Assembly (NCBI GenBank): GCA_963674785.1
Contig: OY771555.1
Span: forward strand, 1,792,001 to 1,856,000
Reading direction: 5' to 3'
DNA: 64,000 nucleotides
DNA from: Caldisericia bacterium
GTDB taxonomy: Bacteria; Caldisericota; Caldisericia; JAAYUI01
Shown piece after piece: positions 1 through 64,000 of this stretch. How positions within the stretch are numbered: the first letter of the stretch is position 1; each line of letters starts with the position of its first letter. The notes below the pieces were generated by a model. That model saw nothing but the letters and a program-made list of their open reading frames with translations, did not search any database and was not told the origin of the DNA. Both the position numbers and the translations under genes were made by a program.

Positions 1-2
1 AG

Positions 3-185
3 GACAGCGACGGTGATGGAAATCCAAATATCCTTTATTCAGTAATTGATTATGACGGAAAAAGGCTCCTTATGATTTCGAATGGAATAAAGAAAACTCA
101 AAAAGTTGAAATTACAGGTTCAGAGTTTAAATTTGAATCAGAGATTGGTCCACATGAAATCATAATCAAGGAGTTAGACCTATAA
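3..185 (+). CDS. Partial CDS (C-terminus), unknown product
   Basis: Frame is open from the window edge (DSDGDGNPNILYSV...IIIKELDL) to TAA at 183-185, followed by an SD for the next gene. Confidence 0.6.
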   Translation, partial: DSDGDGNPNILYSVIDYDGKRLLMISNGIKKTQKVEITGSEFKFESEIGPHEIIIKELDL

Positions 186-200
186 CGGAAGGGGAATCAA

Positions 201-389
201 GTGTTACGTTGGGCAAATAGAATTCTTGCAGTGATAATGATGGTTGGTGGAGTATTAATGGTCGTCATCAAGGATGAGTTTGGTCACCCGATCGGTTTTT
301 CTATTCCAAGCCATATTACTCCATGGTTGGCATGGATCATCATTATCGTTGGATTTTCATACTTCCTGATTTCATTTTTTAAAGAGTGA
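201..389 (+). CDS. Small two-TM membrane protein
   Basis: 62 aa, two hydrophobic stretches, GAAGGGG SD, stop overlaps the next GTG. Confidence 0.7.
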   Translation: MLRWANRILAVIMMVGGVLMVVIKDEFGHPIGFSIPSHITPWLAWIIIIVGFSYFLISFFKE

Positions 390-925
390 GTAAACTTAAA
401 AACGAAGAAAACATAATAAGAAGGGCAAAGGAAGGTGATGTAACCGCCTTCGAAGAGATCATTGAAGCCTTTCAGGATGTCGTATACACAAAATCATACT
501 ACATAATGGGAAACCAGGAAGATGCTCTTGATGTTATGCAATCGGTCTTCCTCAAGGTTTTCATGAGTATAAAGAGGTTTAAAGGGCAATCAATGCTCTC
601 TACCTGGATTTATAGGATAACTGTCAATACGTGCCTTAGAGAGCTCAAAAAGCGCAAAAGGATTCCTCCTGCCGAGGTTGACATTGAACTGACCCCAATT
701 GACAAAACAATACAATCGGAGGAAGAAGTCATAGCAGAAAAAGTTCTAAATAAACTACCTGACCCTTACAGGGTCATTCTCATCATGCGTGAGATGAGCG
801 ACATGTCTTTCAAGGACATCGCAAAGGAATTAAAGATTAAAGAAAACCTCGCAAAGGTTAGAGCCTTTAGAGCAAAGAATAGATTTAAACAACTAATGAA
901 GGAGTATTTAAAAGATGGCGAATAA
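386..925 (+). CDS. ECF-type RNA polymerase sigma factor
   Basis: Region 2 (EDALDVMQSVFLK, STWIYRITVNTC) and region 4 HTH (MSFKDIAKELKI); 179 aa. Confidence 0.93.
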   Translation: MSKLKNEENIIRRAKEGDVTAFEEIIEAFQDVVYTKSYYIMGNQEDALDVMQSVFLKVFMSIKRFKGQSMLSTWIYRITVNTCLRELKKRKRIPPAEVDIELTPIDKTIQSEEEVIAEKVLNKLPDPYRVILIMREMSDMSFKDIAKELKIKENLAKVRAFRAKNRFKQLMKEYLKDGE

Positions 926-1814
926 TGCATTTTTGATGCCCGGACAGGGCTCACAATATGTCGGAATGACTGAAAAGCTTAAGCAATTCCCGGACGCAAT
1001 GAAGATCATCTCTGATGCAAATGACATTCTCGGATTCGACCTCGCAAAACTTATGGAAGAGGGACCAGCAGAAGAACTCACTCAAACAGAAAATACCCAA
1101 CCTGCCCTTGTTGCCACCTCCTGTGCCTGGCTCCAGGTTGTCAGATCAAAAGGAACCGACTGTTCACTTGCCCTTGGTCACAGCCTTGGGGAATACTCTG
1201 CCCTTTACACAGCCGGTGCAATAAGCCTTGAAACTGCACTCAAGTTAGTTCGAAAACGCGGAGAACTCATGCGTGATGCAACAAAATCAATCCCAGGAAC
1301 AATGGGCGCGATCATCAGACTTGAAAAATCCAAGGTTGAAGAGGTTTGCAAAGAAGCGTCAGAGCTTGGCGTTTGTGAACCAGCAAACTACAACTCAAAA
1401 GATCAGATTGTTGTTTCGGGTCAAGTTGAGGCCGTAAAAAAGGCTATGGAGCTTGCAAAAGAGGCAGGAGCGAGAATGGCAAAACTTCTTCCAGTTTCAG
1501 CACCATTCCATTCATCCCTTATGGATCCAGTAGCAGAAGAATTTGCAACATACATCAATAACGCCGAAATTAAAGATGCCAACTTCCCAATCATTGCAAA
1601 CTGTGATGCTAAACCAACACAGAAAAAAGAAGAGATCAGGGAAAAACTCATCAAACAAATCAACTCACCTGTTTTATGGGAAAAATCCATCCTTGTCTCA
1701 ATGACAATGGAGATAGATTACTATCTCGAAGTTGGAGTAAAAAACGTGCTTGCTGGGCTAAACAAAAGAATTGTCCCAAATCTCACAACAGAAAACGTCG
1801 AAGCAATATTTTAA
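915..1814 (+). CDS. fabD: Malonyl-CoA:ACP transacylase
   Basis: PGQGSQ, TQPAL, GHSLGE catalytic Ser and VSAPFHS motifs. Confidence 0.96.
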   Translation: MANNAFLMPGQGSQYVGMTEKLKQFPDAMKIISDANDILGFDLAKLMEEGPAEELTQTENTQPALVATSCAWLQVVRSKGTDCSLALGHSLGEYSALYTAGAISLETALKLVRKRGELMRDATKSIPGTMGAIIRLEKSKVEEVCKEASELGVCEPANYNSKDQIVVSGQVEAVKKAMELAKEAGARMAKLLPVSAPFHSSLMDPVAEEFATYINNAEIKDANFPIIANCDAKPTQKKEEIREKLIKQINSPVLWEKSILVSMTMEIDYYLEVGVKNVLAGLNKRIVPNLTTENVEAIF

Positions 1815-1838
1815 AAGAAAAAGATATACACCCAAAAG

Positions 1839-1875
1839 AAAAAAAGGCACAAAGTTCAAAGTTTGTGCCTTTTTT
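1839..1875. terminator. Bidirectional intrinsic terminator
   Basis: AAAAAAGGCACAAA-GTTCAAAG-TTTGTGCCTTTTTT hairpin between convergent genes. Confidence 0.85.
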
Positions 1876-1901
1876 AATATACAAAAAGTTACAAGTTCAG
1901 C

Positions 1902-2615
1902 TTACTCGCCAAGTGCTTCCTTGATTGCCTCAGTAAGGGCATGAACTTTGCTCTCGTCAAATCCGGTGTGCTGATAAAGGATTGTCATATCTTTGTCAAT
2001 GAGGAATGTTCTTGGGATTGAAGTTACACCAAGCTGTTTTGCCATTTCTCTGTTGCCATCTACAGGAATACCATATGTGATATCTCTTATGTATGGGTCT
2101 TCAGCAGTTGCCTTTTCATATCCAAGTTTATCAAATGACTTGTGGATTTTTGGGTCAACTTCAAGTGTTTCCTGAATCTCTTCTTCCTGTGAGCATTCGT
2201 CAATTGTTACTGCAAGAACACCAAGTCCTTTTTCACCATAGTGTCTGTAGTCATCTTCAAGGAATGGAAGTTCTTCTTTGCATGGCTCACACCAGACTGC
2301 CCAGAAATCGACAACGAGCACTTCAAGCTCTTCATCTTCCATATATTCTGAAATTGAGGTATTGATACCAAGTGAACATGGATGAAGATCAAACTGGAGA
2401 TCAGGCATCTTGTCGCCAACGCTAAGCTTGACATCTGAACTGAGTCCCTCAACTACGAGTTCGTCACCCTGTTCTTCACCATTACCGTTGTTATCAGTTG
2501 TCTGACCATTATCAACAGGCTTTCCGTTATCTTTTTCTCCACCACAGGCGACCAAAGTAACTGAACCCAATAAAACAACCACCAATACAAGAGCAAGTAA
2601 TTTTGAAAATTTCAT
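1902..2615 (-). CDS. TlpA/ResA-family thiol-disulfide oxidoreductase lipoprotein
   Basis: Lipobox LVAC, WAVWCEPC active site, cis-Pro SIPRTF; start placed at MKFSK after GAAAGGAG. Confidence 0.88.
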   Translation of the reverse strand: MKFSKLLALVLVVVLLGSVTLVACGGEKDNGKPVDNGQTTDNNGNGEEQGDELVVEGLSSDVKLSVGDKMPDLQFDLHPCSLGINTSISEYMEDEELEVLVVDFWAVWCEPCKEELPFLEDDYRHYGEKGLGVLAVTIDECSQEEEIQETLEVDPKIHKSFDKLGYEKATAEDPYIRDITYGIPVDGNREMAKQLGVTSIPRTFLIDKDMTILYQHTGFDESKVHALTEAIKEALGE

Positions 2616-2827
2616 ATGTACTCCTTTCATATATACTACAATTTACCACGACCAAAAATTCAGTCAAGTTTAAAATAAATCAATTTCGAAGCAAATCTTA
2701 ATCAAAACTTACCCCTTAGTTTCTAACAAAACAATACCAAGAATGGACAGTAAAAATTGATAACAAAACACCCAATATAAAACTAATTCTTGATGAGTTT
2801 TAAAATAGCAAAATCGGGTAATTTCAA

Positions 2828-2856
2828 TTGACAGGTCACAGGTCAAATGATACTAT
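2828..2856 (+). promoter_or_regulatory. Sigma70-type promoter of mglBA
   Basis: TTGACA-17 nt-TACTAT with extended -10 TG; an ACAGGTC tandem repeat overlaps the -35 and spacer. Confidence 0.6.
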
Positions 2857-2891
2857 CTAGCAGTAAGCTCAAAAAGAGAAGGAGCAAGGAT

Positions 2892-3368
2892 ATGGGTGAA
2901 AAATTAACGAACTTGGTTATTTCCGAAAAGGAACTTAGAGAGATCGATGAGTATCTTGCAAAAACGCTTATCGATTCACAGGCAAAGCATATTTTTCTCG
3001 TTGACAAATCTGGTCAGCTTGTAAGTAAACATGGTCCCGCAACAAGACAGGCAGCATCAGCAATCGCAGCACTTTCAGCTGGTGTATACGCCGCAACAAA
3101 CGAACTTGCAAGACAGATTGGTGAAAACGAGTTTACAATCACATTCCATCAGGGTTCTGAAAACAACATCCATATATCACTTCTTACACAAGAATCCCTT
3201 TTGATTATGATTTTTGATAACCGTGCCCCAATTGGAGCAATCCGTTTCTGGGCAAAGAAGATCAGTGGAATACTTGTTCCAATTATTGAGCGTATGATGC
3301 AGGCAGTACCAGATGAGTTTGCATCAGGCGGTCTTGAGGACGATCTTGATCTAGATAATATTCTTTAA
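2892..3368 (+). CDS. mglB: MglB roadblock/LC7 protein (putative GAP)
   Basis: LVDKSGQL, LARQIGENEF..FHQG..NIHIS roadblock pattern; directly upstream of mglA. Confidence 0.85.
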   Translation: MGEKLTNLVISEKELREIDEYLAKTLIDSQAKHIFLVDKSGQLVSKHGPATRQAASAIAALSAGVYAATNELARQIGENEFTITFHQGSENNIHISLLTQESLLIMIFDNRAPIGAIRFWAKKISGILVPIIERMMQAVPDEFASGGLEDDLDLDNIL

Positions 3369-3391
3369 TTTTTCTGGAGAACATAAAACAT

Positions 3392-3973
3392 ATGGCACTT
3401 GTAAACTTTGCTACCAAAGAAATCAACGTTAAGGTTGTTTATTATGGACCCGCACTCTCTGGAAAAACAACAAACCTTCAAATCATCTACGATTACGTCC
3501 CAGAAAACGTTAAGGGAAATTTCACATCCATCGCCACCCAGACTGAAAGAACACTCTTTTTTGACTTCATGCCACTTGACCTCGGAAAAGTCAGGGGATT
3601 TGACTTGAGACTTGGTGTGTACACAGTTCCTGGTCAAGCGATCTATGGATTAACAAGAAAATCAATACTCAAGTCGGTTGACGCGGTTGTTTTCGTTGCA
3701 GACTCAGACCCTGACAAATTCGAAGCAAACATCGACAGTTTTGAGGATATGGTCGACAACCTTGCTGAGTACGGACTCGACCTTGAAAAAGTCCCCCTAG
3801 TAATTCAGTACAACAAACGTGATCTTGATAACGCAATTCCAATCGAAAGACTTGAGGAAGCACTCAACCCTGAAGGAAGATTCCCCGCATTCGAAGCGGT
3901 TGCAGTCAGCGGCGAAGGGGTAAGAGAAACTCTAAAACATATTACAAAATTGGCGGTAGCCAGAATCCATTAG
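3392..3973 (+). CDS. mglA: MglA small Ras-like GTPase
   Basis: KVVYYGPALSGKTTN, ERTLFFDF, YTVPGQ and QYNKRDL motifs. Confidence 0.92.
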   Translation: MALVNFATKEINVKVVYYGPALSGKTTNLQIIYDYVPENVKGNFTSIATQTERTLFFDFMPLDLGKVRGFDLRLGVYTVPGQAIYGLTRKSILKSVDAVVFVADSDPDKFEANIDSFEDMVDNLAEYGLDLEKVPLVIQYNKRDLDNAIPIERLEEALNPEGRFPAFEAVAVSGEGVRETLKHITKLAVARIH

Positions 3974-4686
3974 GATACTGGCTCACCGATAACCGTTATG
4001 TAAACAGGAATCTCAAATTCACTCTTGAGATCCAAAAATTCTGATACTTTATCATCGAAGAATGCGCCCACATTGCATGAACCCAATCCGATGTTTTCGC
4101 ATATTAATTGAACCTGAGCTCCGATATGACCTGCATCAAGGAAGATATATCTATAACCACGCTCATGATACCTTGAGGTAGTTCTGGCAGTAACAGCTGT
4201 TTGGATAAAAGAAATCTGACAATCTGTAATCATTTTCTGACCCAGACAAGCATCCTGAAACTCTTTTGTCAAATCCCCAAGTTTTAACGGGATAAGTTTT
4301 TCATTTAAATGATCGTAGAAATACAAACCTTTTTCCAAACCTGAGACATTATTGACCATAACATAGTTGTTGAAGGGGTGTCTATTTCCAGCAGAGGCAA
4401 CCGACCTAAGCTTTGCAACACCAACTTCTCCAGTTATTCCCTGTGTCAGATAAAGAATTTTTGAAAGCTGCTCTAAGGTCATTGGAGCTTCACTAAAGTT
4501 TCTTTTGCTTCTCCTCGATACCACGAGCTTTGATAATGGATCATCAAGTTTTGGTCTTTGAAGATTAATTGGCTCATGAGTTGATTTTGGATTATCAACC
4601 ATCGGTTCTTCAATTGTTCTTGGCTCAAAACCTTCTGACGAAAGATACGAAGTTTCTTTGAAAAATTTTTGACCACTATTTTCCAT
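3970..4686 (-). CDS. SagB/ThcOx-like nitroreductase-family flavoprotein
   Basis: RRSKRNF, RSVASAG, RGYRYIFLDAGHIG and GAFFDD motifs. Confidence 0.85.
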   Translation of the reverse strand: MENSGQKFFKETSYLSSEGFEPRTIEEPMVDNPKSTHEPINLQRPKLDDPLSKLVVSRRSKRNFSEAPMTLEQLSKILYLTQGITGEVGVAKLRSVASAGNRHPFNNYVMVNNVSGLEKGLYFYDHLNEKLIPLKLGDLTKEFQDACLGQKMITDCQISFIQTAVTARTTSRYHERGYRYIFLDAGHIGAQVQLICENIGLGSCNVGAFFDDKVSEFLDLKSEFEIPVYITVIGEPVS

Positions 4687-4787
4687 ATTGTCCTCCATGT
4701 GTTAAACTTCTTACAAGTCTAACTTGAACTTGATAAATAAAAAGGCGGTATTGGAAATAAATGAAGAAGTTAAGTTGGAGGAAATTA

Positions 4788-7745
4788 ATGAAATTACCGA
4801 AAATTATATCTGTCCTCACAGTAACACTGTTGATTGTAACAATGTTTGCAAGTGTTAATACACCTGAGGCAGAAGCAGCTCCATTGAGTACTGGACAGTC
4901 TCTAATCGTAACCTCATCACCATCGGTTTTAACCGCCGGTGTTGTTTCAGAGCTGATTGACCCATCACTTCCACTTATGATCAAGGTAACAGATCAGGAT
5001 GGTACACCAATCGATCTGACAGTATCAGCAGACGGAGAAACTATCAAAACAGATGATGTTTGGAATCTATTGTTTAGAGACCCCCATCCTGATAACAGAG
5101 ATTATTTTGGATCATCAGCCTCTCTTCCACAATACTACTGGACTAGAACTGATCTTCACAATGATGACGGCACAGAGGTCTGCAACGAAACACTATTTGG
5201 CAAAGATATGATTGATATCGATTTCTCAAGAGCATCTGAGGGTATCTATATCTTTGAGGGTTTCGTGGCAAATGATGTTGGAAACTTCTATATCAGCGTA
5301 ACCACACCAGATAGAAGAAGAGCAGGGTCGGTAAAAATCCAGGTAAAATCACCTATTGTAAGTTATGAGATAGTAAATATGGATGATCCAGACCTAAGGG
5401 TTTTTGACTCTCCTGACGATCCCGATTTTGTAATGACTGCACTTGATAATCGAATCTACAACATAAGAGTTACCGCAAAAGATGCCATGGGAAATGTGAT
5501 TCGTGGAGTAAGCGAGGGAGTGAGTCTTTGCACTGGAATCAAAAGAACTGCCAGATTCACACCATTTACAACTAGACCAGCAAACTATGGATGGTCAGAA
5601 GAACCAACTGAAATAGTAGACACAAATTTTTATTCAGGTGGAACCGCATATTTCCTCTCGGATGTCGGCGACAGATACGATCTTCACATTGGACTCGATC
5701 TGGACAATAATGGAAAACTTGAATGGACAAACAAAGAACTTCATAGATTTGGTCCACAATATGTCTTTAACCCAGAGAGAAGATCAAACACCGGATATTA
5801 CACATACTACAACACAACAAACTACATGTACAAAGACGGTGATTTTTCTGAGCATCCTTTCTTTGATCTTCCGCCAGCACTTCATGGTGGATGGGGTCTC
5901 GGATGTATCTATAACAGTTCCAAATTTGGTGGGATGGTTATGTCTGATTTCAATGATGACTACAAGATTGACTATCGAGATAGCTTGAATCTTGATAGCA
6001 CAGGACAAACTTCATTCTATCTTTTTGCAGAAGATGCCTGTTTTGTTGGCGGACTCGTTGGAAATAGTTATTGGGGTGACTACGATGTGGCTGGAAGACC
6101 TCCATACTCAGAGACATCTCCACAATACATCACATCAAGATACAAAGGTGATGGAACATACTATCTCGATTTTGACGCCATCCCAGACAATGTCTGCAAA
6201 CTTGAACCGCCAAAATTCAAACTTCTTTGGGCAAAGACAAGAGAAGAGATTGGAAAATCAATGTTCAACACTGACCTTTACGATCTTATCTATGCTGCCC
6301 AAAACCATGTTGTTGCAATCGTTTCTCCTGCCGATGAAAGAGACATCCCAATCCAGTCATCAGGTGAGGTTGGAATGGTAGGTAACCAGCACGAAACTGC
6401 AATCTATGGAAGACTCGAATACGAAGAAGAATTTGGGACAACAGAAACAACAATTCATTTCACACCAACAGGTGTTGGAAGCAAAGTAATCGAGGTCAGA
6501 TACCAGGCTGCAAATAGATGGTACAATGCGGGTCTTGATGGTTCACCAAGACATTATTACATCGAAGAAGTGTTTTGGATCGACTCTGTCAAAGGTCTTG
6601 CTCTGGACATCATACTTGATGAGGAACCAAAAATCGGGAAAGAATCCACCATTAAAATCCTCTGCCAAGAACTTGGCTCAAAAAAGCCCGTTTCAGACGT
6701 TCTTGTAACTCTCAGTGGTGGCGGAGTTCATCAGAGTGAAGTGTCTGGAATTGACGGGATAGCAACATTTACATGTGAGTTTGAAAATACCGGAGAAATT
6801 GAAATAACAGTTGAAAAAGACGGTTTCAATTCAGGTATCAATACATTCATGGTTGGTGCTGACGATGAACCACCAACACTTGAGGTCGAAGAACTTCCCA
6901 AGATAACAAGAGATAGAAATGTTATAATCGAAGGAATCACAACACCTGGATCAATTGTTAAAATCGAGGGAGAAGAGATTCCTGTTGACTCAAACGGAAA
7001 ATTCATGAAAAACTACACCCTCGAAACAGGAAAAAATATCATTGAAGTTATATCAGAGGATGATTCTGGAAACCAGACCAAGGTCGAACTTGAAGTAACC
7101 CTTGATGACATTCCACCAGAAATCCTTATTGATGACATTGAAAAACAGGTCGATGTTGACGAAGTTATCATCAGTGGGCGTGTTGAGGTTGGCTCAATGG
7201 TCAGAGTTGGTGATACTGAGGCAACCGTCGTAAACGATGTTTTCAAGGCAACCATACCAGTTGTACCTGGAGTTAATAAAATTGAAGTATCGGCAATGGA
7301 TTCCGCCGGAAACAGTAATACAAAAGAGGTAAGCGTTACAATTTGGCATAAGACAGTGATTCAAATGCAGATCGACAATACCATTGTTATTGTTGATGGA
7401 AAACTTACCCCAACCCTTGAAGCCCCACCATACATCAAAAATGACAGAACTATGGTTCCAATCAGAGCAATCTCTCAGGGTTTCGGGGCAACAGTGAAAT
7501 GGTTCCCAGAGGACAGAACTGTTGCGGTATCACTTGACGACGGACTTGGGCAGATTTCAATCATAATGCAGATTGGTTCAAAAACTGCATTTGTTGGTAA
7601 CGATCTTATTACACTTGATGCAGAACCCGAAATCGTAAACGGTAGAACATTTGTTCCATTGAGATTTGTTGCTGAAAGCCTTGGCTGCGAAGTTGAGTAT
7701 CAAGCTGAAGAAAAAATTATAATAATGGAACGAATAGCTTATTAG
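4788..7745 (+). CDS. Secreted multidomain protein with Ig-like repeats and C-terminal copper-amine-oxidase-N (stalk) domain
   Basis: Signal peptide (AEA), GGAGG SD, DxxPP Ig repeats, duplicated RTxVPxR stalk motif. Confidence 0.85.
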   Translation: MKLPKIISVLTVTLLIVTMFASVNTPEAEAAPLSTGQSLIVTSSPSVLTAGVVSELIDPSLPLMIKVTDQDGTPIDLTVSADGETIKTDDVWNLLFRDPHPDNRDYFGSSASLPQYYWTRTDLHNDDGTEVCNETLFGKDMIDIDFSRASEGIYIFEGFVANDVGNFYISVTTPDRRRAGSVKIQVKSPIVSYEIVNMDDPDLRVFDSPDDPDFVMTALDNRIYNIRVTAKDAMGNVIRGVSEGVSLCTGIKRTARFTPFTTRPANYGWSEEPTEIVDTNFYSGGTAYFLSDVGDRYDLHIGLDLDNNGKLEWTNKELHRFGPQYVFNPERRSNTGYYTYYNTTNYMYKDGDFSEHPFFDLPPALHGGWGLGCIYNSSKFGGMVMSDFNDDYKIDYRDSLNLDSTGQTSFYLFAEDACFVGGLVGNSYWGDYDVAGRPPYSETSPQYITSRYKGDGTYYLDFDAIPDNVCKLEPPKFKLLWAKTREEIGKSMFNTDLYDLIYAAQNHVVAIVSPADERDIPIQSSGEVGMVGNQHETAIYGRLEYEEEFGTTETTIHFTPTGVGSKVIEVRYQAANRWYNAGLDGSPRHYYIEEVFWIDSVKGLALDIILDEEPKIGKESTIKILCQELGSKKPVSDVLVTLSGGGVHQSEVSGIDGIATFTCEFENTGEIEITVEKDGFNSGINTFMVGADDEPPTLEVEELPKITRDRNVIIEGITTPGSIVKIEGEEIPVDSNGKFMKNYTLETGKNIIEVISEDDSGNQTKVELEVTLDDIPPEILIDDIEKQVDVDEVIISGRVEVGSMVRVGDTEATVVNDVFKATIPVVPGVNKIEVSAMDSAGNSNTKEVSVTIWHKTVIQMQIDNTIVIVDGKLTPTLEAPPYIKNDRTMVPIRAISQGFGATVKWFPEDRTVAVSLDDGLGQISIIMQIGSKTAFVGNDLITLDAEPEIVNGRTFVPLRFVAESLGCEVEYQAEEKIIIMERIAY

Positions 7746-7770
7746 TTAGTATTATACATGAAACAACAAG

Positions 7771-7806
7771 AAAACGGGTTGATACATCTTGTGTCAATCC
7801 GTTTTT
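7771..7806 (+). terminator. Intrinsic terminator
   Basis: AAAACGGGTTGATAC-ATCTT-GTGTCAATCCGTTTTT hairpin after the stop codon. Confidence 0.75.
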
Positions 7807-7846
7807 AGATTTGACTGAAAAAAATTAAGGTTTATCATAAAGAACA

Positions 7847-10573
7847 ATGATCAAACGTGCTGTAACCCTGATTCTAGTAATAGTTATAATTTTTGTAACT
7901 GTCGATATTGAGGCTAATGCTGACGAAAAATTTAATTTCCTCGTCGTTACAACAACAAAGTTAATTGATGCAATTCAACCTCTTGTCAATCACAGGACAG
8001 AACAGGGTTTCAGGGCAAAAATAATAACCATTGACAAAATTCACACCGATTCTTCGAAATCAAAATCTGAAAGCCTTTGGGATTACCTCAACGAGAACTA
8101 TCAGGAATGGGGTCTATCATATCTCCTGATTGTTGGTGATTACAAAGATATCCCGCAGGCAAAACTCTGTTCATCAAACGGTGCGGAAGATATTGAAGAG
8201 AATCAACCAGGGATCGTTTATACGGACATCTATTATTCTGTTCTTGGGCAGGATTGGGATACAAACGATAACGGTCTTTTGGGTGAGCCTATAGATAATG
8301 TACCAATCGATCCTCAGATCTCAGTTGGTAGAGTTCCATTCTCAGACTCAAAGATTGTTGAGTCATGGGTGGAACAGGTGATCAGTTATGATGAGTCATC
8401 GAACAAACGAAGAGCTCTTCAAATTGGTGCGATATATCTTTTTGATGACGAAGACGGAAATCCATCAAACTCATATACCGATGGTGCAACAATGCATGAT
8501 GTTATTTGGGATGAGATTCTTTCACAAAATAATTTCTCAAGATTCAGGATTTTCGAAAATGATTCCCTGGGTATGGATGAAAAATCCCAAACAGACCGAG
8601 CTCTGAACTCATCAAATATTCTAACAGCACTTTCTGAGAATGAATTTGGAATGGTGAATTTCCTTGCCCACGGTACCAAAACAACAGTTCTGAGAAAAAG
8701 ATGGAGAAAAGACGTAAACAATAACGGCAGAGCTGATAACACCAGTGCATCATCTGAGAAAGAAATACTTATCGAAACACTCTTTTCATCAGAACAGATT
8801 TCCTCAATCGATATCAACTGTGGTGTTGTTATTGGTACAGCCTGCTCAACTGCCTATATTGCAACCGGAATTGACTCTGTCGCAACTTCATTCTTAAGGT
8901 CAGGAACAGCGGCCTACATAGGAGGAAGTGCATTAAATTATTTTGCATCAGGCTGGAAATCCAAAGAAGATGGCGGAAATCAGGCAATTTCATACAACCT
9001 GACAAAATATTATGTTGAGGGAGCAACTCTCGGCTGGTCACTAATGTCCACTTTGAGGGATTACTACTATCAGTTCAGCAATATCAGTAATACTGATTAC
9101 ACTCTCCAAAACATATATTCATTCATTCTTCTCGGTGACCCAACAATGAAACTTGATCCCCCAAAATCCGTAAAACAGATACCCCTTATCCTCAATCCCC
9201 AATCTCTAAAAGTAACTTCTGGTGAAAAGTCTTTCTTTGATTTAGAAATCGGTGATGTCAACGCATCAGAAAACCTCACACTCGATATTTCACCAAGGAT
9301 TAATGGGATTGAATTCATCCTCCCATCAAAAAATCTCGTTCCAGGCGATTCTTTCAGAATAGATATTGAAACCTCAATAACTCTCAAGCCAGGAGATTAT
9401 GAATTCAACATAAGCTGTGTGGCAGGTGAGTATGAAGGCGGGGAAACCTTAAGACTAAAGATAATTCCTCCTGCTCAAACATCAAATGTTAAACTTGTTC
9501 CTGACTATACTCTCGTCACCCAAAATCACGAGTTTTGGCTGGATTTGATAGTTGAACCGACTAAACCAATTGACAGTTTAGCAGGAACTTTAATCTACGA
9601 TTCAAACTGTTTTGAGTATGTCGGTTACCGAATTGGAAGTATCGTAACCGAAGACTACCGGTGCCCCGATTCGATTTCGATTGTAGATCGACCCGGGTAT
9701 TCAGATCTTGTTTTTAGCTTTGACAGGAATGTTGACACCTACGGAATAACAAATACCGGTATCGTTCTTTCGTTTTGCTTTAAAGGAGTTTGCCCAACTG
9801 AAGAGGGTAGCCAAAAGTTCGCCATCTCCTCTCTTATTATTCAATCAAACAAAGATGACGGAAGAAGGGAGCATAGCTTCTCATCTCTTCCACATTCGCT
9901 TGTAAATGTCAGAAAGATTGATCCTGATATATCGGATTTCTTCATTCATACGGGTATCGAGAGTAATTTTGAATTTGATGCTGACTTAAACATAGGTGAA
10001 GATATTTTTACTCTGAAAGGTGCTACGACAATCGGGACAATTTTGTATATAAATGGAAAACCAATCCCAGTTGACTCTGAGGGGTTCTATAACACAAATA
10101 TTGAATTAAACAGTCTCTTCACAGATATTGAACTAAAGATTGAGGATGAATTTAATCGCTACCTTATGATCAAAAGACGAATCAAGAAAACAACTATCAA
10201 AGAGCTGGCTTTCCATAGCAATGAAAGCTCTGCTTGGACAAACGGGAAGTGCAGAACTCTCGATGCAAGCCCCTACATTAACAATAACGGTAGAACGCTT
10301 GTACCAATAAGGTTTATCGCAGAACAACTAGATTTTGTTGTCTCCTGGAATCAAACTGAAAAAAGGGTCGATATTTCAAAAAATGGAACAACAATCAAGA
10401 TGTGGATCGGAAGCAGCAATTCAAACATAAATGGAAAAAACCTGAATCTCGACGCTCCTCCAGAGATAAAAAATGGTAGAACATTTGTTCCACTAAGATT
10501 TATAAGCGAAGCGCTATCCTGTGATGTAGTGTGGGATTCAAAAACAAGGTCAGCGATAGTCAGATATGAATCA

Positions 10574-10594
<21 letters not shown>
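7847..10594 (+). CDS. Peptidase C25 (gingipain-like) with cohesin-like and stalk domains
   Basis: YLLIVGD, YTDIYY, VGRVP, catalytic AHG and ACST, LLGDP motifs; cohesin-like segment; RTxVPxRFI stalk. Confidence 0.85.
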
Positions 10595-12864
<2,270 letters not shown>

Positions 12865-13022
12865 TTATGCTGTCTATGTCAAGCTCACTTGGAAATATGA
12901 AAAAATATGCTATACTATACGTTAGACATATTCAATCGATTATTTTCACTTTTTTACTCGTAAACACAACAATCGGTTTGGATTTTCGTTTCAAGGCTGA
13001 AACATCAGAAAGGAGGAATGTA

Positions 13023-14507
13023 ATGATCAATTTAATGATAGCCCTGCATTGTCATATACCCTACGTAAGGAAGCGTGGTATTTGGCCATACGGAGAAGAA
13101 TGGATTTATGAGTCAATGCTCGAATCATACATTCCGTTACTGATGGTTTTGGAAGACCTTTCAAAAATAGACGTAAGGAATGTCTTGTCTATATCGATTT
13201 CTCCGATATTACTCGAGCAACTATCTGATGAGTATATCAGAGCAGGTTTTGATAAATATCTCGAAAACAGAATAAAGCTTACAAAAATGGATTGCCTGGA
13301 TTTCAGAAAAAAGGGTTGGTCAAATCTGGAAGCTTTAGCAGAAAGTAAATCGAATCATTTGACTCGAATTTCTGAGTTTTGGTCAAAAATTGGAAAAGAC
13401 ATAATCACCGAGTTTTCAAAATTTGAAAAACTTGGATTAATAGAGATCGGGGCATCTTCTGCGACTCATGCAATACTACCCCTTCTTTCAAAAAAGTCGA
13501 TTGATGAACAAATCAAAATAGGAATGCAGACACTAAAACACAGATTAGATATCACACCAAATTATTTCTGGCTTCCTGAATGTGCTTACAAACTGGGACT
13601 TGAGGAAGACCTGAGGGACGCTGGAGTAAAATTTATCTTTCTTGGCAGCAGTGCAACAACTGACGAATCGTTCAAAGCATACAAACTTGGCAACACAGAC
13701 ATCATTTCTGTCTCTCGACAGTGGAATCTCTCAAAAATGATCTGGTCATCAGAAAACGGATACCCAAGCGATACAAGATATCGTGAGTACAAAAAGAGGT
13801 ATAGACGTTCTGGAAATAGATACTGGAAAAAGACCGGTTCAAAAGTCACCCTCCCAAACAAAGAGATATTTAATCCTGATGAGAGCAAAACCGTAATATC
13901 TGAACATGTTACTGACTTTGTGAGTAGAGTTAATGAAATGAACGAGGAAACCAAGGATAAGTTCGTTTTGGTTTCGCTGGATGCAGAAGTCTTAGGGCAC
14001 ACATGGTTTGAAGGCATCGATTGGCTCAGGGGTGTAATTACCGCACTACATGAAAATGAATCTGAACAAATAACGCTTTGCACCCCAAAAAGCGTTATCT
14101 CTCAAGTCAATAAAGACTCAATTGATTCTATCAGACCCGAGGTCTGTAGTTGGGGAAAAGATGCTGATCTAAGGGCGTGGGATAGACCAGCGGTAACTTG
14201 GATGTGGGAAGAATTAGGAACGATGGCTTCAAAATACTTTGACCTTACAAAGAACGAAACCACGAACAAAGACTACCTGAATCAGCTTCAAAGGGAATTA
14301 CTTTTGTCTCAATCTTCGGATTGGCCTTTCCTTGTTACAAACAAAAACGCCAGGGTCTATGGTGAGAGAAGATTCAGAATGCACATGAGAGCATTCTGGA
14401 ATATAGTTGATATGATCGAAACCGGATTCAAGGATTTCAATTTTCAAGCATTACTTGAAAAGGATAATCCATTTCCATTTCTTGATCATCTTGACAGCAA
14501 AGACTAG
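13023..14507 (+). CDS. GH57 1,4-alpha-glucan branching enzyme (DUF1957)
   Basis: LHCHIPYV, WLPECAY nucleophile, DAEVLGHTWFEG, QSSDWPF; start after AGGAGG. Confidence 0.88.
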   Translation: MINLMIALHCHIPYVRKRGIWPYGEEWIYESMLESYIPLLMVLEDLSKIDVRNVLSISISPILLEQLSDEYIRAGFDKYLENRIKLTKMDCLDFRKKGWSNLEALAESKSNHLTRISEFWSKIGKDIITEFSKFEKLGLIEIGASSATHAILPLLSKKSIDEQIKIGMQTLKHRLDITPNYFWLPECAYKLGLEEDLRDAGVKFIFLGSSATTDESFKAYKLGNTDIISVSRQWNLSKMIWSSENGYPSDTRYREYKKRYRRSGNRYWKKTGSKVTLPNKEIFNPDESKTVISEHVTDFVSRVNEMNEETKDKFVLVSLDAEVLGHTWFEGIDWLRGVITALHENESEQITLCTPKSVISQVNKDSIDSIRPEVCSWGKDADLRAWDRPAVTWMWEELGTMASKYFDLTKNETTNKDYLNQLQRELLLSQSSDWPFLVTNKNARVYGERRFRMHMRAFWNIVDMIETGFKDFNFQALLEKDNPFPFLDHLDSKD

Positions 14508-14938
14508 TCTCGACTCAAAATCTCTGGTTCAAGAACGATATCACTGATTGAGGATTTTCCGATTGGGCATATGTCGCACGCCTTTCTCAGTAGCCTTTCT
14601 GTTCTTTCAACATTCTTCTGTTCATCAACTTGGATTTTTACTTTGATCACAATTTGAGAAATTCTGAAAAACCCATCGATGAACTCCATTGAACCCACTG
14701 CATTAGATTTATAGGATATAAGCTTTATCTTTGTTTTACCTATAAAATCGAGGAACGTCGTCATAATGCAGATTGCATTTGCTGCCACAAACATATCCTC
14801 TGGGGTAACAATCCCTCCAGGGCCATTGAATTCTTTTGGGCAAGCAACCTGAATTTTATCAAAGTCACCATTTAGAAAACCCTGATATTCCTTTTCCCAG
14901 TCAACTGAAACTTCGTAATTAAAAACTTTTCTCATCAT
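14504..14938 (-). CDS. OsmC/Ohr-family protein
   Basis: PKEFNGPG..TPEDMF...C and CPIGKS conserved Cys pair; start uncertain. Confidence 0.82.
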   Translation of the reverse strand: MMRKVFNYEVSVDWEKEYQGFLNGDFDKIQVACPKEFNGPGGIVTPEDMFVAANAICIMTTFLDFIGKTKIKLISYKSNAVGSMEFIDGFFRISQIVIKVKIQVDEQKNVERTERLLRKACDICPIGKSSISDIVLEPEILSRD

Positions 14939-15037
14939 ATTCATATTAGTTTTAATAATTCTCAAACTCCATGATGTCAAGTCTTGAAGATTTTCGATTC
15001 TCAGATAAAATCAAGGAACTCGAAAGGAAGGTGTTTT

Positions 15038-15481
15038 ATGATTAATTATAATTTAGCAATATTTGAGAACGCAGCCTTATTTCCTGGTAAAGCAGGAAAC
15101 TGGATGTTTGGCGCAGTAGTATTGTTTTTCGTTATTATGCTTGCATTTGCAATCGGAAATTATATTTCAGTAAAACTTCTGAAACCCACACACAGAGATT
15201 TAGGAAGAGTTTTCTATCTTGCATTGATTTGGTTCTGTACAAATATTGTATTAGCACTGTTCCTAAGGGGGCAAAACCTTCTTGTTAACATTCTTTCTCT
15301 TATCGCATTTTACTTCGAAACAAAATTCCTTATGGATTATAAATGGGGCAAAGCCATTATTGCAGTGATTATACCAATTATTGTTGCAATAATAATTATT
15401 GGAATCTTATGGTTCGCAATCCCAGGTAATCTAGTACAAAAAGCACTATTCCCTCAGGCTTCAAACCTTAAGATCTGGTAG
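15038..15481 (+). CDS. Hypothetical integral membrane protein
   Basis: About four hydrophobic helices; GGAAGGTG SD. Confidence 0.7.
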   Translation: MINYNLAIFENAALFPGKAGNWMFGAVVLFFVIMLAFAIGNYISVKLLKPTHRDLGRVFYLALIWFCTNIVLALFLRGQNLLVNILSLIAFYFETKFLMDYKWGKAIIAVIIPIIVAIIIIGILWFAIPGNLVQKALFPQASNLKIW

Positions 15482-15492
15482 AAAGAATCAAG

Positions 15493-16359
15493 ATGGATTT
15501 TAGCACTCTTTCAACAGGAAAACTTGTTCGAATGGTCAGAATGGCATTCGAACATGGCCCAGGAAATGGTAAACTTTTAATTCTCCCGATTGACCAGGGA
15601 GTAGAACACGGCCCAATTGACTTCATGGCAAACCCTGAGTCAAAAGACCCCAGGTACCAATTTCAGCTCGCTCTCGAAGGCAACTACTCTGCAATTGCTG
15701 TTCATATTGGGCTTGCTCAAAGGTACTTAAGTGAGTTTGCTGGACTCGTTCCATTGGTTCTGAAGGTCAATGGCAAAACAAATATACCTTCTGATGACGA
15801 CGCATTTTCACCACTTACATCTTCTGTTGAAGATGCTGTCAAAATCGGAGCAGACGCCGTTGGTTACACACTCTATGTTGGCTCTCCAAGACAAGACGAC
15901 GATATTGCCCAACTCTCATACGTTAGGGCTGAATGCGACAGATTCGGAATGCCACTGATTGTCTGGTCATATCCAAGAGGAAAAGCAGTCGAAGCAAAAG
16001 GCGGAAAAAACTCACTCTATGCAATTGATTACGCCTCAAGGCTTGCACTCGAACTTGGTGCTGACGTAATCAAATTGAATTACCCAACAGTCGAATCATC
16101 CGGAGAACCAGATAAATACAAAAATCTTAAAGATGACGAAATAACGATGATGAAACGAATCGTTGAATCCGCAGGAAAAGCTGGTGTGATAGTCTCTGGT
16201 GGGTCAAAGATTTCGGATGAAAAGCTTCTTCTTAAGGTTAAAAACTCTCTTTCCGCTGGTGTTATGGGATTTATCTTTGGACGAAACATGTGGCAAAGAC
16301 CGATGGATCAAGCGTTGGAGTTATCTGATAAGATACACTCAACAATATCAGGCGAATAA
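15493..16359 (+). CDS. Class I (DhnA-type) fructose-bisphosphate aldolase
   Basis: LPIDQGVEHGP, GADAVGYT, WSYPRG, ELGADVIK Schiff-base Lys, GRNMWQ. Confidence 0.92.
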   Translation: MDFSTLSTGKLVRMVRMAFEHGPGNGKLLILPIDQGVEHGPIDFMANPESKDPRYQFQLALEGNYSAIAVHIGLAQRYLSEFAGLVPLVLKVNGKTNIPSDDDAFSPLTSSVEDAVKIGADAVGYTLYVGSPRQDDDIAQLSYVRAECDRFGMPLIVWSYPRGKAVEAKGGKNSLYAIDYASRLALELGADVIKLNYPTVESSGEPDKYKNLKDDEITMMKRIVESAGKAGVIVSGGSKISDEKLLLKVKNSLSAGVMGFIFGRNMWQRPMDQALELSDKIHSTISGE

Positions 16360-16382
16360 AAAAACTTAAGTCATACAAAAAT

Positions 16383-16413
16383 AAAAAAGGGTGCCTTTTG
16401 GCACCCTTTTTTT
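16383..16413. terminator. Bidirectional intrinsic terminator
   Basis: AAAAAAGGGTGCC-TTTT-GGCACCCTTTTTTT between convergent genes. Confidence 0.9.
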
Positions 16414-16431
16414 GACCTGTAGAATCTTTTC

Positions 16432-17490
16432 TTATCTATCTTTTTCTGTTTCTGAGATTGGTGGAATCTGGGATGGGTCAACTGGAACTGGTTCAGGCAT
16501 TTCAATTGGTTCAGACATATCAAACTCTTTTACGTTTGTGGGAAGCTCGATTGTTCCGACATTTCCAAGTTCCGACAAAAGAAGGTAAATTGGCTCCTGT
16601 CGATTGCTATATTTGCCATCGGCAATCTTTGCATCAAACCCCATCACAATTCCATCATCAACATAAACTTCACCGTTGAAAGACTGTTTTACGTTTTCTG
16701 CAACACCAGAGATATAAAACCTATCATAAGATTTTTCATGAAGTAAGATCGGTTCAAGCTTTGAAACCTGTACACCATCCATTGATAATACGCTATTTAT
16801 GATTTCAAAGTATGTTTCAATCATCTGTGTGGGGGTTTCACTCTGGAGTCCTTCAATTGTCTCTTTCATCCATCCATCAAACTGGGGGTCGTACATGTAA
16901 ACAGTGTCCCCGTCGAGAATCTCTGATATTTCAACGTCATCAGAAGGACTCTTATGTACAATTTTTTGTCTATTTCCACTGACATAGATAGTAAGGAGTT
17001 CTTCAGTCGTGACAGATTCTGGAGCAATTCCAATATTTGCTTTATAATTTGAAATACCGGTCAAAAATTTCAATCCAGGGACGGAACTTAGAAGTTCTCC
17101 TGGTGGAATTGGGTCAGGATACTCAGTTGGTTTATTTTCATTTAGAGGAGAATTATCAGAGGAATTCTCATCCGCAGAATCTGAAGGCAAAAGAACTACC
17201 TCTTCAAAGAAATCTTTTTCAATCTTCACAGTAAAAAGGATATTTTCATATCCCTCTTTGGAGATTTTCACTTCATACTCGCCTGCATTTATCCCCTCAA
17301 AAGCAAACATTCCTTCATCATTTGTTTTTGCAGTTGTTCCGTCAAATGTAACATCGACATCCTTTATGGCTTTGTGTGTAAATCCATCTCGAACAGTTCC
17401 TTCATATCGATAGGTTTCTCCACCACAAGAAACCATAACGATCGACAAAACCATAACAATTGATAACATCAACAATATTGATTTTTTCAT
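16432..17490 (-). CDS. Lipoprotein with carboxypeptidase-regulatory-like domain and possible LolA-like C-terminal domain
   Basis: Lipobox MVSC; GTVRD...TNDEGMF...ISKEGY pattern; the LolA-like call is tentative. Confidence 0.75.
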   Translation of the reverse strand: MKKSILLMLSIVMVLSIVMVSCGGETYRYEGTVRDGFTHKAIKDVDVTFDGTTAKTNDEGMFAFEGINAGEYEVKISKEGYENILFTVKIEKDFFEEVVLLPSDSADENSSDNSPLNENKPTEYPDPIPPGELLSSVPGLKFLTGISNYKANIGIAPESVTTEELLTIYVSGNRQKIVHKSPSDDVEISEILDGDTVYMYDPQFDGWMKETIEGLQSETPTQMIETYFEIINSVLSMDGVQVSKLEPILLHEKSYDRFYISGVAENVKQSFNGEVYVDDGIVMGFDAKIADGKYSNRQEPIYLLLSELGNVGTIELPTNVKEFDMSEPIEMPEPVPVDPSQIPPISETEKDR

Positions 17491-17496
17491 TATCTT

Positions 17497-18141
17497 TTAT
17501 CTCCTTAAACTTCTTACAAAATTGGATAATCTCTTTTTTCTCTCATCATCTGAATTAAAAAAGCTCGAGCCTGAAACCAAAACATCAGCACCAGAATAAA
17601 CAAGCTTTTGTACATTTTCCATATTCACACCACCATCAACCTCAAGAACAAATGACCCAGGAAGAGAACGAATCTCTTTAACTCGAGTAAAGGTCTCAGG
17701 TATAAACTTCTGTCCTGACCTTCCAGGTACGACACCCATAACCGTTATAATGTCAACTTCCTTTGATACATCTTTTAGCTTTGACACATCAGTAGCAGGT
17801 GAAATCGCAACACCTGCGAGCATATCCAATCCTTTTGTTTCTTCAATCATCCTCATATGGTTAATATCACATTCGATATGCCATACAAACGCAGTCGATT
17901 TCATGTTCCCAAATCGCTTTACATAATCTTGTGGATTTGTCACCATCAAATGTGCCCAACATGGAATTTTTGCGCTTTTGCAGAGATACTCGCATGTCCT
18001 AATACATAATCCAAGGTTTGGAACAAAATGACCATCCATGACATCAAGATGCACGACATCTGCATATTTCTCAATCAACTGCAGTTCTCCCTGAAAATCA
18101 AGATGATTTCCAGCCATTATTGAAGGAGCTAACTTTGTCAT
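17497..18141 (-). CDS. rpe: Ribulose-phosphate 3-epimerase
   Basis: APSI, HLDVMDGHFVPN, HLMV and EVDGGV motifs. Confidence 0.96.
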   Translation of the reverse strand: MTKLAPSIMAGNHLDFQGELQLIEKYADVVHLDVMDGHFVPNLGLCIRTCEYLCKSAKIPCWAHLMVTNPQDYVKRFGNMKSTAFVWHIECDINHMRMIEETKGLDMLAGVAISPATDVSKLKDVSKEVDIITVMGVVPGRSGQKFIPETFTRVKEIRSLPGSFVLEVDGGVNMENVQKLVYSGADVLVSGSSFFNSDDERKKRLSNFVRSLRR

Positions 18142-18827
18142 GGTTTTATATAAAGATCTATTGGATTCTCAGAATCAACCCTCATCCCGGCCTCAGGGTC
18201 TTGTCTGACAACATATCCGCCCGGAGTTGATGAATAAGTTGACATATCTGTTATGTATTTCTGACGAATCCGTTCAGCATTAAAACCAGATTGTCCAATT
18301 AGCTCAACTGCCTCTTCCGGAGTAAGCCCAATCAGGTCAGGCATAACAGAGTACGAGGTGACCGCAATTTCCAAATTAACAGGTGTATCTCTTCCAACCA
18401 TTGCCCCTGGTGCTGGGAACTGATCCTCAATAACACCAACGACATTACTGGTGGATTCAACCTCGGTGATACTGCCAAGTTTTAAACGCTCACTTATTAT
18501 CTTTTTTTGTGCTTCATAGAAACTCATACCAACAAGATTCGGCATTTCAGACTTACCCCTGCCCTTTGAAACAACAATCGATACTGGTCTAGAGCTCTTA
18601 ATTAATTCATCTTCAATCGGCGTTTGAGATATGATGCTTCCTTTTGGCACATACTCAGAATACTTCTCCTCAATAACCTCAAGTGTAATCCCAAACTCAC
18701 TGGCAATTCTATTTGCTGTCTCAGTATTCAGATTCACCAATCTTGGGACAACCACAAGCATATCAGAGGATGCCTGGTTACAACCCAAAATGAATAACAA
18801 AAGAAGTATCACTGATAGTTTTTTCAC
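18138..18827 (-). CDS. PASTA-repeat lipoprotein (3 PASTA domains)
   Basis: GTG start gives KKLSVILLLLFILGC lipobox; three (V/M)PxLxG...Q.P repeats. Confidence 0.85.
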   Translation of the reverse strand: MKKLSVILLLLFILGCNQASSDMLVVVPRLVNLNTETANRIASEFGITLEVIEEKYSEYVPKGSIISQTPIEDELIKSSRPVSIVVSKGRGKSEMPNLVGMSFYEAQKKIISERLKLGSITEVESTSNVVGVIEDQFPAPGAMVGRDTPVNLEIAVTSYSVMPDLIGLTPEEAVELIGQSGFNAERIRQKYITDMSTYSSTPGGYVVRQDPEAGMRVDSENPIDLYIKP

Positions 18828-18843
18828 AGTCCACAATTTTAGC

Positions 18844-20496
18844 TTATTTGGATTTTTTATCAAGCCCTGACCTCTTTTTATGCTGGATTCGGAAGTGTTT
18901 CCCAGCAAACCGATGAGACTCATCACGAATCTGTTTTAAAAGCCTTAAAGCGAATCCATTTTCTTCAAGCCTGATGGGTTCGGTTTTTCCAGGAACAAAG
19001 ACTAACTCTTCTTGTTTTGCAAGAGAAATAATCTCAACATCAACATCCCTGAATATATCCTCAGCTACACCAAGTTGACCTTTTCCTCCATCGATAACCA
19101 AAAGATTTGGTTTTTCAGCAAAATCTTCGTCTTCCCATCTATTCTTTCTTCTTGATAAAACCTCTTCCATCATTTGATAATCATTTGGAGTATCGATTGA
19201 TTTTATCTTATATATACGATAGCCCTTCTTAAAAGGTCTTCCATCTTTAAAGGTCACCTGCGAGCCTACTGCGGATTTTCCCTGGATATTTGCAATATCA
19301 TATCCCTCAATCAAAACTGGAAGTTTTTTTAAACCCAGAAGTTTTTTTAACTCATTAACAGCATTATTGCCAACCGCAATCTTTTCCCTTCTGTGGATTT
19401 CTGCAAGATGATGAGCAGCATTTGTTTTTGCCATCTCAACAAGCTTCACCTTATCGCCACGCTTGGGTTGAATTATTTTGATTTTCCTTTTAAAGGTTCG
19501 TGCTTCATTGATGAAGTCGAGCAACTCCCTTTCGTTTTCAGGATGGTTCGAAACCAATATCTCGCTTGGGATATCCGATCCTTCGCTTGTACTATAGAAA
19601 TCAGCCATAACAGTACCGAGATACTCTGAAAGGGTTGAGCCAAAATTTGAACCTGCAAAAAAATGTTGATGAAGAATCAACCGACCCGATCGAACCTTCA
19701 TAAACTCAACACACGCCCTCTCATTTGTCCCAACAACTGCAAAAACATCTCTATCGATTGTTTCATCTGAGACAACTCTTTGTGATTCCATAATAAAATG
19801 AAGCTGGTTTATCGACTCGCGGTATCTGGCAGCCTCTTCAAATTTCAGCTTTGCAGAAGCTGCTTCCATTTGATTGATGAGAGTTTTTTCAAGTTTTTTA
19901 TATCTTCCAGAAAGTAGAAGAAGGAGTTCCGAAATGATCTCATTATACTCATCTTGAGATATTGAATCGTTGCATGGAGCAGAACATATTCCAATATGAT
20001 AATCAAGGCATGGTCTCGATTTTTGTTCCGGCAAAATAAGTTTGCATGTTCTTACCGGGTAGTATTGCCTCAAAGTCCTCATATTTATTTTGAAGCTACC
20101 ACCCTTTGTATTTGGTCCAAAAAAATGACCAGAAAGACTCTCTTTGTTTCTTGTTCGAAGAAGCCTCGGGAATGCTTCTTTTGTTACGACAAGATAGCTA
20201 TAGTCTTTATCGTCCCTCATCAGAATATTGTAATGGGGTTGATATTGCTTTATAAGATTGTTCTCTAAAACCAAAGCTTCATGGGCAGAGTTCGTGACAA
20301 TAAAATCAATATCTCTTGCATGAGAGACCATTGCTTTTACCTTTGGAGACTGATCAGAAGGATTAATATACGAGGTGGCTCTATCCCTGAGAGACTTCGC
20401 CTTTCCTACATAGATTACCTTTCCATCAGAATCCTTAAAAAGATAAACTCCGGGTTCTTTTGGTAAGTTCGAGATTCGATCATTCAGCGTTTTCAT
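18844..20496 (-). CDS. uvrC: Excinuclease ABC subunit C (no C-terminal HhH domain)
   Basis: PGVYLF/YVGKAKSLR GIY-YIG, UVR domain, DGGKGQL, RDESHRFA. Confidence 0.95.
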   Translation of the reverse strand: MKTLNDRISNLPKEPGVYLFKDSDGKVIYVGKAKSLRDRATSYINPSDQSPKVKAMVSHARDIDFIVTNSAHEALVLENNLIKQYQPHYNILMRDDKDYSYLVVTKEAFPRLLRTRNKESLSGHFFGPNTKGGSFKINMRTLRQYYPVRTCKLILPEQKSRPCLDYHIGICSAPCNDSISQDEYNEIISELLLLLSGRYKKLEKTLINQMEAASAKLKFEEAARYRESINQLHFIMESQRVVSDETIDRDVFAVVGTNERACVEFMKVRSGRLILHQHFFAGSNFGSTLSEYLGTVMADFYSTSEGSDIPSEILVSNHPENERELLDFINEARTFKRKIKIIQPKRGDKVKLVEMAKTNAAHHLAEIHRREKIAVGNNAVNELKKLLGLKKLPVLIEGYDIANIQGKSAVGSQVTFKDGRPFKKGYRIYKIKSIDTPNDYQMMEEVLSRRKNRWEDEDFAEKPNLLVIDGGKGQLGVAEDIFRDVDVEIISLAKQEELVFVPGKTEPIRLEENGFALRLLKQIRDESHRFAGKHFRIQHKKRSGLDKKSK

Positions 20497-20698
20497 CCAC
20501 CCACCAGAGCCAAGTTCTGTTTTTAAACTCGCCCTTGATGAAACCCTGTGCCTTTAATGAAGGAAGAAATCTACCAGCTGCATCATCACAGGCTATGCCT
20601 TGAGCCTTGATTTCAGCTTCAATCTCTTTTGTCTCCATCTTGCCATTTCCCTTAAGGATATCAATTACAAATTCTGCTTCATCTGGAATTTCTGTCAT
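20480..20698 (-). CDS. Small hypothetical protein, possible winged HTH
   Basis: 72 aa, overlaps both neighbours; LKAQGFI..WWV wing-like pattern. Confidence 0.6.
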   Translation of the reverse strand: MTEIPDEAEFVIDILKGNGKMETKEIEAEIKAQGIACDDAAGRFLPSLKAQGFIKGEFKNRTWLWWVDENAE

Positions 20699-23600
20699 GG
20701 TGTATACTCCAAATAGATTTTATCTTTCCCTTTTTTGGGCTCACAATAAGCGCCGATTATCTCACAAATCGATTCAAACTCAACAAACACCTTTGAACCT
20801 TCTATAATCACAGGCTTGTTTGCTTTAAACCTTTCGAGACCTGCATGTATTTCGTTTTCATCATGTGCAAGGCTCAAGTCCCAAACCTCAAACCTTCCCA
20901 CACACCTCTTCCTATCGGGAAGCACTTTCAACTCTCCCCCAAGAACAGACAACAAGGCAGATGCATCAACCAATATTGATGTCCCATCAGCTCGTGATTC
21001 TATTAGAACACCTGTATCATGGTTGTTGATCTCAACGGTGAAATCTTTAGTGTCTATGAGTATTTCCAGATTAGCATTTTCTCTAAATGGATTGTATTCA
21101 ATTGGGATCAGCCTTGTCCCACCATTTGACTCAACTGTTACGAATCCTCTCTCTGGAACCAATGGTGTATCAAATCCAATTTCAAAAGTCAGGGATATTT
21201 CGTCACCGGTTTCAAAATCATTTATAGATGGTTTAATATATGGAAGATCAACTGAAACTGTACCACTCAACACACCTACACCACCATTAGAAATTTTTAC
21301 CTCTGGGATTTTTGCGTTTTCCTCAATTCCAAGAATCCTTCGAATCTTGTATTCGAGATTTCGAACTCCCTGCTCCCAAAAGCCAATTTCGGTGTGAACC
21401 CACTGCATGTTCTTGTCAACAAGAACAAGTCTCGGAATTGATTTCGCCTCATATGCAATCTGAGCAGTTTTTTCAGGTTTGTCATCATAAACCATTGGAT
21501 ACGTAATCTTATCTAAACCAAGTTTCTTAAGATTTGTTTTTATTCTGGAATCGCTTTCAAGGGTATCCAAAATATCATCATCAGTTATGCCCTCAGCATC
21601 AGTAATAACACCCATCACATACAAACCATTGTCTTTGTATAATCGATGTAATCGCTCAATGTATGGCATTCCCATTTTACATGGGGGGCACCATGTTGCC
21701 CAGATATCAATCAACACAAGATCAACGTTATCTCTGGAAACAATCTCTTCAAGTTCTGTTTTTCCACCTTCAGATAACGGGTAGTTTCTCAGATTAAAAT
21801 TTGGTGCAGGCCTGTAACCACCAAGCCTATCTTGAAAATCATTGATCTGGATTCTTGTTGAATCAACCTCAAGAATTGGTTCTGTCACACTACCTTTAAC
21901 TTTTTTAGAAATAATAACTGTTGCATCATCAAACTGTGAAATTGTCGAATCAGTAAACTCAGCGAGAAGCTTTACAGGACCATAAAGAAACCCACCAATC
22001 ATCTCAAAGGTTTTTGAGAATTCAATCTCTCTGCCGGAATCATTTACAAATTTACTTCCAAGATCAAATGTCACATCATTTCCGCCGGAGATTATCCTTA
22101 CAGAGTTTGATGATGGAAAAATAACATTTGAACCAATTGATTCTAAAATCAATCCGATTGGTCCATAGGGTTCATCCCCCGATTCACACTTCTCCGGAAG
22201 AGGTTTAACTAAACCATCAATCTTAATCTCATCCAAACCATCATGAAAAGAGGTAAGTGTTTGGTCAAGACCAATGTTCCAACACCTGATAGGTAAATGA
22301 ACCGAATTTGAGTTACCTAGAAGAGTAACTTCAAAAGATTCATAACTCTTATTCCAATTGATTTCATCAGGGTTAAAGCTTAGAGCAACTTTAGCTGGAG
22401 ATTTATCGAAAGCGCCATTTAAAACAGTAATTGCAGATGAACTTGATGTGACTCTTCCGCTTCCAGCCTTACCACCAGAGTTTGAAATATTTATCGAGTC
22501 GATATCTGGAGGAATAAACCCATACCCATCAATAATCTTGATAATCGCCTGTTCTAAATAAAGCATTTGATCAGATGAATACTGTGGAAGCCAAAAAACA
22601 AGTTTGTTGTCATTATCAGCAACATAAATCCTTGGAAACTCAGAGCCAGGGAACTCTGAACATACCTGACCAACCGTATCAAAAATGATAGGGGTTGTTA
22701 CATTTGTAAGTGACATTTTAGCGAGATTTTCTTTGATAATCCTGTTTCCTGAAAAAAAGCTTTCCACATATGTATCGGTTGGGATTTCGGCTGATACAAG
22801 ATATGTTTTTAGACCTTTGCCAAAATACCTGTCGTGAATAGATTCGATGTATGGAATCAAAGCAGAGCTTTCATCACTTGTATCAAAAAAACAATAGAGC
22901 TTGAAGTTTTCTTCATCATCTGTTGAATTATAAACATTACCTGATTTCATTGGATAAACTGGGCACGAGAAATCATCCATTTTGTAGGAAAACACTGACT
23001 CGGAATACACAAGATCAAAACTTTTTTTGTCAGTAATCAGGAATGAATCTGTCTCCTTTTTTCCAATCATCGATACGGTTTTTCCATCAGTTGATTCACC
23101 AATCTGCCATCCAAAAGCAAGTGAATACACAGTCCATGGAAGATAGACATTGGTTTCATTCATAACCTCAAAATCAAACTTCCAATTCATGAGTTCATCG
23201 TTCAACAAGAAATCACCATTGTCTACGTTTAATCTTAGATTTTTTCCATCAACAAAAATTGACAGTTCTTTTGCCACTGAATCAAATCCATATGAGCCAC
23301 CAACGGCTGAAATGATTTTATCAGAATTTGTAGAGACCAAACCATCAATGCCTATTATCTTATCTGTTTGAATCTGTCCGTTGATATACCAAGTTTTTGT
23401 TTCGCTGCTGTCAAAAAAGATTGTACCCTTTGGATATATATTTACATCAACGGTGCATATCAATCTGCCATTATTCGTCGAAATTAAAACATAGTTTTTT
23501 CCAAAAAATCCATCTGCAGAATAAACAGAAGTTACCTTAACAGAATCACTATCAACTTTTGTGACCTCGATATTGTCGCCAATAACCTCGAAAGAATCGA

Positions 23601-26600
23601 TTACAACGTTGCTATCATTATCATCTAGGCTGACTTCTTCCCACGGGGCAAGTCCACCATCTTCTGCATCAATCCATTCAAGCATAATATCACTTTTATC
23701 TAATTCAGGTTTTCGGATTTTTCCATCTTCATCAAGAGTAACCTTCACACCTTTTGTTTCAGGGATCCATTCTACATCGGCACCAAAGGCCTCTCCAACA
23801 AACCTAAATGGGACAAAAGTTCTTCCCTCAACTATCATTGGAGCCCTCACAAGTTTAGTTTTTGTGCCGTTAATCTTGCCTTCAAGATTGTCTATCTGAA
23901 TCTCAATAAGAGTTTTTCCAAGAACAGCAATAACTGTTCTCGAATCAGCTTCCCACTTAATATCGGCACCAAATGCTTCTCCAATAAATCGAAATGGCAC
24001 CATAGTTGTATCAATATGAATAAACGGCGGGTTTTCTAAGTTGTAATCTTCGCCATTTACTTTTGCATCTTTTGAATCGATTTGAACTTCAATGATCTTT
24101 TTGTTACTTTTTACAAAATACCCAACAGGAAGTTTTGCCTCGACCGCTCCAGAACTAACAATCAGATTTGCCCTATATTGTTTGTCTGGCTCGATCTTTG
24201 ACTCATCCACCCAAACATTGATGATATCAGAAACCTCAGTGTTCAAAGTATTTGGATAACATATCAACCAGTCCTCATCAACTTCAATTTTGCACTCAAC
24301 TTCTCGATTGGATTCAATTTTATATGATTCCAAATCCTCCACTATGGAAATAGATATTTTTAACTCTTCAATATCCAAAGTCAACGTGTGAACTTCAGGT
24401 TCTTCATCAATAGAGATAAGGATTCCAAGTTCAATCAACAGCTCTCCTGGTAGATAAACATCTCCATTGCTTGCTTCAACCACAGGGGATGAAAGCTTAA
24501 ACGGACTATGACCAATCACCGAAACATCTGAACCCAACCACAGTCTAACGATTTTGTCACCCGCAACGATTGTTCTCTGATTTCCATCGGAAGAAATATC
24601 AAGACCAAAAGCCATAGAGATAACCGATGATGGATAAAGGAAACCAAAATCAGTTGCGATCAACTTATTTTTTATGGAACGGGTACTGCCAGCAATTATT
24701 ACCGAATTGCTTTCTGGTTCTAATTCAACCTCTATAACCGGAGAGCTACTGGATACAACGGTTACAGGTATTAAAACCACACCACCTGTTGTATCAATTG
24801 TTAACATACAGGTGTTCAGTCCTCTGTCTGTCACCTTGGAAATATCAACAGTTGCTGAAACTTTTGTTAGCTGGGGATCAAGAACATTTGGTGTGATTGT
24901 CATCCAATCCGAGCATGCTTTTATCGTTCCTTCAATTGGTCCCTCACCGATATTTTCAACCTCAAACGATATGCTCTTTTTCCCAAGCTCATCTGGGATG
25001 TATCCAAAATTTAGCATATCTTTCGAAACCGAAAGCATTGGTCTTGGTTCATAGTTTATAACAAGTTTCTTTTCAATCTTGTATCCAGTTCCGACCTGGT
25101 TTGATGTTACAGTGATTTCATTATCACCATCTGACAGTGTTAGGTTTAGCTTAAACAAACCGCTCGCGGAAGCAGTTGTTGCCCTTCCTCCGACATAAAC
25201 CATTGAACCTTTTCCAGTATAACCGGTAAGCTCATATTCAGGATTTGTTGCAAGTATCTTTTCTTCATCCTGCCCATCAACAAACAGATAGAACGGATCG
25301 GACATTTTGGAAACAATATGGGTTATCACACGTGCGACAAGCTCAATTCCTTCAATTGAAACATTTTCAAAAGTATCATCTGGGACATGATATTTCTGTG
25401 GTCCACGACCAAGGACAAAAACTGCCGGGACACCCTTCTGGGCAAAAGGACCATGATCTGAATTATTGCTTGCATTGAAATAAACATAATCCACACCAAG
25501 TATTGAACAGGAATTTTTGAAGATACCGGACAAATGTGTATGACTTGAATCATACCCAAAAGCAACCGCATTCTGGTTTCCAGAAACCATATCCATGTTT
25601 AAAACTGTCATACCTTCAAGAGGGAATGGGGGATTGTTTGCCATATGGGTTGAACCAAGAAGACCAATTTCCTCTCCAGAAAACGCAACAAAGGCTATGT
25701 TTATGTTGCTTCTTATATCTGAGCTTGTCAAAACTCTTGCAACCTCAAGCATGGCAGCAGTTCCTGAACCGTTATCTGCAGCACCATTGTAGACTTCACC
25801 CATTGGATCAATTCCAACATGGTCATAGTGAGCAGTAATCATTACCGTTTGGTTTGCACCAAATGGATCAGATGCTGGGATATACCCAACAACATTTGAT
25901 GTATCAACACTCTCCTCAACTCTGATATTGACTTCGATACTTGCTTTTATATCTTTCAATGCAAAAGAATTTGGAGCTTTTATTTCATCAATAGAATCAA
26001 AAAGCTCTTCAGGTGTATAACCGTTATTTTCGAGCAATTTCTTTGAGCCATCATATGACATGAAAAGACAAGGCACACGCTCATTATATCCGGTTCCCTG
26101 TTTGATGTTTATGTTGTTTTGATTTCTTTCAGGTAGCTTAGGGTTTTCCATGATAATTACACCAACAGCTCCATGGTTTACGGCGTTTGCGATCTTTGTA
26201 TTGTAATACATCACACTGTAAAGGGATTCATTTTCCTCAAACATGCTTTGAATAAACATCGGGGCATGTCTAAAAATTACCGCAATTTTCCCATCAACAT
26301 CTACATCTTTATAGTCATCATATTCCAAACCTTCGGCAGACACGGTGATTCCAAAACCAGCAAAAACAAGTGGAGTATTCACCGTCTTTCCAGAACCAGA
26401 AACCACACAGATATTATAATCCTCTCGATACTTCATCTCGAAAGGAGCTTCACCATCAGCATCTCTTATATCAAATCTTAAAGGAGCTTCAGGATACCAC
26501 AATGGAACATTGTAGTGTTGAAGATAAGTTCCATCATCACCAGCAGGAGTTAGACCCATTTTTGCAAACTCACCCGATATGTAATCTCTAGCCAAAGTTA

Positions 26601-26799
26601 TACCGGGATCGCCTTCCATTCTTCCACGGAATTCGTCGGATGAAATCGTCTTGACATAGTTTGAGATAGAATCAAAACTAACTTGGTTAACCAAACCAGC
26701 ATATGAAAAATCAGATCTGGCTATCGAAACACCAACATTGGCGAGACTAAAAACCAGAATAACTGACAATAATAGGCTTATCTTGCTCCTGAACTTCAT
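20695..26799 (-). CDS. 2034-aa secreted M28 aminopeptidase (PA domain) with Ig/BACON, stalk and thioredoxin domains
   Basis: Signal peptide; AHYDH, GAADNGSG, GEEIGL, NMDM, SDH and YH M28 motifs; stalk motifs; WATWCPPC. Confidence 0.87.
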   Translation of the reverse strand: MKFRSKISLLLSVILVFSLANVGVSIARSDFSYAGLVNQVSFDSISNYVKTISSDEFRGRMEGDPGITLARDYISGEFAKMGLTPAGDDGTYLQHYNVPLWYPEAPLRFDIRDADGEAPFEMKYREDYNICVVSGSGKTVNTPLVFAGFGITVSAEGLEYDDYKDVDVDGKIAVIFRHAPMFIQSMFEENESLYSVMYYNTKIANAVNHGAVGVIIMENPKLPERNQNNINIKQGTGYNERVPCLFMSYDGSKKLLENNGYTPEELFDSIDEIKAPNSFALKDIKASIEVNIRVEESVDTSNVVGYIPASDPFGANQTVMITAHYDHVGIDPMGEVYNGAADNGSGTAAMLEVARVLTSSDIRSNINIAFVAFSGEEIGLLGSTHMANNPPFPLEGMTVLNMDMVSGNQNAVAFGYDSSHTHLSGIFKNSCSILGVDYVYFNASNNSDHGPFAQKGVPAVFVLGRGPQKYHVPDDTFENVSIEGIELVARVITHIVSKMSDPFYLFVDGQDEEKILATNPEYELTGYTGKGSMVYVGGRATTASASGLFKLNLTLSDGDNEITVTSNQVGTGYKIEKKLVINYEPRPMLSVSKDMLNFGYIPDELGKKSISFEVENIGEGPIEGTIKACSDWMTITPNVLDPQLTKVSATVDISKVTDRGLNTCMLTIDTTGGVVLIPVTVVSSSSPVIEVELEPESNSVIIAGSTRSIKNKLIATDFGFLYPSSVISMAFGLDISSDGNQRTIVAGDKIVRLWLGSDVSVIGHSPFKLSSPVVEASNGDVYLPGELLIELGILISIDEEPEVHTLTLDIEELKISISIVEDLESYKIESNREVECKIEVDEDWLICYPNTLNTEVSDIINVWVDESKIEPDKQYRANLIVSSGAVEAKLPVGYFVKSNKKIIEVQIDSKDAKVNGEDYNLENPPFIHIDTTMVPFRFIGEAFGADIKWEADSRTVIAVLGKTLIEIQIDNLEGKINGTKTKLVRAPMIVEGRTFVPFRFVGEAFGADVEWIPETKGVKVTLDEDGKIRKPELDKSDIMLEWIDAEDGGLAPWEEVSLDDNDSNVVIDSFEVIGDNIEVTKVDSDSVKVTSVYSADGFFGKNYVLISTNNGRLICTVDVNIYPKGTIFFDSSETKTWYINGQIQTDKIIGIDGLVSTNSDKIISAVGGSYGFDSVAKELSIFVDGKNLRLNVDNGDFLLNDELMNWKFDFEVMNETNVYLPWTVYSLAFGWQIGESTDGKTVSMIGKKETDSFLITDKKSFDLVYSESVFSYKMDDFSCPVYPMKSGNVYNSTDDEENFKLYCFFDTSDESSALIPYIESIHDRYFGKGLKTYLVSAEIPTDTYVESFFSGNRIIKENLAKMSLTNVTTPIIFDTVGQVCSEFPGSEFPRIYVADNDNKLVFWLPQYSSDQMLYLEQAIIKIIDGYGFIPPDIDSINISNSGGKAGSGRVTSSSSAITVLNGAFDKSPAKVALSFNPDEINWNKSYESFEVTLLGNSNSVHLPIRCWNIGLDQTLTSFHDGLDEIKIDGLVKPLPEKCESGDEPYGPIGLILESIGSNVIFPSSNSVRIISGGNDVTFDLGSKFVNDSGREIEFSKTFEMIGGFLYGPVKLLAEFTDSTISQFDDATVIISKKVKGSVTEPILEVDSTRIQINDFQDRLGGYRPAPNFNLRNYPLSEGGKTELEEIVSRDNVDLVLIDIWATWCPPCKMGMPYIERLHRLYKDNGLYVMGVITDAEGITDDDILDTLESDSRIKTNLKKLGLDKITYPMVYDDKPEKTAQIAYEAKSIPRLVLVDKNMQWVHTEIGFWEQGVRNLEYKIRRILGIEENAKIPEVKISNGGVGVLSGTVSVDLPYIKPSINDFETGDEISLTFEIGFDTPLVPERGFVTVESNGGTRLIPIEYNPFRENANLEILIDTKDFTVEINNHDTGVLIESRADGTSILVDASALLSVLGGELKVLPDRKRCVGRFEVWDLSLAHDENEIHAGLERFKANKPVIIEGSKVFVEFESICEIIGAYCEPKKGKDKIYLEYTP

Positions 26800-26810
26800 T
26801 GATTTACTCC

Positions 26811-28007
26811 TTAAGAAAGCAACTCTGTCAAAGCGCCTGTAAACACATCAATCTCTTCAATAGTGTTATAAAGATATGTCGAAACCCTAAGAGTTCCCTC
26901 TATTCCAGTTTTATTAAACCAGCCATGCACGCAATGTCTTCCTGCCCTCATCATGATGTTGACCATATCATCAAGAGCCATAGAAAGATCATGAACATTG
27001 AAATCTTTAACAGTGATACTCGTTATTCCACCTCTGTCCTCCGCCTTTTGTGGGCCAATAATTGAAACATCGGGAAGTTTTTCGAGTGCTAGCTGGAGGT
27101 GTTTGTTTAATTCAATTTCGTGCTTATGAACATTTTCAAGACCGATATTTTCCAAGTATTCAACAGCATGTTTGACAGAGATAATACCTGCATAATTCTG
27201 AAGTCCCGCTTCAAATTTTCTTGGTGCATCAAGGAAATTCGCATGGTCATATGAAACATCAAGAACCGTTCCACCACCTCTTAAGAACATATTCAGATTA
27301 TCAAGGTCATCCTTTTTTCCGTAAAGGATTCCAATTCCAGTTGGTCCACACATCTTGTGAACAGAAAGAGTCAAAAAGTTACATCCGATTTCTTGAACAT
27401 TAAAGCTCTGATGTGCAGCACCCTGCGCACCATCGATGCAAGTCATCACACCATTTTCTGAAGCGATTTTGCATAAGTCTTTTACCGGAGCAGTCTCTCC
27501 ATCAAGGTTAGATGTCATCACACAGCTCAGAAATCTTGGCTTATGTGTTTTTATTGCGTCTTCCCATTTTTGAAGAGAAAAAAGACCATTATCACCAGGT
27601 TCAACAACAACAACCTTCACACCAATACTTCTTAGGTGTTGCCATGGAAGGAAATTTGAGTTGTGTTCTTTTCCTGAAACAAGCATCACATCTCCACTTT
27701 TCCAATCAATTCCATTGGCAACAATATTTATTGATTCCGTAGTATTTTTTGTAAAAACAATCTCGTTGTGAGATTTTGCACCAATATATCGCTGCATTGC
27801 CTTTCTTGAGGCAAGCATGGCATCATTCATTCTGTAAGCCAATTTATGACCAGATCGCCCTTCACAAACAGGATATTCTCTGTAGTACTCTGTGATTGCA
27901 TCAATTACGACATTCGGCTTGAGAGTCATACAGGCATTATCGAAATAGATCGGTGGATTTTCTGTTGCCAAAAGAGGGAAATCATTTCTGTACTTTTTAT
28001 CTATCAT
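26811..28007 (-). CDS. sufS: SufS-type cysteine desulfurase (class V aminotransferase)
   Basis: IYFDNA, EHNSN, SVHKMCGPTG PLP Lys, RAGRHC catalytic Cys. Confidence 0.85.
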   Translation of the reverse strand: MIDKKYRNDFPLLATENPPIYFDNACMTLKPNVVIDAITEYYREYPVCEGRSGHKLAYRMNDAMLASRKAMQRYIGAKSHNEIVFTKNTTESINIVANGIDWKSGDVMLVSGKEHNSNFLPWQHLRSIGVKVVVVEPGDNGLFSLQKWEDAIKTHKPRFLSCVMTSNLDGETAPVKDLCKIASENGVMTCIDGAQGAAHQSFNVQEIGCNFLTLSVHKMCGPTGIGILYGKKDDLDNLNMFLRGGGTVLDVSYDHANFLDAPRKFEAGLQNYAGIISVKHAVEYLENIGLENVHKHEIELNKHLQLALEKLPDVSIIGPQKAEDRGGITSITVKDFNVHDLSMALDDMVNIMMRAGRHCVHGWFNKTGIEGTLRVSTYLYNTIEEIDVFTGALTELLS

Positions 28008-28201
28008 GATGCACTCCCACATGAACTACATGAGGATGATTCACATCCCTCGCATCCAGATTTTGATCCGGCAATCTTAGAGATTAGCTTTATTGTTGAT
28101 TTGCTTTTACAGTATGGACAGTCGGGGTTATCCGCTTCCATTTCTACAAGTTCACTAAACTCTTTTCCACAATCTTGACATCTGTACTCATAAATTGGCA
28201 T
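28004..28201 (-). CDS. FmdB-family zinc-ribbon protein
   Basis: MPIYEYRCQDCG...CPYC plus a Cys-rich tail. Confidence 0.88.
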   Translation of the reverse strand: MPIYEYRCQDCGKEFSELVEMEADNPDCPYCKSKSTIKLISKIAGSKSGCEGCESSSCSSCGSAS

Positions 28202-28604
28202 CTTCGATACCCTCCTTGCTTTCCTCTAGTATTGATTCAGTTTTTCTGATCTCAACAAGGGTTTGGTCTATTACTTTTTTTATAAAATCAACCGCTTGGG
28301 TTTTCATTTGTTCAACTTTTGCTTGTGTCTCATCAAGAATCTCTTTTGATTTCTTTTCAGCAGCAGCAGTTGAATCTGTAGAGAGCTTTAACTTCTCAGC
28401 TTCATCTTTTGCTTTTTCAAGTATATTCTCGCGCTGTTTGATAACCTCGGAGGCATCCTCAAATTCAACAGGAAAATTGACAATTATCCTGTCAAGAAGC
28501 TCAAGAATCTTTTTTTGTGGAATCATGACAGTTTCCGAAAAAGCGGATTTTTTTGAGTTTATGATCAGATCCCTCATCTCCTCAAGATCTTTTATTACTC
28601 CCAT
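28188..28604 (-). CDS. Coiled-coil protein commonly found downstream of coaD
   Basis: PVEFEDASEVIKQRENILEKAKDEAE pattern; rsmD-coaD context. Confidence 0.7.
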   Translation of the reverse strand: MGVIKDLEEMRDLIINSKKSAFSETVMIPQKKILELLDRIIVNFPVEFEDASEVIKQRENILEKAKDEAEKLKLSTDSTAAAEKKSKEILDETQAKVEQMKTQAVDFIKKVIDQTLVEIRKTESILEESKEGIEDANL

Positions 28605-28607
28605 TTA

Positions 28608-29099
28608 TCATCCTTTCTCAAAGAGCTCAACCACCTCTTGCGGGACAAACGGTGAAATGTCACCACCACCCCTCGCAACCTGTTTGACAAGTGTTGATGA
28701 AATAAAGCTATATTCGGGTTCTGACATCAAAAAAACTGTTTCAAGGTCTTTATTAACCAGGGCATTTGTTACAGCCATTTTGTATTCATATTCAAAATCA
28801 GAAGCTGTTCTGAGTCCTCTTATGATTGTTTTGATACCTAAATCAGCCGCAAGTGACACCAGCAATTTATTAAATTTAATTACCTCTACAGATTTATTGC
28901 CTTTAAAAATATCTTTAAAAATATCTACTCTCTGATCGGTACTAAAAATAGGATTTTTGCCAGGGGAGTCAGCAACAGCAACAACAACATTTCCAAAAAG
29001 CTTCGACGCTCTTTTAATTAACGAGGTGTGACCAAGTGTTGGTGGATCAAATGTTCCCGGATACAACACTCTCGTAGAAACAAAGTTTTGTTCTTCCAT
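28608..29099 (-). CDS. coaD: Pantetheine-phosphate adenylyltransferase
   Basis: YPGTFDPPTLGH, IRGLR..DFEYE, ISST. Confidence 0.96.
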   Translation of the reverse strand: MEEQNFVSTRVLYPGTFDPPTLGHTSLIKRASKLFGNVVVAVADSPGKNPIFSTDQRVDIFKDIFKGNKSVEVIKFNKLLVSLAADLGIKTIIRGLRTASDFEYEYKMAVTNALVNKDLETVFLMSEPEYSFISSTLVKQVARGGGDISPFVPQEVVELFEKG

Positions 29100-29640
29100 A
29101 CCGTTTTACCTTTGTTCTCCTTAAACTGAGAATGTTTTCAGGATACTCCGAATCAGATTCAACTTCAACAACAAGATAACCAAACTCAGATAGGCACGCA
29201 ATTCCATGTTTTATTATCTCTTCAAACTCATCATACTTCATGGCATATGGTGCATCTGAAAAGATTATATCAAACTTTAGTCCGTCCCTTTGAGCTTTGC
29301 TTAAGAATCTTCCGGCCTCAGAGCGTTTGATTTCAACAAGTCTTTCTATACCAAGAGTTTTTACGGCAGCCATACAAACTCGAATCGAAGCCATGCTCAT
29401 ATCAATCAACCAAGATTTTTTTGCCCCTCTTGAAACCGCTTCTATTCCATTTGCACCAGTTCCAGCAAACAAATCCAAAAAAACTTTTCCTTTAATATCT
29501 GGCCCAATAATATGAAAAAGCGCTTCTCTGACAAGGTCTTTTGTTGGTCTGCCTGTGAAATCGGAGTTTATCTTTATTCGTCTTCCGCGGTGGGTTCCGC
29601 CAATAATTCTAATTGTGGTGGATTTCTTTTTTTCTGTCAT
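29047..29640 (-). CDS. rsmD: 16S rRNA m2G966 methyltransferase
   Basis: RIIGG..RGR, RPT...REALF, LDLFAGTG, DAPY; start at MTEKK because the ORF extension runs through a tRNA. Confidence 0.9.
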   Translation of the reverse strand: MTEKKKSTTIRIIGGTHRGRRIKINSDFTGRPTKDLVREALFHIIGPDIKGKVFLDLFAGTGANGIEAVSRGAKKSWLIDMSMASIRVCMAAVKTLGIERLVEIKRSEAGRFLSKAQRDGLKFDIIFSDAPYAMKYDEFEEIIKHGIACLSEFGYLVVEVESDSEYPENILSLRRTKVKRYGRTKLCFYESVVSGNI

Positions 29641-29647
29641 AAGAGGA

Positions 29648-29723
29648 TGGTGGACCTGAGGGGATTCGAACCCCTGACCTTCTGCATGCCATGCAGACGC
29701 GCTGCCAGCTGCGCCACAGGCCC
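29648..29723 (-). tRNA. tRNA-Ala(GGC)
   Basis: 76-nt cloverleaf GGGCCTG...CAGGTCCACCA, anticodon GGC, G3-U70, TTCGAA T-loop, encoded CCA. Confidence 0.96.
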
Positions 29724-29733
29724 ATGGAACAAA

Positions 29734-29761
29734 ATCATACATTTTATGTGCTCTCTGTCAA
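29734..29761 (-). promoter_or_regulatory. Sigma70 promoter for tRNA-Ala(GGC)-rsmD
   Basis: TTGACA-16 nt-TATGAT just upstream of the tRNA. Confidence 0.65.
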
Positions 29762-29784
29762 GGTTTTGAATTATATACTTGTGC

Positions 29785-30378
29785 CTATGATTTACCATTC
29801 TTGATCCTCTCACACTTTATTTGATTTATCAACGCATCCACGAGAAACAAAATTGATGAATCAAAATCTATATCAAATGCTGTATCCTTTGAGATTGTTT
29901 TTTTAAAAAACATCCCAAAGATTGACCCGAAATACACAGAGAGAATGTCACGGATTTTCTTTCGGGAAAGACTGAGTTTTTTGGAAAGATATCTAGTTAC
30001 ACTCTCCGCAACAATCTTCGAATAAGTTGCCAAAGGTAATTCAAGATTATCAACCCAAATATCTCGTTTGATCTCCATTCTTATTAGGTCAACATTTTGT
30101 GAAAACATCGAAATCATTTTCTTTCCAAGTGTCAAAAGATATTCATGTGGTGAATCGATATCCTTTAGACTATCAGGATTAAAGTTGGATTTGTTAAAAA
30201 AATGCTCAAACACCTTTATATACAAGTTTTCTTTTGACTTGAAGTTTCTGAAAATTGTAATTTCATTCACATCTGCACAAATTGCGATTTCTTTTGTTGA
30301 AACATTATAAAATCCTTTTTCAGAAAATATCTTTTTTGCAGTGTCTAATATTAACTCTGCTTTATTTTGGGTGCTCAT
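29785..30378 (-). CDS. TetR/AcrR-family regulator
   Basis: FSEKGFYNVSTKEIA..ADVNEITIFRNFKSKENL HTH. Confidence 0.93.
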   Translation of the reverse strand: MSTQNKAELILDTAKKIFSEKGFYNVSTKEIAICADVNEITIFRNFKSKENLYIKVFEHFFNKSNFNPDSLKDIDSPHEYLLTLGKKMISMFSQNVDLIRMEIKRDIWVDNLELPLATYSKIVAESVTRYLSKKLSLSRKKIRDILSVYFGSIFGMFFKKTISKDTAFDIDFDSSILFLVDALINQIKCERIKNGKS

Positions 30379-30431
30379 TATTCTCCTCAAATCGCTCCTC
30401 GTTTTAGTTGATTTAGACCAAAAACAAATCT

Positions 30432-31379
30432 TTATTTCAAGAAATTAGTTTTAATCTTTTTATACTCATTATTGTTGAATGTACATTCTTTGATACAGAC
30501 ACTGCAACCACTTGTTTTAATAAAATACGGAAAACATTTCTCTCGATCAATATAAGTGCTGTTACCTGAAGGATTATCCTTTTTTTCTTTTAAAATTGCA
30601 CTCATTGGGCATTTTTCTATACACCTTCCACAGGTTCTACAAAAATCTTCAATCCATTTATGTGAATTTTCACCTTCAAAAAAAGGAAGATTTTTAATGC
30701 TAGTATAAACAGTCGCAATTCTAAATCTAGGCCCATACCAAGGAGTGATCAACAAGCCATGTTTTCCAATCCACCCAAGACCTGCTTTTTGTGCTATTGG
30801 AGGATAATATGAACTCCCTAACAACGGGTGACCAGCTTGTGCTGCAAAACCTAGTTTTCGTATCCCAACCACAATATCATTTGCTGAATATCCCAAATTT
30901 CTATAAATCTCATGCACAGCTTCGCCAGTCTGAACTGATGGTGCCATCGCAATTCTTTTTTTGTCCATCTCCATCAACAAGACAATTACATTATCATATA
31001 AAACTGCCTTATTTTGAAAAATCATTTCAGCCAGTAGTTTTGTATAACTAAAGTGTTTTACACCACATTTCATAATGATTTGCTCAATTTTTTTCAACTC
31101 CTCTTTTGAAGCTATCTCTTTTGATAAAACAGGATTATCTCGGATGGACTTATAACCTTCAAAAATTCCAGCTAGGCTACCAAATTGTAAAAACTTTGTC
31201 CTAATTGAACCTTTTGGCATTTGGCCACTCTTCATCGCCTCTTCAATTATTTCAAATCTCATTGTTGATGTGTCTGTTCCTCTGATGCTATTTTTTAAGT
31301 TATATAGATCATTTTCATACTTTAAAACCTTAGGAAATAAGAACTTCTTCATCATATTTGTTATAATATTACCCAACAT
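30432..31379 (-). CDS. Reductive dehalogenase/QueG-like 2x[4Fe-4S] protein (putative cobalamin-binding)
   Basis: AGLGWIGKHGLLITP.YGPRFR, CxxCxxCxxxCP and C...GCSVCIKEC. Confidence 0.8.
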   Translation of the reverse strand: MLGNIITNMMKKFLFPKVLKYENDLYNLKNSIRGTDTSTMRFEIIEEAMKSGQMPKGSIRTKFLQFGSLAGIFEGYKSIRDNPVLSKEIASKEELKKIEQIIMKCGVKHFSYTKLLAEMIFQNKAVLYDNVIVLLMEMDKKRIAMAPSVQTGEAVHEIYRNLGYSANDIVVGIRKLGFAAQAGHPLLGSSYYPPIAQKAGLGWIGKHGLLITPWYGPRFRIATVYTSIKNLPFFEGENSHKWIEDFCRTCGRCIEKCPMSAILKEKKDNPSGNSTYIDREKCFPYFIKTSGCSVCIKECTFNNNEYKKIKTNFLK

Positions 31380-31392
31380 AAATTCTCCTTTG

Positions 31393-31414
31393 TATGCAAG
31401 TACTTACTTACATA
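31393..31414. promoter_or_regulatory. Putative TetR operator
   Basis: TATGCAAGTA-CT-TACTTACATA inverted repeat (one mismatch) between a TTGACT/TAATAT promoter and the SD. Confidence 0.65.
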
Positions 31415-31536
31415 TTATCATTCTATACTATAAAGTCAACGCTTCACTCAACACACGCTTTAAAAGAACTCTGTTTAACTGGACTATCCAACGCAACCAG
31501 ATATAATAACAACCAAAACTGTCAAAGGAGTGCTAC

Positions 31537-31974
31537 ATGTACACAATCGGTGCATTTGCAATAATCCAAAATGAAAAAGGGGAAGTATTACTTTGCCATC
31601 GACGAGACATGGACATCTGGAATCAGCCTGGAGGAAGAGTTGAGGTTGGAGAATCACCCTGGGCAGCTGTAATTCGAGAAGCCAAAGAGGAAACCGGACT
31701 CGATGTAAAAATTGAAAAATTTTTGGGAGTTTTTTCAAAACCTGAAAAACCTGACATCGTCTTTTCTTTTTTATGTAAACCTGTTTCAGGTGAGTTGCTT
31801 CTAAACAGCGAAGCAAAAGAAATCAAATACTTCAGTTTTGATAACATCCCCAAAAACACACTTAAAAAACAAGTACTAAGGATCAGTAGGTATTTAAAAA
31901 ATCCGGATAAGATTACCCTTGTCGAGCAATATAATGATGGAAGAGAGATTGATTCAGAAAAATATTTCATCTGA
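31537..31974 (+). CDS. NUDIX hydrolase
   Basis: PGGRVEVGESPWAAVIREAKEETGL Nudix box. Confidence 0.93.
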   Translation: MYTIGAFAIIQNEKGEVLLCHRRDMDIWNQPGGRVEVGESPWAAVIREAKEETGLDVKIEKFLGVFSKPEKPDIVFSFLCKPVSGELLLNSEAKEIKYFSFDNIPKNTLKKQVLRISRYLKNPDKITLVEQYNDGREIDSEKYFI

Positions 31975-32006
31975 TTATGGACGTTTCAATGTTTCGTTTT
32001 TCATCC

Positions 32007-32034
32007 TTGACACTTTAAATCGATTTGATATATT
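32007..32034 (+). promoter_or_regulatory. Sigma70 promoter of tRNA-Ile/Ala pair
   Basis: TTGACA-16 nt-TATATT with extended -10 TG. Confidence 0.65.
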
Positions 32035-32046
32035 AGTGGCTCATGT

Positions 32047-32123
32047 GGGCCTCTAGCTCAGTTGGTTAGAGCGCATCCCTGATAAGGATGAGGTCAGTGG
32101 TTCGAGTCCACTGAGGCCCACCA
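32047..32123 (+). tRNA. tRNA-Ile(GAT)
   Basis: 77-nt cloverleaf GGGCCTC...GAGGCCCACCA, anticodon GAT. Confidence 0.97.
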
Positions 32124-32134
32124 CTTTTACGGAT

Positions 32135-32210
32135 GGGGACGTAGCTCAGCTGGCAGAGCGCCTCCCTTGCACGGAGGAGGTCGAGCGTTCGAATCGCTTC
32201 GTCTCCACCA
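32135..32210 (+). tRNA. tRNA-Ala(TGC)
   Basis: 76-nt cloverleaf GGGGACG...CGTCTCCACCA, anticodon TGC, G3-U70. Confidence 0.97.
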
Positions 32211-32470
32211 TCCACCTCCCACTGAAGTTTTTTGCTCGTATTCTTATTTAATTCGACCGCATCTCACTTATATGGCACGGAGTTAGGTCTTGGATTAGAA
32301 TCGCTTCGACTCCACCATCCACTCCTCTTCAATGAATAACTCTTATCGTTGTTTTATTCGACCGCATCTCACTTTAGGGCACGTAGTTAGGTCTCGGATT
32401 AGAATCGCTTCGTCTCAATCATCCACTTCTTTTCAAGGTATTCACTCTTATTCATTCCGGTGCATCACAT
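32191..32470 (+). repeat. Degenerate ~105-bp tandem repeats containing the tRNA-Ala 3' half
   Basis: GAATCGCTTCG(T/A)CTC..CATCCAC core at 32191, 32298 and 32402; ATTCGACCGCATCTCACT at 32251 and 32356. Confidence 0.85.
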
Positions 32471-32691
32471 CTCTCTTTGCATTAAGGAAAATAGGATAAG
32501 AATTCAAATCCCTATCAGAATCTACAATCCTACTCACTTCAGAATATGTGTTCTTATCATTTATTATTTGACAATATCTCATAAAATCTTGTGAAATTCA
32601 CAACTCATAAACAATAATATGAAACACCGACTTGCTACTTCAGAGAATTCCAATATTATAGTTCAGACTTAGTTCCTGGAGGAAATGAAAA

Positions 32692-35136
32692 ATGAGTAAG
32701 TATGATTTCGTAACGCTTGAAGCAAAATGGCAGAAAAAATGGGATGATGTCGATCTTTACAAGACAACAGAGGACAGCTCAAAAGAATCCATGTACTGCC
32801 TTGATTTCTTTCCATATCCATCAGGAGCAGGACTCTCGGTTGGTCACTGCCGAAACTATGTACCAACAGACACCTATTCAAGGTTTTTCAGAATGAAGGG
32901 TTTCAATGTGCTTCACCCAACAGGTTGGGATGCGTTTGGGCTTCCCGCTGAAAACTATGCAATCAAGATGGGTGTTCATCCAGAAGAGACCACGAGAAAA
33001 AACACAGAAAATTACAAACGCCAGATGCGTTTGATCGGCACAACATACGACTGGAACAGAGAGGTGAACTCATCAAGCCCAGAATATTACAAATGGACAC
33101 AGTGGTTCTTCCTGTTACTTTTCGAAAAAGGACTCGCATACCAGGATTACGGTTCTCAGTGGTGGTGTGATGACTGCAAAACAGTTCTTGCAAACGAACA
33201 GGTCGAAGATGGAAAATGTTGGAGATGTGGACACGAAGCCAGAAAAAAAGACCTCAAACAGTGGTTTTTCAAAATCACTGAGTATGCTGACAGATTGATC
33301 GATGACCTTGATGACCTTGATTGGCCTGAACCAATCAAGATTATGCAGAGAAACTGGATTAACAGGTCACACGGTGCAAAGGCAGTTTTTAAAGCCGAAA
33401 CCGGTGACGATATTGAAATATTTACTACTAGACCAGACACCCTCTTTGGTGCAACGTACATGGTACTTGCCCCAGAACACAAGCTTGTACCAAAACTTAC
33501 AACACCCGGACAAAAAGAAGAGATTGAAACATACATCAAAGAGAGTGCAAAGATTTCCGAAATAGATAGACTCTCAACAGACAAAGAAAAAACAGGTGTT
33601 TTCACAGGCTCGTATGCAACAAATCCAGTAAATGGTGAAAGAATCCCAATCTGGATTGGTGATTATGTACTTGCAAGCTACGGAACTGGTGCAATCATGT
33701 GTGTTCCAGCACACGACACAAGGGATTTTGCATTTGCAAAAAAATTCGACCTTCCTATCGTTGAGGTTGTCTCTCCTGACGGAAACCCACATGAACTGTC
33801 CGATGCTTACACTGAGTCTGGCATCATGATTAACTCGGGTGAATATGACGGCAAGAACTCTGAAGAGTTCAAAAAAATAATCACTGATTGGCTTAAAGCA
33901 AATGGTAAGGGCGATCAGGATATCAATTATAAGATGCGTGATTGGCTCATCAGTAGACAGAGATATTGGGGAGCACCAATTCCAATCATTCACTGTGAAA
34001 AATGCGGAACTGTTCCTGTTCCAAAAAAAGACCTTCCAGTAAAACTTCCACACATCGAAAACTTTGAACCAGCCGGTGATGGAAAATCACCACTTGCAAG
34101 AGCCACTGAATTTGTAAACGTTAAGTGTCCAAAATGTGGTGGAGATGCAAAAAGAGAAACCGATACAATGGATGGTTTCGCATGTTCTTCATGGTATTTC
34201 CTCAGATTTGCAAGCCCACATGTTCATGACAAAGCATTTGATTCAGAAAAGGTGAAATATTGGCTTCCGGTTGATGTGTATGTTGGTGGAGCAGAACATG
34301 CCGTCATGCACCTCATCTATGCGAGATTCTGGACAAAGGTTATTTTTGATGCAGGTCTTATTGACTTCAAAGAGCCGTTTACAAAACTCCTCAACCAGGG
34401 AATGCTTCTGGCTTCCGACCACCAGAAAATGAGTAAATCGAAGGGTAACGTTGTTACACCAGATTCGATGGTCGAAAAATACGGAGCTGATGCTCTTCGA
34501 GGATATATCCTTTTCATGGGGCCATTTGAAGGTGAGGTCATCTGGGATGAAAAGGGATGTGCTGGGGTCCATAGATTTCTTGGAAGACTCTGGGAAATGG
34601 TGACAGGAAATGAATATGATGTTGGTGGGTTGGATGAAAAAACTGAAACAGAACTTAGAAGAATCCAACACAAATTGATTCTAAAGGTTACATCCGACCT
34701 TGAAAACTTCAGGTTCAATACGTCAGTTTCTGCATTCATGGAATCGTATAACAACCTTTTCAAGTATTTTGAGAACAAGGAAGTTACAAACTCAAAGGTT
34801 TGGAGAGAGGTAATTGAGACATATCTGATTTTGCTTGCCCCAATCTGTCCATACATCACAGAGGAAATGTGGGAATCTGTTGGTCACACTGAATCAATCC
34901 ACAAACAGATGTGGCCAAAAGGTGACAGTAGCCTTGCAAAAGATGATGTTGTCAAGATTCCTGTTCAGGTGAATGGAAAACTTCGAGATGTACTCGAGAT
35001 TGAAGCAGGGCTACCCGAGGAAAAACTCAAAGAGCTTGCACTTGCATCAGAAAGTGTTCAGAGGCACATCGCAGACAAACAGGTTCTCAAGGTAATCATA
35101 CCAAAAGGCAAACTTGTCAGCATCGTTGTAAAATAG
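32692..35136 (+). CDS. leuS: Leucine--tRNA ligase
   Basis: FPYPSGAGLSVGH (HIGH variant), KMSKS, CP1 editing domain FTTRPDT. Confidence 0.98.
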   Translation: MSKYDFVTLEAKWQKKWDDVDLYKTTEDSSKESMYCLDFFPYPSGAGLSVGHCRNYVPTDTYSRFFRMKGFNVLHPTGWDAFGLPAENYAIKMGVHPEETTRKNTENYKRQMRLIGTTYDWNREVNSSSPEYYKWTQWFFLLLFEKGLAYQDYGSQWWCDDCKTVLANEQVEDGKCWRCGHEARKKDLKQWFFKITEYADRLIDDLDDLDWPEPIKIMQRNWINRSHGAKAVFKAETGDDIEIFTTRPDTLFGATYMVLAPEHKLVPKLTTPGQKEEIETYIKESAKISEIDRLSTDKEKTGVFTGSYATNPVNGERIPIWIGDYVLASYGTGAIMCVPAHDTRDFAFAKKFDLPIVEVVSPDGNPHELSDAYTESGIMINSGEYDGKNSEEFKKIITDWLKANGKGDQDINYKMRDWLISRQRYWGAPIPIIHCEKCGTVPVPKKDLPVKLPHIENFEPAGDGKSPLARATEFVNVKCPKCGGDAKRETDTMDGFACSSWYFLRFASPHVHDKAFDSEKVKYWLPVDVYVGGAEHAVMHLIYARFWTKVIFDAGLIDFKEPFTKLLNQGMLLASDHQKMSKSKGNVVTPDSMVEKYGADALRGYILFMGPFEGEVIWDEKGCAGVHRFLGRLWEMVTGNEYDVGGLDEKTETELRRIQHKLILKVTSDLENFRFNTSVSAFMESYNNLFKYFENKEVTNSKVWREVIETYLILLAPICPYITEEMWESVGHTESIHKQMWPKGDSSLAKDDVVKIPVQVNGKLRDVLEIEAGLPEEKLKELALASESVQRHIADKQVLKVIIPKGKLVSIVVK

Positions 35137-35220
35137 ACAGAACAATTTAGGAAACTAATCTGTAATGTTTTTGATAGGACTCAGTCTTAATTATAAAGAA
35201 CTGAGTTCGGAGAGAGAAAT

Positions 35221-36384
35221 ATGAGAAAATTGCTTTCTGTTATGATGTGCCTTTTTCTGGCACTAATATTCGCCGTTGATACATCAAAGACATCTTTAGC
35301 TCAAACAAACGCCAGTTATCCCAATATTGATCTTGAGGAGCTCAGAACAGATTTCTTTAAAAAAATAAATAACCAGCGTAATAAAGCTGGGGTTGCCGAA
35401 CTTATATATGATAATCGACTTGAGATTATCTCTCAAAAACATGCCGAATACATGATGGAACACTTTCTCAATAAAAATGATGCATACAATAGAAATCCGG
35501 GCAGAAGACTTGAAGCAGAAGGATTTGAATGGTGGGCTATCGGTGAAAACATAGGAATCATTTATTTGGATAGCAACATACAAGAAGTTTTAAAAAATCG
35601 TGAGTGGATATTTGAATACACTCCAAACGATCCTTTAACAAACAGGCTTGATAAGGACTTCACTAATGTTGCAATTGGTGTGAGCGTCAATGAAGAGAAG
35701 AAATTTATATATATCTGTGTTGATTATTATACCCCTTACACAAATCAGAAAGAACGCAAGAGACCATATGCCGAACTAATTCCAGGAGATGTCACAGCTT
35801 GGTATAATGATGAAGATGGAATATACAGATCTTATTTCAACTTCAGAAATACTGGAAACACAAACCTAACAGATATTCAAATCGAAGTAAATCTAGAAAA
35901 CTTAGATAACGAGGAAAAGATCATTGCAACTGGAACACTAGACTTTAAAGATATTCTAACTCCCGGCCAATCTGTAACCCTCTACTACGAAACTGAACCA
36001 TTTACATATGATGAAGAAAAAAGCTATATACACATTTATAATATCAAATCATTCAAACCAACAAAAAAGGAACATCCAGAACACTACTTCACAAAGAATT
36101 TTTCAATGAAAAAAGGTGAAGATGGAAAGATCACTCTAGATGCAAGACTCGCAAACATGTCGGAAAAAACATACAGCTTCCACTGTTACGCAACATACTT
36201 CGTACCCTCATCATATGGATACGGATTTGTGTTTCCTGTTGGAAAAAGTAAAACCGTTTCCAAATACTCAATCCAGCCTGGAACAGGTAGGGACATCATC
36301 ATTGATGACTACAGCATCAATCCAGAAAATGAACCTTATATTTCAAAAGTTGAGATAACTTATTGGTTTGAAATCGAAGAATAG
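35221..36384 (+). CDS. Secreted CAP/SCP-domain protein with Ig-like C-terminal domains
   Basis: Signal peptide; INNQR, HAEYM, GENIG and FTNVAIGV CAP motifs. Confidence 0.78.
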   Translation: MRKLLSVMMCLFLALIFAVDTSKTSLAQTNASYPNIDLEELRTDFFKKINNQRNKAGVAELIYDNRLEIISQKHAEYMMEHFLNKNDAYNRNPGRRLEAEGFEWWAIGENIGIIYLDSNIQEVLKNREWIFEYTPNDPLTNRLDKDFTNVAIGVSVNEEKKFIYICVDYYTPYTNQKERKRPYAELIPGDVTAWYNDEDGIYRSYFNFRNTGNTNLTDIQIEVNLENLDNEEKIIATGTLDFKDILTPGQSVTLYYETEPFTYDEEKSYIHIYNIKSFKPTKKEHPEHYFTKNFSMKKGEDGKITLDARLANMSEKTYSFHCYATYFVPSSYGYGFVFPVGKSKTVSKYSIQPGTGRDIIIDDYSINPENEPYISKVEITYWFEIEE

Positions 36385-36388
36385 TTAC

Positions 36389-37420
36389 CTATGCGCTGTG
36401 TCTGAAGTTGATGATGTCACCATCAACAACAGTGTATTCTTTTCCCTCAAGTCTAAGTTTGCCTTGAGTTTTTGCTTCTTTGAGTGAATTATCACAAGCT
36501 ATGAAATCCTCATATGAACAAACCTCTGCTCTGATAAACTGTTTTGCGATGTCAGTGTGAATCTTCCCCGCGGCAGTAACAGCGTTATCACCTTTTCTGA
36601 TTGTCCACGCACGACACTCATCTTCTCCTGCTGTGAAGAAAACCTGAAGGCCCAAGATATCAAAAACATGCTGGATGACTTTTCCCGATGCAGTGTCTTT
36701 GATTCCATACTCTTCCATGAACACTTCTCTATCTTCATCTTCAAGCTGAGTAATTTCGGCTTCAATAGACGCACAAAGTTTCGTATGTGAGACACCCTTC
36801 TCATCAAGAAGCTTGATGATTTCTTTCGTTGTGTCTGAATCATCATTAATTTCATCTTCAGATATGTTCAAAACAACAAATATCGGGAATCTCGTGTAAA
36901 GCTCAAGACCAGAAAGAGATTTCAATTCAGCGGCACTAAGCTCGACCTCTTTAAGATACTTCCCATCCTCAAGCTCTTTGTGGAGTTTATTCAAAAGCTC
37001 GAGTGACGGTCCGGTGTATTTTGGATCAATCTTAATTTTGTTCTCTTTTTTGAGCATTTTTTCAATCATCTCAAGGTCACTCAAAAGAAGTAGATCGAAT
37101 ATATCCTCAAGCTCTTTTTTGGCACCATCTCTAAAACATGGCACAGTCACAAGCAGAGCTGAAACAGTTTTTATAAAATTCAAAAATCCCTGATCAGCGC
37201 CACCTTTTCTTGTTGGTTTTGGTGGTGGTGCATCGATGAAATTGATTGTTGCATTTATCTGTTTTTTTGGTTTGAAGATTGATGTTAGATAATCCAGTCT
37301 TTCATCAGGAACTTTGACAACGGCGCGTTTTCCCAGTTCATGTCCTGGATCGATTCCAGTGATTGCGTTAAACAGAGTTGACTTTCCCGATCTTGGTGAT
37401 CCAATAATTCCAATATCCAT
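36389..37420 (-). CDS. ychF: YchF-family ATPase (divergent G domain, TGS/DUF933)
   Basis: GKSTLFNAIT, VPDERL, FFTAGEDECRAW, AAGKIHTD, RLEGKEY.V.DGD. Confidence 0.85.
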   Translation of the reverse strand: MDIGIIGSPRSGKSTLFNAITGIDPGHELGKRAVVKVPDERLDYLTSIFKPKKQINATINFIDAPPPKPTRKGGADQGFLNFIKTVSALLVTVPCFRDGAKKELEDIFDLLLLSDLEMIEKMLKKENKIKIDPKYTGPSLELLNKLHKELEDGKYLKEVELSAAELKSLSGLELYTRFPIFVVLNISEDEINDDSDTTKEIIKLLDEKGVSHTKLCASIEAEITQLEDEDREVFMEEYGIKDTASGKVIQHVFDILGLQVFFTAGEDECRAWTIRKGDNAVTAAGKIHTDIAKQFIRAEVCSYEDFIACDNSLKEAKTQGKLRLEGKEYTVVDGDIINFRHSA

Positions 37421-37422
37421 TT

Positions 37423-38289
37423 TTATATCTCCTTCAATAGTTCCGGAATCTGCCAAGGAAGCCTCGCAACTTTTATTCCAGAATCTTCAAGTTCTTTAAT
37501 TTTTTCACTAGCACTCATTCCTTTTCCGGCAATGATTGCTCCCGCATGTCCCATCTTTTTTTCAGGTGGGGCATTTCTTCCAGCGATATATGCGACGATA
37601 GGCTTTTTTATCTTACCATCTCTGACAAGTTTTGCGACTTTCTGCTCTTCGTTTCCACCAATCTCACCAATCATGACAATTGTTTTTGTTTCAGGATCAT
37701 CGCCAAACATCTGGACAACTTCAGAAAGCCTTGTTCCCACAATCTGGTCGCCTCCAACTCCGATCGCAGTTGAGACGCCAAACCCATCTTCTTTCATATC
37801 AGAAAGAATCTGATAGGTAAGAGTACCAGACCTTGAAACCAATCCAACATCACCGCACATAGTGATGTGTGGTGGAATAATGCCAGCCAGAATAACACCT
37901 GGAATAAGCATTCCCGGGGTATTTGGACCAACAATTCTTACATCTTTTAAACTGGCTTTTTTGTATATCTTTATCATCTCATGAACAGGAATACCCTCTG
38001 TTACAACGATGATTGTTTTTATCCCTGCATCAATCGCCTCATTTATTGCGTTTGGGGCAAATCTCGCTGGCACAAAAATTATGGATGAATTGGCATCGGT
38101 TTCTAATAAGGCTTTTTCAACGGCATCAAAAAGAGGGAATCCTTTGTTTGTGAAACCATTTTTTTTAGGGGTGACTCCACCAACAACAACTCCACAATAA
38201 TCATTTATCTTTTTTGCATGGAATGAGCCATCGCGTCCGGTAATTCCTTGAATCAAAATCCTGGAGTTTTTATCAAGAATAATACTCAT
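37423..38289 (-). CDS. sucD: Succinate--CoA ligase alpha subunit
   Basis: QGITG, TEGIP, SRSGTLTY, GEIGG, MGHAGA phospho-His. Confidence 0.94.
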   Translation of the reverse strand: MSIILDKNSRILIQGITGRDGSFHAKKINDYCGVVVGGVTPKKNGFTNKGFPLFDAVEKALLETDANSSIIFVPARFAPNAINEAIDAGIKTIIVVTEGIPVHEMIKIYKKASLKDVRIVGPNTPGMLIPGVILAGIIPPHITMCGDVGLVSRSGTLTYQILSDMKEDGFGVSTAIGVGGDQIVGTRLSEVVQMFGDDPETKTIVMIGEIGGNEEQKVAKLVRDGKIKKPIVAYIAGRNAPPEKKMGHAGAIIAGKGMSASEKIKELEDSGIKVARLPWQIPELLKEI

Positions 38290-39409
38290 GATAAACCTCT
38301 GAGACATGCTCTAAAGCGCTTTTCATCGAAGAAAAACTTCTAGCTCTTGTGTTCATAAGCATCTGTTTTGCTTGTATAGACTCATTTCCAGAAAGATGAA
38401 CCACCAACGGAATCTTCAAATCGATTCTTTTGAGGGTCTCGATTATTCCATTTGCAATATCGACACACCTTGTTATTCCGCCAAAAATATTTATGAAAAT
38501 TATTTTTAAACCTTTATTTCTCAAAAGGATGTTCACAGCTTTAACCATTTTATCAGTTGAAGATGATCCACCAACATCAAGAAGATTCGCTGGTTTTAAT
38601 CCAAATTCAGATATTGCATCAACTGTTGCCATTGCAAGTCCTGCACCATTTACAACACAGCCAATATCTCCATCAAGTTGAACATAAGATAGACCGGCAT
38701 TCTTTGCTTCAAGTTCAATATCTGTTAGATTTGTACTTGTATCTATACCTAGTTCATCCAATTTTGACAGCGAATAATCATCGATTCGAATCTTTGCATC
38801 AACAGCAAATAACTCATTTTTTTTATTCACAGAAAGAGGATTTATCTCAATAAGAGTGGCGTTATATTTCCAAAAACCTGAAATCAGGCTGTGGATTAAC
38901 TCAGAAAAGGATTGATACAAGCGTTCATCAAGAGTAAGAAATTCAAAAATCTCCTTGATCTTTTCATCATTCATATCTGAATCTATCGGAACAATTGTTT
39001 TGAGAATAGCATCTGGATTTTTTTCTGATACTTCCTCGATATCAACTCCACCCTCTTTTGAAGCAAGGATAACGGGTTCTCCAGTAGATGTATCCAAGAG
39101 AATTGAAAGATAATATTCTCGCTTAATATCAACAGCTTTCGCAATCATTATCTTTTCAACTGGAATCCCACAAATTTTCTTCGAAAATAATTCTGACGAT
39201 ACGGATTCAACCGTTGATACATCACACAGCTTAATACCACCAGCTTTTCCACGAGAGCCGACTCCAACCTCGGCTTTTAAAACAAGCAGCCCATCAAGAC
39301 CGCTTGCAACATTAACCGCCTCGTCTACTGATTTTACGAGATACCCATCATAGACAGGGATGCCGATATCTTTGAAAATTTTTCGCGCATCTGTTTCTGT
39401 TAGATTCAT
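38273..39409 (-). CDS. sucC: Succinate--CoA ligase beta subunit
   Basis: RGKAGG, GGVDIEE, EINPL, NGAGLAMAT, NIFGGI. Confidence 0.94.
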   Translation of the reverse strand: MNLTETDARKIFKDIGIPVYDGYLVKSVDEAVNVASGLDGLLVLKAEVGVGSRGKAGGIKLCDVSTVESVSSELFSKKICGIPVEKIMIAKAVDIKREYYLSILLDTSTGEPVILASKEGGVDIEEVSEKNPDAILKTIVPIDSDMNDEKIKEIFEFLTLDERLYQSFSELIHSLISGFWKYNATLIEINPLSVNKKNELFAVDAKIRIDDYSLSKLDELGIDTSTNLTDIELEAKNAGLSYVQLDGDIGCVVNGAGLAMATVDAISEFGLKPANLLDVGGSSSTDKMVKAVNILLRNKGLKIIFINIFGGITRCVDIANGIIETLKRIDLKIPLVVHLSGNESIQAKQMLMNTRARSFSSMKSALEHVSEVYHEYYS

Positions 39410-39432
39410 AGAACAACAAATATAGTATTAGT

Positions 39433-40335
39433 TTATGATTTATTCAAGCGAAGTTTTTCAAGCATGAGCTTGAAGTTTTCGGGAGGATCATAAGACAGGT
39501 CATAATCTTTCCCGTTAAACGCAAAGGAAAGCTTGCCACAGTGAAGATATGGATACTCTGCTGGATACCTAGAATCAGCACCACCATAAACGATGTCACC
39601 CAAAATTGGATGTCCAGTATAGCTCAAATGAACTCGAATCTGATGTGTTCTACCCGTAACAAGCTTAACACGCACATACGTATGTTCTTTTAATCTTTCA
39701 ATCTCTTCAACTTTTGAGATTGACTCTCTTCCCTCTTCATCGATTGTCATCTTCCATCTGTGATTCAAATCCCTTGCAATAGGCGCATTGATAACAATTC
39801 TTTCGAGATCAAAATAACCTTTAGCAATTGCTACATATTGCTTATCAATCGTTCGCTTTTTGAACATCCTGGAAAACTCTTTTAGGGCAAAATCAGTTTT
39901 AGCAATCACCATCAAACCAGACGTACCTTTATCCAGTCTATGAACAATTCCAGGACGTTCCTTTCCAATCATTCCAGAAAGCTTCCCTCTACAATGGTGA
40001 AGCATTGCATTGACAAGAGTTCCACTTTTTGTATGACCTGTTGGATGAGTGAGCATTCCTTGTGGCTTCATTGCAACAAGGAAGTCATTTTCTTCATGAA
40101 CAATTGGCACAGGCAACTCTTCAGGTTCTATTTCGAGTTTTTCCTGTCTTGGAAGCAGCACATCGATACTGTCTCCATAAACAAGTTTATAGGATGGTTT
40201 GATGTCTTTCTTGTTCACCTGCACCGAACCATCCTTTATCATGCCAGCAATCTGGTTTCTTGATAAAAAAGAAATTCTCGAAGAGAGAAAGGAATCAATC
40301 CTTTCGCTCTCCTTTAAATCATAATCTATATGCAT
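39433..40335 (-). CDS. RluA/RluD-family pseudouridine synthase
   Basis: S4 domain, IVHRLDKGTSG, TGRTHQIRVH. Confidence 0.93.
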   Translation of the reverse strand: MHIDYDLKESERIDSFLSSRISFLSRNQIAGMIKDGSVQVNKKDIKPSYKLVYGDSIDVLLPRQEKLEIEPEELPVPIVHEENDFLVAMKPQGMLTHPTGHTKSGTLVNAMLHHCRGKLSGMIGKERPGIVHRLDKGTSGLMVIAKTDFALKEFSRMFKKRTIDKQYVAIAKGYFDLERIVINAPIARDLNHRWKMTIDEEGRESISKVEEIERLKEHTYVRVKLVTGRTHQIRVHLSYTGHPILGDIVYGGADSRYPAEYPYLHCGKLSFAFNGKDYDLSYDPPENFKLMLEKLRLNKS

Positions 40336-40341
40336 AAAAAA

Positions 40342-42093
40342 CTAATCTGGATTTGGATAGGTGATTTTTACCTGTCTGGTATCTGCGAACCATTCAACCT
40401 TTGCACCTAGGTTTTCGGTGATAAACCTTACGGGTACAACTGTTCTTCCATTTCTAATTAATGGTGCCTGATCCATTTCAACCGCAACACCATTTTTTTT
40501 GGCTGTTGTTTTGTTTATCCACACCTCAACCAAAACATGCCCTTCAACTGCAGAATCAATCTCATACCACACTTTTTCAACTGCTGCATCTTTTGGTGAG
40601 TAATCGAGTGTTGCACCGATCCTTTCACCAATAAATCTAAACGGGATAACAGTTCTACCGCTACTAGCAACAATAAAAGGGGCGGTATCTAGTGGTTGTG
40701 GCCATTCAATTCCATTTATATATGTAGTTGTTGAACCAATTGTAAAAAGCATGATGATTTCTTCCTGTACACATTTAACAAAAAATGGCCCAATTGTTTC
40801 CGAGTCACCAAGTTCATTTTCAACGGTTATTGTGTATTCAACAGTTTGACCAGGAGTAAGTGGAATTTTCGCCTCATAATTACCGTCTTCATCAGCGATG
40901 ACCTCAACCTCACCAGAGATTCCAGATGGTTTAAGTTTCCACTTGATTACAACTTTTGAGCCAGGGGTTGCAGTACCTTTGACAGTATACTCGCTACCCA
41001 CAACCTCAACTGTTTCTCCTGGTTTTGGAAGATTTGGATCAACACTCAAAACAGGCTTTGATGGTTGTGCTTTTGCATGATATGAACAGGCAACGTTATA
41101 GTCAGTTGCAGTTACACAACAGACCTTGTAGGTATAGTTTTCTCCATTATCAACATTGCTATCAAGCCACTCTGTTTCGCCATCAATGAGCGGGAAGTCA
41201 TGAATCTGAATCCACTCTCCACCTTCTTTTTGTCTATAAACCCTGTAACCATAGCAACTATCTGACTCCTCAGGTGGCTCCCACTTCAATAATACCTTTC
41301 CATCACCATTTATCGCTCTAACATTGAGGGGAGATTCTTTCTGCTGTAACCAACCAGAACCCATCACATAATAGAGCATATGACAGAAAATTCTCTTGAT
41401 TTCAACATTTCCAAAAGCCATACCAGTGTTCCCAACCGCAATATATCCAGCCTTTGCTTTCGAGGATTCACATGATACTTCATTTGTCCAAACGGTTTTT
41501 ACACCCTCATTTGTCTGCGCAATAAGATGAGTAGAAGGATAACAGATTGGTTCATGAATTGTCCCAAGATGACACTGAAATGATTGGGCCACATCTCTTA
41601 CAATCTCATGGTCCATATCAATCACTCTGACCATTGTTCTACCAACGCTTGTTTCTTCTTTGTGTTGAGCACCAACAAGTTTCTGAAGTATTTTATTGTT
41701 CGCAGATGGTTCAAGAAGATAACCAGAGACAATGAGTCCGGAAACACCATTGCAACATCGGTCTTCAATGAGTTTTTCAAGTTCTTCAGGCATATCATGA
41801 TTTGCTGCTTTATCAGTATCAAAAAGGCAGATCACATGGTAACCATTATACTTGAGTTTCTCTTCAAGTTTTGAAAATGAAGTCACCAACACTGGATCAT
41901 TTGCAGTATTAACATTTCCTCCGGTAAGGAGAATATTATTGACAACAAGATTTACTGTAGAAGGACTACTCCAAACGATAATATCAAGGTATTCACGGAA
42001 TTCCCCAATTGCATTTGTGGTTTCAACTCCGGTATATGTAAACCCAAATAATATGAAAACAATGACAAGAATAGCAATGAATTTCTTTCTCAT
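40342..42093 (-). CDS. Secreted Cys-rich protein with FN3, Ig-like and stalk domains
   Basis: Signal peptide; VLLKWEPP..YGYRVYR FN3; GRTVIPFRF/GRTVVPVRF stalk. Confidence 0.82.
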   Translation of the reverse strand: MRKKFIAILVIVFILFGFTYTGVETTNAIGEFREYLDIIVWSSPSTVNLVVNNILLTGGNVNTANDPVLVTSFSKLEEKLKYNGYHVICLFDTDKAANHDMPEELEKLIEDRCCNGVSGLIVSGYLLEPSANNKILQKLVGAQHKEETSVGRTMVRVIDMDHEIVRDVAQSFQCHLGTIHEPICYPSTHLIAQTNEGVKTVWTNEVSCESSKAKAGYIAVGNTGMAFGNVEIKRIFCHMLYYVMGSGWLQQKESPLNVRAINGDGKVLLKWEPPEESDSCYGYRVYRQKEGGEWIQIHDFPLIDGETEWLDSNVDNGENYTYKVCCVTATDYNVACSYHAKAQPSKPVLSVDPNLPKPGETVEVVGSEYTVKGTATPGSKVVIKWKLKPSGISGEVEVIADEDGNYEAKIPLTPGQTVEYTITVENELGDSETIGPFFVKCVQEEIIMLFTIGSTTTYINGIEWPQPLDTAPFIVASSGRTVIPFRFIGERIGATLDYSPKDAAVEKVWYEIDSAVEGHVLVEVWINKTTAKKNGVAVEMDQAPLIRNGRTVVPVRFITENLGAKVEWFADTRQVKITYPNPD

Positions 42094-42158
42094 TTATCGC
42101 TCCTTAGTTTCAAAAACACAAATCAGATTCTAGCGAGTTTGGGGAAATTATCAATCTT

Positions 42159-44303
42159 CTAAGCTTTTTCGATTGGTGCATACCTGAGATTCAGAAGCTT
42201 TATTCCTACTGAACCAAAGGCTATCTCTGCTCTGTCACCATCAACAGACACAACGATCCCTTTTCCCCAAGCTTTGTGACTGACACAATCACCCTCTTCA
42301 ACTTTGATAATTTCCTTTTTCTTCTTTTTATGTAACGTTTCAAACGCACTAATGGTTCCACTGGTTTTAATACTTCCAGCTAACCCTCTGGTTTCAATAT
42401 TACTGTTACTTTGAATCTCTTTGATAAATCTTGATGGAGTGCAAACCTTGGGTACACCGTGGATATGTCTGTTTGTTACATACGAGATATGCAAGACTTC
42501 CTTTGCTCTCGTTATACCAACATAAGCAAGGCGTCTCTCCTCTTCAATGTCCTCTTCTGATTCAAGCGACCTTTGATGGGGAAGTGTTCCTTCTTCAAGG
42601 CCACAGAGGAAAACAACAGGAAACTCTAGACCCTTCACTTGATGGATTGTTGTCATCAAGACCTTGTCAGCCTCAGAGTCGCTTTGGTCAATGTCTGCAA
42701 TCAGAGAAACTGATGCGAGGAACGCCTCAAGTCCGCGTTCATCCGAGAAGTTTTCAAATTCAGCTGAGAGATTTAAAAATTCCTCTATGTTTGCAGCTCT
42801 TGCTTCACCCTCTTCTGTTCCATCTGACCTCAACCTGTCAATAATCTCTAACCTATCAACTAGACTTTCAACAACCTTTGATGCGGATTCATTGTCAGAA
42901 ATTGATCGAAGTTCAGCAATGAGTTCAAGGAATTTTTCTGCATTAATCGTTGCTGTTTTATTCAATTGTCCTTCTTCAAGAAGTCTCGAAAGGGATTCCT
43001 CAAGAGTCACTTTAAATTCTGTTGCAATCAATTCCATCCTGGCGAGAGTTGAATAACCTATGCTTCTTTTAGGATTCATCAAAGCTCGCCTGAAAGAGAC
43101 CTTGTCTGCAGGATTCACAATAATCCTAAGGTAAGCAAGAAGGTCTTTTATTTCCTTTCTGCCATAAAACCTTATCCCACCAATCAACTGATATGGGATT
43201 CCTCTTGAGATTAACGCTTCCTCAAAAGACCTACTTTGAGCATTTGTCCTATAAATTATTGCAAAATCCGAATACTTTCGACCTGTTTCAAATCCTTTTT
43301 GAATCTCTCTTGCTACATAATATGCTTCATCAGAAGGCTCAACCCCACGGTAAAGATAAACTTTTTCACCCTCACCGGCATGGGCAACAAGCTTTTTTTC
43401 AACCCTTTTTTTGTTTCTTCTGACAAGCTGATCTGCAACCGATATGACTGAACCGGTCGACCTGTAGTTGATATCCAACATGATTTTTTCGAGCCCCGGA
43501 AAATCAGACTCGAAATCAAGCATGATTCCAGGAGTAGCACCTCTAAAAGCATAAATTGACTGATCGTCATCACCGACAATCATGATATTACCAGAGTCCG
43601 CAAGGATTTTTATAAGCATGTGTTGGGAAGGATTGATGTCTTGGTACTCATCCACAAGGAAGTACTCAAATTGGTTTTTGTACTTGTCTGCGATGTCTGT
43701 GTACATCGATAAAAGCCTGATTGTTTTTCCAATCAGATCATCAAAATCCATCGAGTTCATCTCTTCGATTGTGCTTTGATACCTTCTGTATACCGATGAG
43801 ATTGATTGTGCTCTCTGGGTTTTTGCCATCTGAGCATACTCGTCAACCCCAACAAGTGAATTCTTCGCGGAAGAAATAGCATTCCTGACAAGTCTTGGAT
43901 TTAACTGTTTTGGATTGATGCTCATGTCTTTCATAATGTTTTTGACAATATCAAGCGTATCTTCAGTATCTAAAACCGTGAATCCTGGAGAGTATCCAAG
44001 ATGTCTTGCATCTCTTCTTAAAATTCTATAACAGATTGAATGAAACGTACCAATCCAAAGTCCCTTGGCTTTTTCACCAATGAGTTCAGTTACCCTTTCC
44101 TTCATCTCTCCCGCAGCTTTATTTGTAAAAGTGCAAGCCAAAATTGCTGAAGGAGAAACCCCAAGCTCAGATATGAGCCTTGATATTCGATAAGTTACCA
44201 CACGAGTTTTTCCTGATCCGGCACATGCAAACACAGCAATCGGACCCTTGTCATGGGTAACGGCAGATTTCTGTCTGTCGTTTAGAATTCCATCATAATT
44301 CAT
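42159..44303 (-). CDS. pcrA: UvrD/PcrA ATP-dependent DNA helicase
   Basis: AGSGKT, TFTNKAA, VDEYQD, GDDDQSIY, KGLEF, EERRLAYVGITRA, Tudor C-terminus. Confidence 0.95.
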   Translation of the reverse strand: MNYDGILNDRQKSAVTHDKGPIAVFACAGSGKTRVVTYRISRLISELGVSPSAILACTFTNKAAGEMKERVTELIGEKAKGLWIGTFHSICYRILRRDARHLGYSPGFTVLDTEDTLDIVKNIMKDMSINPKQLNPRLVRNAISSAKNSLVGVDEYAQMAKTQRAQSISSVYRRYQSTIEEMNSMDFDDLIGKTIRLLSMYTDIADKYKNQFEYFLVDEYQDINPSQHMLIKILADSGNIMIVGDDDQSIYAFRGATPGIMLDFESDFPGLEKIMLDINYRSTGSVISVADQLVRRNKKRVEKKLVAHAGEGEKVYLYRGVEPSDEAYYVAREIQKGFETGRKYSDFAIIYRTNAQSRSFEEALISRGIPYQLIGGIRFYGRKEIKDLLAYLRIIVNPADKVSFRRALMNPKRSIGYSTLARMELIATEFKVTLEESLSRLLEEGQLNKTATINAEKFLELIAELRSISDNESASKVVESLVDRLEIIDRLRSDGTEEGEARAANIEEFLNLSAEFENFSDERGLEAFLASVSLIADIDQSDSEADKVLMTTIHQVKGLEFPVVFLCGLEEGTLPHQRSLESEEDIEEERRLAYVGITRAKEVLHISYVTNRHIHGVPKVCTPSRFIKEIQSNSNIETRGLAGSIKTSGTISAFETLHKKKKKEIIKVEEGDCVSHKAWGKGIVVSVDGDRAEIAFGSVGIKLLNLRYAPIEKA

Positions 44304-44304
44304 A

Positions 44305-45774
44305 TTAGATTAGGTGTTTTTTATCCTTGGTTCTTACTCTCAGCCTTAATTTCCTGATGGCTTTTGCCTCGATCTGTCTGATTCTCTCTCTTGTTACCTT
44401 GAAGATTTGACCAACCTCTTCAAGTGTGTGAGGGTATTCTGACGAAAGACCGAATCTCAACATGATAATCTGTTTTTCACGTTCAGTAAGAATGTCAAGT
44501 ATAGTGTTCATCTGCTCTCTGAAATATTTTGTAACAATTTTTTCCTCAGGAGAGATGACAGTTTCATCTGGCAAGAAATCACCGAGTCTGTTATCTTTTT
44601 CTTCACCGATAGGTGTTTCAAGAGAAAGTGGTTCAAGATTGATTTTCTGGTAATCTCTGATTTTTCTTGGTGTTGTTCCCATCTTTGCCGAAAGCTCTTT
44701 GAAAGTGGGCTCTCTTCCAAGGTCTTGATAGAGTGCTCTTCTGATTTTTGTGAGTTTGTTAATCGATTCGACCATATGAACAGGAACCCTGATAACTCTT
44801 GATTGATCAGCTAAAGCTCTTGTTATTGCCTGTCTTATCCACCAAGAGGCATAGGTTGAGAATCTGAAACCTTTTCTGTAATCAAATTTTTCAACCGCAC
44901 GAATCAAACCTATATTTCCTTCTTGAACGAGGTCAAGGAAAGAAAGTGAGTTTCCCGTATATTTTTTTGCAATTGATACAACAAGTCTAAGATTAGACTC
45001 GATGAGTTTTTGTTTTGCTTCTTGACAACCTTTTTCAACTCTCTTTGAAAGGTTTATCTCACCATGGATTGTAAGAAGATTAATCTTTCCAATCTCTTTC
45101 AGATACATTCTGATTGGATCAGAAACCTCGGCACTAGTTGAAACCCTCATCTTCTTAGTCTTTGTCGTCGATTCAGTCTTGATTACACCCTTTTTGTCTA
45201 CATCACCAAATGATATTCCAGCCTCAGAAAACATCGAATATATTTCATCAATTTGGTCAGGGGACAGATCCATTCGACCCATCAAATCCATTATCTCTCG
45301 ATACGAGACAACCTTTGAAGATTCATGTTTTTTTATGAGCGTAACCAATTCAGGAACCTGCAGAAGGTCGGCCCTGATTGCATTTTGTCGAGGGGTTTTT
45401 CCAGTCATATCTTTGCCGATAATTGTTCTTAATAATTCATCAGCATCAATTTCAGGGGCGTTAGGCTCCTCGGAAACCTCATCTTCAGTTTTTTTGGTAA
45501 CTTTTTTTGGTTTGGATGATTTTGCAGCAGATGTATCTTTTTTCGCTTTTGTGGTCTTCTTTTTTGTGGACGATTTGGAATCCGACTCTTTAGTAGAAGA
45601 TGACGTCTTCGTCGATTTCGAGCTCTTCTTCGGCTCTTGTTTCACCGAATTGGTTTTTCCTGAAGTCTTTGTCGAAGTCTTCTTTGCGGTCTTTTTCTTC
45701 TCCGCTTTCTCTTCGGAAGCTTCTTCTTTCTTCACTTTTTTCGGTTTTGTCTTTTTTTCTGTTTTTTCTGCCAC
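44305..45774 (-). CDS. rpoD: Primary sigma factor with Lys-rich N-terminal extension
   Basis: [46 protein letters not shown]; GTG start with AGAGGG SD. Confidence 0.95.
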
Positions 45775-47437
45775 GTATTTCCCTCTGTAACCTTTGATAC
45801 AACTCGAACTCCTCCGAGGTTAAGCCTTGATTATCATATTTTTTTCTTAATATTTCAAGGCTATAACGAGTTATATCGTTGAGAACCTGAGAAACGAATA
45901 ATTTTTCATCCTCATTGATAGACTCATCTACCATCATACCAGCAATTACAGAAGAAAGTTCATCATCAAAAACTCCCCCATTAAGGCTTTTCTGAAGCTC
46001 CGAAACCTTACCATCGACTTTTTTTATTAACTCAAAAATCTCTCTGAATATACCTGATCTGAAGTAATCCGATGTTGCAACATCCAGAACCTGCTTGGAA
46101 ACATCTTGGTCTTTACACATCACGGAAACGATTCGTCGCTCATAAGAAGTCCGTGCATCGCTCGTTTTCAGGTTCACCTTTGGTTTCCTTTTGATAAACG
46201 AGCTTATCGCAGCTTTCGGAACATTTATAGTTTTTGCAAGTTTTTCAAGGTATTCTTCTCTGATTATTGGATCAGGAGTTGCACTTACAACCTCCCATGA
46301 TTGCTTGGCTATTCTTGATTTTGCAGATGCAAGATTTGGGTCAGTCTCAAGTTCAGAAAAATACTTGATAACAAAATCAACTGATTCCAAAGAGTTTTTG
46401 ATGACATCTTCAACGGCTTCTTTTCCACCCTTTGCTAAATCATCTGGGTCTTTACCTGTTGGATTCTGGATAACAAAACAATCAAGTCCCTGGGTTAGGC
46501 AAGCTTTTATCGCACCAATTGTTGCGTTTTTCCCTGCTGAATCGGAATCAAAAAACAGATACACATTATGAGTAAATCTTCTAATAATCTTTGCATGAAG
46601 ATCAGTAAATGCTGTTCCGAGTGTGGAGACTGTTTCTGAGAATCCAACCTTGTGCATCGAGATAACATCCATATATCCTTCAGAAACAATCACTCTTTTT
46701 TTGAGCTGAATCTCTCTTTTGGCGATGTTTATCCCAAATAGAGTTTTTGATTTATCAAAGATTGGGGTAGCTGGAGAATTCAGATATTTTGGGTTCTCAT
46801 CACCCATTGTTCTTCCACCAAAAGCAACAACTCGACCACGCATATCAAGAATTGGGAAGATTACACGATCTCTCATGTAGCCATAAAAAGAACCATCTTT
46901 TGATCTACCTAAAACTCCCAGTTTTTCAGCAAGCTCAAAACTGTAATCTACATCTTTTAAAAATTTCGGAAGATAACTTCCACTTGCTGGAGAATATCCA
47001 AGTCTGAACCTGTTTGATAATCCTTCATCAATTCCCCGGGATTTCAGGTATTCTTTTGCTCGATTATTCACTTGGAGTTGTGAGGAAAAATATTCAGAAA
47101 CTCTCGACATCAGTTCATACTCATCAACCGATGATTTGGGTTTCTTAACAAAATCGACTTCAATTCCTACCTCATCAGCAAGAGTCTTTAAAGCCTCCAT
47201 ATATGAGAGACCCTCAATCTTACTTAAAAAGTGAACAACGTTGCCACCAGCTTTACACCCAAAACAATAGAAAAAACCTTTATCGGGGGAAACAGTAAAA
47301 CTTGGAGTTTTTTCGGGATGAAATGGACAAAGGCCGACATGATTCCTGCCGGCCTTTCGAAGTTTGACATATCGACCTACAACGGTCGCTATGTCAAGTC
47401 TACTCTCAATCTCTTCAACAATTCGATCGAGATCCAT
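45590..47437 (-). CDS. dnaG: DNA primase
   Basis: CPFH..CFGC zinc finger, PKYLNSP, EGYMDV TOPRIM, DSDSAG, KDPDD. Confidence 0.96.
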
Positions 47438-47452
47438 TAATAACTTCTAATC

Positions 47453-50086
47453 CTACTTTTCTCTAATTACTGCTTGTGCCGCTGCAAGTCTTGCAATTGG
47501 AACTCTGTATGGTGAACATGAAACATAGTTGAGTCCGATTCTATGACAGAATTCAACACTGCTTGGCTCTCCACCATGCTCGCCACAAATACCACATTTA
47601 AGGTCCTTCTTTGTTGAACGACCCTTATTAACTGCAATCTCAACGAGCTGTCCGATTCCTTCCTGGTCAAGAACCTGGAAAGGATCATATTCGAAGATTC
47701 CTTTTTCTACATACTCTGGGATAAATTTTCCAACGTCGTCACGGCTAAATCCAAATCCCATCTGTGTAAGGTCGTTTGTGCCAAAACTAAAGAATTCTGC
47801 TTCTTCAGCGACCTTATCGGCTGTGAGTGCTGCTCGTGGAATTTCGATCATTGTTCCAACAAGGAAATCGATCTTCGCGCCCTTTTCTGCAAATACCTTT
47901 TCAGCAGTTTCAAGTACAACTTTTTTCTGGTTGGCAAGCTCTGCTTTTGAACCGATAAGCGGAATCATAATCTCTGGGAATACATCAATTCCTTTTGCTC
48001 TGAGTTCACAACCTGCTTCAAGAATTGCTCTTGCCTGCATCTCTGTGATCTCTGGGTATGTGATTCCAAGTCTGCAACCACGATGCCCAAGCATTGGGTT
48101 AACCTCTGCAAGCGCGGCAATCTTTTCTTTGAGTTTATCTTTCGAGACTCCCATCTCTTTTGCAAGTTCATCAATATCTTCTTCTTCTTTTGGAAGGAAC
48201 TCGTGAAGCGGTGGATCAAGAGTTCTGATTGTTACAGGATGACCTTTCATTGCTTCAAGGATTCCAAGGAAATCTGCTTTCTGCATTGGTAAAAGCTCAG
48301 CGAGAGCTTCTCTTCTACCAGCTTCATCGTCAGCAAGAATCATTTTTCTAACAGAAAAGATTCTCTCTGGAGCAAAGAACATGTGTTCTGTTCTGCAAAG
48401 ACCGATACCTTTTGCACCAAAATCAAGTGCGACTTTTGCATCATGTGGGGAATCAGCGTTTGTTCTGACACCAAGTCTCTTTACTTCGTCTGCCCATGAC
48501 ATGAAGGTTGTAAAGTTGTCGGAAAGTTCTGGATCTGATGTTTCAAGTTTTGTTAAATAAACCTCTCCTGTTGAGCCATCAAGTGAAACCCAATCACCTT
48601 CGGAGATTTTTTTACCAGCGACTTCAAAATATTTACCCTCTTCATTGACTTTGATTTCGCCGCAACCAACGACACAACACTTACCCATTCCACGACCAAC
48701 AACTGCAGCATGACTTGTCATTCCACCAGTTGATGTTAAAACGCCATTTGCCTTTGCCATTCCCATGACATCTTCAGGGGATGTTTCAACTCTAACAAGG
48801 ATGACCTGCTTACCATCATTTGCCCAGGCTTCTGCATCTTCTGCGGTAAAAACAACCTGTCCAACAGCAGCACCAGGTGATGCTGGAAGACCTTTTGCAG
48901 ATGATGTTGCATTTTTCTTTGCATCAGCAGAAAGTGTTGGATGAAGTAGCTGATCAAGAGCGTTTGGATTTATTCTCATGAGGGCGGTCTTTTTGTCGAT
49001 AACTCCCTCTTTTACGAGCTCAACTGCTATTCTTACTGCAGCCTCTGCAGTTCTTTTACCAGTTCTTGTCTGAAGCAGGTACAGTTTTCCGTCTTCGATG
49101 GTAAACTCAATGTCCTGCATATCTTTGTAGTGTGATTCAAGATTATCAAAAGCATCTGTGAGTTCTTTGTAAACAACTGGCATCTCTTCTTCGAGTTTTG
49201 CAATTGGTGATGGAGTCCTGATACCTGCAACGACATCTTCTCCCTGTGCATTTACAAGATACTCGCCGAAATATACATTTTCACCAGTGTTAGGATCTCT
49301 TGTGAAGGCAACACCTGTTCCTGATGTATTTCCGGTATTTCCAAAAACCATTGTCTGGATGTTTACTGCTGTTCCTCTGAGACCCTTGATGTCATTAATC
49401 TTTCTGTAGTCAATCGCACGAGGATTGTTCCATGAAGAAAGCACTGCTTCAATTGCGAGGTAGAGCTGCTCTCTTGGATCTTGTGGGAATTCCTTGCCGG
49501 TGGCTTCTTTTACAACATTTTTATATCCATCAATTACTTCTTTAAGCTTATCAGCAGTTAAGTCCTGATCGGTCTTTGCGCCTGCTGCTGATTTAACTGA
49601 AGTAAGAACATGTTCAAACTTTTCTGAGTTAATACCCAAAACAACATTACCAAACATCTGGATAAGTCTTCTGTAGCAGTCAAATGCGAATCTTTCGTCG
49701 CCTGTCTTTTTTGCAAATCCATCTGCTGTTACATCGTTAAGACCAAGATTTAAGATTGTGTCCATCATACCTGGCATTGATACAGCTGCACCAGAACGAA
49801 CTGACACGAGAAGCGGATTACTGTTAGAACCAAACTCTTTGCCTGTTTGCTTTTCAACTCCGGAAATATGAGCTAAAACATCTTTTTTAAAATCTTCCGG
49901 AAGCGTTTTGTTCCATTCGTTGTAATATGGCTCGCAAACCAATGTTGCAATCGTAAAACCAGGAGGAACAGGAAGTCCGATTCTTGTCATATTTGACAAC
50001 CCAAGACCTTTTCCGCCGAGGATTTCTCTTGCAGATTTCGCAGGCACTTCCTTTGCTGCTTCAAAATCGTAAATAAGTTTCTCCAT
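47453..50086 (-). CDS. ppdK: Pyruvate, phosphate dikinase
   Basis: LGGKG, SVRSGA..SMPGMM, GGMTSHAAV phospho-His, SFGTNDL, CGEHGG. Confidence 0.98.
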   Translation of the reverse strand: MEKLIYDFEAAKEVPAKSAREILGGKGLGLSNMTRIGLPVPPGFTIATLVCEPYYNEWNKTLPEDFKKDVLAHISGVEKQTGKEFGSNSNPLLVSVRSGAAVSMPGMMDTILNLGLNDVTADGFAKKTGDERFAFDCYRRLIQMFGNVVLGINSEKFEHVLTSVKSAAGAKTDQDLTADKLKEVIDGYKNVVKEATGKEFPQDPREQLYLAIEAVLSSWNNPRAIDYRKINDIKGLRGTAVNIQTMVFGNTGNTSGTGVAFTRDPNTGENVYFGEYLVNAQGEDVVAGIRTPSPIAKLEEEMPVVYKELTDAFDNLESHYKDMQDIEFTIEDGKLYLLQTRTGKRTAEAAVRIAVELVKEGVIDKKTALMRINPNALDQLLHPTLSADAKKNATSSAKGLPASPGAAVGQVVFTAEDAEAWANDGKQVILVRVETSPEDVMGMAKANGVLTSTGGMTSHAAVVGRGMGKCCVVGCGEIKVNEEGKYFEVAGKKISEGDWVSLDGSTGEVYLTKLETSDPELSDNFTTFMSWADEVKRLGVRTNADSPHDAKVALDFGAKGIGLCRTEHMFFAPERIFSVRKMILADDEAGRREALAELLPMQKADFLGILEAMKGHPVTIRTLDPPLHEFLPKEEEDIDELAKEMGVSKDKLKEKIAALAEVNPMLGHRGCRLGITYPEITEMQARAILEAGCELRAKGIDVFPEIMIPLIGSKAELANQKKVVLETAEKVFAEKGAKIDFLVGTMIEIPRAALTADKVAEEAEFFSFGTNDLTQMGFGFSRDDVGKFIPEYVEKGIFEYDPFQVLDQEGIGQLVEIAVNKGRSTKKDLKCGICGEHGGEPSSVEFCHRIGLNYVSCSPYRVPIARLAAAQAVIREK

Positions 50087-50170
50087 TTTTTTCTCCGTTT
50101 TGTTTGATACTGTTACTAATAACTGGTTTTAGCAAAACTGCAACAAAAGTGCTTATCTATTCAATTTTCC

Positions 50171-50200
50171 TTGACAAAATGAAGTAACAACTGCTAGAAT
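50171..50200 (+). promoter_or_regulatory. Sigma70 promoter of rpmH operon
   Basis: TTGACA-18 nt-TAGAAT with extended -10 TG. Confidence 0.6.
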
Positions 50201-50230
50201 AGCTTCAATTGTTTTTTGGAGGATATACCC

Positions 50231-50377
50231 ATGCGAACTATGTTGAATCCGCACAATAGGAAAAAGTACAGAACATCTGGTTTCAGAGCCAGAATGAAAA
50301 CAAAGAGTGGCAGAGACGTTCTCTCACGCAGAAGAAGAAAAGGTAGAAAACGTCTATCAATCAGCGAATATAAATAG
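50231..50377 (+). CDS. rpmH: 50S ribosomal protein bL34 (below ORF-track cutoff)
   Basis: [48 protein letters not shown]; GGAGG SD; upstream of rnpA. Confidence 0.95.
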
Positions 50378-50412
50378 AATTTCGTGAACATCATGACTGA
50401 GAACTGAAATGA

Positions 50413-50733
50413 ATGAAGCTTCCACCGAGATTATCAAAACAGGAAGTGGAGCAAGTATTTCAGCGAGGCAAATCGAAAGCGTTTTCGCACATTCGATTTG
50501 TTTGGACAGGGGAGAACTCAAACTTAAAGGTCTCTTACTTGTCCCCTACAAAATTGGGGAATGCAGTAGTAAGAAATCACGTTCGAAGAATAATGCGAGA
50601 ATCTTTTTTCCCTCTAAGTCCGCAGATTCCAGCAGATGTTCACTTGGTTATTCTTGCAAGAAAATCAATTTCGACTTCATGTGTCGAAGAGTTGATGCAA
50701 ATTTTAAAGGTACTGGTTGAAAAATGCTTCTAA
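50413..50733 (+). CDS. rnpA: Ribonuclease P protein component
   Basis: [20 protein letters not shown]-like motif; canonical gene context. Confidence 0.9.
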
Positions 50734-50948
50734 CAAAGATTTTCACATATCCGCTTCTTGGTTTGATATGGATATACCGAAAACTTATTTCACCAATTTT
50801 TCCAAGTAGCTGCATCTACAACCCTACATGCTCACAATATGCTTTTGAGGCAATATCAAAACATGGTCTCAAAGGGATATGGATGAGCATTAAAAGAATT
50901 GCTAGATGTAGACCAGGGATGCCTGGGGGTTTCGATCCCGTACCTTAA
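50724..50948 (+). CDS. yidD: Membrane protein insertion efficiency factor
   Basis: [24 protein letters not shown]. Confidence 0.93.
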
Positions 50949-51001
50949 AACTACCAGTTTGCTGATGGATAGATAAATATCCTTAGACCCCTTAAGGAGG
51001 G

Positions 51002-52558
51002 ATGCTTACGATGCGTTTAAAGAAGATTTTAAACATCGCCATTGTTGCGATGGTTTTTTTTGGTTTGGCACTTTCGTTCACACCAGTTTTTGCCGGTTAC
51101 AATATCTCCATTGAAGCCGAAGGGATAGCACTGCAGGGTGCAAGAGATTCAATCTATGAGGTTAAAATTAAGAATCTTGGTAGTGAAAAAATTGACTCTG
51201 CCGAGGTATTCATAACTGAGATCGCTGGAAGACCCGTTACATCAGATGGTGATTACAAAGTTGCAAACAACCCACAGACAGTTACTTTCCTTGGAGAAAA
51301 GGGTGACCGATTAATCTTCCCAATCAGTATAAAAAAAGATGTCGAACCTGGTATCAAAGATGTCAAAATCAAAGTTATCATCGGCGAAGAGTCAATCGAA
51401 AAAACAGGAACTCTTCGGGTTGAAAAAAACTCGTCCTCCGCAATTATCACTGAAGACAACCCAATAAACGTTTCTTTAGCGAGAAAAGGAACACCCAACG
51501 AAAGCATGCTGCTCAATGTTATCATTGAGAACCCAAAATCAAACGTGTACGACATTAGCAATGTATCAGTTGAGTTGGTTGGTATTGCAACGAATCCAGA
51601 TTATACAGATGTTAGAGAAATCCCAACACACACCGGTGAAGAGTTTAAAGAGTATGACTTCTTCTCACATCCATCAAATCTTCCAAACACAACGAAACTT
51701 GAAGGGAAAGTTATTTCACCTGGAAAAAGCAACAAAGACATCGAGATCGTTGTTGCGGCTTCAGACGAACTTGCACTTGGAACATACTATCCCGTTTTCA
51801 ATGTTACATTCCAGACACCAGAAGGTCTCAACACAATTGAGGTCAAAGACCCAGCAACAATCAACATCGAAATAGTAAAAGTTCCGTGGTACAAGGCACC
51901 ATTCAGATGGTTCCTTGATATGCTAAAAAACACGGTTGGATTCGGAAGTTACGGAATTGCCATTATTATTCTTGGTATCCTACTTAAGGTTGTTCTCGTC
52001 CCACTTACAAACGTCCAATTTAAGAGCATGAAACAAAATGCCGAGGTTCAGCCACTAATCAAAAAGATCAACGAAAAGTATCCTGGCAAGGAAAACGCCC
52101 AAAAAAGGCAAGAAGAAACTATGAAGATTTACAAAGAACACAATGTAAATCTTTTTGCCGGCTGTCTTCCTCTTCTTGTGCAGATGCCAATCATCATTGC
52201 TCTCTATACAGCAATCAGCAACTATGCACCATTTAGCTTCTCAAGTTTCCTCTGGATACCATCACTTGGTGCGCCAGATCCAATTTGGATAATGGCAATT
52301 CTCATGGGACTCTCAACATGGTTCCAGCAGAGAGTTTCTCAGATGCCAGGACAGGAGTCCAATATGGCAATGCAGGTTATTTTCCCACTTTTCTTGTTCT
52401 ATATTGCTCTAGGATTCCCAACAGCACTTACACTTTACTGGGTAACATTCTCTGTCGTTTCAATTGCTCATCAGATGGTCTTCAACAAAAAATCATTTGG
52501 TTCGTATATCCTCAAGGTAACGAAACCAACACCAGCAGTTGTTGACAGTAAAAAATAG
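51002..52558 (+). CDS. yidC: Membrane protein insertase YidC with large N-terminal extracytoplasmic region
   Basis: YGIAII, GCLPLLVQMPII, FLWIPSL..PDP, LYWV; canonical context. Confidence 0.92.
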   Translation: MLTMRLKKILNIAIVAMVFFGLALSFTPVFAGYNISIEAEGIALQGARDSIYEVKIKNLGSEKIDSAEVFITEIAGRPVTSDGDYKVANNPQTVTFLGEKGDRLIFPISIKKDVEPGIKDVKIKVIIGEESIEKTGTLRVEKNSSSAIITEDNPINVSLARKGTPNESMLLNVIIENPKSNVYDISNVSVELVGIATNPDYTDVREIPTHTGEEFKEYDFFSHPSNLPNTTKLEGKVISPGKSNKDIEIVVAASDELALGTYYPVFNVTFQTPEGLNTIEVKDPATINIEIVKVPWYKAPFRWFLDMLKNTVGFGSYGIAIIILGILLKVVLVPLTNVQFKSMKQNAEVQPLIKKINEKYPGKENAQKRQEETMKIYKEHNVNLFAGCLPLLVQMPIIIALYTAISNYAPFSFSSFLWIPSLGAPDPIWIMAILMGLSTWFQQRVSQMPGQESNMAMQVIFPLFLFYIALGFPTALTLYWVTFSVVSIAHQMVFNKKSFGSYILKVTKPTPAVVDSKK

Positions 52559-52573
52559 AGGTTACCAAAGGAA

Positions 52574-53059
52574 ATGATCAATAATCGAAATCAAATGAAA
52601 CAACAAGAAGCAAAAGTTAGAGATTTTCTCTACGAGATGCTTCCAAAACTTTTTGGCTACATGGATGAAGAGATTGGAGTCAAAATCCATAGAGATTACG
52701 ACACTCTTTTCTGTTCTCTTGAGATGGAAAACTCAGCAATTTTCATTGGCAAATCCGGAGAATGTTTGGCCGCAATTCAGTATCTCGTGAACATGATTTT
52801 ACAAGAAAATGATTTCAACCTTGTAAGGATTACAATTGATATCGGCGGATACAAACGCAGACAGATCGAGATTCTGAGAAACATTGCCCAAAATGCAGCG
52901 ATCAAGGTTAAGAGATACAATAGACCTGTTGAACTTCAGCCGATGTCTGCTTTTGCAAGAAGAATCATACACACCGCGCTTAAGGACAATCCAGCTGTTG
53001 TCACTCATTCTATCGATGACGAACCAAGAAGAAGAGTCATTGTAGATATCAGAAAGTAG
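52574..53059 (+). CDS. jag: Jag/EloR (KH-R3H) RNA-binding protein lacking the Jag-N domain
   Basis: IGKSGECLAAIQYL KH; PMSAFARRIIH R3H; EPRRRV. Confidence 0.88.
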   Translation: MINNRNQMKQQEAKVRDFLYEMLPKLFGYMDEEIGVKIHRDYDTLFCSLEMENSAIFIGKSGECLAAIQYLVNMILQENDFNLVRITIDIGGYKRRQIEILRNIAQNAAIKVKRYNRPVELQPMSAFARRIIHTALKDNPAVVTHSIDDEPRRRVIVDIRK

Positions 53060-53072
53060 TTAATTTGGATTT

Positions 53073-54296
53073 ATGCCAGAAGATACTATCGTTGCACCAG
53101 CTTCTGCTCTTGTTTCCCAGGCAGTCGGCATAGTTAGAATTTCTGGCTCAAAATCATTTGATTTCGTTAAAGACATAATTTTTCCCGAAAAGCTCCCAGA
53201 ACCTGGGAGCTTTTCTTATAGAAAGATAATTGATTTTGAAACAAAGAATATTTTAGATACGGGGATTGTTCTTGTTTTTAAAAATCCCCACTCATTTACC
53301 GGTGAAGATTCTGTGGAAATACAGGTTCATGGAAGCCCAATAGTTTTAAATCGAATAACCGAACTTCTCGTCAAAAAAGGTGCAAGATATGCTGACCCTG
53401 GTGAGTTTTCATACAGAGCTTTCGTTAACGGAAAATCCACTATATCTGAACTTGAACTTGGCAATGTCATCACCAACGCAAAATCTTTTTCTGAAACAAA
53501 GGGAATTACTAAATCAATAGACAGAATTCGAAAATCTTTGACTGAGCTTGTTACTGAGCTTGAAGCTGCAATCAGTTACCCAAATTACACCGATTTCAAT
53601 GAAACGGTTTTCAACGACAAGCTTTCAAACCTCGTCAAAATGGTTAAATCACTGCTTGAATCATCTACCATCCCTGGTCTGCCTCAGGTTGTCTTAGCAG
53701 GACCACCAAATGCTGGAAAATCAACCTTGTTTAACCATCTTCTTGGATTTGAAAGAACTGTTGTCTCTGATAAGGCCGGAACGACAAGAGATTATGTAAA
53801 GGCAATTATCAACATAAATGACAGAGAAGTCGAAATAGTTGATGGCCCAGGTCTTGATATTGATAACCCAGACTCTGGACAGGATTTGGTAAAGACTCTT
53901 ATCTCGACATCTGATCTTGTGCTCTGGATGGATCCCGAAGAAAATCCTGTAAATATCAATAACAACCATCTTTTCATAAAATCAAAATCTGAAGGTCAAA
54001 CAGACACTTCGAACAACTGGATTGAAGTTTCAGTCAAAGAAAAAATCGGTGTTGATAGGTTAAAAGAGGCACTCATAAAATCACTTCCAAAACACGAATT
54101 TATTACTACAAAACGTCAATACAATATCCTAACTTCTCTCATGGACGCAGTAACAAGAGCGAATAATTCAACAGAGTTTGATATTAAAGCTTTCGAACTA
54201 AATTCCGCCCTGAAGATGGTTTCTGAACTTGATGGAATCAACTGCCCAACTGAAACACTAAAAAATATTTTTGGATCATTTTGTATCGGTAAATAA
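53073..54296 (+). CDS. mnmE: tRNA modification GTPase MnmE (short, divergent)
   Basis: DTIVA, RISG, PHSFTGED, GPPNAGKS, GTTRD, C-terminal FCIGK. Confidence 0.9.
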   Translation: MPEDTIVAPASALVSQAVGIVRISGSKSFDFVKDIIFPEKLPEPGSFSYRKIIDFETKNILDTGIVLVFKNPHSFTGEDSVEIQVHGSPIVLNRITELLVKKGARYADPGEFSYRAFVNGKSTISELELGNVITNAKSFSETKGITKSIDRIRKSLTELVTELEAAISYPNYTDFNETVFNDKLSNLVKMVKSLLESSTIPGLPQVVLAGPPNAGKSTLFNHLLGFERTVVSDKAGTTRDYVKAIININDREVEIVDGPGLDIDNPDSGQDLVKTLISTSDLVLWMDPEENPVNINNNHLFIKSKSEGQTDTSNNWIEVSVKEKIGVDRLKEALIKSLPKHEFITTKRQYNILTSLMDAVTRANNSTEFDIKAFELNSALKMVSELDGINCPTETLKNIFGSFCIGK

Positions 54297-55316
54297 TCAT
54301 TTCAAACTTGATCTCATATAGGTTCCACCTGGAAGTTTTTTTATAATATTTTTCAAATCTAAAACTGTTAAAACTGGTAAAACAGCCTCCGGAGGAAGAT
54401 TTAGAGCTGTGCAAAGTTCATCTAGTGTAAGCGGATTTGAACAAGCTGCAACAACCTTTGATTCAAGATCGCTTAAAACAGTTTCGTTACTCTGAAGACC
54501 CACACCAAGGACTTCAAGCACATCATTTGGGGAATCAACGAGGATCGCTGAATCCTTTATCAACCTGTTGCATCCAGCAAAACTGTTCATACCAGGAAGC
54601 CCTGGGCAAGCCATCACATCTCTTCCAAGCTCCATTGCTTTCCTTGCAGTTATTAATGCTCCAGACTTTTCTGGGGCTTCAACGACAACAATGGCAGATG
54701 AAAGTGCTGCAATTATTCTATTTCTCCAGGTGAATGTCCATTTGCCTGCAGGGAAATTATCTGGGAATTCCGAAACAATAGCTCCTTTTTTAATAATCCT
54801 CTCAGCAAAGGATTTTTTTCTACTTGTGAGCTTCCCGATACCTGAACCGATAACGGCAACAGTTGTTCCATCCGCATCAAGACAGCCTTCATGTGATGAG
54901 CTATCTATACCATCTGCAAGGCCTGAAACAATAGAAATACCAGAGCTTGCTATGTCTCTGGCAAACGATCTTGCAATGTGCATGCCCTGAGGTGTTGCCT
55001 TTCTTGTTCCAACCATGGCAACGGAATTTTTTGAAACTTCATTAAGATCTGCATTACCCCTCATAAATAAACAAACCGGTGGGCTTTCAAGGTGAAAAAG
55101 CGCCACCGGATATTTTTCATCATCCTGAGTAATAATCTCAGAATCAGACTCTCTTAACTCAACCTCAGCAAACTTTCGGGCTTCGCTGAGGGCTTTCTTA
55201 TCAATACTACCTAGAATACTGTCCGGACTATTTTCTTTTACAGCCGAACAGATGGAAGGCTTCCTGCTTGCAAGAATTGCAAGAGTCAACCAATCCAATC
55301 TAGATAACTCACTCAC
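54297..55316 (-). CDS. dprA: DNA-processing protein DprA
   Basis: AMVGTR, IVSGLADGID, RNRIIAALS, VVEA..KSGALIT, C-terminal winged helix. Confidence 0.95.
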   Translation of the reverse strand: MSELSRLDWLTLAILASRKPSICSAVKENSPDSILGSIDKKALSEARKFAEVELRESDSEIITQDDEKYPVALFHLESPPVCLFMRGNADLNEVSKNSVAMVGTRKATPQGMHIARSFARDIASSGISIVSGLADGIDSSSHEGCLDADGTTVAVIGSGIGKLTSRKKSFAERIIKKGAIVSEFPDNFPAGKWTFTWRNRIIAALSSAIVVVEAPEKSGALITARKAMELGRDVMACPGLPGMNSFAGCNRLIKDSAILVDSPNDVLEVLGVGLQSNETVLSDLESKVVAACSNPLTLDELCTALNLPPEAVLPVLTVLDLKNIIKKLPGGTYMRSSLK

Positions 55317-55582
55317 TATAGCTTTTTATTATAGACCCAAGTCAATGAAGCCAAACCGGTGAAAACCAAAAAGGCACCGAAAGAGGCAACAACCCACTGC
55401 TGAAATGGAGTTTTGTCAAGCAGATATTTCATACTTCCTGCCGAACTCATCAATCTCTCAACTCTTTTAATGTTGTCGGGTCGAATGGCATCCCATACCT
55501 CAAGACCAATTATCAAACAAAGACAGAGGGCTGCAAGCGCCACAAGGACAAACATAATTGCGGTTGCTTTTTCTTCCTTCAT
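55316..55582 (-). CDS. Small two-TM membrane protein, possible complex subunit
   Basis: 88 aa, two hydrophobic helices, abuts or overlaps both neighbours. Confidence 0.72.
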   Translation of the reverse strand: MKEEKATAIMFVLVALAALCLCLIIGLEVWDAIRPDNIKRVERLMSSAGSMKYLLDKTPFQQWVVASFGAFLVFTGLASLTWVYNKKL

Positions 55583-55831
55583 CTATTTTTCCTTTCCTAA
55601 CAAATTCTCAAAAAATGATACTTTTCTTGTGATTCTTCCCCTTGCCTTTTCAGATGCATACATCCCAAAAACGAGAAGAAACATCGAAACCAAAAAGAGC
55701 AAAAAGAAAACAATAATCTGAAAATAGAGCATAAACCCACTAAAATCAGATTTGACTAAATTTACTATCTGAGAAACTGAGAATATCGCAGCAAACAAAG
55801 CCAAGAAGAAAAGTATCAAATGTTTGTTCAT
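55583..55831 (-). CDS. Small two-TM membrane protein, possible complex subunit
   Basis: 82 aa, two hydrophobic helices, TAATG overlap with the cytochrome b stop. Confidence 0.72.
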   Translation of the reverse strand: MNKHLILFFLALFAAIFSVSQIVNLVKSDFSGFMLYFQIIVFFLLFLVSMFLLVFGMYASEKARGRITRKVSFFENLLGKEK

Positions 55832-57885
55832 TATTCGGCTCTCACCTCTACCAAACCAGGGTCAATTCCGAGTTTTTCAGCAAGAACTTTCTTTTTATTG
55901 GATTTCCTCATACGCCACCAGACATAAAGCAGGAAGGCAACAATAAACACAAAAGCATTAAAGAGAAGAATTGCATTTATATACAACTGTCTTTGAGCAT
56001 CTTGGAACGGAATCCAATAAGCAGCCAATGAACCAAACAAGAAGAAGGTTAGACCGCCAATCGCAAGCGTGATAAGTCCAGGTCTTCCCTTGGCTGATCT
56101 TTCGGGTCGTTTGTCAAACAGTGGAAACATGACAAGGAAAACAATGAATAGTAGCGTAACGAGTGTTCCAACATATCCCGGAAGGAATTTCAAATAGAAG
56201 TAGACAAATAGGAAATACCAATCCGGCAGAATATGGTCGGGCGTTTTTACGGTGTTCGGAGGTGGTTCGTTTGCCGCAGGCAGATATAAACACGCGGAAA
56301 CAATTACAACCACAAGCAATAGTATTGCAATCCAATTTATCTTTGGTCGCTTTTTCCTTGATCTGATAAAGTATATCTCTGCCATCATAAATAGAAGGAT
56401 CGGCAAGAAATAATGGATAATATTGAATCTGAGGATTGTTGTTTGTCCAACCTGATGAGCTCCAAGACCCATATACTTTAGAGCTGAACCAAGACCTAAT
56501 TGTCCAATAACCGGCATACTATCCAGAGAATTCATCATCTGAGTACCAACAGTCGTAGCCCAGTATGCCCTTTGGTCGAATGGAAGAAGGTAACCTGTGA
56601 CACCAGAGAATGTTATTAGAACGACAATGATTGTAAGGAGTATCCAAGTAAGTTCGCCTGGTTTTTTAAACTCACCACAGAAAAACATTCTTATCCACCT
56701 AAGCATAAGAAGTGCAATAATTCCGTATGCACCATATCTATGGATTCCTCTTATCCACTGGGTAAGAGGTTTTTTTGAGATTTCTGCAACAGAATTATAA
56801 GCTCTGGTTACTGTCACGCCCAAATCTTCTGTGATTGTGTCGGCAGATTTTCCCATCAAACCAGTAAGTTCTTCAACAGCAATCTTCACAGCATCATCTT
56901 TACCATGGGCAAAATGATGGAGCTTTTCTTTCTGTTCTTCCGACAGGTTAGCAAAAATTGGTTCAAGTTTTTGAGATTCTTCGATTGCATCGGGAATAGG
57001 TAATCCAGCATATGTTGTACCATCAATGACTTCAGCTTTTGTTTTTCCCGCAAACTGAAGAATGCTTCTCTCATAATCAGTGACCGTATCGCTTTCCTTG
57101 AGCATTGCTTCATCTGCTTCAGCAATCATATCATCAATTGTGATAGTTGTCTTTTCACCATTTTCAATCTTTGCTATAGGTAGCCCATAAGAAAGAAGTG
57201 TTGTAGAATCCTCGCTCAACCTATAAATAGAAAACAACTCAATGATATGGTCTCGAAGAACATCAGCTTCATCAATGGCCTCGGTTATCTGAGTTTCTCC
57301 ATGATATGTTCCGGCAACCAAATCATCAGCATCCTCAGAGGCAAGTTCCATGATTTTAAGATAGTTTTCATCACAGGCAACTTGCTCTTCATCTGTCATC
57401 TTCTTGTATTCTTTTTCATGACTTTTACCAAGAGTAATGAGTCCCTCAAGGTCTCTGACAGGTGAATCGATCTCAAGATTTTCGACTACATATTCAAAAT
57501 CCTTTTTTCCAACAACCTCAAAAATCTCTCTCTGGTGTTCAGAATCAAAATCATAATGCTCGATAAAAAGATGATGAATCTCCTCTGCCTCTTCCATCAC
57601 CATCTCATATGTATGTCCATGTGAATACGTAACAAGCCCGGGTTCAACTTTATCAACTGGTGTGGTGTCAGGAATATAGAGGAATGTCAACACAAGCCCG
57701 AGGCAGACCTGCAAAATGAGCAACACATATATCATAGAACCCATCCAGTAGAATGGATTCGATTTCTTATACTCAGGTGTATTTTCATCCAGAATATTCA
57801 TATTCTGGGCTCTATCTCTCCACCATCTCATCCACTTTTTCGAGAAGTTTGAGAGCCAAATTGCAAATTTATCTGTAATACTCAC
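55831..57885 (-). CDS. Cytochrome b (Rieske/cytb type) with ~290-aa insert; only bL His ligands; PDWY motif
   Basis: GYLLPFDQRAYWA, PDHILPDWYFLF, IRGIHRYG, RFNIIH; second His of each pair replaced by R and Y. Confidence 0.88.
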   Translation of the reverse strand: MSITDKFAIWLSNFSKKWMRWWRDRAQNMNILDENTPEYKKSNPFYWMGSMIYVLLILQVCLGLVLTFLYIPDTTPVDKVEPGLVTYSHGHTYEMVMEEAEEIHHLFIEHYDFDSEHQREIFEVVGKKDFEYVVENLEIDSPVRDLEGLITLGKSHEKEYKKMTDEEQVACDENYLKIMELASEDADDLVAGTYHGETQITEAIDEADVLRDHIIELFSIYRLSEDSTTLLSYGLPIAKIENGEKTTITIDDMIAEADEAMLKESDTVTDYERSILQFAGKTKAEVIDGTTYAGLPIPDAIEESQKLEPIFANLSEEQKEKLHHFAHGKDDAVKIAVEELTGLMGKSADTITEDLGVTVTRAYNSVAEISKKPLTQWIRGIHRYGAYGIIALLMLRWIRMFFCGEFKKPGELTWILLTIIVVLITFSGVTGYLLPFDQRAYWATTVGTQMMNSLDSMPVIGQLGLGSALKYMGLGAHQVGQTTILRFNIIHYFLPILLFMMAEIYFIRSRKKRPKINWIAILLLVVVIVSACLYLPAANEPPPNTVKTPDHILPDWYFLFVYFYLKFLPGYVGTLVTLLFIVFLVMFPLFDKRPERSAKGRPGLITLAIGGLTFFLFGSLAAYWIPFQDAQRQLYINAILLFNAFVFIVAFLLYVWWRMRKSNKKKVLAEKLGIDPGLVEVRAE

Positions 57886-57899
57886 CTATCTCCTCCTTC

Positions 57900-58742
57900 T
57901 CAAAATACCGGCATTTCATCAACTTGTGCAGCTGAGAAAACTGGACCATCCTGACATACATAGTGATGTCCAACATTGCACCGACCACATTTTCCAAATC
58001 CACAATTCATTCTTGCTTCAAGTGAAACAAAAATGTTTTCTTTTGGGAAGCCAATCTTATCGAGTGCTATCAATGTGAACTTGATCATTATCGGTGGACC
58101 AGACGCTATAACTGCAGTATTGGTAAATCCTGGGTCATCCTTAAACAGAAGCGATGACTTGTTTGCGAATTCTTTATCATAGAACTGAGGTACAACACCT
58201 ACATCGTGAGTCCAATTTTTGTCACCGTTATCAACAGTCAGCTTGATGTCAAAGTCTTTGACAGATTTCCATTCATCAAGTTCTGGTTTGAAAACAAGGT
58301 CACCTGGTGTTCTTGCTCCATACAAAAGCTCCATTCTTTTGAAGTCATTTCTGTTATCAAAAGTATACTGCATAATGTTGCTAATAGCTGGAAGCCCAAC
58401 ACCACCAGCCATGAATGAAATATTCTTGCCTTTAAGTTTGTCTACTGGGAAGCCATTTCCAAATGGTCCCCTGAATGTGAGATTGTCACCAACTAAGTGC
58501 TCATGGATTTTTTCAGTAACCGCACCAACACTGGCAATAGTAAGCTTGATAAATCCCTTCTGAGTTGGGGATGAACCGATAGAGATTGCGGATTCACCAA
58601 CACCCGGAACACCAACAATACAAAACTGACCAGGATTATAATTCAAATCATTCTTGAGTTTCAGCTTGAATGATTTTATAGACTCTGTTTCATTGATAAT
58701 TTCTAAAATTTCAACTATTTCTGGTTTTGACATATCTGTCAT
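57900..58742 (-). CDS. FlxA/HydG/AsrB-like FAD/NAD-binding [2Fe-2S] subunit
   Basis: PGQF, RGPFGNGF, AGGVG, YGART, GPPIM, MNCGFGKCGRC..CQDGPVF; start after GGAGG. Confidence 0.9.
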   Translation of the reverse strand: MTDMSKPEIVEILEIINETESIKSFKLKLKNDLNYNPGQFCIVGVPGVGESAISIGSSPTQKGFIKLTIASVGAVTEKIHEHLVGDNLTFRGPFGNGFPVDKLKGKNISFMAGGVGLPAISNIMQYTFDNRNDFKRMELLYGARTPGDLVFKPELDEWKSVKDFDIKLTVDNGDKNWTHDVGVVPQFYDKEFANKSSLLFKDDPGFTNTAVIASGPPIMIKFTLIALDKIGFPKENIFVSLEARMNCGFGKCGRCNVGHHYVCQDGPVFSAAQVDEMPVF

Positions 58743-59782
58743 AAAACACCTCCTAATGAGGCTAATGTGTCTGCAAGAGAGATTCCAGCAGGACAAAGGT
58801 CTGTGCATCTTCCACAACCTGTACATGCAATCTCGCCATAGAGAGTCACATGATATTCAAATTTATCCAAGATTCTGTTTTTGAATCTGTCAGCGGTTGT
58901 TGGTCGCGGGTTGTGTCCGGATGCCTCAAGGCTGTATGTGCAGAAACTACAAGAGTCCCAGCATTTAATCTTTTCAGATTCATCTGGTTTCGTCTTGATC
59001 TCTCTGGTTTCAAAACAGTGACATGTCGGGCAAAGAAGGGTACAGACACCACATGTGATACAACCCATGCTAACTTCTTCCCAAACATCTGTTTTCTTGT
59101 AGAGATCCATGAGTTTTCCGGCGTTTTCTGTTGGAACCTTCAAAGTAATCATGGATTCACATTTTTTGTTTGCCTCAGCCTGGGCAGCAGCGGGATTTCC
59201 ATCATCTGTGAAGAAGGATTTATTATCAGCAAGGAATTTTTTTCCTTTTTCTGAAACCTGCATCACAGTGTATCCACCAATGTCTGGAATAAAGAGAAGG
59301 TCTGAACCCTTTTCATCTGCAGGATGAATTCCAAGTGATGTACATGAACAGGTTGAAAGAGGTTTTGTGCAGGCAACCGAAAAAACAAGGGTTTTTTCAC
59401 GATGTTTCTTCCACTGTGGATCAATATGCTTCTGCTCTCCACCATCTTTTCTTTTTGTGTCCATAAAGAAATTATCAAGGAGCATAAATCCTTTTGCATC
59501 GCACGGTCTCACACCAAAAATTACAGTGTTCTCGATTTCAGGTGCTTCTTTAATTTCAAGTATTTTTCCAGCGGTCGATCTTGTTGTAAGAATTTTTTCT
59601 GTCTGCGGAAAGATAATCTCTTTTGGTGGTGTTTTTGTTCTAACTGTATCCAAATCTATTTTTGCATTTTCAGCAATTAGATGAAAATTTGTTGTTCCAT
59701 CAATCTTCTGAGGGACAAAAACTCTCGCATTATCAGAGATTGTAAGAAGAAGTTCGTTAAGTTTATCGTGTGTAATCTTCAT
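58739..59782 (-). CDS. FlxB/HydB/AsrA-like 4Fe-4S protein
   Basis: PKEIIFPQTE, FGVRPCD, CITCGVCTLLCPTCHC, CTGCGRCTDLCP. Confidence 0.88.
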   Translation of the reverse strand: MKITHDKLNELLLTISDNARVFVPQKIDGTTNFHLIAENAKIDLDTVRTKTPPKEIIFPQTEKILTTRSTAGKILEIKEAPEIENTVIFGVRPCDAKGFMLLDNFFMDTKRKDGGEQKHIDPQWKKHREKTLVFSVACTKPLSTCSCTSLGIHPADEKGSDLLFIPDIGGYTVMQVSEKGKKFLADNKSFFTDDGNPAAAQAEANKKCESMITLKVPTENAGKLMDLYKKTDVWEEVSMGCITCGVCTLLCPTCHCFETREIKTKPDESEKIKCWDSCSFCTYSLEASGHNPRPTTADRFKNRILDKFEYHVTLYGEIACTGCGRCTDLCPAGISLADTLASLGGVL

Positions 59783-59787
59783 AAAAA

Positions 59788-60780
59788 TCAACCCCCTAAA
59801 ACTTCCTCACCCTTTATGAGTGACAATGGGGATGTAGCCTTTTCAGAGATTCCAGCGGCAAATTCCCAGTTTTCCTTCTGCATCAGTCTGAGCTGGTCTG
59901 TAATAATATTCAATGGAATATTCTCAGGACACGCCCTTGTACATTCGCCACAACCAGTGCATCTGTCTGAAAGGTGGTAAAAGTGAATAAAATGATACTG
60001 CAGAATGTCTTTTAGTTCGTGTGATTTATGAATGAATGGTTCAGGAAGCTTCTGCCTGTCCATAACACAGTTCTCATTACAATGACAGCCTGGGCAGGCA
60101 TCTCTACACGCAAAACACATTACACATCTTGAGAGGTGTTTTAAAATGAAGTCCTGTCTCACATGGAATGGTTTATCTTTATATTCAGAAACCCAATCCA
60201 TATTCATTTCATCCTTTGACTCTCTTGGATCGTCATCTGGAATCAAAAGATCGAAGTTATCTGGTTTTGTGATTGAACAATGGATACATTTTGGAAGCAA
60301 CCAATCTTCTCTCTCGAGTTTCATCTTTGAACCATCGAGGAGTTCAAGCTGAATACTCTTTCCATCATCAATGATTTCTTTTGAGTCAATATGAAGTGAA
60401 TCTCTCATTCGAGATACATCAAGGTTTCCTGAGCAGTTTACTCCTAGTACCCAGAAACCGTGTCTGTCGAGTTTACTCTCAGAGACGCTGACTTTTATCG
60501 ATTTTGAATCACACCCTTTAACAAGAATTCCAATTTTTTTCTTTGGCTGTTTCAAAGATTTTATGAAGTTGCTTTTTCCTTCAATCATCCTCACAAGGTT
60601 TTGAGTGCAGAACGAATCGTAAACCAACTTATCAGCATCCTCTGCTGTCCTACAAACGAATGGTCTTCTTTTTCCAGATATTCCGTCTACTTTTCTATAA
60701 CCGATAAAAGCAGAGATTTTTCCAGAGTTAAGCTCATCTTTTACTACCTCGCGGAGGTACTCTAAAATCTGTGTGTTCAT
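59788..60780 (-). CDS. FlxC-like (FrhB/FdhB-related) 4Fe-4S protein
   Basis: KGCD, KCIHC, CVMCFACRDACPGCHC, CTGCGECTRACP. Confidence 0.85.
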   Translation of the reverse strand: MNTQILEYLREVVKDELNSGKISAFIGYRKVDGISGKRRPFVCRTAEDADKLVYDSFCTQNLVRMIEGKSNFIKSLKQPKKKIGILVKGCDSKSIKVSVSESKLDRHGFWVLGVNCSGNLDVSRMRDSLHIDSKEIIDDGKSIQLELLDGSKMKLEREDWLLPKCIHCSITKPDNFDLLIPDDDPRESKDEMNMDWVSEYKDKPFHVRQDFILKHLSRCVMCFACRDACPGCHCNENCVMDRQKLPEPFIHKSHELKDILQYHFIHFYHLSDRCTGCGECTRACPENIPLNIITDQLRLMQKENWEFAAGISEKATSPLSLIKGEEVLGG

Positions 60781-61184
60781 ACAGCAACCTCCTTTTCAGC
60801 AAGATTCTTTTTTAGAGATGAGATTGTTCTTGTGAGTTGACCAGGGTCAAGCCTGTCTCTTTGAATGTAAACCATTCTCCATGGGTCAATTCCAAGAGCC
60901 TCAGCTACATTTTTTGCTGAGAAGACCCTTCTTTTTGCAAATTGGTTTCCATCAAAATTGTGGCAATCAAACTCGGGGCAGGCGTAAACAATAACACCAC
61001 CCGCACCCTCCATTAGTGACTTAAACATAACAATAGGGTTTACCATTCCAGCACAAGCAATTTCGACAAAATCGACGCTTGGAAACCTGTTTTTATGTTC
61101 TTCAAGATGTTTTCCTCGAAGAGAACCTTTACAATGAAGAACAATGATTTTCTCACCAATAGGAAGTTCTACTGACTTATGCAT
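60777..61184 (-). CDS. MvhD/FlxD-like [2Fe-2S] subunit
   Basis: LHC, CAGMV, GAGGV..C...DCH..GN..A.RR, GIDP.R MvhD pattern. Confidence 0.85.
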   Translation of the reverse strand: MHKSVELPIGEKIIVLHCKGSLRGKHLEEHKNRFPSVDFVEIACAGMVNPIVMFKSLMEGAGGVIVYACPEFDCHNFDGNQFAKRRVFSAKNVAEALGIDPWRMVYIQRDRLDPGQLTRTISSLKKNLAEKEVAV

Positions 61185-62239
61185 ATATCCCTCATTCCCT
61201 GGAGCAATCCTTTGCTCTCCATTCCTTCAAGTTCAATCACCTGAGGAAGACAACCAGCAACGCATATCCCACAAGCCTGACATCTTCTCGGCGTAACATA
61301 TGCAACCTGTTTGGTTTCAGTTCTGTTGATTTTATATGTTTTTTTGCTTATTGCATTTTTTGGACAAAGAGTAATGCATGCAAAGCAACCATTACATCTG
61401 GCAGGGTCAACTTTCGCTGCTTTTGTAATCTTTTTGCCAATAAGAGGTAATGCTACAAGCAGACCCACAATGCCAACCCAAACGATCTGTGCAATGTTTT
61501 GAGATGGCAGTTTTATCATCCATAATCCAACCCAATCAAATGAATATTTAGCAAATTTCATTTTCATTTCGGCTTCAGGGATTGGGAATAGTGCAATAAT
61601 TATTGCAAGGAAACCCAATGAGATAATCGTAAGAGCAATTGTTGGAACAATTGGTGGTCTCGAAATTCTGACGAAATGCCAAATGAGTCCAGCAAAAACA
61701 AGAATAGGAAGACCAATGTGTACAGCTCTGTAAATAACCAGCAGGGCACCAGAAGAAATCGACATCCCGAAGAACTCAACAATTTTAAATGACCTTGCAT
61801 CCATAGGAAGAATATATCCAGAAACAGTGATTCCAATGGTCATAATAAGAAGACCAATACCGACATACCAACCAACTGATCTTGTGCTTGTATGTCTTCC
61901 TGCAAAAAGTTTTCTGAGTAGATGCAATACAGCAAAGATTATCATTGCATCTGCTGCATACCTGTGGAGTGTTCTGATAAATAATCCATAAGGTACCATA
62001 TCAGACATAATGTAAAGAACAGAGTTTCTCGCATGTTCAATCGATGGCATATAAAAGAAACTAAGAAGGAACCCTGAGATTATCTGAACAAGAAAAAACA
62101 ATAATGTCAGAGAGCCAAGATGATTGAAAATATTAATTGATGAAAAACCTGCCTTTAAAACGTCAGCGATTCCAAGAAACCCATTAATGAAAAAATTAAA
62201 AGGTTTTCTAAGACTATAAGCATCTCGTCTACTCATCAT
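61169..62239 (-). CDS. Cytochrome b N-domain (four heme His) fused to C-terminal 2x[4Fe-4S] ferredoxin
   Basis: H-x13-H in both helices B and D; CNGCFACITLCP and CQACGICVAGC. Confidence 0.88.
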   Translation of the reverse strand: MMSRRDAYSLRKPFNFFINGFLGIADVLKAGFSSINIFNHLGSLTLLFFLVQIISGFLLSFFYMPSIEHARNSVLYIMSDMVPYGLFIRTLHRYAADAMIIFAVLHLLRKLFAGRHTSTRSVGWYVGIGLLIMTIGITVSGYILPMDARSFKIVEFFGMSISSGALLVIYRAVHIGLPILVFAGLIWHFVRISRPPIVPTIALTIISLGFLAIIIALFPIPEAEMKMKFAKYSFDWVGLWMIKLPSQNIAQIVWVGIVGLLVALPLIGKKITKAAKVDPARCNGCFACITLCPKNAISKKTYKINRTETKQVAYVTPRRCQACGICVAGCLPQVIELEGMESKGLLQGMRDICISQ

Positions 62240-62796
62240 GCTAGCCTTTCCGGAGTTTTTTTATCAATAATTATGCTTCCATCATCTTCAACAATAACCG
62301 TCCAAGGATGAAGAGGGCTTGGAGGTGGACCACCAAGGACTTTGGTCATAGTTGGGTCAAAGAAACCATCATGACATCTACAATGCCATGTTTTTGATTC
62401 TGTATTCCATCTGACAACACAACCAAGATGAGTACATTTTGCATCCCAAGCCATAAGCGTACCATTTGTATCCTTAATCAAAATTCCGGGTTCCCTAATT
62501 TTGATTGGCTTGTAAGGGATTGAACGATCTTCGGTGATGATCTCAAAAGAATATCCGACCATGCTTTCAAGCTCATCTTTTTTCGCAGGGACTGGTACGA
62601 AAGAATCACCAACGGGTTTCATGACGGATGCTAATTTGTTAACCGCAACGGGCGCTGGTGGCACCTCAAGTCCAATCTTACCAAATGGCTTCAAAAGTCT
62701 GAGAATCGGTGATAAAGCAGCTAGAATTGCTCCAAAAAAAGGAACAGCTAGCAGGACTTTTAGCAGTTGCCTTCGAGTGACCTTTTTTTCTTCCAC
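62236..62796 (-). CDS. Rieske [2Fe-2S] subunit with Tat-like anchor
   Basis: TRRQLLK plus TM helix, CTHLGC, CRCHDG, GPPP; GTG start after AAGGAGG. Confidence 0.92.
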   Translation of the reverse strand: MEEKKVTRRQLLKVLLAVPFFGAILAALSPILRLLKPFGKIGLEVPPAPVAVNKLASVMKPVGDSFVPVPAKKDELESMVGYSFEIITEDRSIPYKPIKIREPGILIKDTNGTLMAWDAKCTHLGCVVRWNTESKTWHCRCHDGFFDPTMTKVLGGPPPSPLHPWTVIVEDDGSIIIDKKTPERLA

Positions 62797-62826
62797 AACA
62801 AGTCCTCCTTTCCATTTCCAGTAGCT

Positions 62827-62855
62827 AGATTATTCGGTTTTTTTTGGTATGTCAA
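62827..62855 (-). promoter_or_regulatory. Sigma70 promoter of Rieske/cytb-Flx operon
   Basis: TTGACA-17 nt-TAATCT on the minus strand. Confidence 0.55.
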
Positions 62856-62916
62856 ATATGTTTTATAAACAATAAGAGGTATTAACTTTAACAAAAAAGA
62901 CAGCTCAGAAAAGAGT

Positions 62917-62934
62917 TTGTAAGCATTTTCACAA
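62917..62934. promoter_or_regulatory. Putative Rex operator
   Basis: TTGTAAG-CATT-TTCACAA versus consensus TTGTGAA-N4-TTCACAA. Confidence 0.5.
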
Positions 62935-62990
62935 AACGAGTCAAGATGAAAAAAAAGTAAAAGTTCAGCATCAGAAAATTTGCTGATAAT

Positions 62991-63018
62991 AAAAAAGCGG
63001 GGCTCAAGCGAGCCCCGC
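62991..63018 (-). terminator. Intrinsic terminator
   Basis: GCGGGGCTC-GCTT-GAGCCCCGC followed by a T-run on the minus strand. Confidence 0.88.
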
Positions 63019-63040
63019 CAACATAAAGTTTTTGTTTTAT

Positions 63041-64000
63041 TTACCCAATATTTGGGTTGACAGGATAGTAGATTTTGATTGACTTTGTTGCACCAATCCA
63101 CTCGACAGATGCACCAAGTGCTTCACTTATAAATCTGAGTGGAACAACAGTTCGACCATTGATGATCAATGGAGCCACAGACATAGAAACAACACTTCCG
63201 TTAACCATTGCTTCAGACACACCAACCCAAAGTATAACTTCTCTTCCTTCAAGTTTATATGTAACTTTTTTATCGGTTCCGTCCCACTCAATTTCTGCGC
63301 CGAGTGCTTCACCAATAAATCTTAGAGGAACGACAGTGCTACCATTTTTTATAACCGGTGCAGGGTCAACTGGCACCGATTCATTATTGATAATTGCAGT
63401 ATTGGAATTTATCTGCAACTCAATGAGATTACCGATTCTTCTTGCTTTGCACTCAATTGTCGCTGTTCCGCCATTTGATTTGATTGTAATTGTACCTGTC
63501 GCATCACCCCAGGCAGAAAGTTTTGAAACATCACAATACACCTTAACAGCAAGATTACCTGTGAAAGTATTATCTGAGAATCTTAACCAAGGAACGTCTG
63601 TTTCAATTGATCCACTAAGTGCCGCAGAAGTCGAATTTGTGATTGTAAATGAATCCTCTAGAATCCCTGATTTTGACTGTGGAAAGTTTATTGAAGTTTT
63701 ATCAACCGACAAAATTGGTTTTACAACGCCTTTTTCAAAAATCTGAACTCTCTGATTACCTGAGTCGAGAACATATATCTTGCCTTCACTTGTAGCAAGC
63801 CCGGTTGGATTATTGAATGTTCCAAGATGGCTCCAATAATCATCAATCGATGTTTTAGTATACATCGGTGTTTTGTCACCTTTTGAATACAAGTGTTTGC
63901 CATCAATTGAGAAAAAATGAAGTTTGTTGTTTCCGGTATCTGATACAACAACACTCAAATCATCGGTGATACAAATTCCAGTTGGATTTTTCATATTGAG
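63041..64000 (-). CDS. Partial NHL-repeat protein with BACON-like and stalk domains (N-terminus beyond window)
   Basis: NPTGI..VSDTGNN and NPTGL..YVLDSGNQRVQ NHL repeats; duplicated TVVPLRFI stalk. Confidence 0.82.
   Translation of the reverse strand, partial: LNMKNPTGICITDDLSVVVSDTGNNKLHFFSIDGKHLYSKGDKTPMYTKTSIDDYWSHLGTFNNPTGLATSEGKIYVLDSGNQRVQIFEKGVVKPILSVDKTSINFPQSKSGILEDSFTITNSTSAALSGSIETDVPWLRFSDNTFTGNLAVKVYCDVSKLSAWGDATGTITIKSNGGTATIECKARRIGNLIELQINSNTAIINNESVPVDPAPVIKNGSTVVPLRFIGEALGAEIEWDGTDKKVTYKLEGREVILWVGVSEAMVNGSVVSMSVAPLIINGRTVVPLRFISEALGASVEWIGATKSIKIYYPVNPNIG

What the first reader, a model, noticed from the sequence alone, without database searches (positions are those of the whole stretch)
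55316..62796. Rieske/cytochrome b operon wired to a flxDCBA-like NAD(H) module, without HdrABC or cytochrome c
Seen: nine tightly coupled genes in the order Rieske, cytb-ferredoxin, MvhD/FlxD, FlxC, FlxB, FlxA, cytb with insert, and two small TM proteins. None has a recognisable cytochrome c domain (the CxxCH strings in FlxB/FlxC sit inside Fe-S motifs), and there is no hdrA/B/C or NiFe subunit. Known: flxDCBA occurs in this order after hdrCBA in Hdr-Flx flavin-based bifurcating complexes, and Rieske/cytb complexes bifurcate at the Qo site. Inference: a quinone-based bifurcating membrane module has taken the place of HdrABC, linking the quinone pool to NAD(H) in a fermenter. NAD(P)-oxidoreductase-linked Rieske/cytb clusters are known in anammox planctomycetes, so novelty needs checking. 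This Flx-linked architecture is not one I recognise as characterised.
Basis: partly seen in the sequence, partly recalled or inferred. Interest (0 to 1): 0.9.

Follow-up and report, generated by a model that had tools for sequence, protein, structure and literature searches.

The report
Lopsided Rieske/cytochrome b complex wired to NAD(H)
An uncultured anaerobe (Caldisericia) encodes a respiratory Rieske/cytochrome b complex built from two unlike cytochrome b subunits, one of them joined through a chain of iron-sulfur proteins to an NAD(P)H-binding flavoprotein, a rare way of connecting membrane quinones directly to NAD(H).

Summary
Nine co-directional, mostly overlapping genes at 55316-62796 (minus strand) encode Rieske, a short dihaem cytochrome b fused to 2x[4Fe-4S], MvhD, an FrhB/FdhB-like Fe-S protein ("FlxC"), sulfhydrogenase beta/gamma-like "FlxB"/"FlxA" (FAD/NAD(P), 2Fe-2S), a long cytochrome b with an acidic insert of about 285 aa, and two small membrane proteins.

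New here:
- The long cytochrome b keeps the Qo motif (PDWY) and the p-side haem ligands. Both n-side haem ligands are replaced (Arg, Tyr/Phe) in every orthologue examined.
- The short one keeps all four His. This implies an asymmetric b/b' pair.
- The seven-gene core is syntenic in two Caldisericia families. It co-occurs with MenA-like and Ccm genes.
- A wider family (Rieske, one-haem cytochrome b, cytochrome b-ferredoxin, MvhD) without Flx sits beside cbb3-type oxidase genes in other metagenome contigs.

The genome does hold an Mvh-Hdr cluster, a Ccm system and monohaem c-type candidates elsewhere. The Rieske is of the low-potential type.

Wiring of quinol oxidation to NAD(P)(H) is well supported. 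Direction is open: I favour NAD(P)H input (0.45) over quinol-driven NAD(P)+ reduction (0.30).

Verdict: a new variant of the known kind, Rieske/cytochrome b complexes carrying a cytoplasmic NAD(P) oxidoreductase.

The parts
62996..63019 (-). Terminator-like hairpin of the upstream gene; marks the 5' border of the operon
   Evidence: 10-bp stem, 8 GC pairs, T-run. It is followed by a TTGACA hexamer, AGGAGG and the GTG start of the Rieske gene.
62236..62796 (-). Rieske [2Fe-2S] protein, 186 aa, with a twin-arginine N-terminus (TRRQLL) and one TM helix; low-potential-type box II (C-R-C-H-D-G-F-F)
   Evidence: PF00355. Closest solved chain is 9rk3_A, E 2.1e-13, then b6f PetC. TM at 14-32. Gly at +2 and Phe at +4 after the second cluster His in 8 of 8 orthologues.
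61169..62239 (-). Short cytochrome b (6 TM, four His haem ligands, Hx13H twice) fused to a cytoplasmic 2x[4Fe-4S] ferredoxin domain ('cytbFd'), 356 aa
   Evidence: PF00033 plus Fer4 families. Alignment to b6 chains. The 4 His and 8 Cys are invariant in alignments A1 and A3. The Fd domain matches the HdrA2 model at 571-633.
60777..61184 (-). MvhD/FlxD-like [2Fe-2S] adaptor, 135 aa
   Evidence: PF02662, 68.6 bits. Matches the HdrA2 model at 676-769. Fused to cytbFd in other phyla.
59788..60780 (-). 'FlxC': Fe-S protein, 330 aa, with an FrhB/FdhB-like N-domain and a 2x[4Fe-4S] C-domain plus extra conserved Cys
   Evidence: Fer4 families. 15 invariant Cys. The AF2 model is confident only for residues 1-170 (mean pLDDT 59). 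Foldseek hits 8rvu_E, 7bkb_E and FrhB chains at E 2e-10 to 1e-6. The C-domain is 28% identical to FlxB over 98 aa.
58739..59791 (-). 'FlxB': sulfhydrogenase beta / AsrA-like Fe-S subunit, 350 aa
   Evidence: NF040829 ShyB 171.8 bits and TIGR02910 AsrA 126 bits, all below the equivalog cut-offs. 9nez_B (P. furiosus SHI beta), E 1.5e-45 over the full length.
57900..58742 (-). 'FlxA': FAD/NAD(P)-binding, [2Fe-2S] subunit (HydG/AsrB-like). 280 aa from the ATG at 58742; the longest ORF starts at 58826
   Evidence: PF00970, PF00175, PF10418. 9nez_C (SHI gamma), E 8.7e-50. ATGA overlap with the FlxB stop. Orthologues are 280-310 aa.
55831..57885 (-). Long cytochrome b ('cytbL'), 684 aa, 8 TM. It has a PDWY Qo motif and p-side haem ligands only (n-side His100 to Arg, His202 to Tyr). 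An insert of about 285 aa, very acidic, lies in the p-side AB loop (residues about 73-356)
   Evidence: PF00033 + PF00032. Alignment to b6 chain 6rqf_I. Substitutions found in 9 of 9 orthologues and in 14 of 14 Caldisericia-type rows against His in 7 of 7 ordinary cytochromes b. Insert composition: 69 D+E against 24 K+R. The insert is absent in family f5.
55583..55831 (-). Small membrane protein, 82 aa, 2 TM
   Evidence: No Pfam or NCBIfam match. TM prediction. Orthologues in f1. Two small TM ORFs lie at the same place in f5, and between the two cytochromes b in the wider family.
55316..55582 (-). Small membrane protein, 88 aa, 2 TM
   Evidence: As above.

Best explanation
The nine genes encode one membrane complex: an asymmetric Rieske/cytochrome b complex with a cytoplasmic NAD(P)(H) module.

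Wiring (about 0.75 likely):
- The long cytochrome b (Qo motif PDWY, p-side haem only) and the Rieske protein form the single menaquinol site on the outer face.
- An electron on its only haem cannot reach an n-side haem in the same subunit. It must pass to the p-side haem of the second, short cytochrome b, then to that subunit's n-side haem.
- That haem is connected through the fused 2x[4Fe-4S] domain, MvhD [2Fe-2S], the FrhB-like FlxC and the sulfhydrogenase beta-like FlxB to the FAD/NAD(P) site of FlxA.
- The Rieske cluster faces outward and exchanges electrons with c-type cytochromes made by the Ccm system encoded elsewhere.

Direction (inferred, about 0.45):
- In these fermenters NAD(P)H is the donor. 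FlxABC-MvhD acts as the NADH-dehydrogenase module, feeding the n-side haem and a quinone-reducing site of the short cytochrome b.
- Menaquinol is re-oxidised at Qo. One electron leaves by the low-potential Rieske to cytochrome c and an unknown outer acceptor. The other returns across the b/b' pair (a Q cycle spread over a heterodimer).
- The complex would then be an NAD(P)H:cytochrome c oxidoreductase that builds proton-motive force.

Shown: domains, ligands, synteny, co-occurrence. Inferred: that the proteins form one complex, the heterodimer, the quinone-reducing site, the direction, and the acceptor.
For: One unit:
- 7 of 8 junctions overlap or abut, and a terminator lies just upstream.
- The same seven-gene order occurs in 7 of 7 full loci of families f1 and f5 and in 14 complete metagenome loci.
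- cytbFd was found in 25 of 93 genomes of the phylum, confined to f1 (10/10 plus G000), f5 (13/13) and f6 (1/2).
- RNA-library contigs of a roughly 90%-identical relative cover 55316-55706 and 57757-58738; the latter bridges the FlxA/cytbL junction. These contigs do not prove a single transcript, and DNA may be present in the library.

Asymmetry:
- cytbL aligned to b6 (6rqf_I) keeps His86/His187 and has Arg and Tyr at His100/His202. The assignment of those b6 residues to haems bp and bn is recalled.
- The same holds in 9 of 9 orthologues, in 14 of 14 Caldisericia-type rows and in 14-15 of 15 loci of the wider family.
- PDWY is invariant.
- cytbFd keeps 4 His and 8 Cys.
- Heterodimer fold: weak support. 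Score 0.53; best of 3 controls 0.00. The mark was reached by 58 of 80 solved complexes and 2 of 110 mismatched pairs, but at 0.60 or under by only 7 of those 80 and by both mismatches. Runs agree in at least 90% of contacts; partner pLDDT is at least 76. The pass may come from memory of cytochrome b homodimers.

Fe-S wire:
- cytb-Fd-MvhD single-chain fusions exist.
- The Fd domain and MvhD are colinear with HdrA2.
- FlxC has an FrhB/FdhB-like fold.
- FlxB and FlxA match SHI beta and gamma.

NAD(P)H as donor:
- Low-potential-type Rieske in 8 of 8 orthologues, against Ser-bearing Rieske in the oxidase-linked relatives, 12 of 12. Ser and Tyr raise the potential by about 130 and 65 mV (PMC12954380, passages).
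- G000 has no NuoF-type module and no Rnf/Nqr. Its nuo set has 11 subunits.
- In f5 none of NuoH (0/7), cytochrome bd (0/7), NarI-type (0/7), NrfD-type (0/7) or Ni_hydr_CYTB (0/5 over the cut-off) was found. The cluster may therefore be the only quinone enzyme there and would have to both reduce and oxidise menaquinone.
- FlxA is the predicted NADH dehydrogenase of Flx-Hdr (PMC4759654, passages).

Quinone and cytochrome c:
- MenA-like genes and Ccm co-occur exactly with the cluster in 41 relatives: f1 10/10, f5 7/7, f2-f4 0/23.
- A monohaem c-like domain is conserved in f1, 9/10.
Against: - No experiment and no structure exist. Association of the Flx proteins with the cytochromes rests on gene order and on fusions in other lineages.
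- A quinone-reducing site on the short cytochrome b is not shown. The residue 5 positions after its second helix-D His is Ser/Ala, not the His of bc1 or the Arg of b6 (the bc1 and b6 residues are recalled).
- Loss of the n-side haem in the Qo-bearing subunit is what one would expect if the Q cycle had been abolished to force electrons into the Fe-S wire. That favours the rival.
- No terminal acceptor is identified. G000 has no molybdopterin enzyme, no haem-copper oxidase and no cytochrome bd, and its only FAD_binding_2 protein looks like NadB.
- NDH-2, SQR, GlpD, DHODH, ETF-QO and similar quinone reductases were not searched, so 'only quinone enzyme in f5' is provisional.
- The co-occurrence rests on very few independent events, because related genomes are not independent.
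- MenA reaches NCBIfam's cut-off in only 3 of 41 genomes.
- MenD and MqnA/D were not found in G000. ALAD was not found in G000 or in the 10 other f1 genomes. The complex can therefore work only with imported haem and a naphthoquinone precursor.
Confidence: 0.45

Rival explanations
1. Quinol-based electron bifurcation towards NAD(P)+. Menaquinol, made for example by the 11-subunit Nuo from ferredoxin, is oxidised at Qo. One electron falls to the Rieske, cytochrome c and an outer oxidant. The other is forced through b, b', the [4Fe-4S] clusters, MvhD and FlxCBA to reduce NAD(P)+. There is no Q cycle.
For: - Both n-side haem ligands are lost in the only Qo-bearing subunit in all orthologues. This removes the usual route back to the quinone pool, as a forced outlet would need.
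- No His/Arg signature of a quinone or haem-cn site follows helix D of the short cytochrome b (reference residues recalled).
- The same scheme is proposed for Kuenenia complexes that carry an NAD(P) oxidoreductase (PMC12954380, passages).
- In G000 the Nuo-11 set could supply menaquinol, and nothing else found could oxidise it.
- The wider family sits beside cbb3-type oxidase and cytochrome c genes, which give a strong pull.
Against: - The Caldisericia Rieske lacks both potential-raising residues (8 of 8). With menaquinone near -70 mV, a Rieske near +100 mV (my estimate) leaves roughly -250 mV for the low branch, short of NAD+ at -320 mV, before paying for charge transfer across the membrane.
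- No high-potential terminal reductase was found in G000.
- f5 genomes show no other quinone reductase among the five families searched, so there is no evident source of menaquinol.
- A fermenter needs to dispose of NADH rather than make it (general knowledge).
Confidence: 0.3
2. The Flx-like proteins are not subunits of the cytochrome complex. They form a soluble NAD(P)H:acceptor oxidoreductase, for instance serving the Hdr-Mvh complex encoded elsewhere, and merely share an operon with an otherwise self-contained Rieske/cytochrome b complex.
For: - G000 encodes HdrC, HdrB, a double HdrA and a NiFe hydrogenase at C1:1370058-1380229.
- In the wider family the core (Rieske, cytbL, cytbFd, MvhD) exists without Flx genes nearby in 15 of 15 loci.
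- FlxB and FlxA homologues are soluble subunits in sulfhydrogenase.
Against: - The flx genes lie between the two cytochrome b genes with overlapping start and stop codons. They stay there in 7 of 7 genomic and 14 complete metagenomic loci across about 37-79% identity.
- The Hdr-Mvh cluster has two MvhD paralogues and a Pyr_redox_2 flavoprotein of its own.
- MvhD is fused to the cytochrome in other phyla.
Confidence: 0.08
3. Reverse or conduit operation. Either NADH plus an outer weak reductant jointly reduce menaquinone at Qo (confurcation), or the haems and a bound quinone act as a plain transmembrane wire from NADH to surface cytochromes for extracellular electron transfer, without a free quinone pool.
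For: - The three c-type candidates are secreted proteins with Cu_amine_oxidN1 domains, one with an NHL propeller and one with a PQQ_2-type propeller.
- Quinone-ring synthesis genes were not found.
- The chain runs from a cytoplasmic flavin to an outward-facing Rieske.
Against: - The invariant PDWY site and the co-occurring MenA and UbiE genes point to ordinary quinol chemistry.
- No menaquinol oxidiser exists to make use of confurcation.
- Short-circuit transfer at Qo is normally avoided (general knowledge).
Confidence: 0.07

Closest known systems
Anammox Rieske/cytochrome b complexes with an NAD(P) oxidoreductase (Kuenenia Kuste4569-4574, Kustd1480-1485)
   Same: - A Rieske/cytochrome b core carries a cytoplasmic FAD/NAD(P) and Fe-S module reached from the n-side of the cytochrome.
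- The quinone is menaquinone.
- The function is proposed but unproven (PMC12954380, passages; PMC5600118, passages).
- The closest solved Rieske by sequence is 9rk3_A. Its S/F pair fits Kustd1480 as described in that paper; this identification is my inference.
   Different: - There are no multihaem cytochromes c in the operon.
- There are two unlike cytochromes b, one of them with a single haem, instead of a modelled homodimer with an extra interface haem.
- The NAD(P) module is MvhD + FrhB-like + SHI beta/gamma-like proteins. Homology to the anammox subunit was not tested.
- The Rieske lacks Ser and Tyr, whereas the anammox proteins measure above +300 mV.
FlxABCD of the FlxABCD-HdrABC NADH dehydrogenase/heterodisulfide reductase (Desulfovibrio vulgaris)
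   Same: Four proteins of the same types in the order D-C-B-A: MvhD, two Fe-S proteins, and an FAD/NAD(P) protein predicted to oxidise NADH (PMC4759654, passages). The order hdrCBA-flxDCBA is recalled.
   Different: - No hdrABC lies next to them. A cytochrome b-ferredoxin fusion stands in the HdrA position.
- Sequence orthology to the Desulfovibrio proteins was not tested, because no reference sequence was at hand.
- FlxC looks FrhB/FdhB-like by fold.
Pyrococcus furiosus sulfhydrogenase I beta/gamma (PDB 9nez) and AsrAB of anaerobic sulfite reductase
   Same: FlxB and FlxA align over their full length with SHI beta and gamma (E 1.5e-45 and 8.7e-50) and with the AsrA/AsrB models.
   Different: - No NiFe hydrogenase subunits and no sirohaem subunit are among the nine proteins.
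- All NCBIfam scores are below the equivalog cut-offs.
Menaquinol:cytochrome c oxidoreductases of the b6f/b6c type
   Same: Rieske box spacing and best profile matches are to b6f PetC. The cytochrome b best matches b6. The Qo motif is PDWY.
   Different: - No cytochrome c/f subunit gene is present.
- There is no Cys at the haem-cn position.
- The n-side haem is lost in the Qo-bearing subunit.
- A second cytochrome b carries an Fe-S tail.
Uncharacterised wider family seen here: Rieske, one-haem cytochrome b, two small TM proteins, cytochrome b-ferredoxin, MvhD, beside cbb3-type oxidase genes (metagenome loci such as L164). It possibly corresponds to the 'complex III/IV' operons reported for Melainabacteria
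   Same: - The same four core proteins are present, with the same loss of n-side ligands (15 of 15 at helix B, 14 of 15 at helix D).
- The Rieske membrane anchor is very similar.
- Operons with petB/petC next to type C oxidases are described in PMC6349859 (passages).
   Different: - No Flx genes were found.
- The gene order differs.
- The Rieske carries Ser (12 of 12), and the Qo motif is SDWY.
- The taxa of these contigs were not determined. The Atlas only hints at Armatimonadota, Melainabacteria and Pseudomonadota.

Membership tests
Rieske/cytochrome b complex (bc1/b6f superfamily) | Rieske subunit with CxHxGC ... CxCH boxes, including the disulfide cysteines | tested here: met
   CTHLGC-x12-CRCH. 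PF00355 31.4 bits against a cut-off of 20.3. Aligned to solved Rieske chains. Conserved in 8 of 8 orthologues.
Rieske/cytochrome b complex (bc1/b6f superfamily) | Cytochrome b with four His ligands for haems bp and bn | tested here: inconclusive
   Met by the short cytochrome b. Not met by the long, Qo-bearing one: the bn ligands are Arg and Tyr/Phe.
Rieske/cytochrome b complex (bc1/b6f superfamily) | Qo-site PEWY-type motif in the C-terminal part or subunit IV | tested here: met
   PDWY is invariant in 9 of 9 orthologues and in 14 of 14 Caldisericia-type rows. PF00032 match.
Rieske/cytochrome b complex (bc1/b6f superfamily) | A c-type cytochrome subunit encoded with the complex | tested here: not met
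   No cytochrome c domain in the nine proteins. The CxxCH strings lie in Fe-S motifs. Candidates exist elsewhere in the genome.
FlxABCD (of Flx-Hdr) | FlxA: FAD/NAD(P)-binding protein with a [2Fe-2S] site | tested here: met
   PF00970, PF00175, PF10418. AsrB/HydG-like.
FlxABCD (of Flx-Hdr) | FlxB and FlxC: two Fe-S proteins; FlxD: MvhD | tested here: met
   FlxB: Fer4_22, HydB/AsrA-like. FlxC: 2x[4Fe-4S] plus extra Cys, FrhB-like N-domain. MvhD: PF02662. The definition of the subunits is taken from PMC4759654 passages and from recall.
FlxABCD (of Flx-Hdr) | Encoded next to, and working with, hdrABC | tested here: not met
   No Hdr domain occurs in or beside the operon. The only hdrCB/hdrA genes are about 470 kb away and have their own MvhD copies.
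FlxABCD (of Flx-Hdr) | Sequence orthology to the characterised Desulfovibrio proteins | not tested
   No reference sequence was available from a tool, and NCBIfam holds no Flx-specific model among the hits.
Anammox-type Rieske/cytochrome b with NAD(P) oxidoreductase | Cytoplasmic NAD(P)/FAD/Fe-S module encoded in the Rieske/cytochrome b operon | tested here: met
   FlxA, FlxB, FlxC and MvhD lie between the two cytochrome b genes. The feature is as described in PMC12954380 and PMC5600118.
Anammox-type Rieske/cytochrome b with NAD(P) oxidoreductase | Multihaem cytochromes c in the complex, and a high-potential Rieske (above +300 mV, Ser present) | tested here: not met
   No ORF in the genome has more than one CxxCH. 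The Rieske has Gly and Phe at the Ser and Tyr positions. The potential itself was not measured.
NiFe sulfhydrogenase (group 3b) / anaerobic sulfite reductase Asr | Catalytic subunits (NiFe large and small, or sirohaem AsrC) beside the beta/gamma-like pair | tested here: not met
   None among the nine proteins. The genome's only NiFe genes found lie in the Mvh-Hdr cluster. AsrC was not searched genome-wide.

The most novel reading that the evidence does not exclude
This would be a natural heterodimeric Rieske/cytochrome b complex: one subunit with Qo and a single haem, the other with two haems and an Fe-S tail. It has given up the Q cycle so that quinol-based bifurcation can push electrons through MvhD into NAD(P)+, or into other MvhD partners. 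The Caldisericia operon is then the one member of a multi-phylum, uncharacterised family (Rieske, one-haem cytochrome b, cytochrome b-ferredoxin, MvhD) that names its cytoplasmic partner. It would offer a far simpler test bed than anammox bacteria for quinone-based bifurcation to low-potential acceptors.
Probability: 0.3. Interest if true: 0.85.

Novelty: new variant of a known kind. Interest (0 to 1): 0.66.

Why it matters
Whether Rieske/cytochrome b complexes can do anything other than the Q cycle is a live question. In particular, can the low-potential electron of quinol oxidation be exported to NAD(P)+ or ferredoxin? So far this rests on anammox complexes that are hard to handle.

What this cluster adds:
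- An operon spells out a complete Fe-S path from a cytochrome b to an NAD(P) flavoprotein.
- The Qo-bearing cytochrome b has lost its n-side haem, so the electron path is constrained by anatomy.
- If the b/b' heterodimer is real, it is a natural counterpart of the engineered asymmetric bc1 dimers used to study electron transfer between monomers (recalled).

For Caldisericia biology, it shows that two families thought of as fermenters carry a haem- and quinone-dependent respiratory module. In family f1 it probably works only with imported haem and a naphthoquinone precursor.

The wider family found in passing suggests that MvhD is a general plug between cytochrome b complexes and cytoplasmic redox enzymes.

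Tried and rejected
- Literature:
  - 'Rieske + cytochrome b + MvhD' gave 11 papers, 8 listed. The two opened mention the terms separately.
  - 'Caldiserica + Rieske' gave 2 irrelevant papers. 'Caldisericota + Rieske' gave 0.
  - 'Rieske + FlxABCD' gave 2 reviews. One was opened by passages and uses the terms apart; the other I saw only in the listing.
  - The search was too loose to be useful.
  - Within this library I therefore found no description of this operon. Figures and supplements of PMC5600118 (its tree with clade G' operons 'of unknown function') could not be seen and might bear on novelty. Supplements were not requested.
- Proteobacterial cytb-Fd-MvhD loci: 0 of 80 had Rieske, Flx or a second cytochrome b nearby at E<=1e-5. 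They are a different context, beside haem-copper oxidase genes.
- The FlxC model is poor beyond residue 170. TM-scores of the fold hits are low, 0.3-0.45, so only the N-domain likeness is used.
- The insert of the long cytochrome b was not folded. It has no Pfam match of its own and is absent in f5. Its role is unexplained.
- RNA: only one RNA-library run held a small share (0.05) of the stretch. The parts of the operon without contig cover in it say nothing.
- Hydrogenase, sulfite reductase and Hdr readings of the Flx-like genes were rejected because no catalytic partner lies in the operon.
- Haem cn was rejected: the b6 Cys35 position is His/Ser/Phe/Tyr in the short cytochrome b and Trp/Tyr in the long one.
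- A Qmo-like reading was rejected: no NarI-type cytochrome was found in any of 41 relatives.
- Not done: searches for NDH-2 and other quinone reductases; a phylogeny of the Flx subunits against Hdr-Flx, Asr and Hyd; the search of protein representatives.

Full report
**What is there.**
- On the minus strand of 55316-62796 lie nine ORFs in the order Rieske, short cytochrome b fused to a ferredoxin domain (cytbFd), MvhD, FlxC, FlxB, FlxA, long cytochrome b (cytbL), and two small membrane proteins.
- Start and stop codons overlap or abut at seven of eight junctions. The eighth gap is 14 nt.
- FlxA most likely starts at the ATG at 58742 (ATGA overlap with FlxB), giving 280 aa like its orthologues.
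- A strong terminator-like hairpin (63019-62996) closes the upstream gene. It is followed by a TTGACA hexamer, AGGAGG and the GTG start of the Rieske gene.
- Downstream, dprA starts on the last stop codon.
- The window lies in a 2.23-Mb single-contig genome. Its closest database proteins are labelled Caldisericia.

**Conservation.**
- The seven-gene core is in the same order in 7 of 7 full loci taken from four genera of family f1 and three genomes of family f5. An eighth locus is a 4.5-kb contig with FlxB-FlxA-cytbL only.
- cytbFd identity runs from 79% to about 37%.
- Two small membrane ORFs also follow cytbL in f5.
- Across the 93 species genomes of the phylum, cytbFd (E<=1e-20) is in 25: f1 10/10 plus G000, f5 13/13, f6 1/2; and f2 0/23, f3 0/9, f4 0/26, f7 0/9.
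- Among 80 metagenome loci, 14 hold all seven genes in order. Three more are cut by contig ends inside the cluster.
- RNA-library contigs of a roughly 90%-identical relative from a wastewater metatranscriptome cover 55316-55706 and 57757-58738. The latter bridges the FlxA/cytbL junction. Such contigs show neither a single transcript nor, strictly, transcription.

**The two cytochromes b are unlike.**
- Aligned to spinach b6 (6rqf_I), cytbL keeps the residues at His86 and His187 but has Arg at His100 and Tyr at His202. By my recollection of b6f structures, the first pair binds the p-side haem and the second pair the n-side haem.
- The substitutions (Arg; Tyr or Phe) are present in 9 of 9 Caldisericia orthologues and in 14 of 14 Caldisericia-type rows of a wider alignment. 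In that alignment 7 of 7 ordinary cytochromes b have His at both places.
- The Qo motif PDWY is invariant.
- cytbL has eight predicted helices. Between helix A and the ab region, on the p-side, it carries an insert of about 285 residues with 69 acidic against 24 basic residues. The insert is shorter in one f1 genus and absent in f5. I have no explanation for it.
- cytbFd has six helices and four invariant His (Hx13H twice). Its C-terminal domain has eight invariant Cys and must be cytoplasmic.
- Neither protein has the Cys that binds haem cn.
- The simplest reading is a b/b' heterodimer with one Qo site and three haems. The electron from Qo crosses between the two p-side haems.
- A fold of the f5 pair with three haems gave weak support: score 0.53, best of three controls 0.00. 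The mark was reached by 58 of 80 solved and 2 of 110 mismatched pairs, but at 0.60 or under by only 7 of the 80 and by both mismatches. Runs agree in at least 90% of contacts, and the partner pLDDT is at least 76. Solved cytochrome b homodimers may explain the pass.

**The cytoplasmic wire.**
- The ferredoxin domain of cytbFd and the next gene, MvhD, match consecutive parts of the HdrA2 model (positions 571-633 and 676-769 of 777).
- In other bacteria the three parts form a single chain of about 500-560 aa. At least 596 such stretches occur in the species-genome collection, mostly in Pseudomonadota.
- FlxC has 15 invariant Cys. Its N-domain model resembles FrhB/FdhB-type subunits, including the FdhB chains of Hdr supercomplexes (8rvu_E, 7bkb_E). 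The model is poor beyond residue 170.
- FlxB and FlxA align over their full length with the beta and gamma subunits of Pyrococcus sulfhydrogenase I (9nez; E 1.5e-45 and 8.7e-50) and with AsrA/AsrB. All scores are below the equivalog cut-offs.
- The module is thus of the Flx / SHI-diaphorase kind and ends in an FAD/NAD(P) site.

**Genome context.**
- Quinone and haem: G000 has a MenA-like prenyltransferase (111 bits against a cut-off of 102) and a UbiE-type methyltransferase. I found no MenD, MqnA/D or ALAD.
- Cytochrome c: it has ccmABC, a CcmE with a CPSKY motif, and ccmF. It has only single-CxxCH candidates. Among them is a secreted 495-aa protein with a C-terminal monohaem-like domain (weak PF13442 match, below the cut-off). 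This domain is conserved in f1 9/10 plus G000 and was not found in f5 with this query.
- Co-occurrence: in 41 relatives, MenA-like and Ccm genes follow the cluster exactly (f1 10/10, f5 7/7, f2-f4 0/23). Only a few independent events can underlie this.
- Other respiratory hardware: G000 has an 11-subunit nuo set beside an F-type ATPase operon.
- Not found in G000: a NuoF-type module, Rnf/Nqr, cytochrome bd, a haem-copper oxidase and a molybdopterin enzyme. There is also no fumarate reductase: the one FAD_binding_2 protein sits between nadA- and nadC-like genes.
- Hdr-Mvh: a complete Hdr-Mvh-type cluster lies about 470 kb away. It has two MvhD paralogues and a Pyr_redox_2 flavoprotein of its own.

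**Direction.** Two readings fit the anatomy.

(a) Outlet. Quinol oxidation at Qo bifurcates, and the low-potential electron is forced to NAD(P)+. This is the anammox proposal (PMC12954380, passages). The loss of the n-side haem in the Qo-bearing subunit speaks for it.

(b) Inlet. NAD(P)H feeds the n-side haem and a quinone-reducing site of the short cytochrome b, and the complex runs a Q cycle across the heterodimer.

Three points speak for (b) in Caldisericia:
- The Rieske has Gly and Phe where high-potential Rieske proteins have Ser and Tyr (8 of 8). These residues are worth about 130 and 65 mV according to the passages read. The oxidase-linked relatives keep the Ser (12 of 12).
- No other NADH-dehydrogenase module was found.
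- In f5 none of five families of quinone enzymes was found. That list is not exhaustive.

I put (b) at about 0.45 and (a) at about 0.30. Either way an outer redox partner above the Rieske potential is required, and none is identified.

**Wider family (found in passing).**
- Fifteen metagenome loci at 28-33% identity carry Rieske, a long cytochrome b, two small membrane ORFs, cytbFd and MvhD, with no Flx hits.
- In L164 they follow COX1, FixO-cytochrome c and cytochrome c genes.
- Their long cytochrome b also lacks the n-side ligands (Arg/Lys in 15 of 15; Tyr in 14 of 15). Its Qo motif is SDWY.
- The one-haem/two-haem pair plus MvhD is therefore an older, broader design. Caldisericia is the branch in which FlxCBA is written into the operon.

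**Comparison and novelty.**
- Rieske/cytochrome b complexes with a cytoplasmic NAD(P)/Fe-S oxidoreductase are in print for anammox bacteria and, by gene proximity, 'in many other cases' (PMC5600118, passages).
- New here are the Flx/MvhD-type module, the cytochrome b-ferredoxin fusion, the asymmetric haem complement, the absence of a c-type subunit gene, and the low-potential Rieske.
- My literature searches found no description of this operon. Figures and supplements were not visible.
- I file it as a new variant of a known kind.

Noticed in passing
Loci L139, L142, L147, L148, L151, L154, L158, L161, L164, L168-L172, L175 (metagenome contigs): A related operon without Flx: Rieske, long cytochrome b lacking n-side haem ligands (SDWY Qo motif), two small TM ORFs, cytochrome b-ferredoxin, MvhD. 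In L164 it lies directly after COX1 (cbb3-type), FixO-cytochrome c and cytochrome c genes. Its Rieske keeps the potential-raising Ser. The taxa are unknown.
   Followed up: partly
Loci L016-L095 (genome contigs); for example L027:5616-13495: Single-chain cytochrome b-2x[4Fe-4S]-MvhD fusions of about 500-560 aa are common (at least 596 stretches) in Magnetococcales and in sulfur-oxidiser-like Gammaproteobacteria. In L027 the fusion sits between COX2, COX1, haem O synthase and SCO1 on one side and a second COX1-like gene on the other. No Rieske or Flx lies nearby.
   Followed up: partly
G000:C1:1370058-1380715 (outside the window; locus L106): An Hdr-Mvh-type cluster: HdrC, HdrB, a Pyr_redox_2/rubredoxin-reductase-like flavoprotein, a polyferredoxin, a 259-aa MvhD-domain protein, a 1019-aa double HdrA, MvhD, and NiFe small and large subunits, followed by a 158-aa ORF I did not annotate. 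It is a possible NAD(P)H-linked Hdr-hydrogenase.
   Followed up: partly
G000 genome-wide; relatives G001-G040: Family f1 genomes show no ALAD (0 of 10, and none in G000). G000 shows no MenD or MqnA/D. Yet f1 genomes carry MenA-like genes and Ccm (both 10 of 10), and G000 also UbiE; its CcmE has a Cys-type CPSKY motif. This suggests haem and naphthoquinone-precursor auxotrophs with respiratory hardware. 5 of 7 f5 genomes do have ALAD.
   Followed up: partly
G000:C1:1060877-1063259 and 1271290-1272864 (loci L104, L105): Three secreted proteins each carry one CxxCH and a Cu_amine_oxidN1 domain. One has an NHL propeller and a C-terminal cytochrome c-like domain. One has a PQQ_2/BamB-type propeller with CxxCH right after the signal peptide. 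These are possible surface redox proteins.
   Followed up: partly
window 55831-57885, residues about 73-356 of the long cytochrome b: An insert of about 285 aa, very acidic (69 D+E, 24 K+R, 12 His, 1 Cys), lies in the p-side AB loop. It is present in f1 (shorter in one genus) and absent in f5 and the wider family. Its function is unknown.
   Followed up: no
window 54297-55316 (-): dprA (DNA_processg_A + DprA_WH) starts on the stop codon of the last operon gene, so it may be read through from the respiratory operon.
   Followed up: no
G000:C1:1734799-1744661: An 11-gene nuoABCDHIJKLMN set without nuoEFG lies directly beside an F-type ATP synthase operon, about 47 kb before the window.
   Followed up: partly

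Follow-up and report, generated by a model that had tools for sequence, protein, structure and literature searches.

In bc1 and b6f structures, the first histidine of helices B and D binds haem bL (bp) and the second binds bH (bn). FlxABCD of sulfate reducers combines an FAD/NAD(P) subunit, two iron-sulfur subunits, and an MvhD-like subunit, and is associated with HdrABC; MvhD binds a [2Fe-2S] cluster. A "complex III-IV operon" of Melainabacteria was reportedly described by Soo et al. in 2017. The accessible text of a bioRxiv paper (10.1101/531145) cites this operon of Soo et al. 2017. The accessible portions of Kao and Hunte (2014, PMC4122944) associate the Qo motif PDWY with menaquinol users and describe a "PDWF-FeS clade," in which cytochrome b is joined to a 4Fe-4S domain and MvhD. 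In anammox bacteria, an NAD(P) oxidoreductase subunit forms part of Rieske/cytochrome b complexes (Kuste4569-4574 and Kustd1480-1485; excerpts of PMC12954380), and engineered fusion and cross-inactivated variants of Rhodobacter bc1 indicate that inter-monomer bL-to-bL transfer can carry the catalytic cycle (excerpts of PMC4330944 and PMC4152375). The literature that we searched yielded no description of the pairing of two cytochromes b, here cytb-1 and cytb-2, that we report below.

The window analyzed here is a 64,000-nt stretch of DNA from a Caldisericia bacterium (GCA_963674785.1 OY771555.1:1792001-1856000), and all positions are counted within it. It contains an operon of nine tightly packed genes whose stops overlap the next starts, with a strong terminator upstream. 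This terminator-like hairpin is the strongest such site on the minus strand within 54800-63300 and closes the upstream gene, so the operon begins after it. Both cytochrome b ORFs (356 and 684 aa, minus strand) lie exactly where the original prediction had placed them, and the Rieske stop overlaps the cytb-1 start. The features are as follows:

62996..63019, minus strand: intrinsic-terminator-like hairpin (stem of 10 pairs, 8 of them G-C, with a T tail)
62236..62796, minus strand: Rieske [2Fe-2S] protein, 186 aa (Pfam Rieske, 1.9e-07)
61169..62239, minus strand: cytb-1, 356 aa, six-helix cytochrome b with a C-terminal 2x[4Fe-4S] ferredoxin domain
60777..61184, minus strand: MvhD/FlpD-like protein, 135 aa (Pfam FlpD, 6.6e-19)
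59788..60780, minus strand: iron-sulfur protein, 330 aa, with a two-cluster 4Fe-4S domain at the C terminus (Pfam Fer4 families)
58739..59791, minus strand: sulfhydrogenase beta/AsrA-like iron-sulfur subunit, 350 aa (PDB 9nez_B, 1.5e-45; Pfam Fer4_22)
57900..58742, minus strand: sulfhydrogenase gamma/AsrB-like subunit, 280 aa from the likely start (PDB 9nez_C, 8.7e-50)
55831..57885, minus strand: cytb-2, 684 aa, eight-helix cytochrome b (Pfam Cytochrome_B)
56815..57660, minus strand: insert of 282 aa between helices A and B of cytb-2
55583..55831, minus strand: small membrane protein, 82 aa, two helices
55316..55582, minus strand: small membrane protein, 88 aa, two helices

To compare the two cytochromes b, we aligned them with solved cytochrome b6 chains using HMMER. 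cytb-1 (Pfam Cytochrome_B, 1e-24) keeps all four haem histidines, as had been claimed: His92 and His106 correspond to the two helix-B histidines, and His174 and His188 complete the set. The motifs originally quoted for it are found at residues 91 and 173, and FDWV is at residue 234. Its cd loop is indeed short, with ≈18–21 residues fewer than in b6 and in cytb-1 relatives from other phyla, and the protein has neither a full cd loop nor a PEWY or PDWY Qo motif. The replacement of PEWY by FDWV is real in the window but is conserved in the window's own family only; other Caldisericota families have no FDWV-like motif at the corresponding position. The four histidines are present in all 19 Caldisericota orthologues. 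Beyond the membrane part, the Fer4 domains span about residues 275–340, and their eight cysteines are invariant among 30 sequences. The six predicted helices place this fused ferredoxin domain in the cytoplasm. When the cytb-1 model was compared with solved structures, bc1 and b6f chains matched it best, and the cytochrome b-ferredoxin architecture is absent from the solved chains that we compared by sequence and structure matches.

cytb-2 (Pfam Cytochrome_B, 3.4e-24) presents the reciprocal picture. Its quoted motifs lie at residues 381 and 490, and His382 and His491 align with the first histidines of helices B and D, the bL ligands. The second histidine of each pair is replaced, as predicted, with Arg396 in helix B and Tyr505 in helix D at the bH positions, and the full cd region and PDWY (residue 554) are retained. 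The arrangement of bc1 and b6f, in which four histidines hold two haems, is thus found in cytb-1 but not in the Qo-bearing cytb-2. Among Caldisericota orthologues, the second helix-B site is arginine in 20 of 20, the second helix-D site is tyrosine (18) or phenylalanine (1) in the 19 sequences that reach it, and PDWY occurs in 19 of 19. Glu503 is invariant. A search for an alternative bH ligand found none conserved, with only two histidines invariant among 29 sequences. The 282-aa insert is acidic (68 Asp/Glu versus 24 Lys/Arg), contains 12 histidines, and is predicted to lie on the outer side of the membrane; Pfam and Atlas searches with it gave no match. It is confined to two genera of the window's family, and the other orthologues measure 383–490 aa.

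The same reciprocal losses hold in homologous loci from Caldisericota, four other phyla, and metagenomes. cytb-2 is present in 25 of 93 Caldisericota genomes, and the seven core genes keep their synteny in 17 of 20 Caldisericota stretches, the remaining three being cut by contig ends. Genome contigs contain 591 cytb-1 relatives, and the best 80 of these include 14 non-Caldisericota loci, from Cyanobacteriota/Melainabacteria, Firmicutes including Symbiobacterium thermophilum, Armatimonadota, and Acidobacteria, and there the gene order is Rieske, cytb-2, small protein, cytb-1-ferredoxin, MvhD. A profile built from the Caldisericota 82-aa protein scores weakly (18–42 bits) on the ORF after cytb-2 at most of the other-phyla loci; by BLAST, the 88-aa protein is conserved in the window's own family only. 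In these 14 loci, the second helix-B site of cytb-2 is lysine or arginine throughout, and the second helix-D site is histidine in one, Symbiobacterium. A metagenome sample of 80 loci contained 70 of the cytb-2 family, all of which have both bL histidines, a [PS]DWY motif, and a glutamate two residues ahead of the second helix-D site. Their second helix-B site is arginine (65) or lysine (5) and never histidine, and the second helix-D site varies (Y, F, R, L, M, H). The metagenome cytb-1 proteins have four histidines and eight cysteines in 48 of 49 cases, the exception being a truncated ORF. Judging by these sequences, the reciprocal ligand split is a trait of the family and not a local accident.

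These counts bear on two other ideas about cytb-2, namely that unusual ligands still hold a second haem in it, or that it is redox-dead and serves as a structural subunit. Lysine, tyrosine, and in one locus histidine do occur at the former bH positions, and the accessible text of Kao and Hunte (PMC4122944) mentions Pyrobaculum cytochromes b that lack one bH ligand. The helix-B site, however, is arginine in the great majority of the 70 metagenome loci, and the helix-D site is not constant. Arginine does not ligate haem. A dead subunit, for its part, would not retain invariant bL ligands and an invariant [PS]DWY. We therefore consider either version hardly credible.

How the two proteins are associated can be approached through their distribution. 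Wherever the flanks suffice, cytb-2 is accompanied by cytb-1: a type of cytb-2 standing without cytb-1 was never met in 49 of 49 metagenome loci, 14 of 14 other-phyla loci, or 17 of 17 Caldisericota loci. The 49 are those of the 70 metagenome loci with enough flanking sequence; the other 21 end <0.9 kb after or <2.4 kb before cytb-2, so cytb-1 would not be visible there. In a phylogenetic tree, cytb-1 groups with cytochrome b-FeS-MvhD fusions and cytb-2 with the canonical cytochromes b sampled, which by this tree makes them different cytochrome b lineages of separate origins. Within their subtrees, the two group the same loci, indicating co-inheritance.

We also modeled the pair with three haems, using the shorter cytb-1 and cytb-2 orthologues of one locus (L044). 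The heterodimer gave an ipSAE of 0.70 (0.69–0.71 in three runs) against 0.00 for the best control; 58 of 80 solved complexes attain the mark applied, as do 2 of 110 mismatched pairs. At least 80% of contacts recur between the runs, with partner pLDDT of at least 77. The predicted interface is formed by helices A and D, and residue 205 of cytb-2 contacts residue 165 of cytb-1, adjoining the bL ligands His204 and His164, respectively. Solved cytochrome b homodimers exist, so the pass may stem from resemblance to these; the model suggests a cytb-1/cytb-2 heterodimer and is compatible with homodimers too.

Two homodimeric complexes side by side are accordingly worth weighing, one consisting of Rieske and (cytb-2)2 and the other of (cytb-1-ferredoxin)2, MvhD, and the NAD(P) subunits, the latter resembling the Rieske-less fusions of proteobacteria. 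Among the best 80 genome loci out of 591, 61 have cytb-1 relatives fused to MvhD and neither a Rieske nor a cytb-2 gene, so this type is able to work without cytb-2, and the separate origins of the two lineages fit such an arrangement. On the other hand, a (cytb-2)2 dimer would hold bL haems only and offer no exit for the low-potential electron, each operon has a single Rieske gene, cytb-2 keeps strictly to the company of cytb-1, and the predicted heterodimer interface passes its controls. Taken together, these points make separate homodimers improbable.

The remaining genes provide candidates for an electron-transfer arm. The Rieske protein has an N-terminal membrane helix (a single hydrophobic segment, residues 14–32) and a TRRQLLK twin-arginine-like motif, and the cluster boxes C-x-H-L-x-C and C-x-C-H-x-G occur in 19 of 19 Caldisericota orthologues. 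Its matches to the NCBIfam b6f and bc1 Rieske models fall under the cut-off; with its cluster boxes and membrane anchor, it has the makeup of a bc1/b6f-type Rieske subunit. Four cysteines of the MvhD/FlpD-like protein are kept in all 19 orthologues and probably bind a [2Fe-2S] cluster. The C-terminal half of the 330-aa iron-sulfur protein resembles a formate dehydrogenase beta subunit (8rvu_E, 8.5e-20), and the beta-like subunit matches NCBIfam ShyB/HydB at 1.8e-50, under the cut-off. The gamma-like subunit contains FAD, NAD(P), and [2Fe-2S] domains (Pfam FAD_binding_6, NAD_binding_1, and DHODB_Fe-S_bind). Its true start is likely the ATG at 58742 (280 aa) and not position 58826: the former has an ATGA stop/start overlap and an AGGAGG six bases upstream, and several orthologues measure 280–287 aa, with the longer ones called from the first possible start. 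The full Flx-type domain set, comprising an FAD/NAD(P) subunit, two iron-sulfur subunits, and an MvhD-like protein, is present in the operon, and none of its nine genes is an Hdr gene.

We assign a probability of about 0.6 to the reading that the nine genes encode one membrane complex with a heterodimeric cytochrome b core, from which the low-potential electron leaves through an Fe-S/NAD(P) arm. On the observed genes, ligand pattern, conservation, and strict co-occurrence of cytb-1 and cytb-2, we infer the heterodimer, an electron path, its NAD(P) partner, and a direction of flow. cytb-2 would provide the sole working Qo pocket and one haem, bL, served by the single Rieske protein, and cytb-1 would supply bL and bH plus the cytoplasmic 2x[4Fe-4S] domain. 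Quinol, probably menaquinol, would be oxidized at Qo, with one electron reaching an outer acceptor by way of the Rieske cluster. The low-potential electron would pass from bL of cytb-2 across the dimer interface to bL and then bH of cytb-1, and from there through the fused ferredoxin domain, MvhD, and the two iron-sulfur proteins to the FAD/NAD(P)-binding subunit. On such a route, an iron-sulfur exit leading into the cytoplasm would stand in for the Qi site of bc1. Quinol oxidation would in this way be coupled to NAD(P)+ reduction, or to that of some other acceptor of low potential, or the complex would run backwards.

The asymmetric quinol-to-NAD scheme originally proposed is borne out in its histidine numbering, its reciprocal losses, and its modeled heterodimer; NAD(P) as the end acceptor is suggested by homology to sulfhydrogenase beta and gamma. 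The associated claim that quinol chemistry is confined to cytb-2 agrees with Caldisericota, in which the cd loop of cytb-1 is cut or its ef motif is missing. It may not extend to other phyla, where cytb-1 retains a cd loop of full length as well as a DW[FLY]Y-like motif and might bind quinone at a separate site.

The host genome allows the direction of flow to be considered. These are its only two cytochrome b genes, and it has one membrane-type Rieske gene. Its MenA homologue and three NuoL/M/N-like genes point to a menaquinone pool. We found no match in the genome to ALAD (HemB), so haem import may be needed. Neither the operon nor its flanks contain a candidate Rieske acceptor (cytochrome c1, f, or another c-type cytochrome), and genome searches gave no match to haem-copper oxidase, cytochrome bd, molybdopterin oxidoreductase, or NrfD. 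The midpoint potentials of menaquinol and NAD+ are about -74 mV and -320 mV, respectively, so forward bifurcation would need an outer acceptor above roughly +170 mV, and none was found in this anaerobe.

This lack of a high-potential acceptor system disfavors the forward direction here and lends some weight to the same heterodimer working in reverse. NAD(P)H would then be oxidized at the gamma- and beta-like subunits, with electrons passing through MvhD, ferredoxin, bH, bL, and bL to the Qo site of cytb-2, where together with an electron from the reduced Rieske protein they would reduce menaquinone (confurcation); alternatively, the arm would simply pass electrons from the cytoplasm to an outer acceptor. 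A separate membrane entry for NAD(P)H would make sense in a genome that has NuoL/M/N-like genes and gave no match to a NuoF-type NADH-binding domain. Reducing quinone on the outer side with electrons derived from inside would, however, consume membrane potential and waste the energy of the NADH-to-quinone gap, and a donor to the Rieske cluster is as much a gap as an acceptor. In addition, aerobic relatives have a dihaem cytochrome c gene upstream of the module, and in a Cyanobacteriota locus and a Holophagaceae locus, the Rieske, cytb-2, cytb-1-ferredoxin, and MvhD genes follow cbb3-type oxidase genes, which is the usual forward arrangement. Reversed flow thus appears somewhat unlikely.

With the forward heterodimeric complex as the preferred reading, we propose, tentatively and at rather less than even odds, that this is a natural, obligate three-haem heterodimeric cytochrome b core, present in at least five phyla, that uses bL-to-bL transfer as its only route and makes low-potential reductant in the cytoplasm. 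If so, Qo bifurcation would feed iron-sulfur proteins and NAD(P)H instead of a Q cycle, in a type of quinone-based electron-bifurcating enzyme that has to date been proposed for anammox bacteria only.

Like bc1, b6f, and the Firmicute-type bc complexes, the locus combines a Rieske protein with bc-type boxes, the cytochrome b fold, and a PDWY Qo motif, and the helix A/D dimer interface of bc1 and b6f is predicted here too. It differs from bc1 and b6f in encoding two dissimilar cytochromes b, which would take the place of the homodimer and offer three haem sites against four, in an operon without a cytochrome c1 or f gene, and in a proposed iron-sulfur exit replacing the Qi site. The "PDWF-FeS clade" is similar in that cytb-1 is fused to a 2x[4Fe-4S] domain and groups with these fusions in the tree. 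Its members, however, are single fusions beside which no Rieske or cytb-2 gene was found, whereas the present group encodes MvhD separately and cytb-1 always comes with a Rieske protein and a bH-less cytb-2; the accessible portions of PMC4122944 make no mention of pairing with a bH-less cytochrome b. The beta- and gamma-like subunits resemble those of Pyrococcus furiosus sulfhydrogenase I at the PDB scores listed above. In contrast to that enzyme and to FlxABCD, there are no hydrogenase subunits and no HdrABC, and the module sits on a membrane cytochrome b. As in the Melainabacteria "complex III-IV operon," the module follows cbb3-type oxidase genes in the Cyanobacteriota and Holophagaceae loci, but no oxidase was found in the window's organism, and a four-gene NAD(P) module lies between its two cytochromes b.

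In proposed function, the complex resembles those of anammox bacteria, in which, according to the excerpts available, the low-potential electron would likewise go to a cytoplasmic FeS/FAD subunit and NAD(P)+ and not to Qi. As described there, the anammox complexes combine a single b6-like cytochrome b with subunit IV, multihaem cytochromes c, and an NAD(P) subunit of another type, and the same excerpts (PMC12954380) do not mention a bH-less paralogue, a fused ferredoxin, or MvhD. Finally, the Rhodobacter constructs, as the excerpts present them, are laboratory versions of a symmetric enzyme, whereas the present complex would depend on bL-to-bL transfer naturally.

The two cytochromes b lie in an operon of nine close-packed minus-strand genes running from 62796 to 55316, in which the stop codon overlaps the following start at several junctions. 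Domain calls come from Pfam, NCBIfam and PDB sequence searches:

62236-62796, minus strand: Rieske protein
61169-62239, minus strand: cytb-1, a cytochrome b fused to a 2x[4Fe-4S] ferredoxin domain
60777-61184, minus strand: MvhD-like protein
59788-60780, minus strand: iron-sulfur protein, 330 aa
58739-59791, minus strand: sulfhydrogenase-beta/AsrA-like protein
57900-58742, minus strand: sulfhydrogenase-gamma/AsrB-like protein with FAD, NAD(P) and [2Fe-2S] domains
55831-57885, minus strand: cytb-2, the second cytochrome b
55583-55831, minus strand: two-helix membrane protein, 82 aa
55316-55582, minus strand: two-helix membrane protein, 88 aa

For the gamma-like gene, the most probable start codon is the ATG within the ATGA overlap at 58742, which has an AGGAGG six bases upstream. 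The gene before the operon is closed off by a strong terminator-like hairpin (62996-63019), which makes the Rieske gene the first of the unit. That upstream gene (63041-63994, minus strand), separated from the operon by this strong terminator, encodes NHL repeats and two Cu_amine_oxidN1 domains, an envelope domain that recurs in CXXCH proteins elsewhere in the genome. The Rieske protein itself carries a twin-arginine-like motif, TRRQLLK; its orthologue in L044, a locus from another Caldisericota family (genome G073), has no RR motif at the called start, so its start or export route may differ. In a metatranscriptome run, approximately 5% of sampled words matched and four contigs were 90-95% alike to the operon, a level of identity that assigns them to a relative. 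One 982-base contig of the relative covers the junction of the gamma-like gene with cytb-2, RNA-library contigs not being proof of transcription, and the operon parts that lack such cover carry no meaning either way.

The original prediction held that cytb-1 keeps all four haem ligands and that cytb-2 has lost the second histidine of each pair, and this complementary pattern is confirmed. HMMER alignment places cytb-1 His92 and His106 on the two helix-B histidines of solved cytochrome b6 chains, and His174 and His188 show the helix-D spacing. In cytb-2, the same comparison identifies His382 and His491 as the first histidines of helices B and D, with Arg396 and Tyr505 at the second positions. 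From bc1 and b6f structures, we take the first pair to bind the outer haem (bL, or bp) and the second pair the inner haem (bH, or bn). The loop differences are likewise present: the cd loop of cytb-1 is approximately 20 residues shorter than that of b6 and FDWV stands in the place of PEWY, and cytb-2 keeps the full cd region together with PDWY. All four histidines and eight cysteines of cytb-1 are invariant across a 30-sequence alignment, and only two histidines are invariant in the 29-sequence alignment of cytb-2. Other bH ligands were sought in cytb-2, and none is conserved either in this alignment or in 70 metagenome loci.

Six membrane helices precede the 2x[4Fe-4S] domain of cytb-1, which, given the usual topology with the N terminus inside, would therefore be cytoplasmic and adjoin bH. 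A fold search with the cytb-1 model matched only ordinary bc1 and b6f chains, and the fused cytochrome b-ferredoxin architecture is absent from the solved chains matched by sequence and fold search. Cytb-2 has eight membrane helices, and its outer loop from helix A to helix B holds an acidic, histidine-rich insert of 282 residues (window 56815-57660, minus strand; 68 Asp/Glu, 24 Lys/Arg and 12 His). This insert, which matches no Pfam family and nothing in the Atlas, could serve as a docking or metal-binding surface.

The names attached to near-identical proteins put the organism in Caldisericia. Within Caldisericota, cytb-2 occurs in 25 of 93 genomes, comprising all 10 of the window's own family, all 13 of a second family, one of two in a third and none of 67 in the other four. 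The seven core genes keep the same order in 17 of 20 fetched Caldisericota stretches, the other three being cut by contig ends. The reciprocal loss is kept throughout: cytb-1 has its four histidines in 19/19 sequences, the second helix-B site of cytb-2 is Arg in 20/20, and among the 19 cytb-2 sequences that reach the second helix-D site, it is Tyr in 18 and Phe in one. PDWY is present in all 19 cytb-2 sequences reaching that region. The FDWV motif of cytb-1 is kept only in the window's family, and the large cytb-2 insert only in two genera of that family. Two cytb-2 orthologues (G063:C14:277323-279374 and G082:C38:18879-19826) each contain one in-frame stop, TGA and TAG, respectively, which may reflect assembly errors or disrupted copies.

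When one genome per species was scanned, 591 cytb-1 relatives turned up among 600 candidate stretches. The best 80 comprise 5 loci from Caldisericota, 14 paired loci from other phyla and 61 loci with single-polypeptide cytochrome b-ferredoxin-MvhD fusions, alongside which neither a Rieske protein nor cytb-2 was detected. The 14 paired loci, found in Cyanobacteriota/Melainabacteria, Firmicutes (including Symbiobacterium thermophilum), Armatimonadota and Acidobacteria, share the order Rieske, cytb-2, small protein, cytb-1-ferredoxin, MvhD. Here too the loss is reciprocal, with four histidines in 14/14 cytb-1 sequences and Lys (six) or Arg (eight) at the second helix-B site of cytb-2; the second helix-D site is Tyr in seven, Phe in three, Arg in three and His in one, that of Symbiobacterium. 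The Qo (quinol-oxidation pocket) motif of cytb-2 in these loci is SDWY. The claim that quinol chemistry takes place only at cytb-2 fits Caldisericota. In the other phyla, cytb-1 retains both a cd loop of full length and a DW[FLY]Y-like motif, which makes the case for a dead pocket there less clear.

Scanning metagenomes with the cytb-2 alignment gave 536 relatives among 595 candidate stretches. Of the best 80, 70 score as members of the cytb-2 family, and ten ordinary cytochromes b were set aside; the module is widespread. Cytb-1 is present in 49 of the 70 loci. In each of the remaining 21, the sequence runs out within 0.9 kb past cytb-2 or, where the genes are ordered as in Caldisericota, within 2.4 kb ahead of it, which leaves no room for cytb-1. 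Both bL histidines of cytb-2 are found in 70/70 loci. Arg occupies the second helix-B site in 65 of them and Lys in five; the second helix-D site is Tyr (40), Phe (19), Arg (4), Leu (4), Met (2) or His (1). A Glu two residues ahead of the latter site and [PS]DWY are each present in all 70. Our prediction is that this Glu, with the Arg/Lys, occupies the vacated bH pocket. The four histidines and eight cysteines of cytb-1 are found in 48 of 49 sequences, the exception being a truncated ORF.

The original prediction joined the two proteins in an asymmetric heterodimer. We modeled the shorter orthologues from L044 (383 and 335 aa) with their own alignments and three haems, obtaining an ipSAE of 0.70 (0.69-0.71 across runs) versus 0.00 for the best of three controls; 58 of 80 solved complexes reach that mark, as do 2 of 110 mismatched pairs. 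At least 80% of contacts agree between runs, with a partner pLDDT of 77 or higher. The modeled contacts lie in helices A and D, where cytb-2 residue 205 touches cytb-1 residue 165, adjoining the bL ligands His204 and His164, and the invariant Glu216 falls within the listed interface. The model thus passes its controls and sets the interface beside the bL ligands of both cytochromes b. Solved cytochrome b homodimers, however, use this same interface; the pass may stem from that likeness, and it is compatible with each cytochrome b forming homodimers instead. A cytb-2 homodimer would leave the low-potential electron no exit, and in none of the 49 metagenome loci with enough flank does cytb-2 occur without cytb-1. 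This exit logic and the co-occurrence make a stronger argument for the heterodimer than the model score does. A heterodimer with three haem sites is well supported by the comparative evidence and biochemically unproven.

Alongside the parts, ligand sets, conservation and co-occurrence that we observe, we infer an electron path from Qo to the FAD/NAD(P) subunit. Quinol would be oxidized at a single Qo site, on cytb-2, with one electron passing to the Rieske cluster. The other would move from cytb-2 bL across the interface to cytb-1 bL and on to cytb-1 bH; the two [4Fe-4S] clusters, MvhD and the pair of iron-sulfur proteins would then relay it to the FAD/NAD(P) subunit. At midpoint potentials of -74 mV for menaquinone and -320 mV for NAD+, forward operation requires an outer acceptor more positive than roughly +170 mV. 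In aerobic relatives, cytochrome c and a cbb3 oxidase provide such an acceptor; genome searches found none in the window's anaerobe, where the complex may work in the opposite direction or draw on another acceptor.

The genome, assembled as one 2.23-Mb contig, has an estimated completeness of 92%. Its only cytochrome b genes are cytb-1 and cytb-2, and it encodes one further Rieske-domain protein, which has no membrane anchor. A MenA homologue over the cut-off and three NuoL/M/N-like genes (C1:1734991-1739484, approximately 52 kb before the window) make a menaquinone pool plausible; no NuoF-type domain was matched in the genome, which suggests a complex I-like enzyme without an NADH module. Haem-copper oxidase, cytochrome bd, molybdopterin oxidoreductase and NrfD likewise gave no match in the genome. 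ALAD/HemB was also unmatched there, and tetrapyrrole synthesis may be absent; since genes for two cytochromes b and a CcmABCEF-like cluster (cytochrome c maturation system I-like genes, C1:1975567-1979993) are nonetheless present, the organism may depend on imported haem. Fumarate reductase was considered and set aside: the sole strong FAD_binding_2 match, which could be NadB or FrdA, is flanked by ORFs of 303 and 275 aa.

No redox domain was found by Pfam near the operon that could mark a Rieske partner, whether in the small proteins, the upstream NHL/Cu_amine_oxidN1 gene or the conserved flanking ORFs of another Caldisericota family. No multihaem cytochrome c was detected: of the 3944 ORFs that are 80 aa or longer, 25 carry a single CXXCH motif and no ORF carries two or more. 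Two neighboring proteins, L145:7773-9260 (C1:1061772-1063259) and L145:6878-7624, each have a signal peptide, a Cu_amine_oxidN1 domain and a single CXXCH, and the larger, L145:7773-9260, shows a weak C-terminal cytochrome c match (E = 7e-4). These are possibly envelope monohaem cytochromes and candidate Rieske partners.

To place the pair, we built a quick, unrooted maximum-likelihood tree of 57 sequences (14 cytb-2, 14 cytb-1, 20 Rieske-less fusions and a small sample of 9 ordinary cytochromes b from metagenome loci). It splits cytb-2 and the ordinary cytochromes b from cytb-1 and the Rieske-less fusions (SH-aLRT 100), so the pair is not a recent duplication. Cytb-2 forms one group (support 98), and both halves of the tree group the same loci together. 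The pair appears to be a Rieske-type cytochrome b that lost bH, joined with a member of the iron-sulfur-linked lineage and inherited with it.

The Rieske-less fusions have neighbors of their own. In Burkholderiales-type and related genomes (loci L068, L073, L078, L096, L097, L105, L107, L108, L110, L111, L121, L129, L130 and L134), the fusion adjoins a second cytochrome b fused to a flavin reductase-like domain (≈630-1070 aa), which is another pair of unlike cytochromes b. Tandem pairs of cytochrome b-ferredoxin-MvhD fusion genes occur at four loci (L089, L092, L119 and L122), of which three belong to Mariprofundaceae (Zetaproteobacteria) and the other to an uncultured gammaproteobacterium.

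In the two paired loci checked, one from Cyanobacteriota/Melainabacteria and one from Holophagaceae, genes for a cbb3-type oxidase (COX1 and FixO families) and a dihaem cytochrome c lie just upstream, so models of respiration in such groups may need revising. The natural importance of bL-to-bL transfer in bc1 is still debated, and an enzyme that depends on it would, if the proposed path is correct, provide a natural test case. In engineered bc1 fusions, such transfer was able to sustain turnover (PMC4330944, PMC4152375). Our literature search found no description of paired cytochromes b with complementary haem sites and nothing on a Caldisericum cytochrome b/Rieske system. Kao and Hunte (PMC4122944) described cytochromes b fused to 4Fe-4S and MvhD domains as the "PDWF-FeS clade," as well as Pyrobaculum cytochromes b without one bH ligand; the complementary pairing is unmentioned in the available part of that paper, whose supplements may list more clade members. 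If our reading is correct, the low-potential quinol electron would leave the membrane to form NAD(P)H or reduced iron-sulfur carriers, with the membrane potential unspent. Such an exit is so far a proposal for anammox bacteria only (PMC12954380), whose Rieske/cytochrome b complexes, described as containing an NAD(P) oxidoreductase subunit, come closest in proposed function to the one encoded here.

Follow-up and report, generated by a model that had tools for sequence, protein, structure and literature searches.

A cytochrome b of Caldisericia with an HdrA-like ferredoxin tail that probably passes electrons to MvhD and an NAD(P)H-binding module

HdrABC-MvhAGD is a complex of methanogens, and HdrA2 is a form of HdrA to which MvhD is fused. 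Dihaem membrane cytochromes b wired to cytoplasmic [4Fe-4S] clusters and to HdrA/MvhD-like proteins are found in QmoABC, HdrED and DsrMK-type complexes. In the solved complex, as Wagner et al. reportedly found in 2017, electrons pass from the MvhD cluster into the ferredoxin domain at the C-terminus of HdrA, and Ramos et al. are said to have identified NADH oxidation as the function of Flx in 2015. Repeated fusions of HdrA and MvhD have been described (PMC12054007), and in Sporomusa ovata MvhD has been reported with an unidentified membrane partner (PMC9430772).

Cytochromes b followed by 4Fe-4S and MvhD domains constitute the 'PDWF-FeS' clade of Kao and Hunte (2014), who name Magnetospirillum magneticum and Turneriella parva as well as a ferredoxin/flavin-reductase fusion in Alicycliphilus (PMC4122944); in the work of Dibrova et al. 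(2017; PMC5600118) it appears as 'subfamily H'. Anammox bacteria have two Rieske/cytochrome b complexes with NAD(P) reductase subunits (Kuste4569-4574 and Kustd1480-1485), for which a function has been proposed but not proven (PMC12954380; PMC5600118). According to PMC12954380, a Rieske/cytochrome b complex that sends the low-potential quinol electron to the cytoplasm, not to a Qi site, has so far been argued only for anammox. Judged by titles and the openings of abstracts, none of the matches listed deals with a design combining Rieske protein, cytochrome b and MvhD, and nothing relevant was found on a cytochrome b with Rieske protein in Caldisericum or its relatives; among the matches listed, nothing relevant concerned a cytochrome b-MvhD fusion with heme-copper enzymes.

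The locus described here lies in a window of 64,000 nucleotides from the genome of an anaerobic Caldisericia bacterium (contig OY771555.1). It is a nine-gene operon on the minus strand whose genes abut or overlap each other according to their ORF coordinates, and in which a TAT-dependent Rieske protein is followed by a cytochrome b with a ferredoxin tail (gene 2, cytochrome b-Fd), MvhD, a FlxC/B/A-like NAD(P)H module, a cytochrome b/subunit IV protein and two small membrane proteins. The features are, in order of transcription:

62996..63019, minus strand: terminator-like hairpin of the upstream gene (10-bp stem with 8 GC pairs, T run)
62236..62796, minus strand: Rieske [2Fe-2S] protein, 186 aa (Pfam Rieske, E 1.9e-7; NCBIfam PetC-like)
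61169-62239, minus strand: cytochrome b-Fd, 356 aa (ORF translation and Pfam)
61439..62239, minus strand: membrane part of cytochrome b-Fd, residues 1-267 (Pfam Cytochrome_B, E 1e-24; b6 alignment)
61220..61438, minus strand: 2x[4Fe-4S] ferredoxin domain, residues 268-340 (Fer4_7, 31.3 bits; HdrA alignment; trees)
61175..61216, minus strand: C-terminal helix of cytochrome b-Fd, residues 342-355 (AlphaFold2 model; alignment to HdrA and to fused forms)
60777..61184, minus strand: MvhD/FlxD-type [2Fe-2S] protein, 135 aa (PF02662 FlpD/MvhD, E 6.6e-19)
59788..60780, minus strand: FlxC-like iron-sulfur protein, 330 aa (Fer4 families; two [4Fe-4S] motifs in the C-terminal third)
58739..59791, minus strand: FlxB-like (HydB/ShyB/AsrA-like) iron-sulfur protein, 350 aa (Fer4_22, E 1.3e-28)
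57900..58826, minus strand: FlxA-like FAD/NAD(P)-binding protein with a [2Fe-2S] site, HydG/AsrB-like (NAD_binding_1, FAD_binding_6, DHODB_Fe-S_bind)
55831..57885, minus strand: second cytochrome b fused to subunit IV, 684 aa (Pfam Cytochrome_B and Cytochrom_B_C)
55316..55831, minus strand: two small two-helix membrane proteins, 82 and 88 aa, last in the operon (ORFs; predicted helices)

The Rieske gene is the first of the unit, because the upstream gene ends in the terminator-like hairpin, and it overlaps the cytochrome b-Fd gene by 4 nt. The operon holds no Hdr genes, and it encodes no CXXCH protein and no cytochrome c. Both small membrane proteins are kept in four related loci (L011-L014), and homologues of the first of them (sm1) also occur in two loci of Armatimonadota (L029, L035).

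The first 267 residues of cytochrome b-Fd are cytochrome b and not HdrA: the Pfam Cytochrome_B match covers residues 33-153 (E 1e-24), and no Pyr_redox or FAD family was found in the protein with Pfam. The four histidines that hold two b haems in helices B and D of Rieske-dependent cytochromes b are present within the region of helices A-D (H92, H106, H174 and H188) and are invariant in all 20 aligned homologues. Helices E and F follow, giving six membrane helices both in helix prediction and in an AlphaFold2 model of the whole protein (pLDDT 81.1, pTM 0.79). The Qo motif is degenerate, reading FDWV instead of P[E/D]W[Y/F], with D235 invariant and W236 kept in at least 90% of the same 20 sequences; in this alignment the sequences from other phyla have a cd loop longer by about 19 residues. 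With six helices, an N-terminus that is inside by homology to cytochrome b6 and a positively charged tail (15 K+R against 6 D+E), the topology is predicted to place the ferredoxin domain on the cytoplasmic side, the location required by the earlier note, which had proposed that an HdrA-style ferredoxin domain was grafted onto this cytochrome b as a plug between membrane haems and the Flx NAD(H) arm.

The tail itself ends exactly in the strings which that note had read, AKVDPARCNGCFACITLCPKNAI ... AYVTPRRCQACGICVAGCLPQVIEL, followed by GMESKGLLQGMRDICISQ, and the short helix that it mentioned is present in the AlphaFold2 model (342-355); the position from which it had counted the region, 61420, is the codon of A274. 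Fer4_7 matches residues 281-331 with 31.3 bits (cut-off 27, E 2.9e-7), as do other Fer4 models, and the cluster cysteines are 282/285/288/292 and 320/323/326/330, with a beta-hairpin between the two CX2CX2CX3C motifs. The motifs are not a product of chance, since their eight cysteines are invariant in 20/20 homologues and in 26/26 domain segments. Both marks of the bacterial-type 2x[4Fe-4S] ferredoxin class, the motifs and a score above cut-off, are found in this domain, which would be expected to carry two [4Fe-4S] clusters.

Compared with the HdrA/MvhD systems (HdrABC-MvhAGD and HdrA2), the domain has the same lead, an inter-motif hairpin of equal length, the IEL.GF stretch and a terminal helix, and in both cases mvhD comes directly next, overlapped or fused. 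It is colinear without internal gaps with five HdrA C-termini, IEL.GF stretch and terminal helix included, and the chain ends of all six proteins coincide within a few residues. The terminal helix matches that of HdrA and, in fused proteins, the linker helix that precedes MvhD; likewise the order agrees with the NCBIfam HdrA2 model, in which the ferredoxin domain occupies positions 571-633 and MvhD 676-769. In the genome itself the best paralogue of the domain is at residues 937-1001 of a 1019-aa HdrA-like protein (27.3 bits, against 19.2 for the next best single stretch), whose gene lies about 476 kb from the operon and is followed by mvhD (4-nt overlap), mvhG and mvhA. The difference is that the domain here is carried by a membrane cytochrome b and not by the flavoprotein HdrA, in an operon without bifurcating FAD, HdrBC or a heterodisulfide site.

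Broader searches were less specific. Among solved structures the polyferredoxins FwdF and MvhB rank above HdrA (4e-12 vs 3e-6), and a global search with the 89-aa domain against 1.84 billion representatives returned 763 matches at E<=1e-3, only seven of which reach 1e-10, with no clean family signal and with small ferredoxin-only proteins outscoring proteins of HdrA length. Whole-protein scores favour polyferredoxins by summing several stretches, and 198 proteins were re-scored by their best single stretch. Pfam was then run on 23 proteins of at least 110 aa picked from the top of these, a selection that is not exhaustive: eight are HdrA-like with a C-terminal ferredoxin domain, five combine ferredoxin with FlpD, eight are ferredoxin only, one is a cytochrome b with ferredoxin and one a response regulator with ferredoxin.

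This dominance of generic ferredoxins in the global search is one of the grounds for a competing account, in which nothing special ties the domain to HdrA: a generic 2x[4Fe-4S] ferredoxin would have been joined to cytochrome b once, long ago, in an event that the 'PDWF-FeS' proteins have in common, and the likeness to HdrA would reflect fold, MvhD partner and shortness. This account is in keeping with the position of the domain, which in all three architectures comes right after helix F with a common lead A.V...C.GC (20/20 sequences). Against it, the domain is at least as similar to HdrA C-termini (28-34% identity) as to the domains linked to cytochrome b in other phyla (26-30%), and the free maximum-likelihood tree nests the Caldisericia domains among HdrA C-termini on three starred branches (supports 97/95, 95/89 and 96/86), although ferredoxin-domain trees rest on 82-83 alignment columns. 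A tree forced to keep all cytochrome-b-linked domains together is worse by 16.6 log-likelihood units, but the AU test, for which the groups were named after the first tree was known, does not reject that single clade (p 0.088). This value comes from a repeat made without probable family fragments; an earlier p of 0.036 was discarded, as probable fragments of the cytochrome b-Fd-MvhD family had sat outside the constrained group and penalised the constrained tree for an unrelated reason. The MvhD tree independently agrees with the tie to HdrA, separating the Caldisericia cytochrome-b-linked and Hdr-linked sequences from the other cytochrome-b-linked ones (97/96), and the cytochrome b part does not fall within the clade of other phyla but is one of three clades with no supported order among them. 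Either one ancient cytochrome b-Fd fusion or two independent ones would fit, and we consider an origin without any special HdrA tie less probable than an HdrA-type origin, though a serious rival. The HdrA-style assignment of the earlier note therefore holds for the end-to-end alignment, the best paralogue, the HdrA2 model and the tree, but is tempered by the AU result and the generic signal in the global search.

The mvhD gene starts with an ATG at 61184, 16 nt ahead of the stop codon of cytochrome b-Fd (61169-61171). The overlap that results, already remarked upon from the letters alone, measures 16 nt and suggests coupled translation. In the MvhD protein C44, C69 and C74 are invariant and C18 is kept in at least 90% of 25 sequences; neither it nor the Flx-like proteins have a predicted membrane helix or signal peptide. 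The cluster holds a complete FlxABCD set, with FlxA as the FAD/NAD(P) protein, FlxB and FlxC as iron-sulfur proteins and MvhD as FlxD. The FlxB-like protein matches the models of ShyB (1.8e-50), HydB (1.2e-49) and AsrA (1.4e-36), each under the curated cut-off, and the FlxA-like protein matches PRK08345 (5.7e-66); the true start of the latter is probably 58742, because orthologues begin at its residue 29 (alignment to L011, q29-308). In relatives with hdrCBA-flxDCBA loci, the gene that follows mvhD encodes a homologue of the FlxC-like protein (E 3e-39 to 1e-41).

Relatives of cytochrome b-Fd, ending in a ferredoxin domain and with MvhD adjoining or fused, are encoded at 603 genome loci (genes in high-GC loci were taken from same-strand ORF lists). 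Cytochrome b, Fer4 and FlpD share one polypeptide in 30/49 sequence homologues and in most of 80 loci inspected, and where mvhD is separate it directly follows the cytochrome b-Fd gene in 14/14 loci, all 14 of which also have adjacent genes for a Rieske protein and a cytochrome b/subunit IV without inner-haem ligands. Such an arrangement, together with the gene overlap, argues strongly against a different explanation, namely that the domain takes electrons from a soluble ferredoxin or another partner and that MvhD-Flx is a separate soluble enzyme. FlxA/B-like pairs do serve soluble hydrogenases in the same genome (HydBGDA-like locus), which gives that explanation some footing, but we regard it as highly improbable. 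Complex prediction for the ferredoxin domain and MvhD gave scores of 0.11 and 0.08 against a mark of 0.32 in runs without controls, and is neutral on binding.

The same Flx arm is found in other company. FlxABCD-HdrABC systems of sulfate reducers and other anaerobes have the gene order flxD(mvhD)-flxC-flxB-flxA seen here, and the Flx subunits here belong to the families found in the hdrCBA-flxDCBA loci of sister Caldisericia, but in this operon a Rieske protein and two cytochromes b stand in place of HdrABC. In one sister genome (G014) both forms occur, hdrC-hdrB-hdrA-mvhD-flxC-flxB-flxA lying beside Rieske-cytochrome b-Fd-mvhD-flxCBA-second cytochrome b. Operon order, these sister loci and the MvhD tree thus speak for a graft that plugs membrane haems into the Flx arm, but the graft is not tied to Flx, because the combination of cytochrome b-Fd and MvhD is widespread without any Flx arm among the 603 loci. 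Three of the loci (L060, L063 and L032) are of the 'PDWF-FeS' kind: single fused chains with no Rieske gene in the cluster, beside haem-copper oxidase genes. The present operon differs in having a separate mvhD, a Rieske protein, a second cytochrome b without inner haem and FlxCBA, and in the trees both the cytochrome b part and the ferredoxin domain fall outside that clade. QmoABC, HdrED and DsrMK-type complexes differ in another respect, as their cytochromes b are of the NarI/HdrE type and those here belong to the bc1/b6f family with a Rieske partner.

The second cytochrome b retains the histidine pair of the outer haem (bL) and a PDWYF Qo motif, but in the alignment to b6 both ligands of the inner haem (bH) are replaced (H100 to R, H202 to Y), leaving it without the four histidines needed for two b haems. 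The loss is seen in 9/9 homologues, and the helix B ligand is R or K in each of the nine. An acidic insert of about 280 aa separates helices A and B (about 56815-57660). Because this protein keeps the PDWY quinol site and outer haem while lacking inner-haem ligands, we infer that the two cytochromes b form a heterodimer.

Putting these parts together, we propose that the last 89 residues of cytochrome b-Fd are a 2x[4Fe-4S] adaptor of the HdrA C-terminus type on the cytoplasmic face, which relays electrons between cytochrome b and MvhD-Flx in a complex with two cytochromes b, a reading to which we give a probability of roughly 0.65. The adaptor would most likely pass single electrons between the inner haem (bH) of cytochrome b-Fd and the [2Fe-2S] cluster of MvhD/FlxD, from which the iron-sulfur proteins FlxC and FlxB would carry them on to FlxA with its FAD and NAD(P) sites. 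Within the heterodimer, the low-potential electron of the quinone site that depends on the Rieske protein would cross from one outer haem to the other; its way out, or in, would be the ferredoxin-MvhD-Flx chain and not a Qi site. Overall, menaquinone/menaquinol and a partner on the Rieske side would be coupled to NAD(P)+/NAD(P)H.

By comparison of their parts, the closest analogues are the two Rieske/cytochrome b complexes of anammox bacteria that include NAD(P) reductase subunits. The operon and these complexes share genes for a Rieske protein, for a b6-like cytochrome b and subunit IV, and for a cytoplasmic iron-sulfur module of the FAD/NAD(P) type; neither shows a clear Qi function, and the Rieske protein described here is nearest to Kustd1480 among solved structures. 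The anammox complexes, however, use one large NfnB/GltD-like subunit, multihaem cytochromes c and a high-potential Rieske protein, whereas the link here would be a ferredoxin domain on a dedicated cytochrome b, MvhD and three Flx-like subunits, in an operon with no cytochrome c gene and with a Rieske protein that has no Ser/Tyr pair.

The direction of flow is harder to assign. The Rieske protein has a twin-arginine signal (TRRQLLK), a membrane helix at 14-32 and the cluster boxes CTHLGC and CRCH, and its best solved relative, Kustd1480 (9rk3, E 2.1e-13), comes from an anammox complex with an NAD(P) reductase subunit. This relationship, and a Qo-bearing cytochrome b without inner haem and hence without a Qi route, would suit the same wiring run in anammox style as a quinol-bifurcating NAD(P)+ reductase, with one electron going to the Rieske protein and an outer acceptor and the other travelling by way of both outer haems and the inner haem, then the ferredoxin domain, MvhD and Flx, to NAD(P)+. 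Such a proposal and its energetics are set out in PMC12954380, and in aerobic lineages, where the same cytochrome b pair adjoins cytochrome c and cbb3-type oxidase genes, these could give the high-potential pull. However, the Rieske protein has Gly and Phe in place of the potential-raising Ser and Tyr, and anammox Rieske proteins measure above +300 mV; on an estimate after the scheme in PMC12954380, menaquinone and a low-potential Rieske protein would not bring the low-potential electron to -320 mV. Nor was a high-potential acceptor system found: haem-copper oxidase, cytochrome bd, NrfD and molybdopterin enzymes all gave no hit in the genome, which is 92% complete so that misses are not proof, and none of its ORFs has two or more CXXCH motifs. 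The genome does encode NuoH, a cytochrome c assembly gene, an SdhA/FrdA-like flavoprotein and two single-CXXCH candidates; MenA scores over its cut-off, and MqnA was not found at the same 92% completeness. On energetic grounds, quinol bifurcation that reaches NAD(P)+ looks unfavourable in this genome, and we consider it doubtful as the working direction. Oxidation of NAD(P)H with electrons passing to the membrane has about an even chance of being correct, and any other direction is less likely than either.

Within the preferred reading, the tail of cytochrome b-Fd probably passes electrons to MvhD and the NAD(P)H-binding module, as part of an unusual respiratory complex with no textbook counterpart. 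More tentatively, the ferredoxin domain and MvhD may be a swappable connector by which the Flx module is attached to HdrA or to cytochrome b, and Caldisericia may have a heterodimeric Qi-less complex, one cytochrome b providing the quinone site and the other the electron exit, for quinone-based bifurcation or confurcation with NAD(P)(H). It would be the first such complex outside anammox and a candidate class for the MvhD partner of Sporomusa ovata.

The operon consists of nine small genes, none of them for a multihaem cytochrome, and is a simpler model for the proposal of a cytoplasmic electron exit: the division of labour between the two cytochromes b can be read from their sequences, and the joint to the soluble module is an 89-residue domain plus MvhD. 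The occurrence of the same FlxDCBA arm behind HdrA and behind cytochrome b in one genome of a sister family illustrates module swapping, and the finding suggests the kind of membrane protein on which MvhD complexes may dock, with MvhD as a general adaptor. Even a complex that did no more than pass electrons from NAD(P)H to quinone would be a respiratory NAD(P)H dehydrogenase of a type not yet described.

The reading frame at 61169-62239 (-) encodes a 356-aa protein (cytb-Fd) whose C-terminus consists of the strings quoted in the earlier note followed by GMESKGLLQGMRDICISQ. Residues 33-153 match a bc1/b6f-type cytochrome b (PF00033, E 1e-24) and residues 281-331 the 4Fe-4S dicluster domain Fer4_7 (31.3 bits against a Pfam cut-off of 27), and the next frame, 60777-61184 (-), encodes an MvhD/FlpD protein (PF02662, E 6.6e-19) whose ATG lies 16 nt ahead of the cytb-Fd stop codon. 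The frames, the Pfam matches and this overlap bear out the observation of a cytochrome b that ends in a ferredoxin domain and runs into mvhD, which is confirmed, whereas its interpretation as an HdrA-style plug is partly supported. Four haem-ligand His and eight cluster Cys are invariant in all 20 homologues aligned, as are the Cys of the ferredoxin domain in each of 26 aligned domain segments. Both genes belong to a nine-gene operon whose members overlap or abut, with a strong terminator upstream at 62996-63019:

Genes of the operon, in order
62236-62796 (-), gene 1, TAT-Rieske protein
61169-62239 (-), gene 2, cytochrome b-ferredoxin protein (cytb-Fd), 356 aa
60777-61184 (-), gene 3, MvhD
gene 4, [4Fe-4S] protein, 330 aa
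gene 5, HydB/AsrA-like protein
57900-58826 (-), gene 6, HydG/AsrB-like FAD/NAD(P)/[2Fe-2S] protein
55831-57885 (-), gene 7, cytochrome b fused to subunit IV (cytb2), 684 aa
genes 8 and 9, two small membrane proteins

In families and order, genes 3-6 correspond to flxD-flxC-flxB-flxA. The longest frame of the FlxA-like gene, from 58826, would overlap the preceding gene by 88 nt; a start at residue 29 (58742), where its orthologues begin, brings this down to the usual 4 nt. The genome's other FlxB/FlxA paralogues are the HydB/HydG-like subunits of a HydB-HydG-HydD-HydA-like locus (L099, G000:C1:612115-616068) of the sulfhydrogenase-type NAD(P)-linked [NiFe] hydrogenase kind, with a maturation protease.

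Helices 1-4 of cytb-Fd can be aligned with the cytochrome b6 of b6f complexes of known structure, which places the N-terminus on the cytoplasmic (n) side. Two more helices were located by hydropathy scan at 200-218 and 249-267, and the tail is positively charged (15 K+R, 6 D+E). In an AlphaFold2 model built on the alignment of cytb-Fd homologues (pLDDT 81.1, pTM 0.79), helices A-F are followed by a small alpha/beta domain spanning 276-340, and the chain closes with a helix at 342-355. With six helices and the N-terminus inside, the ferredoxin domain is predicted to face the cytoplasm and not the outer side. Neither a membrane helix nor a signal peptide is predicted for MvhD or the Flx-like proteins, which are placed on this same side.

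A word-based search for cytb-Fd returned 49 homologues: 14 Caldisericia-like proteins (353-355 aa), two split forms, three plain cytochromes b and 30 proteins of 443-563 aa that combine cytochrome b, Fer4 and FlpD in a single chain. Species-representative genomes contained 603 loci with relatives, and three architectures were defined from the best 80 of these. Architecture A is the nine-gene operon of Caldisericia (L011-L014, and L015, cut by the contig end) and also occurs in G014 and G026, genomes of a sister Caldisericia family (f5); the search of relatives found it in 10/10 genomes of the window's family and, at full length, in six of the seven f5 genomes. Architecture B, hosted by Melainabacteria, some Gammaproteobacteria, a Firmicutes MAG, a Symbiobacterium thermophilum MAG and Armatimonadota, has the order cbb3-type oxidase and dihaem cytochrome c genes, Rieske, inner-haem-less cytochrome b, cytb-ferredoxin and MvhD, with no Flx genes in its loci among the best 80 of 603. 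Examples are L016:2524-10525 (Melainabacteria), L042:4107-10566 (Symbiobacterium) and L029:5643-10547 (Armatimonadota), where the inner-haem-less cytochrome b, cytb-Fd and MvhD come after cbb3-type oxidase and/or dihaem cytochrome c genes, without a Flx module. Architecture C (Proteobacteria, Aquificota, Bacteroidota and others) lacks a Rieske gene; in it a fused cytb-ferredoxin-MvhD protein adjoins genes for haem-copper oxidase and SCO1 and is sometimes accompanied by a cytb-[2Fe-2S]-FAD-NAD fusion. Such fusions of cytochrome b, [2Fe-2S] ferredoxin, FAD and NAD domains (~640 aa; L032:6508-8448, L028:98-2029, L076:8923-10863, L084:6558-8480) adjoin the cytb-Fd-MvhD fusion, haem-copper oxidase and SCO1 genes; by their cytochrome b parts they make up one clade within the group of architecture C. 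Among the best 80 of 603 loci, the Rieske gene and second cytochrome b are adjacent in all 14 that have a separate mvhD.

The earlier note took the ferredoxin domain to be HdrA-style, a docking module grafted onto a cytochrome b. Part of the evidence speaks against this: a search of solved structures ranks the polyferredoxins FwdF and MvhB first, ahead of HdrA (5odc_A, residues 577-637, E 3.1e-6), and the 763 matches at E <= 1e-3 among 1.84 billion representatives have a mixed top list. However, the genome's best single-stretch paralogue lies at residues 937-1001 of an HdrA-like protein of 1019 aa (27.3 bits; runner-up 19.2), whose gene is followed by mvhD (4-nt overlap), mvhG and mvhA. The best non-orthologue matches in relatives' genomes are ORFs of 614-663 or 1016-1063 aa, and both of the two checked are HdrA. 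Positions 571-633 of the NCBIfam HdrA2 model match the domain and positions 676-769 match MvhD. The domain aligns over its full length to five HdrA C-termini, including the hairpin, the IEL.GF stretch and the terminal helix, with 28-34% identity as against 26-30% to architecture B domains. A Pfam scan of 23 author-chosen top matches gave eight HdrA-like proteins that end in the domain, as well as five ferredoxin + FlpD proteins. The locus of the 1019-aa protein (L091, G000:C1:1373405-1379716) encodes a 259-aa MvhD-like protein, the 1019-aa protein with its two HdrA-like halves, MvhD, MvhG, MvhA and a maturation protease; hdrBC was not seen within the 8 kb examined.

In a 56-domain tree, the domains of B and C split off (95/86) from those of A, HdrA C-termini and small HdrA-C-like ferredoxins, and a cleaner 41-row tree nests architecture A within the HdrA C-termini (97/95, 95/89, 96/86). 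The alternative to an HdrA origin, a single clade of all cytochrome-b-linked ferredoxin domains, runs counter to this nesting but is not rejected by the AU test (p 0.088). In an MvhD tree of 29 rows, a split with 97/96 support joins the cytochrome-b-linked MvhDs of Caldisericia to the Hdr-linked MvhD/FlxD of Caldisericia and sets both apart from the MvhDs of B and C. The cytochrome b parts fall into three clades (A; canonical with inner-haem-less; B+C with FNR fusions), with architecture A not inside the B+C clade. On these sequence comparisons, an HdrA origin of the domain is favoured, though not established.

The strongest support for a 'modular plug' comes from paired operons in family f5, which has hdrC-hdrB-hdrA-mvhD-flxC-flxB-flxA (L092; also L093, L094) as well as Rieske-cytbFd-mvhD-flxC-flxB-flxA-cytb2 (L096, L097), with both present in genome G014. 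One four-gene arm therefore follows the C-terminal ferredoxin domain either of HdrA or of a cytochrome b. Architectures B and C, however, are widespread, which shows that the ferredoxin-MvhD joint on cytochrome b is not Flx-specific.

The second cytochrome b of the operon, cytb2, retains the outer-haem His and a PDWYF Qo motif, and in alignment to b6 has Arg and Tyr in place of the two inner-haem His. Nine homologues were compared (Caldisericia, Melainabacteria, Gammaproteobacteria, Firmicutes, Symbiobacterium and Armatimonadota): Arg or Lys takes the place of the helix B ligand in 9/9, and Tyr or Phe that of the helix D ligand in eight. The outer-side loop that joins helices A and B of cytb2 holds a strongly acidic insert of ~280 aa (56815-57660 (-); 72 D+E and 33 K+R in the loop) with no Pfam match. 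The closest relative, L011 (681 aa), shares this insert; L012-L014 (490 aa), of which L012 was aligned, have a much shorter one, and family f5 and other phyla have none.

The sequences support a chain that would link, in this order, the NAD(P)H/FAD site of FlxA, iron-sulfur clusters of FlxB and FlxC, the [2Fe-2S] cluster of MvhD, the 2x[4Fe-4S] domain and the inner and outer haems of cytb-Fd. The genome has just two cytochromes b, cytb-Fd and cytb2, and the only one bearing a Qo motif is without inner-haem ligands, which suggests that these two form a heterodimer in which electrons cross the interface from haem to haem. Oxidation of NAD(P)H, with electrons passing toward the quinone/Rieske side, is given a probability of about one half. 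Quinol bifurcation up to NAD(P)+ has been proposed for anammox complexes (excerpts of PMC12954380), and the closest solved relative of the Rieske protein (62236-62796) is Kustd1480 (9rk3, E 2.1e-13, ahead of b6f Rieske proteins), which the same excerpts identify as the Rieske subunit of an NAD(P)-reductase-bearing anammox complex. However, at the two positions where Ser and Tyr raise the potential, the Rieske protein carries Gly and Phe, which predicts a low potential from mutant data quoted in that paper, and searches of the 92%-complete genome for cytochrome bd, haem-copper oxidase, NrfD and molybdopterin enzymes gave no match. With a predicted low Rieske potential and no high-potential sink found, bifurcation to NAD(P)+ looks unfavourable and is rated less likely than NAD(P)H oxidation; something other than these two is rated less likely still. 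MenA (above its cut-off), NuoH and a cytochrome c assembly gene are present. Two single-CXXCH ORFs with an N-terminal membrane helix or signal peptide (G000:C1:1573031-1573621 and 1060877-1061623) are the only candidate c-type cytochromes seen and possible Rieske partners.

The single pieces of this system are known: cytochrome b-FeS-MvhD fusions (2014), the anammox Rieske/cytochrome b complexes that carry a cytoplasmic NAD(P) reductase, and Flx-Hdr. Architecture C is in print as cytochromes b of Magnetospirillum and Turneriella with 4Fe-4S and MvhD domains, named the 'PDWF-FeS' clade and described, in excerpts of Kao and Hunte 2014 (PMC4122944), as having no Rieske protein in the cluster. Those proteins are fused chains without a Rieske gene, whereas the Caldisericia operon has a separate MvhD and a Rieske gene. 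Literature searches turned up no paper on the Caldisericia combination, in which a Rieske protein and two specialised cytochromes b go together with FlxDCBA and an HdrA-type joint. For Sporomusa ovata, MvhD is reported to link an Hdr-MetVF complex to the membrane, where its partner 'could not be identified' (excerpts of PMC9430772). Cytochromes b with such a docking domain are a candidate class for membrane partners of MvhD of the kind sought in Sporomusa ovata.
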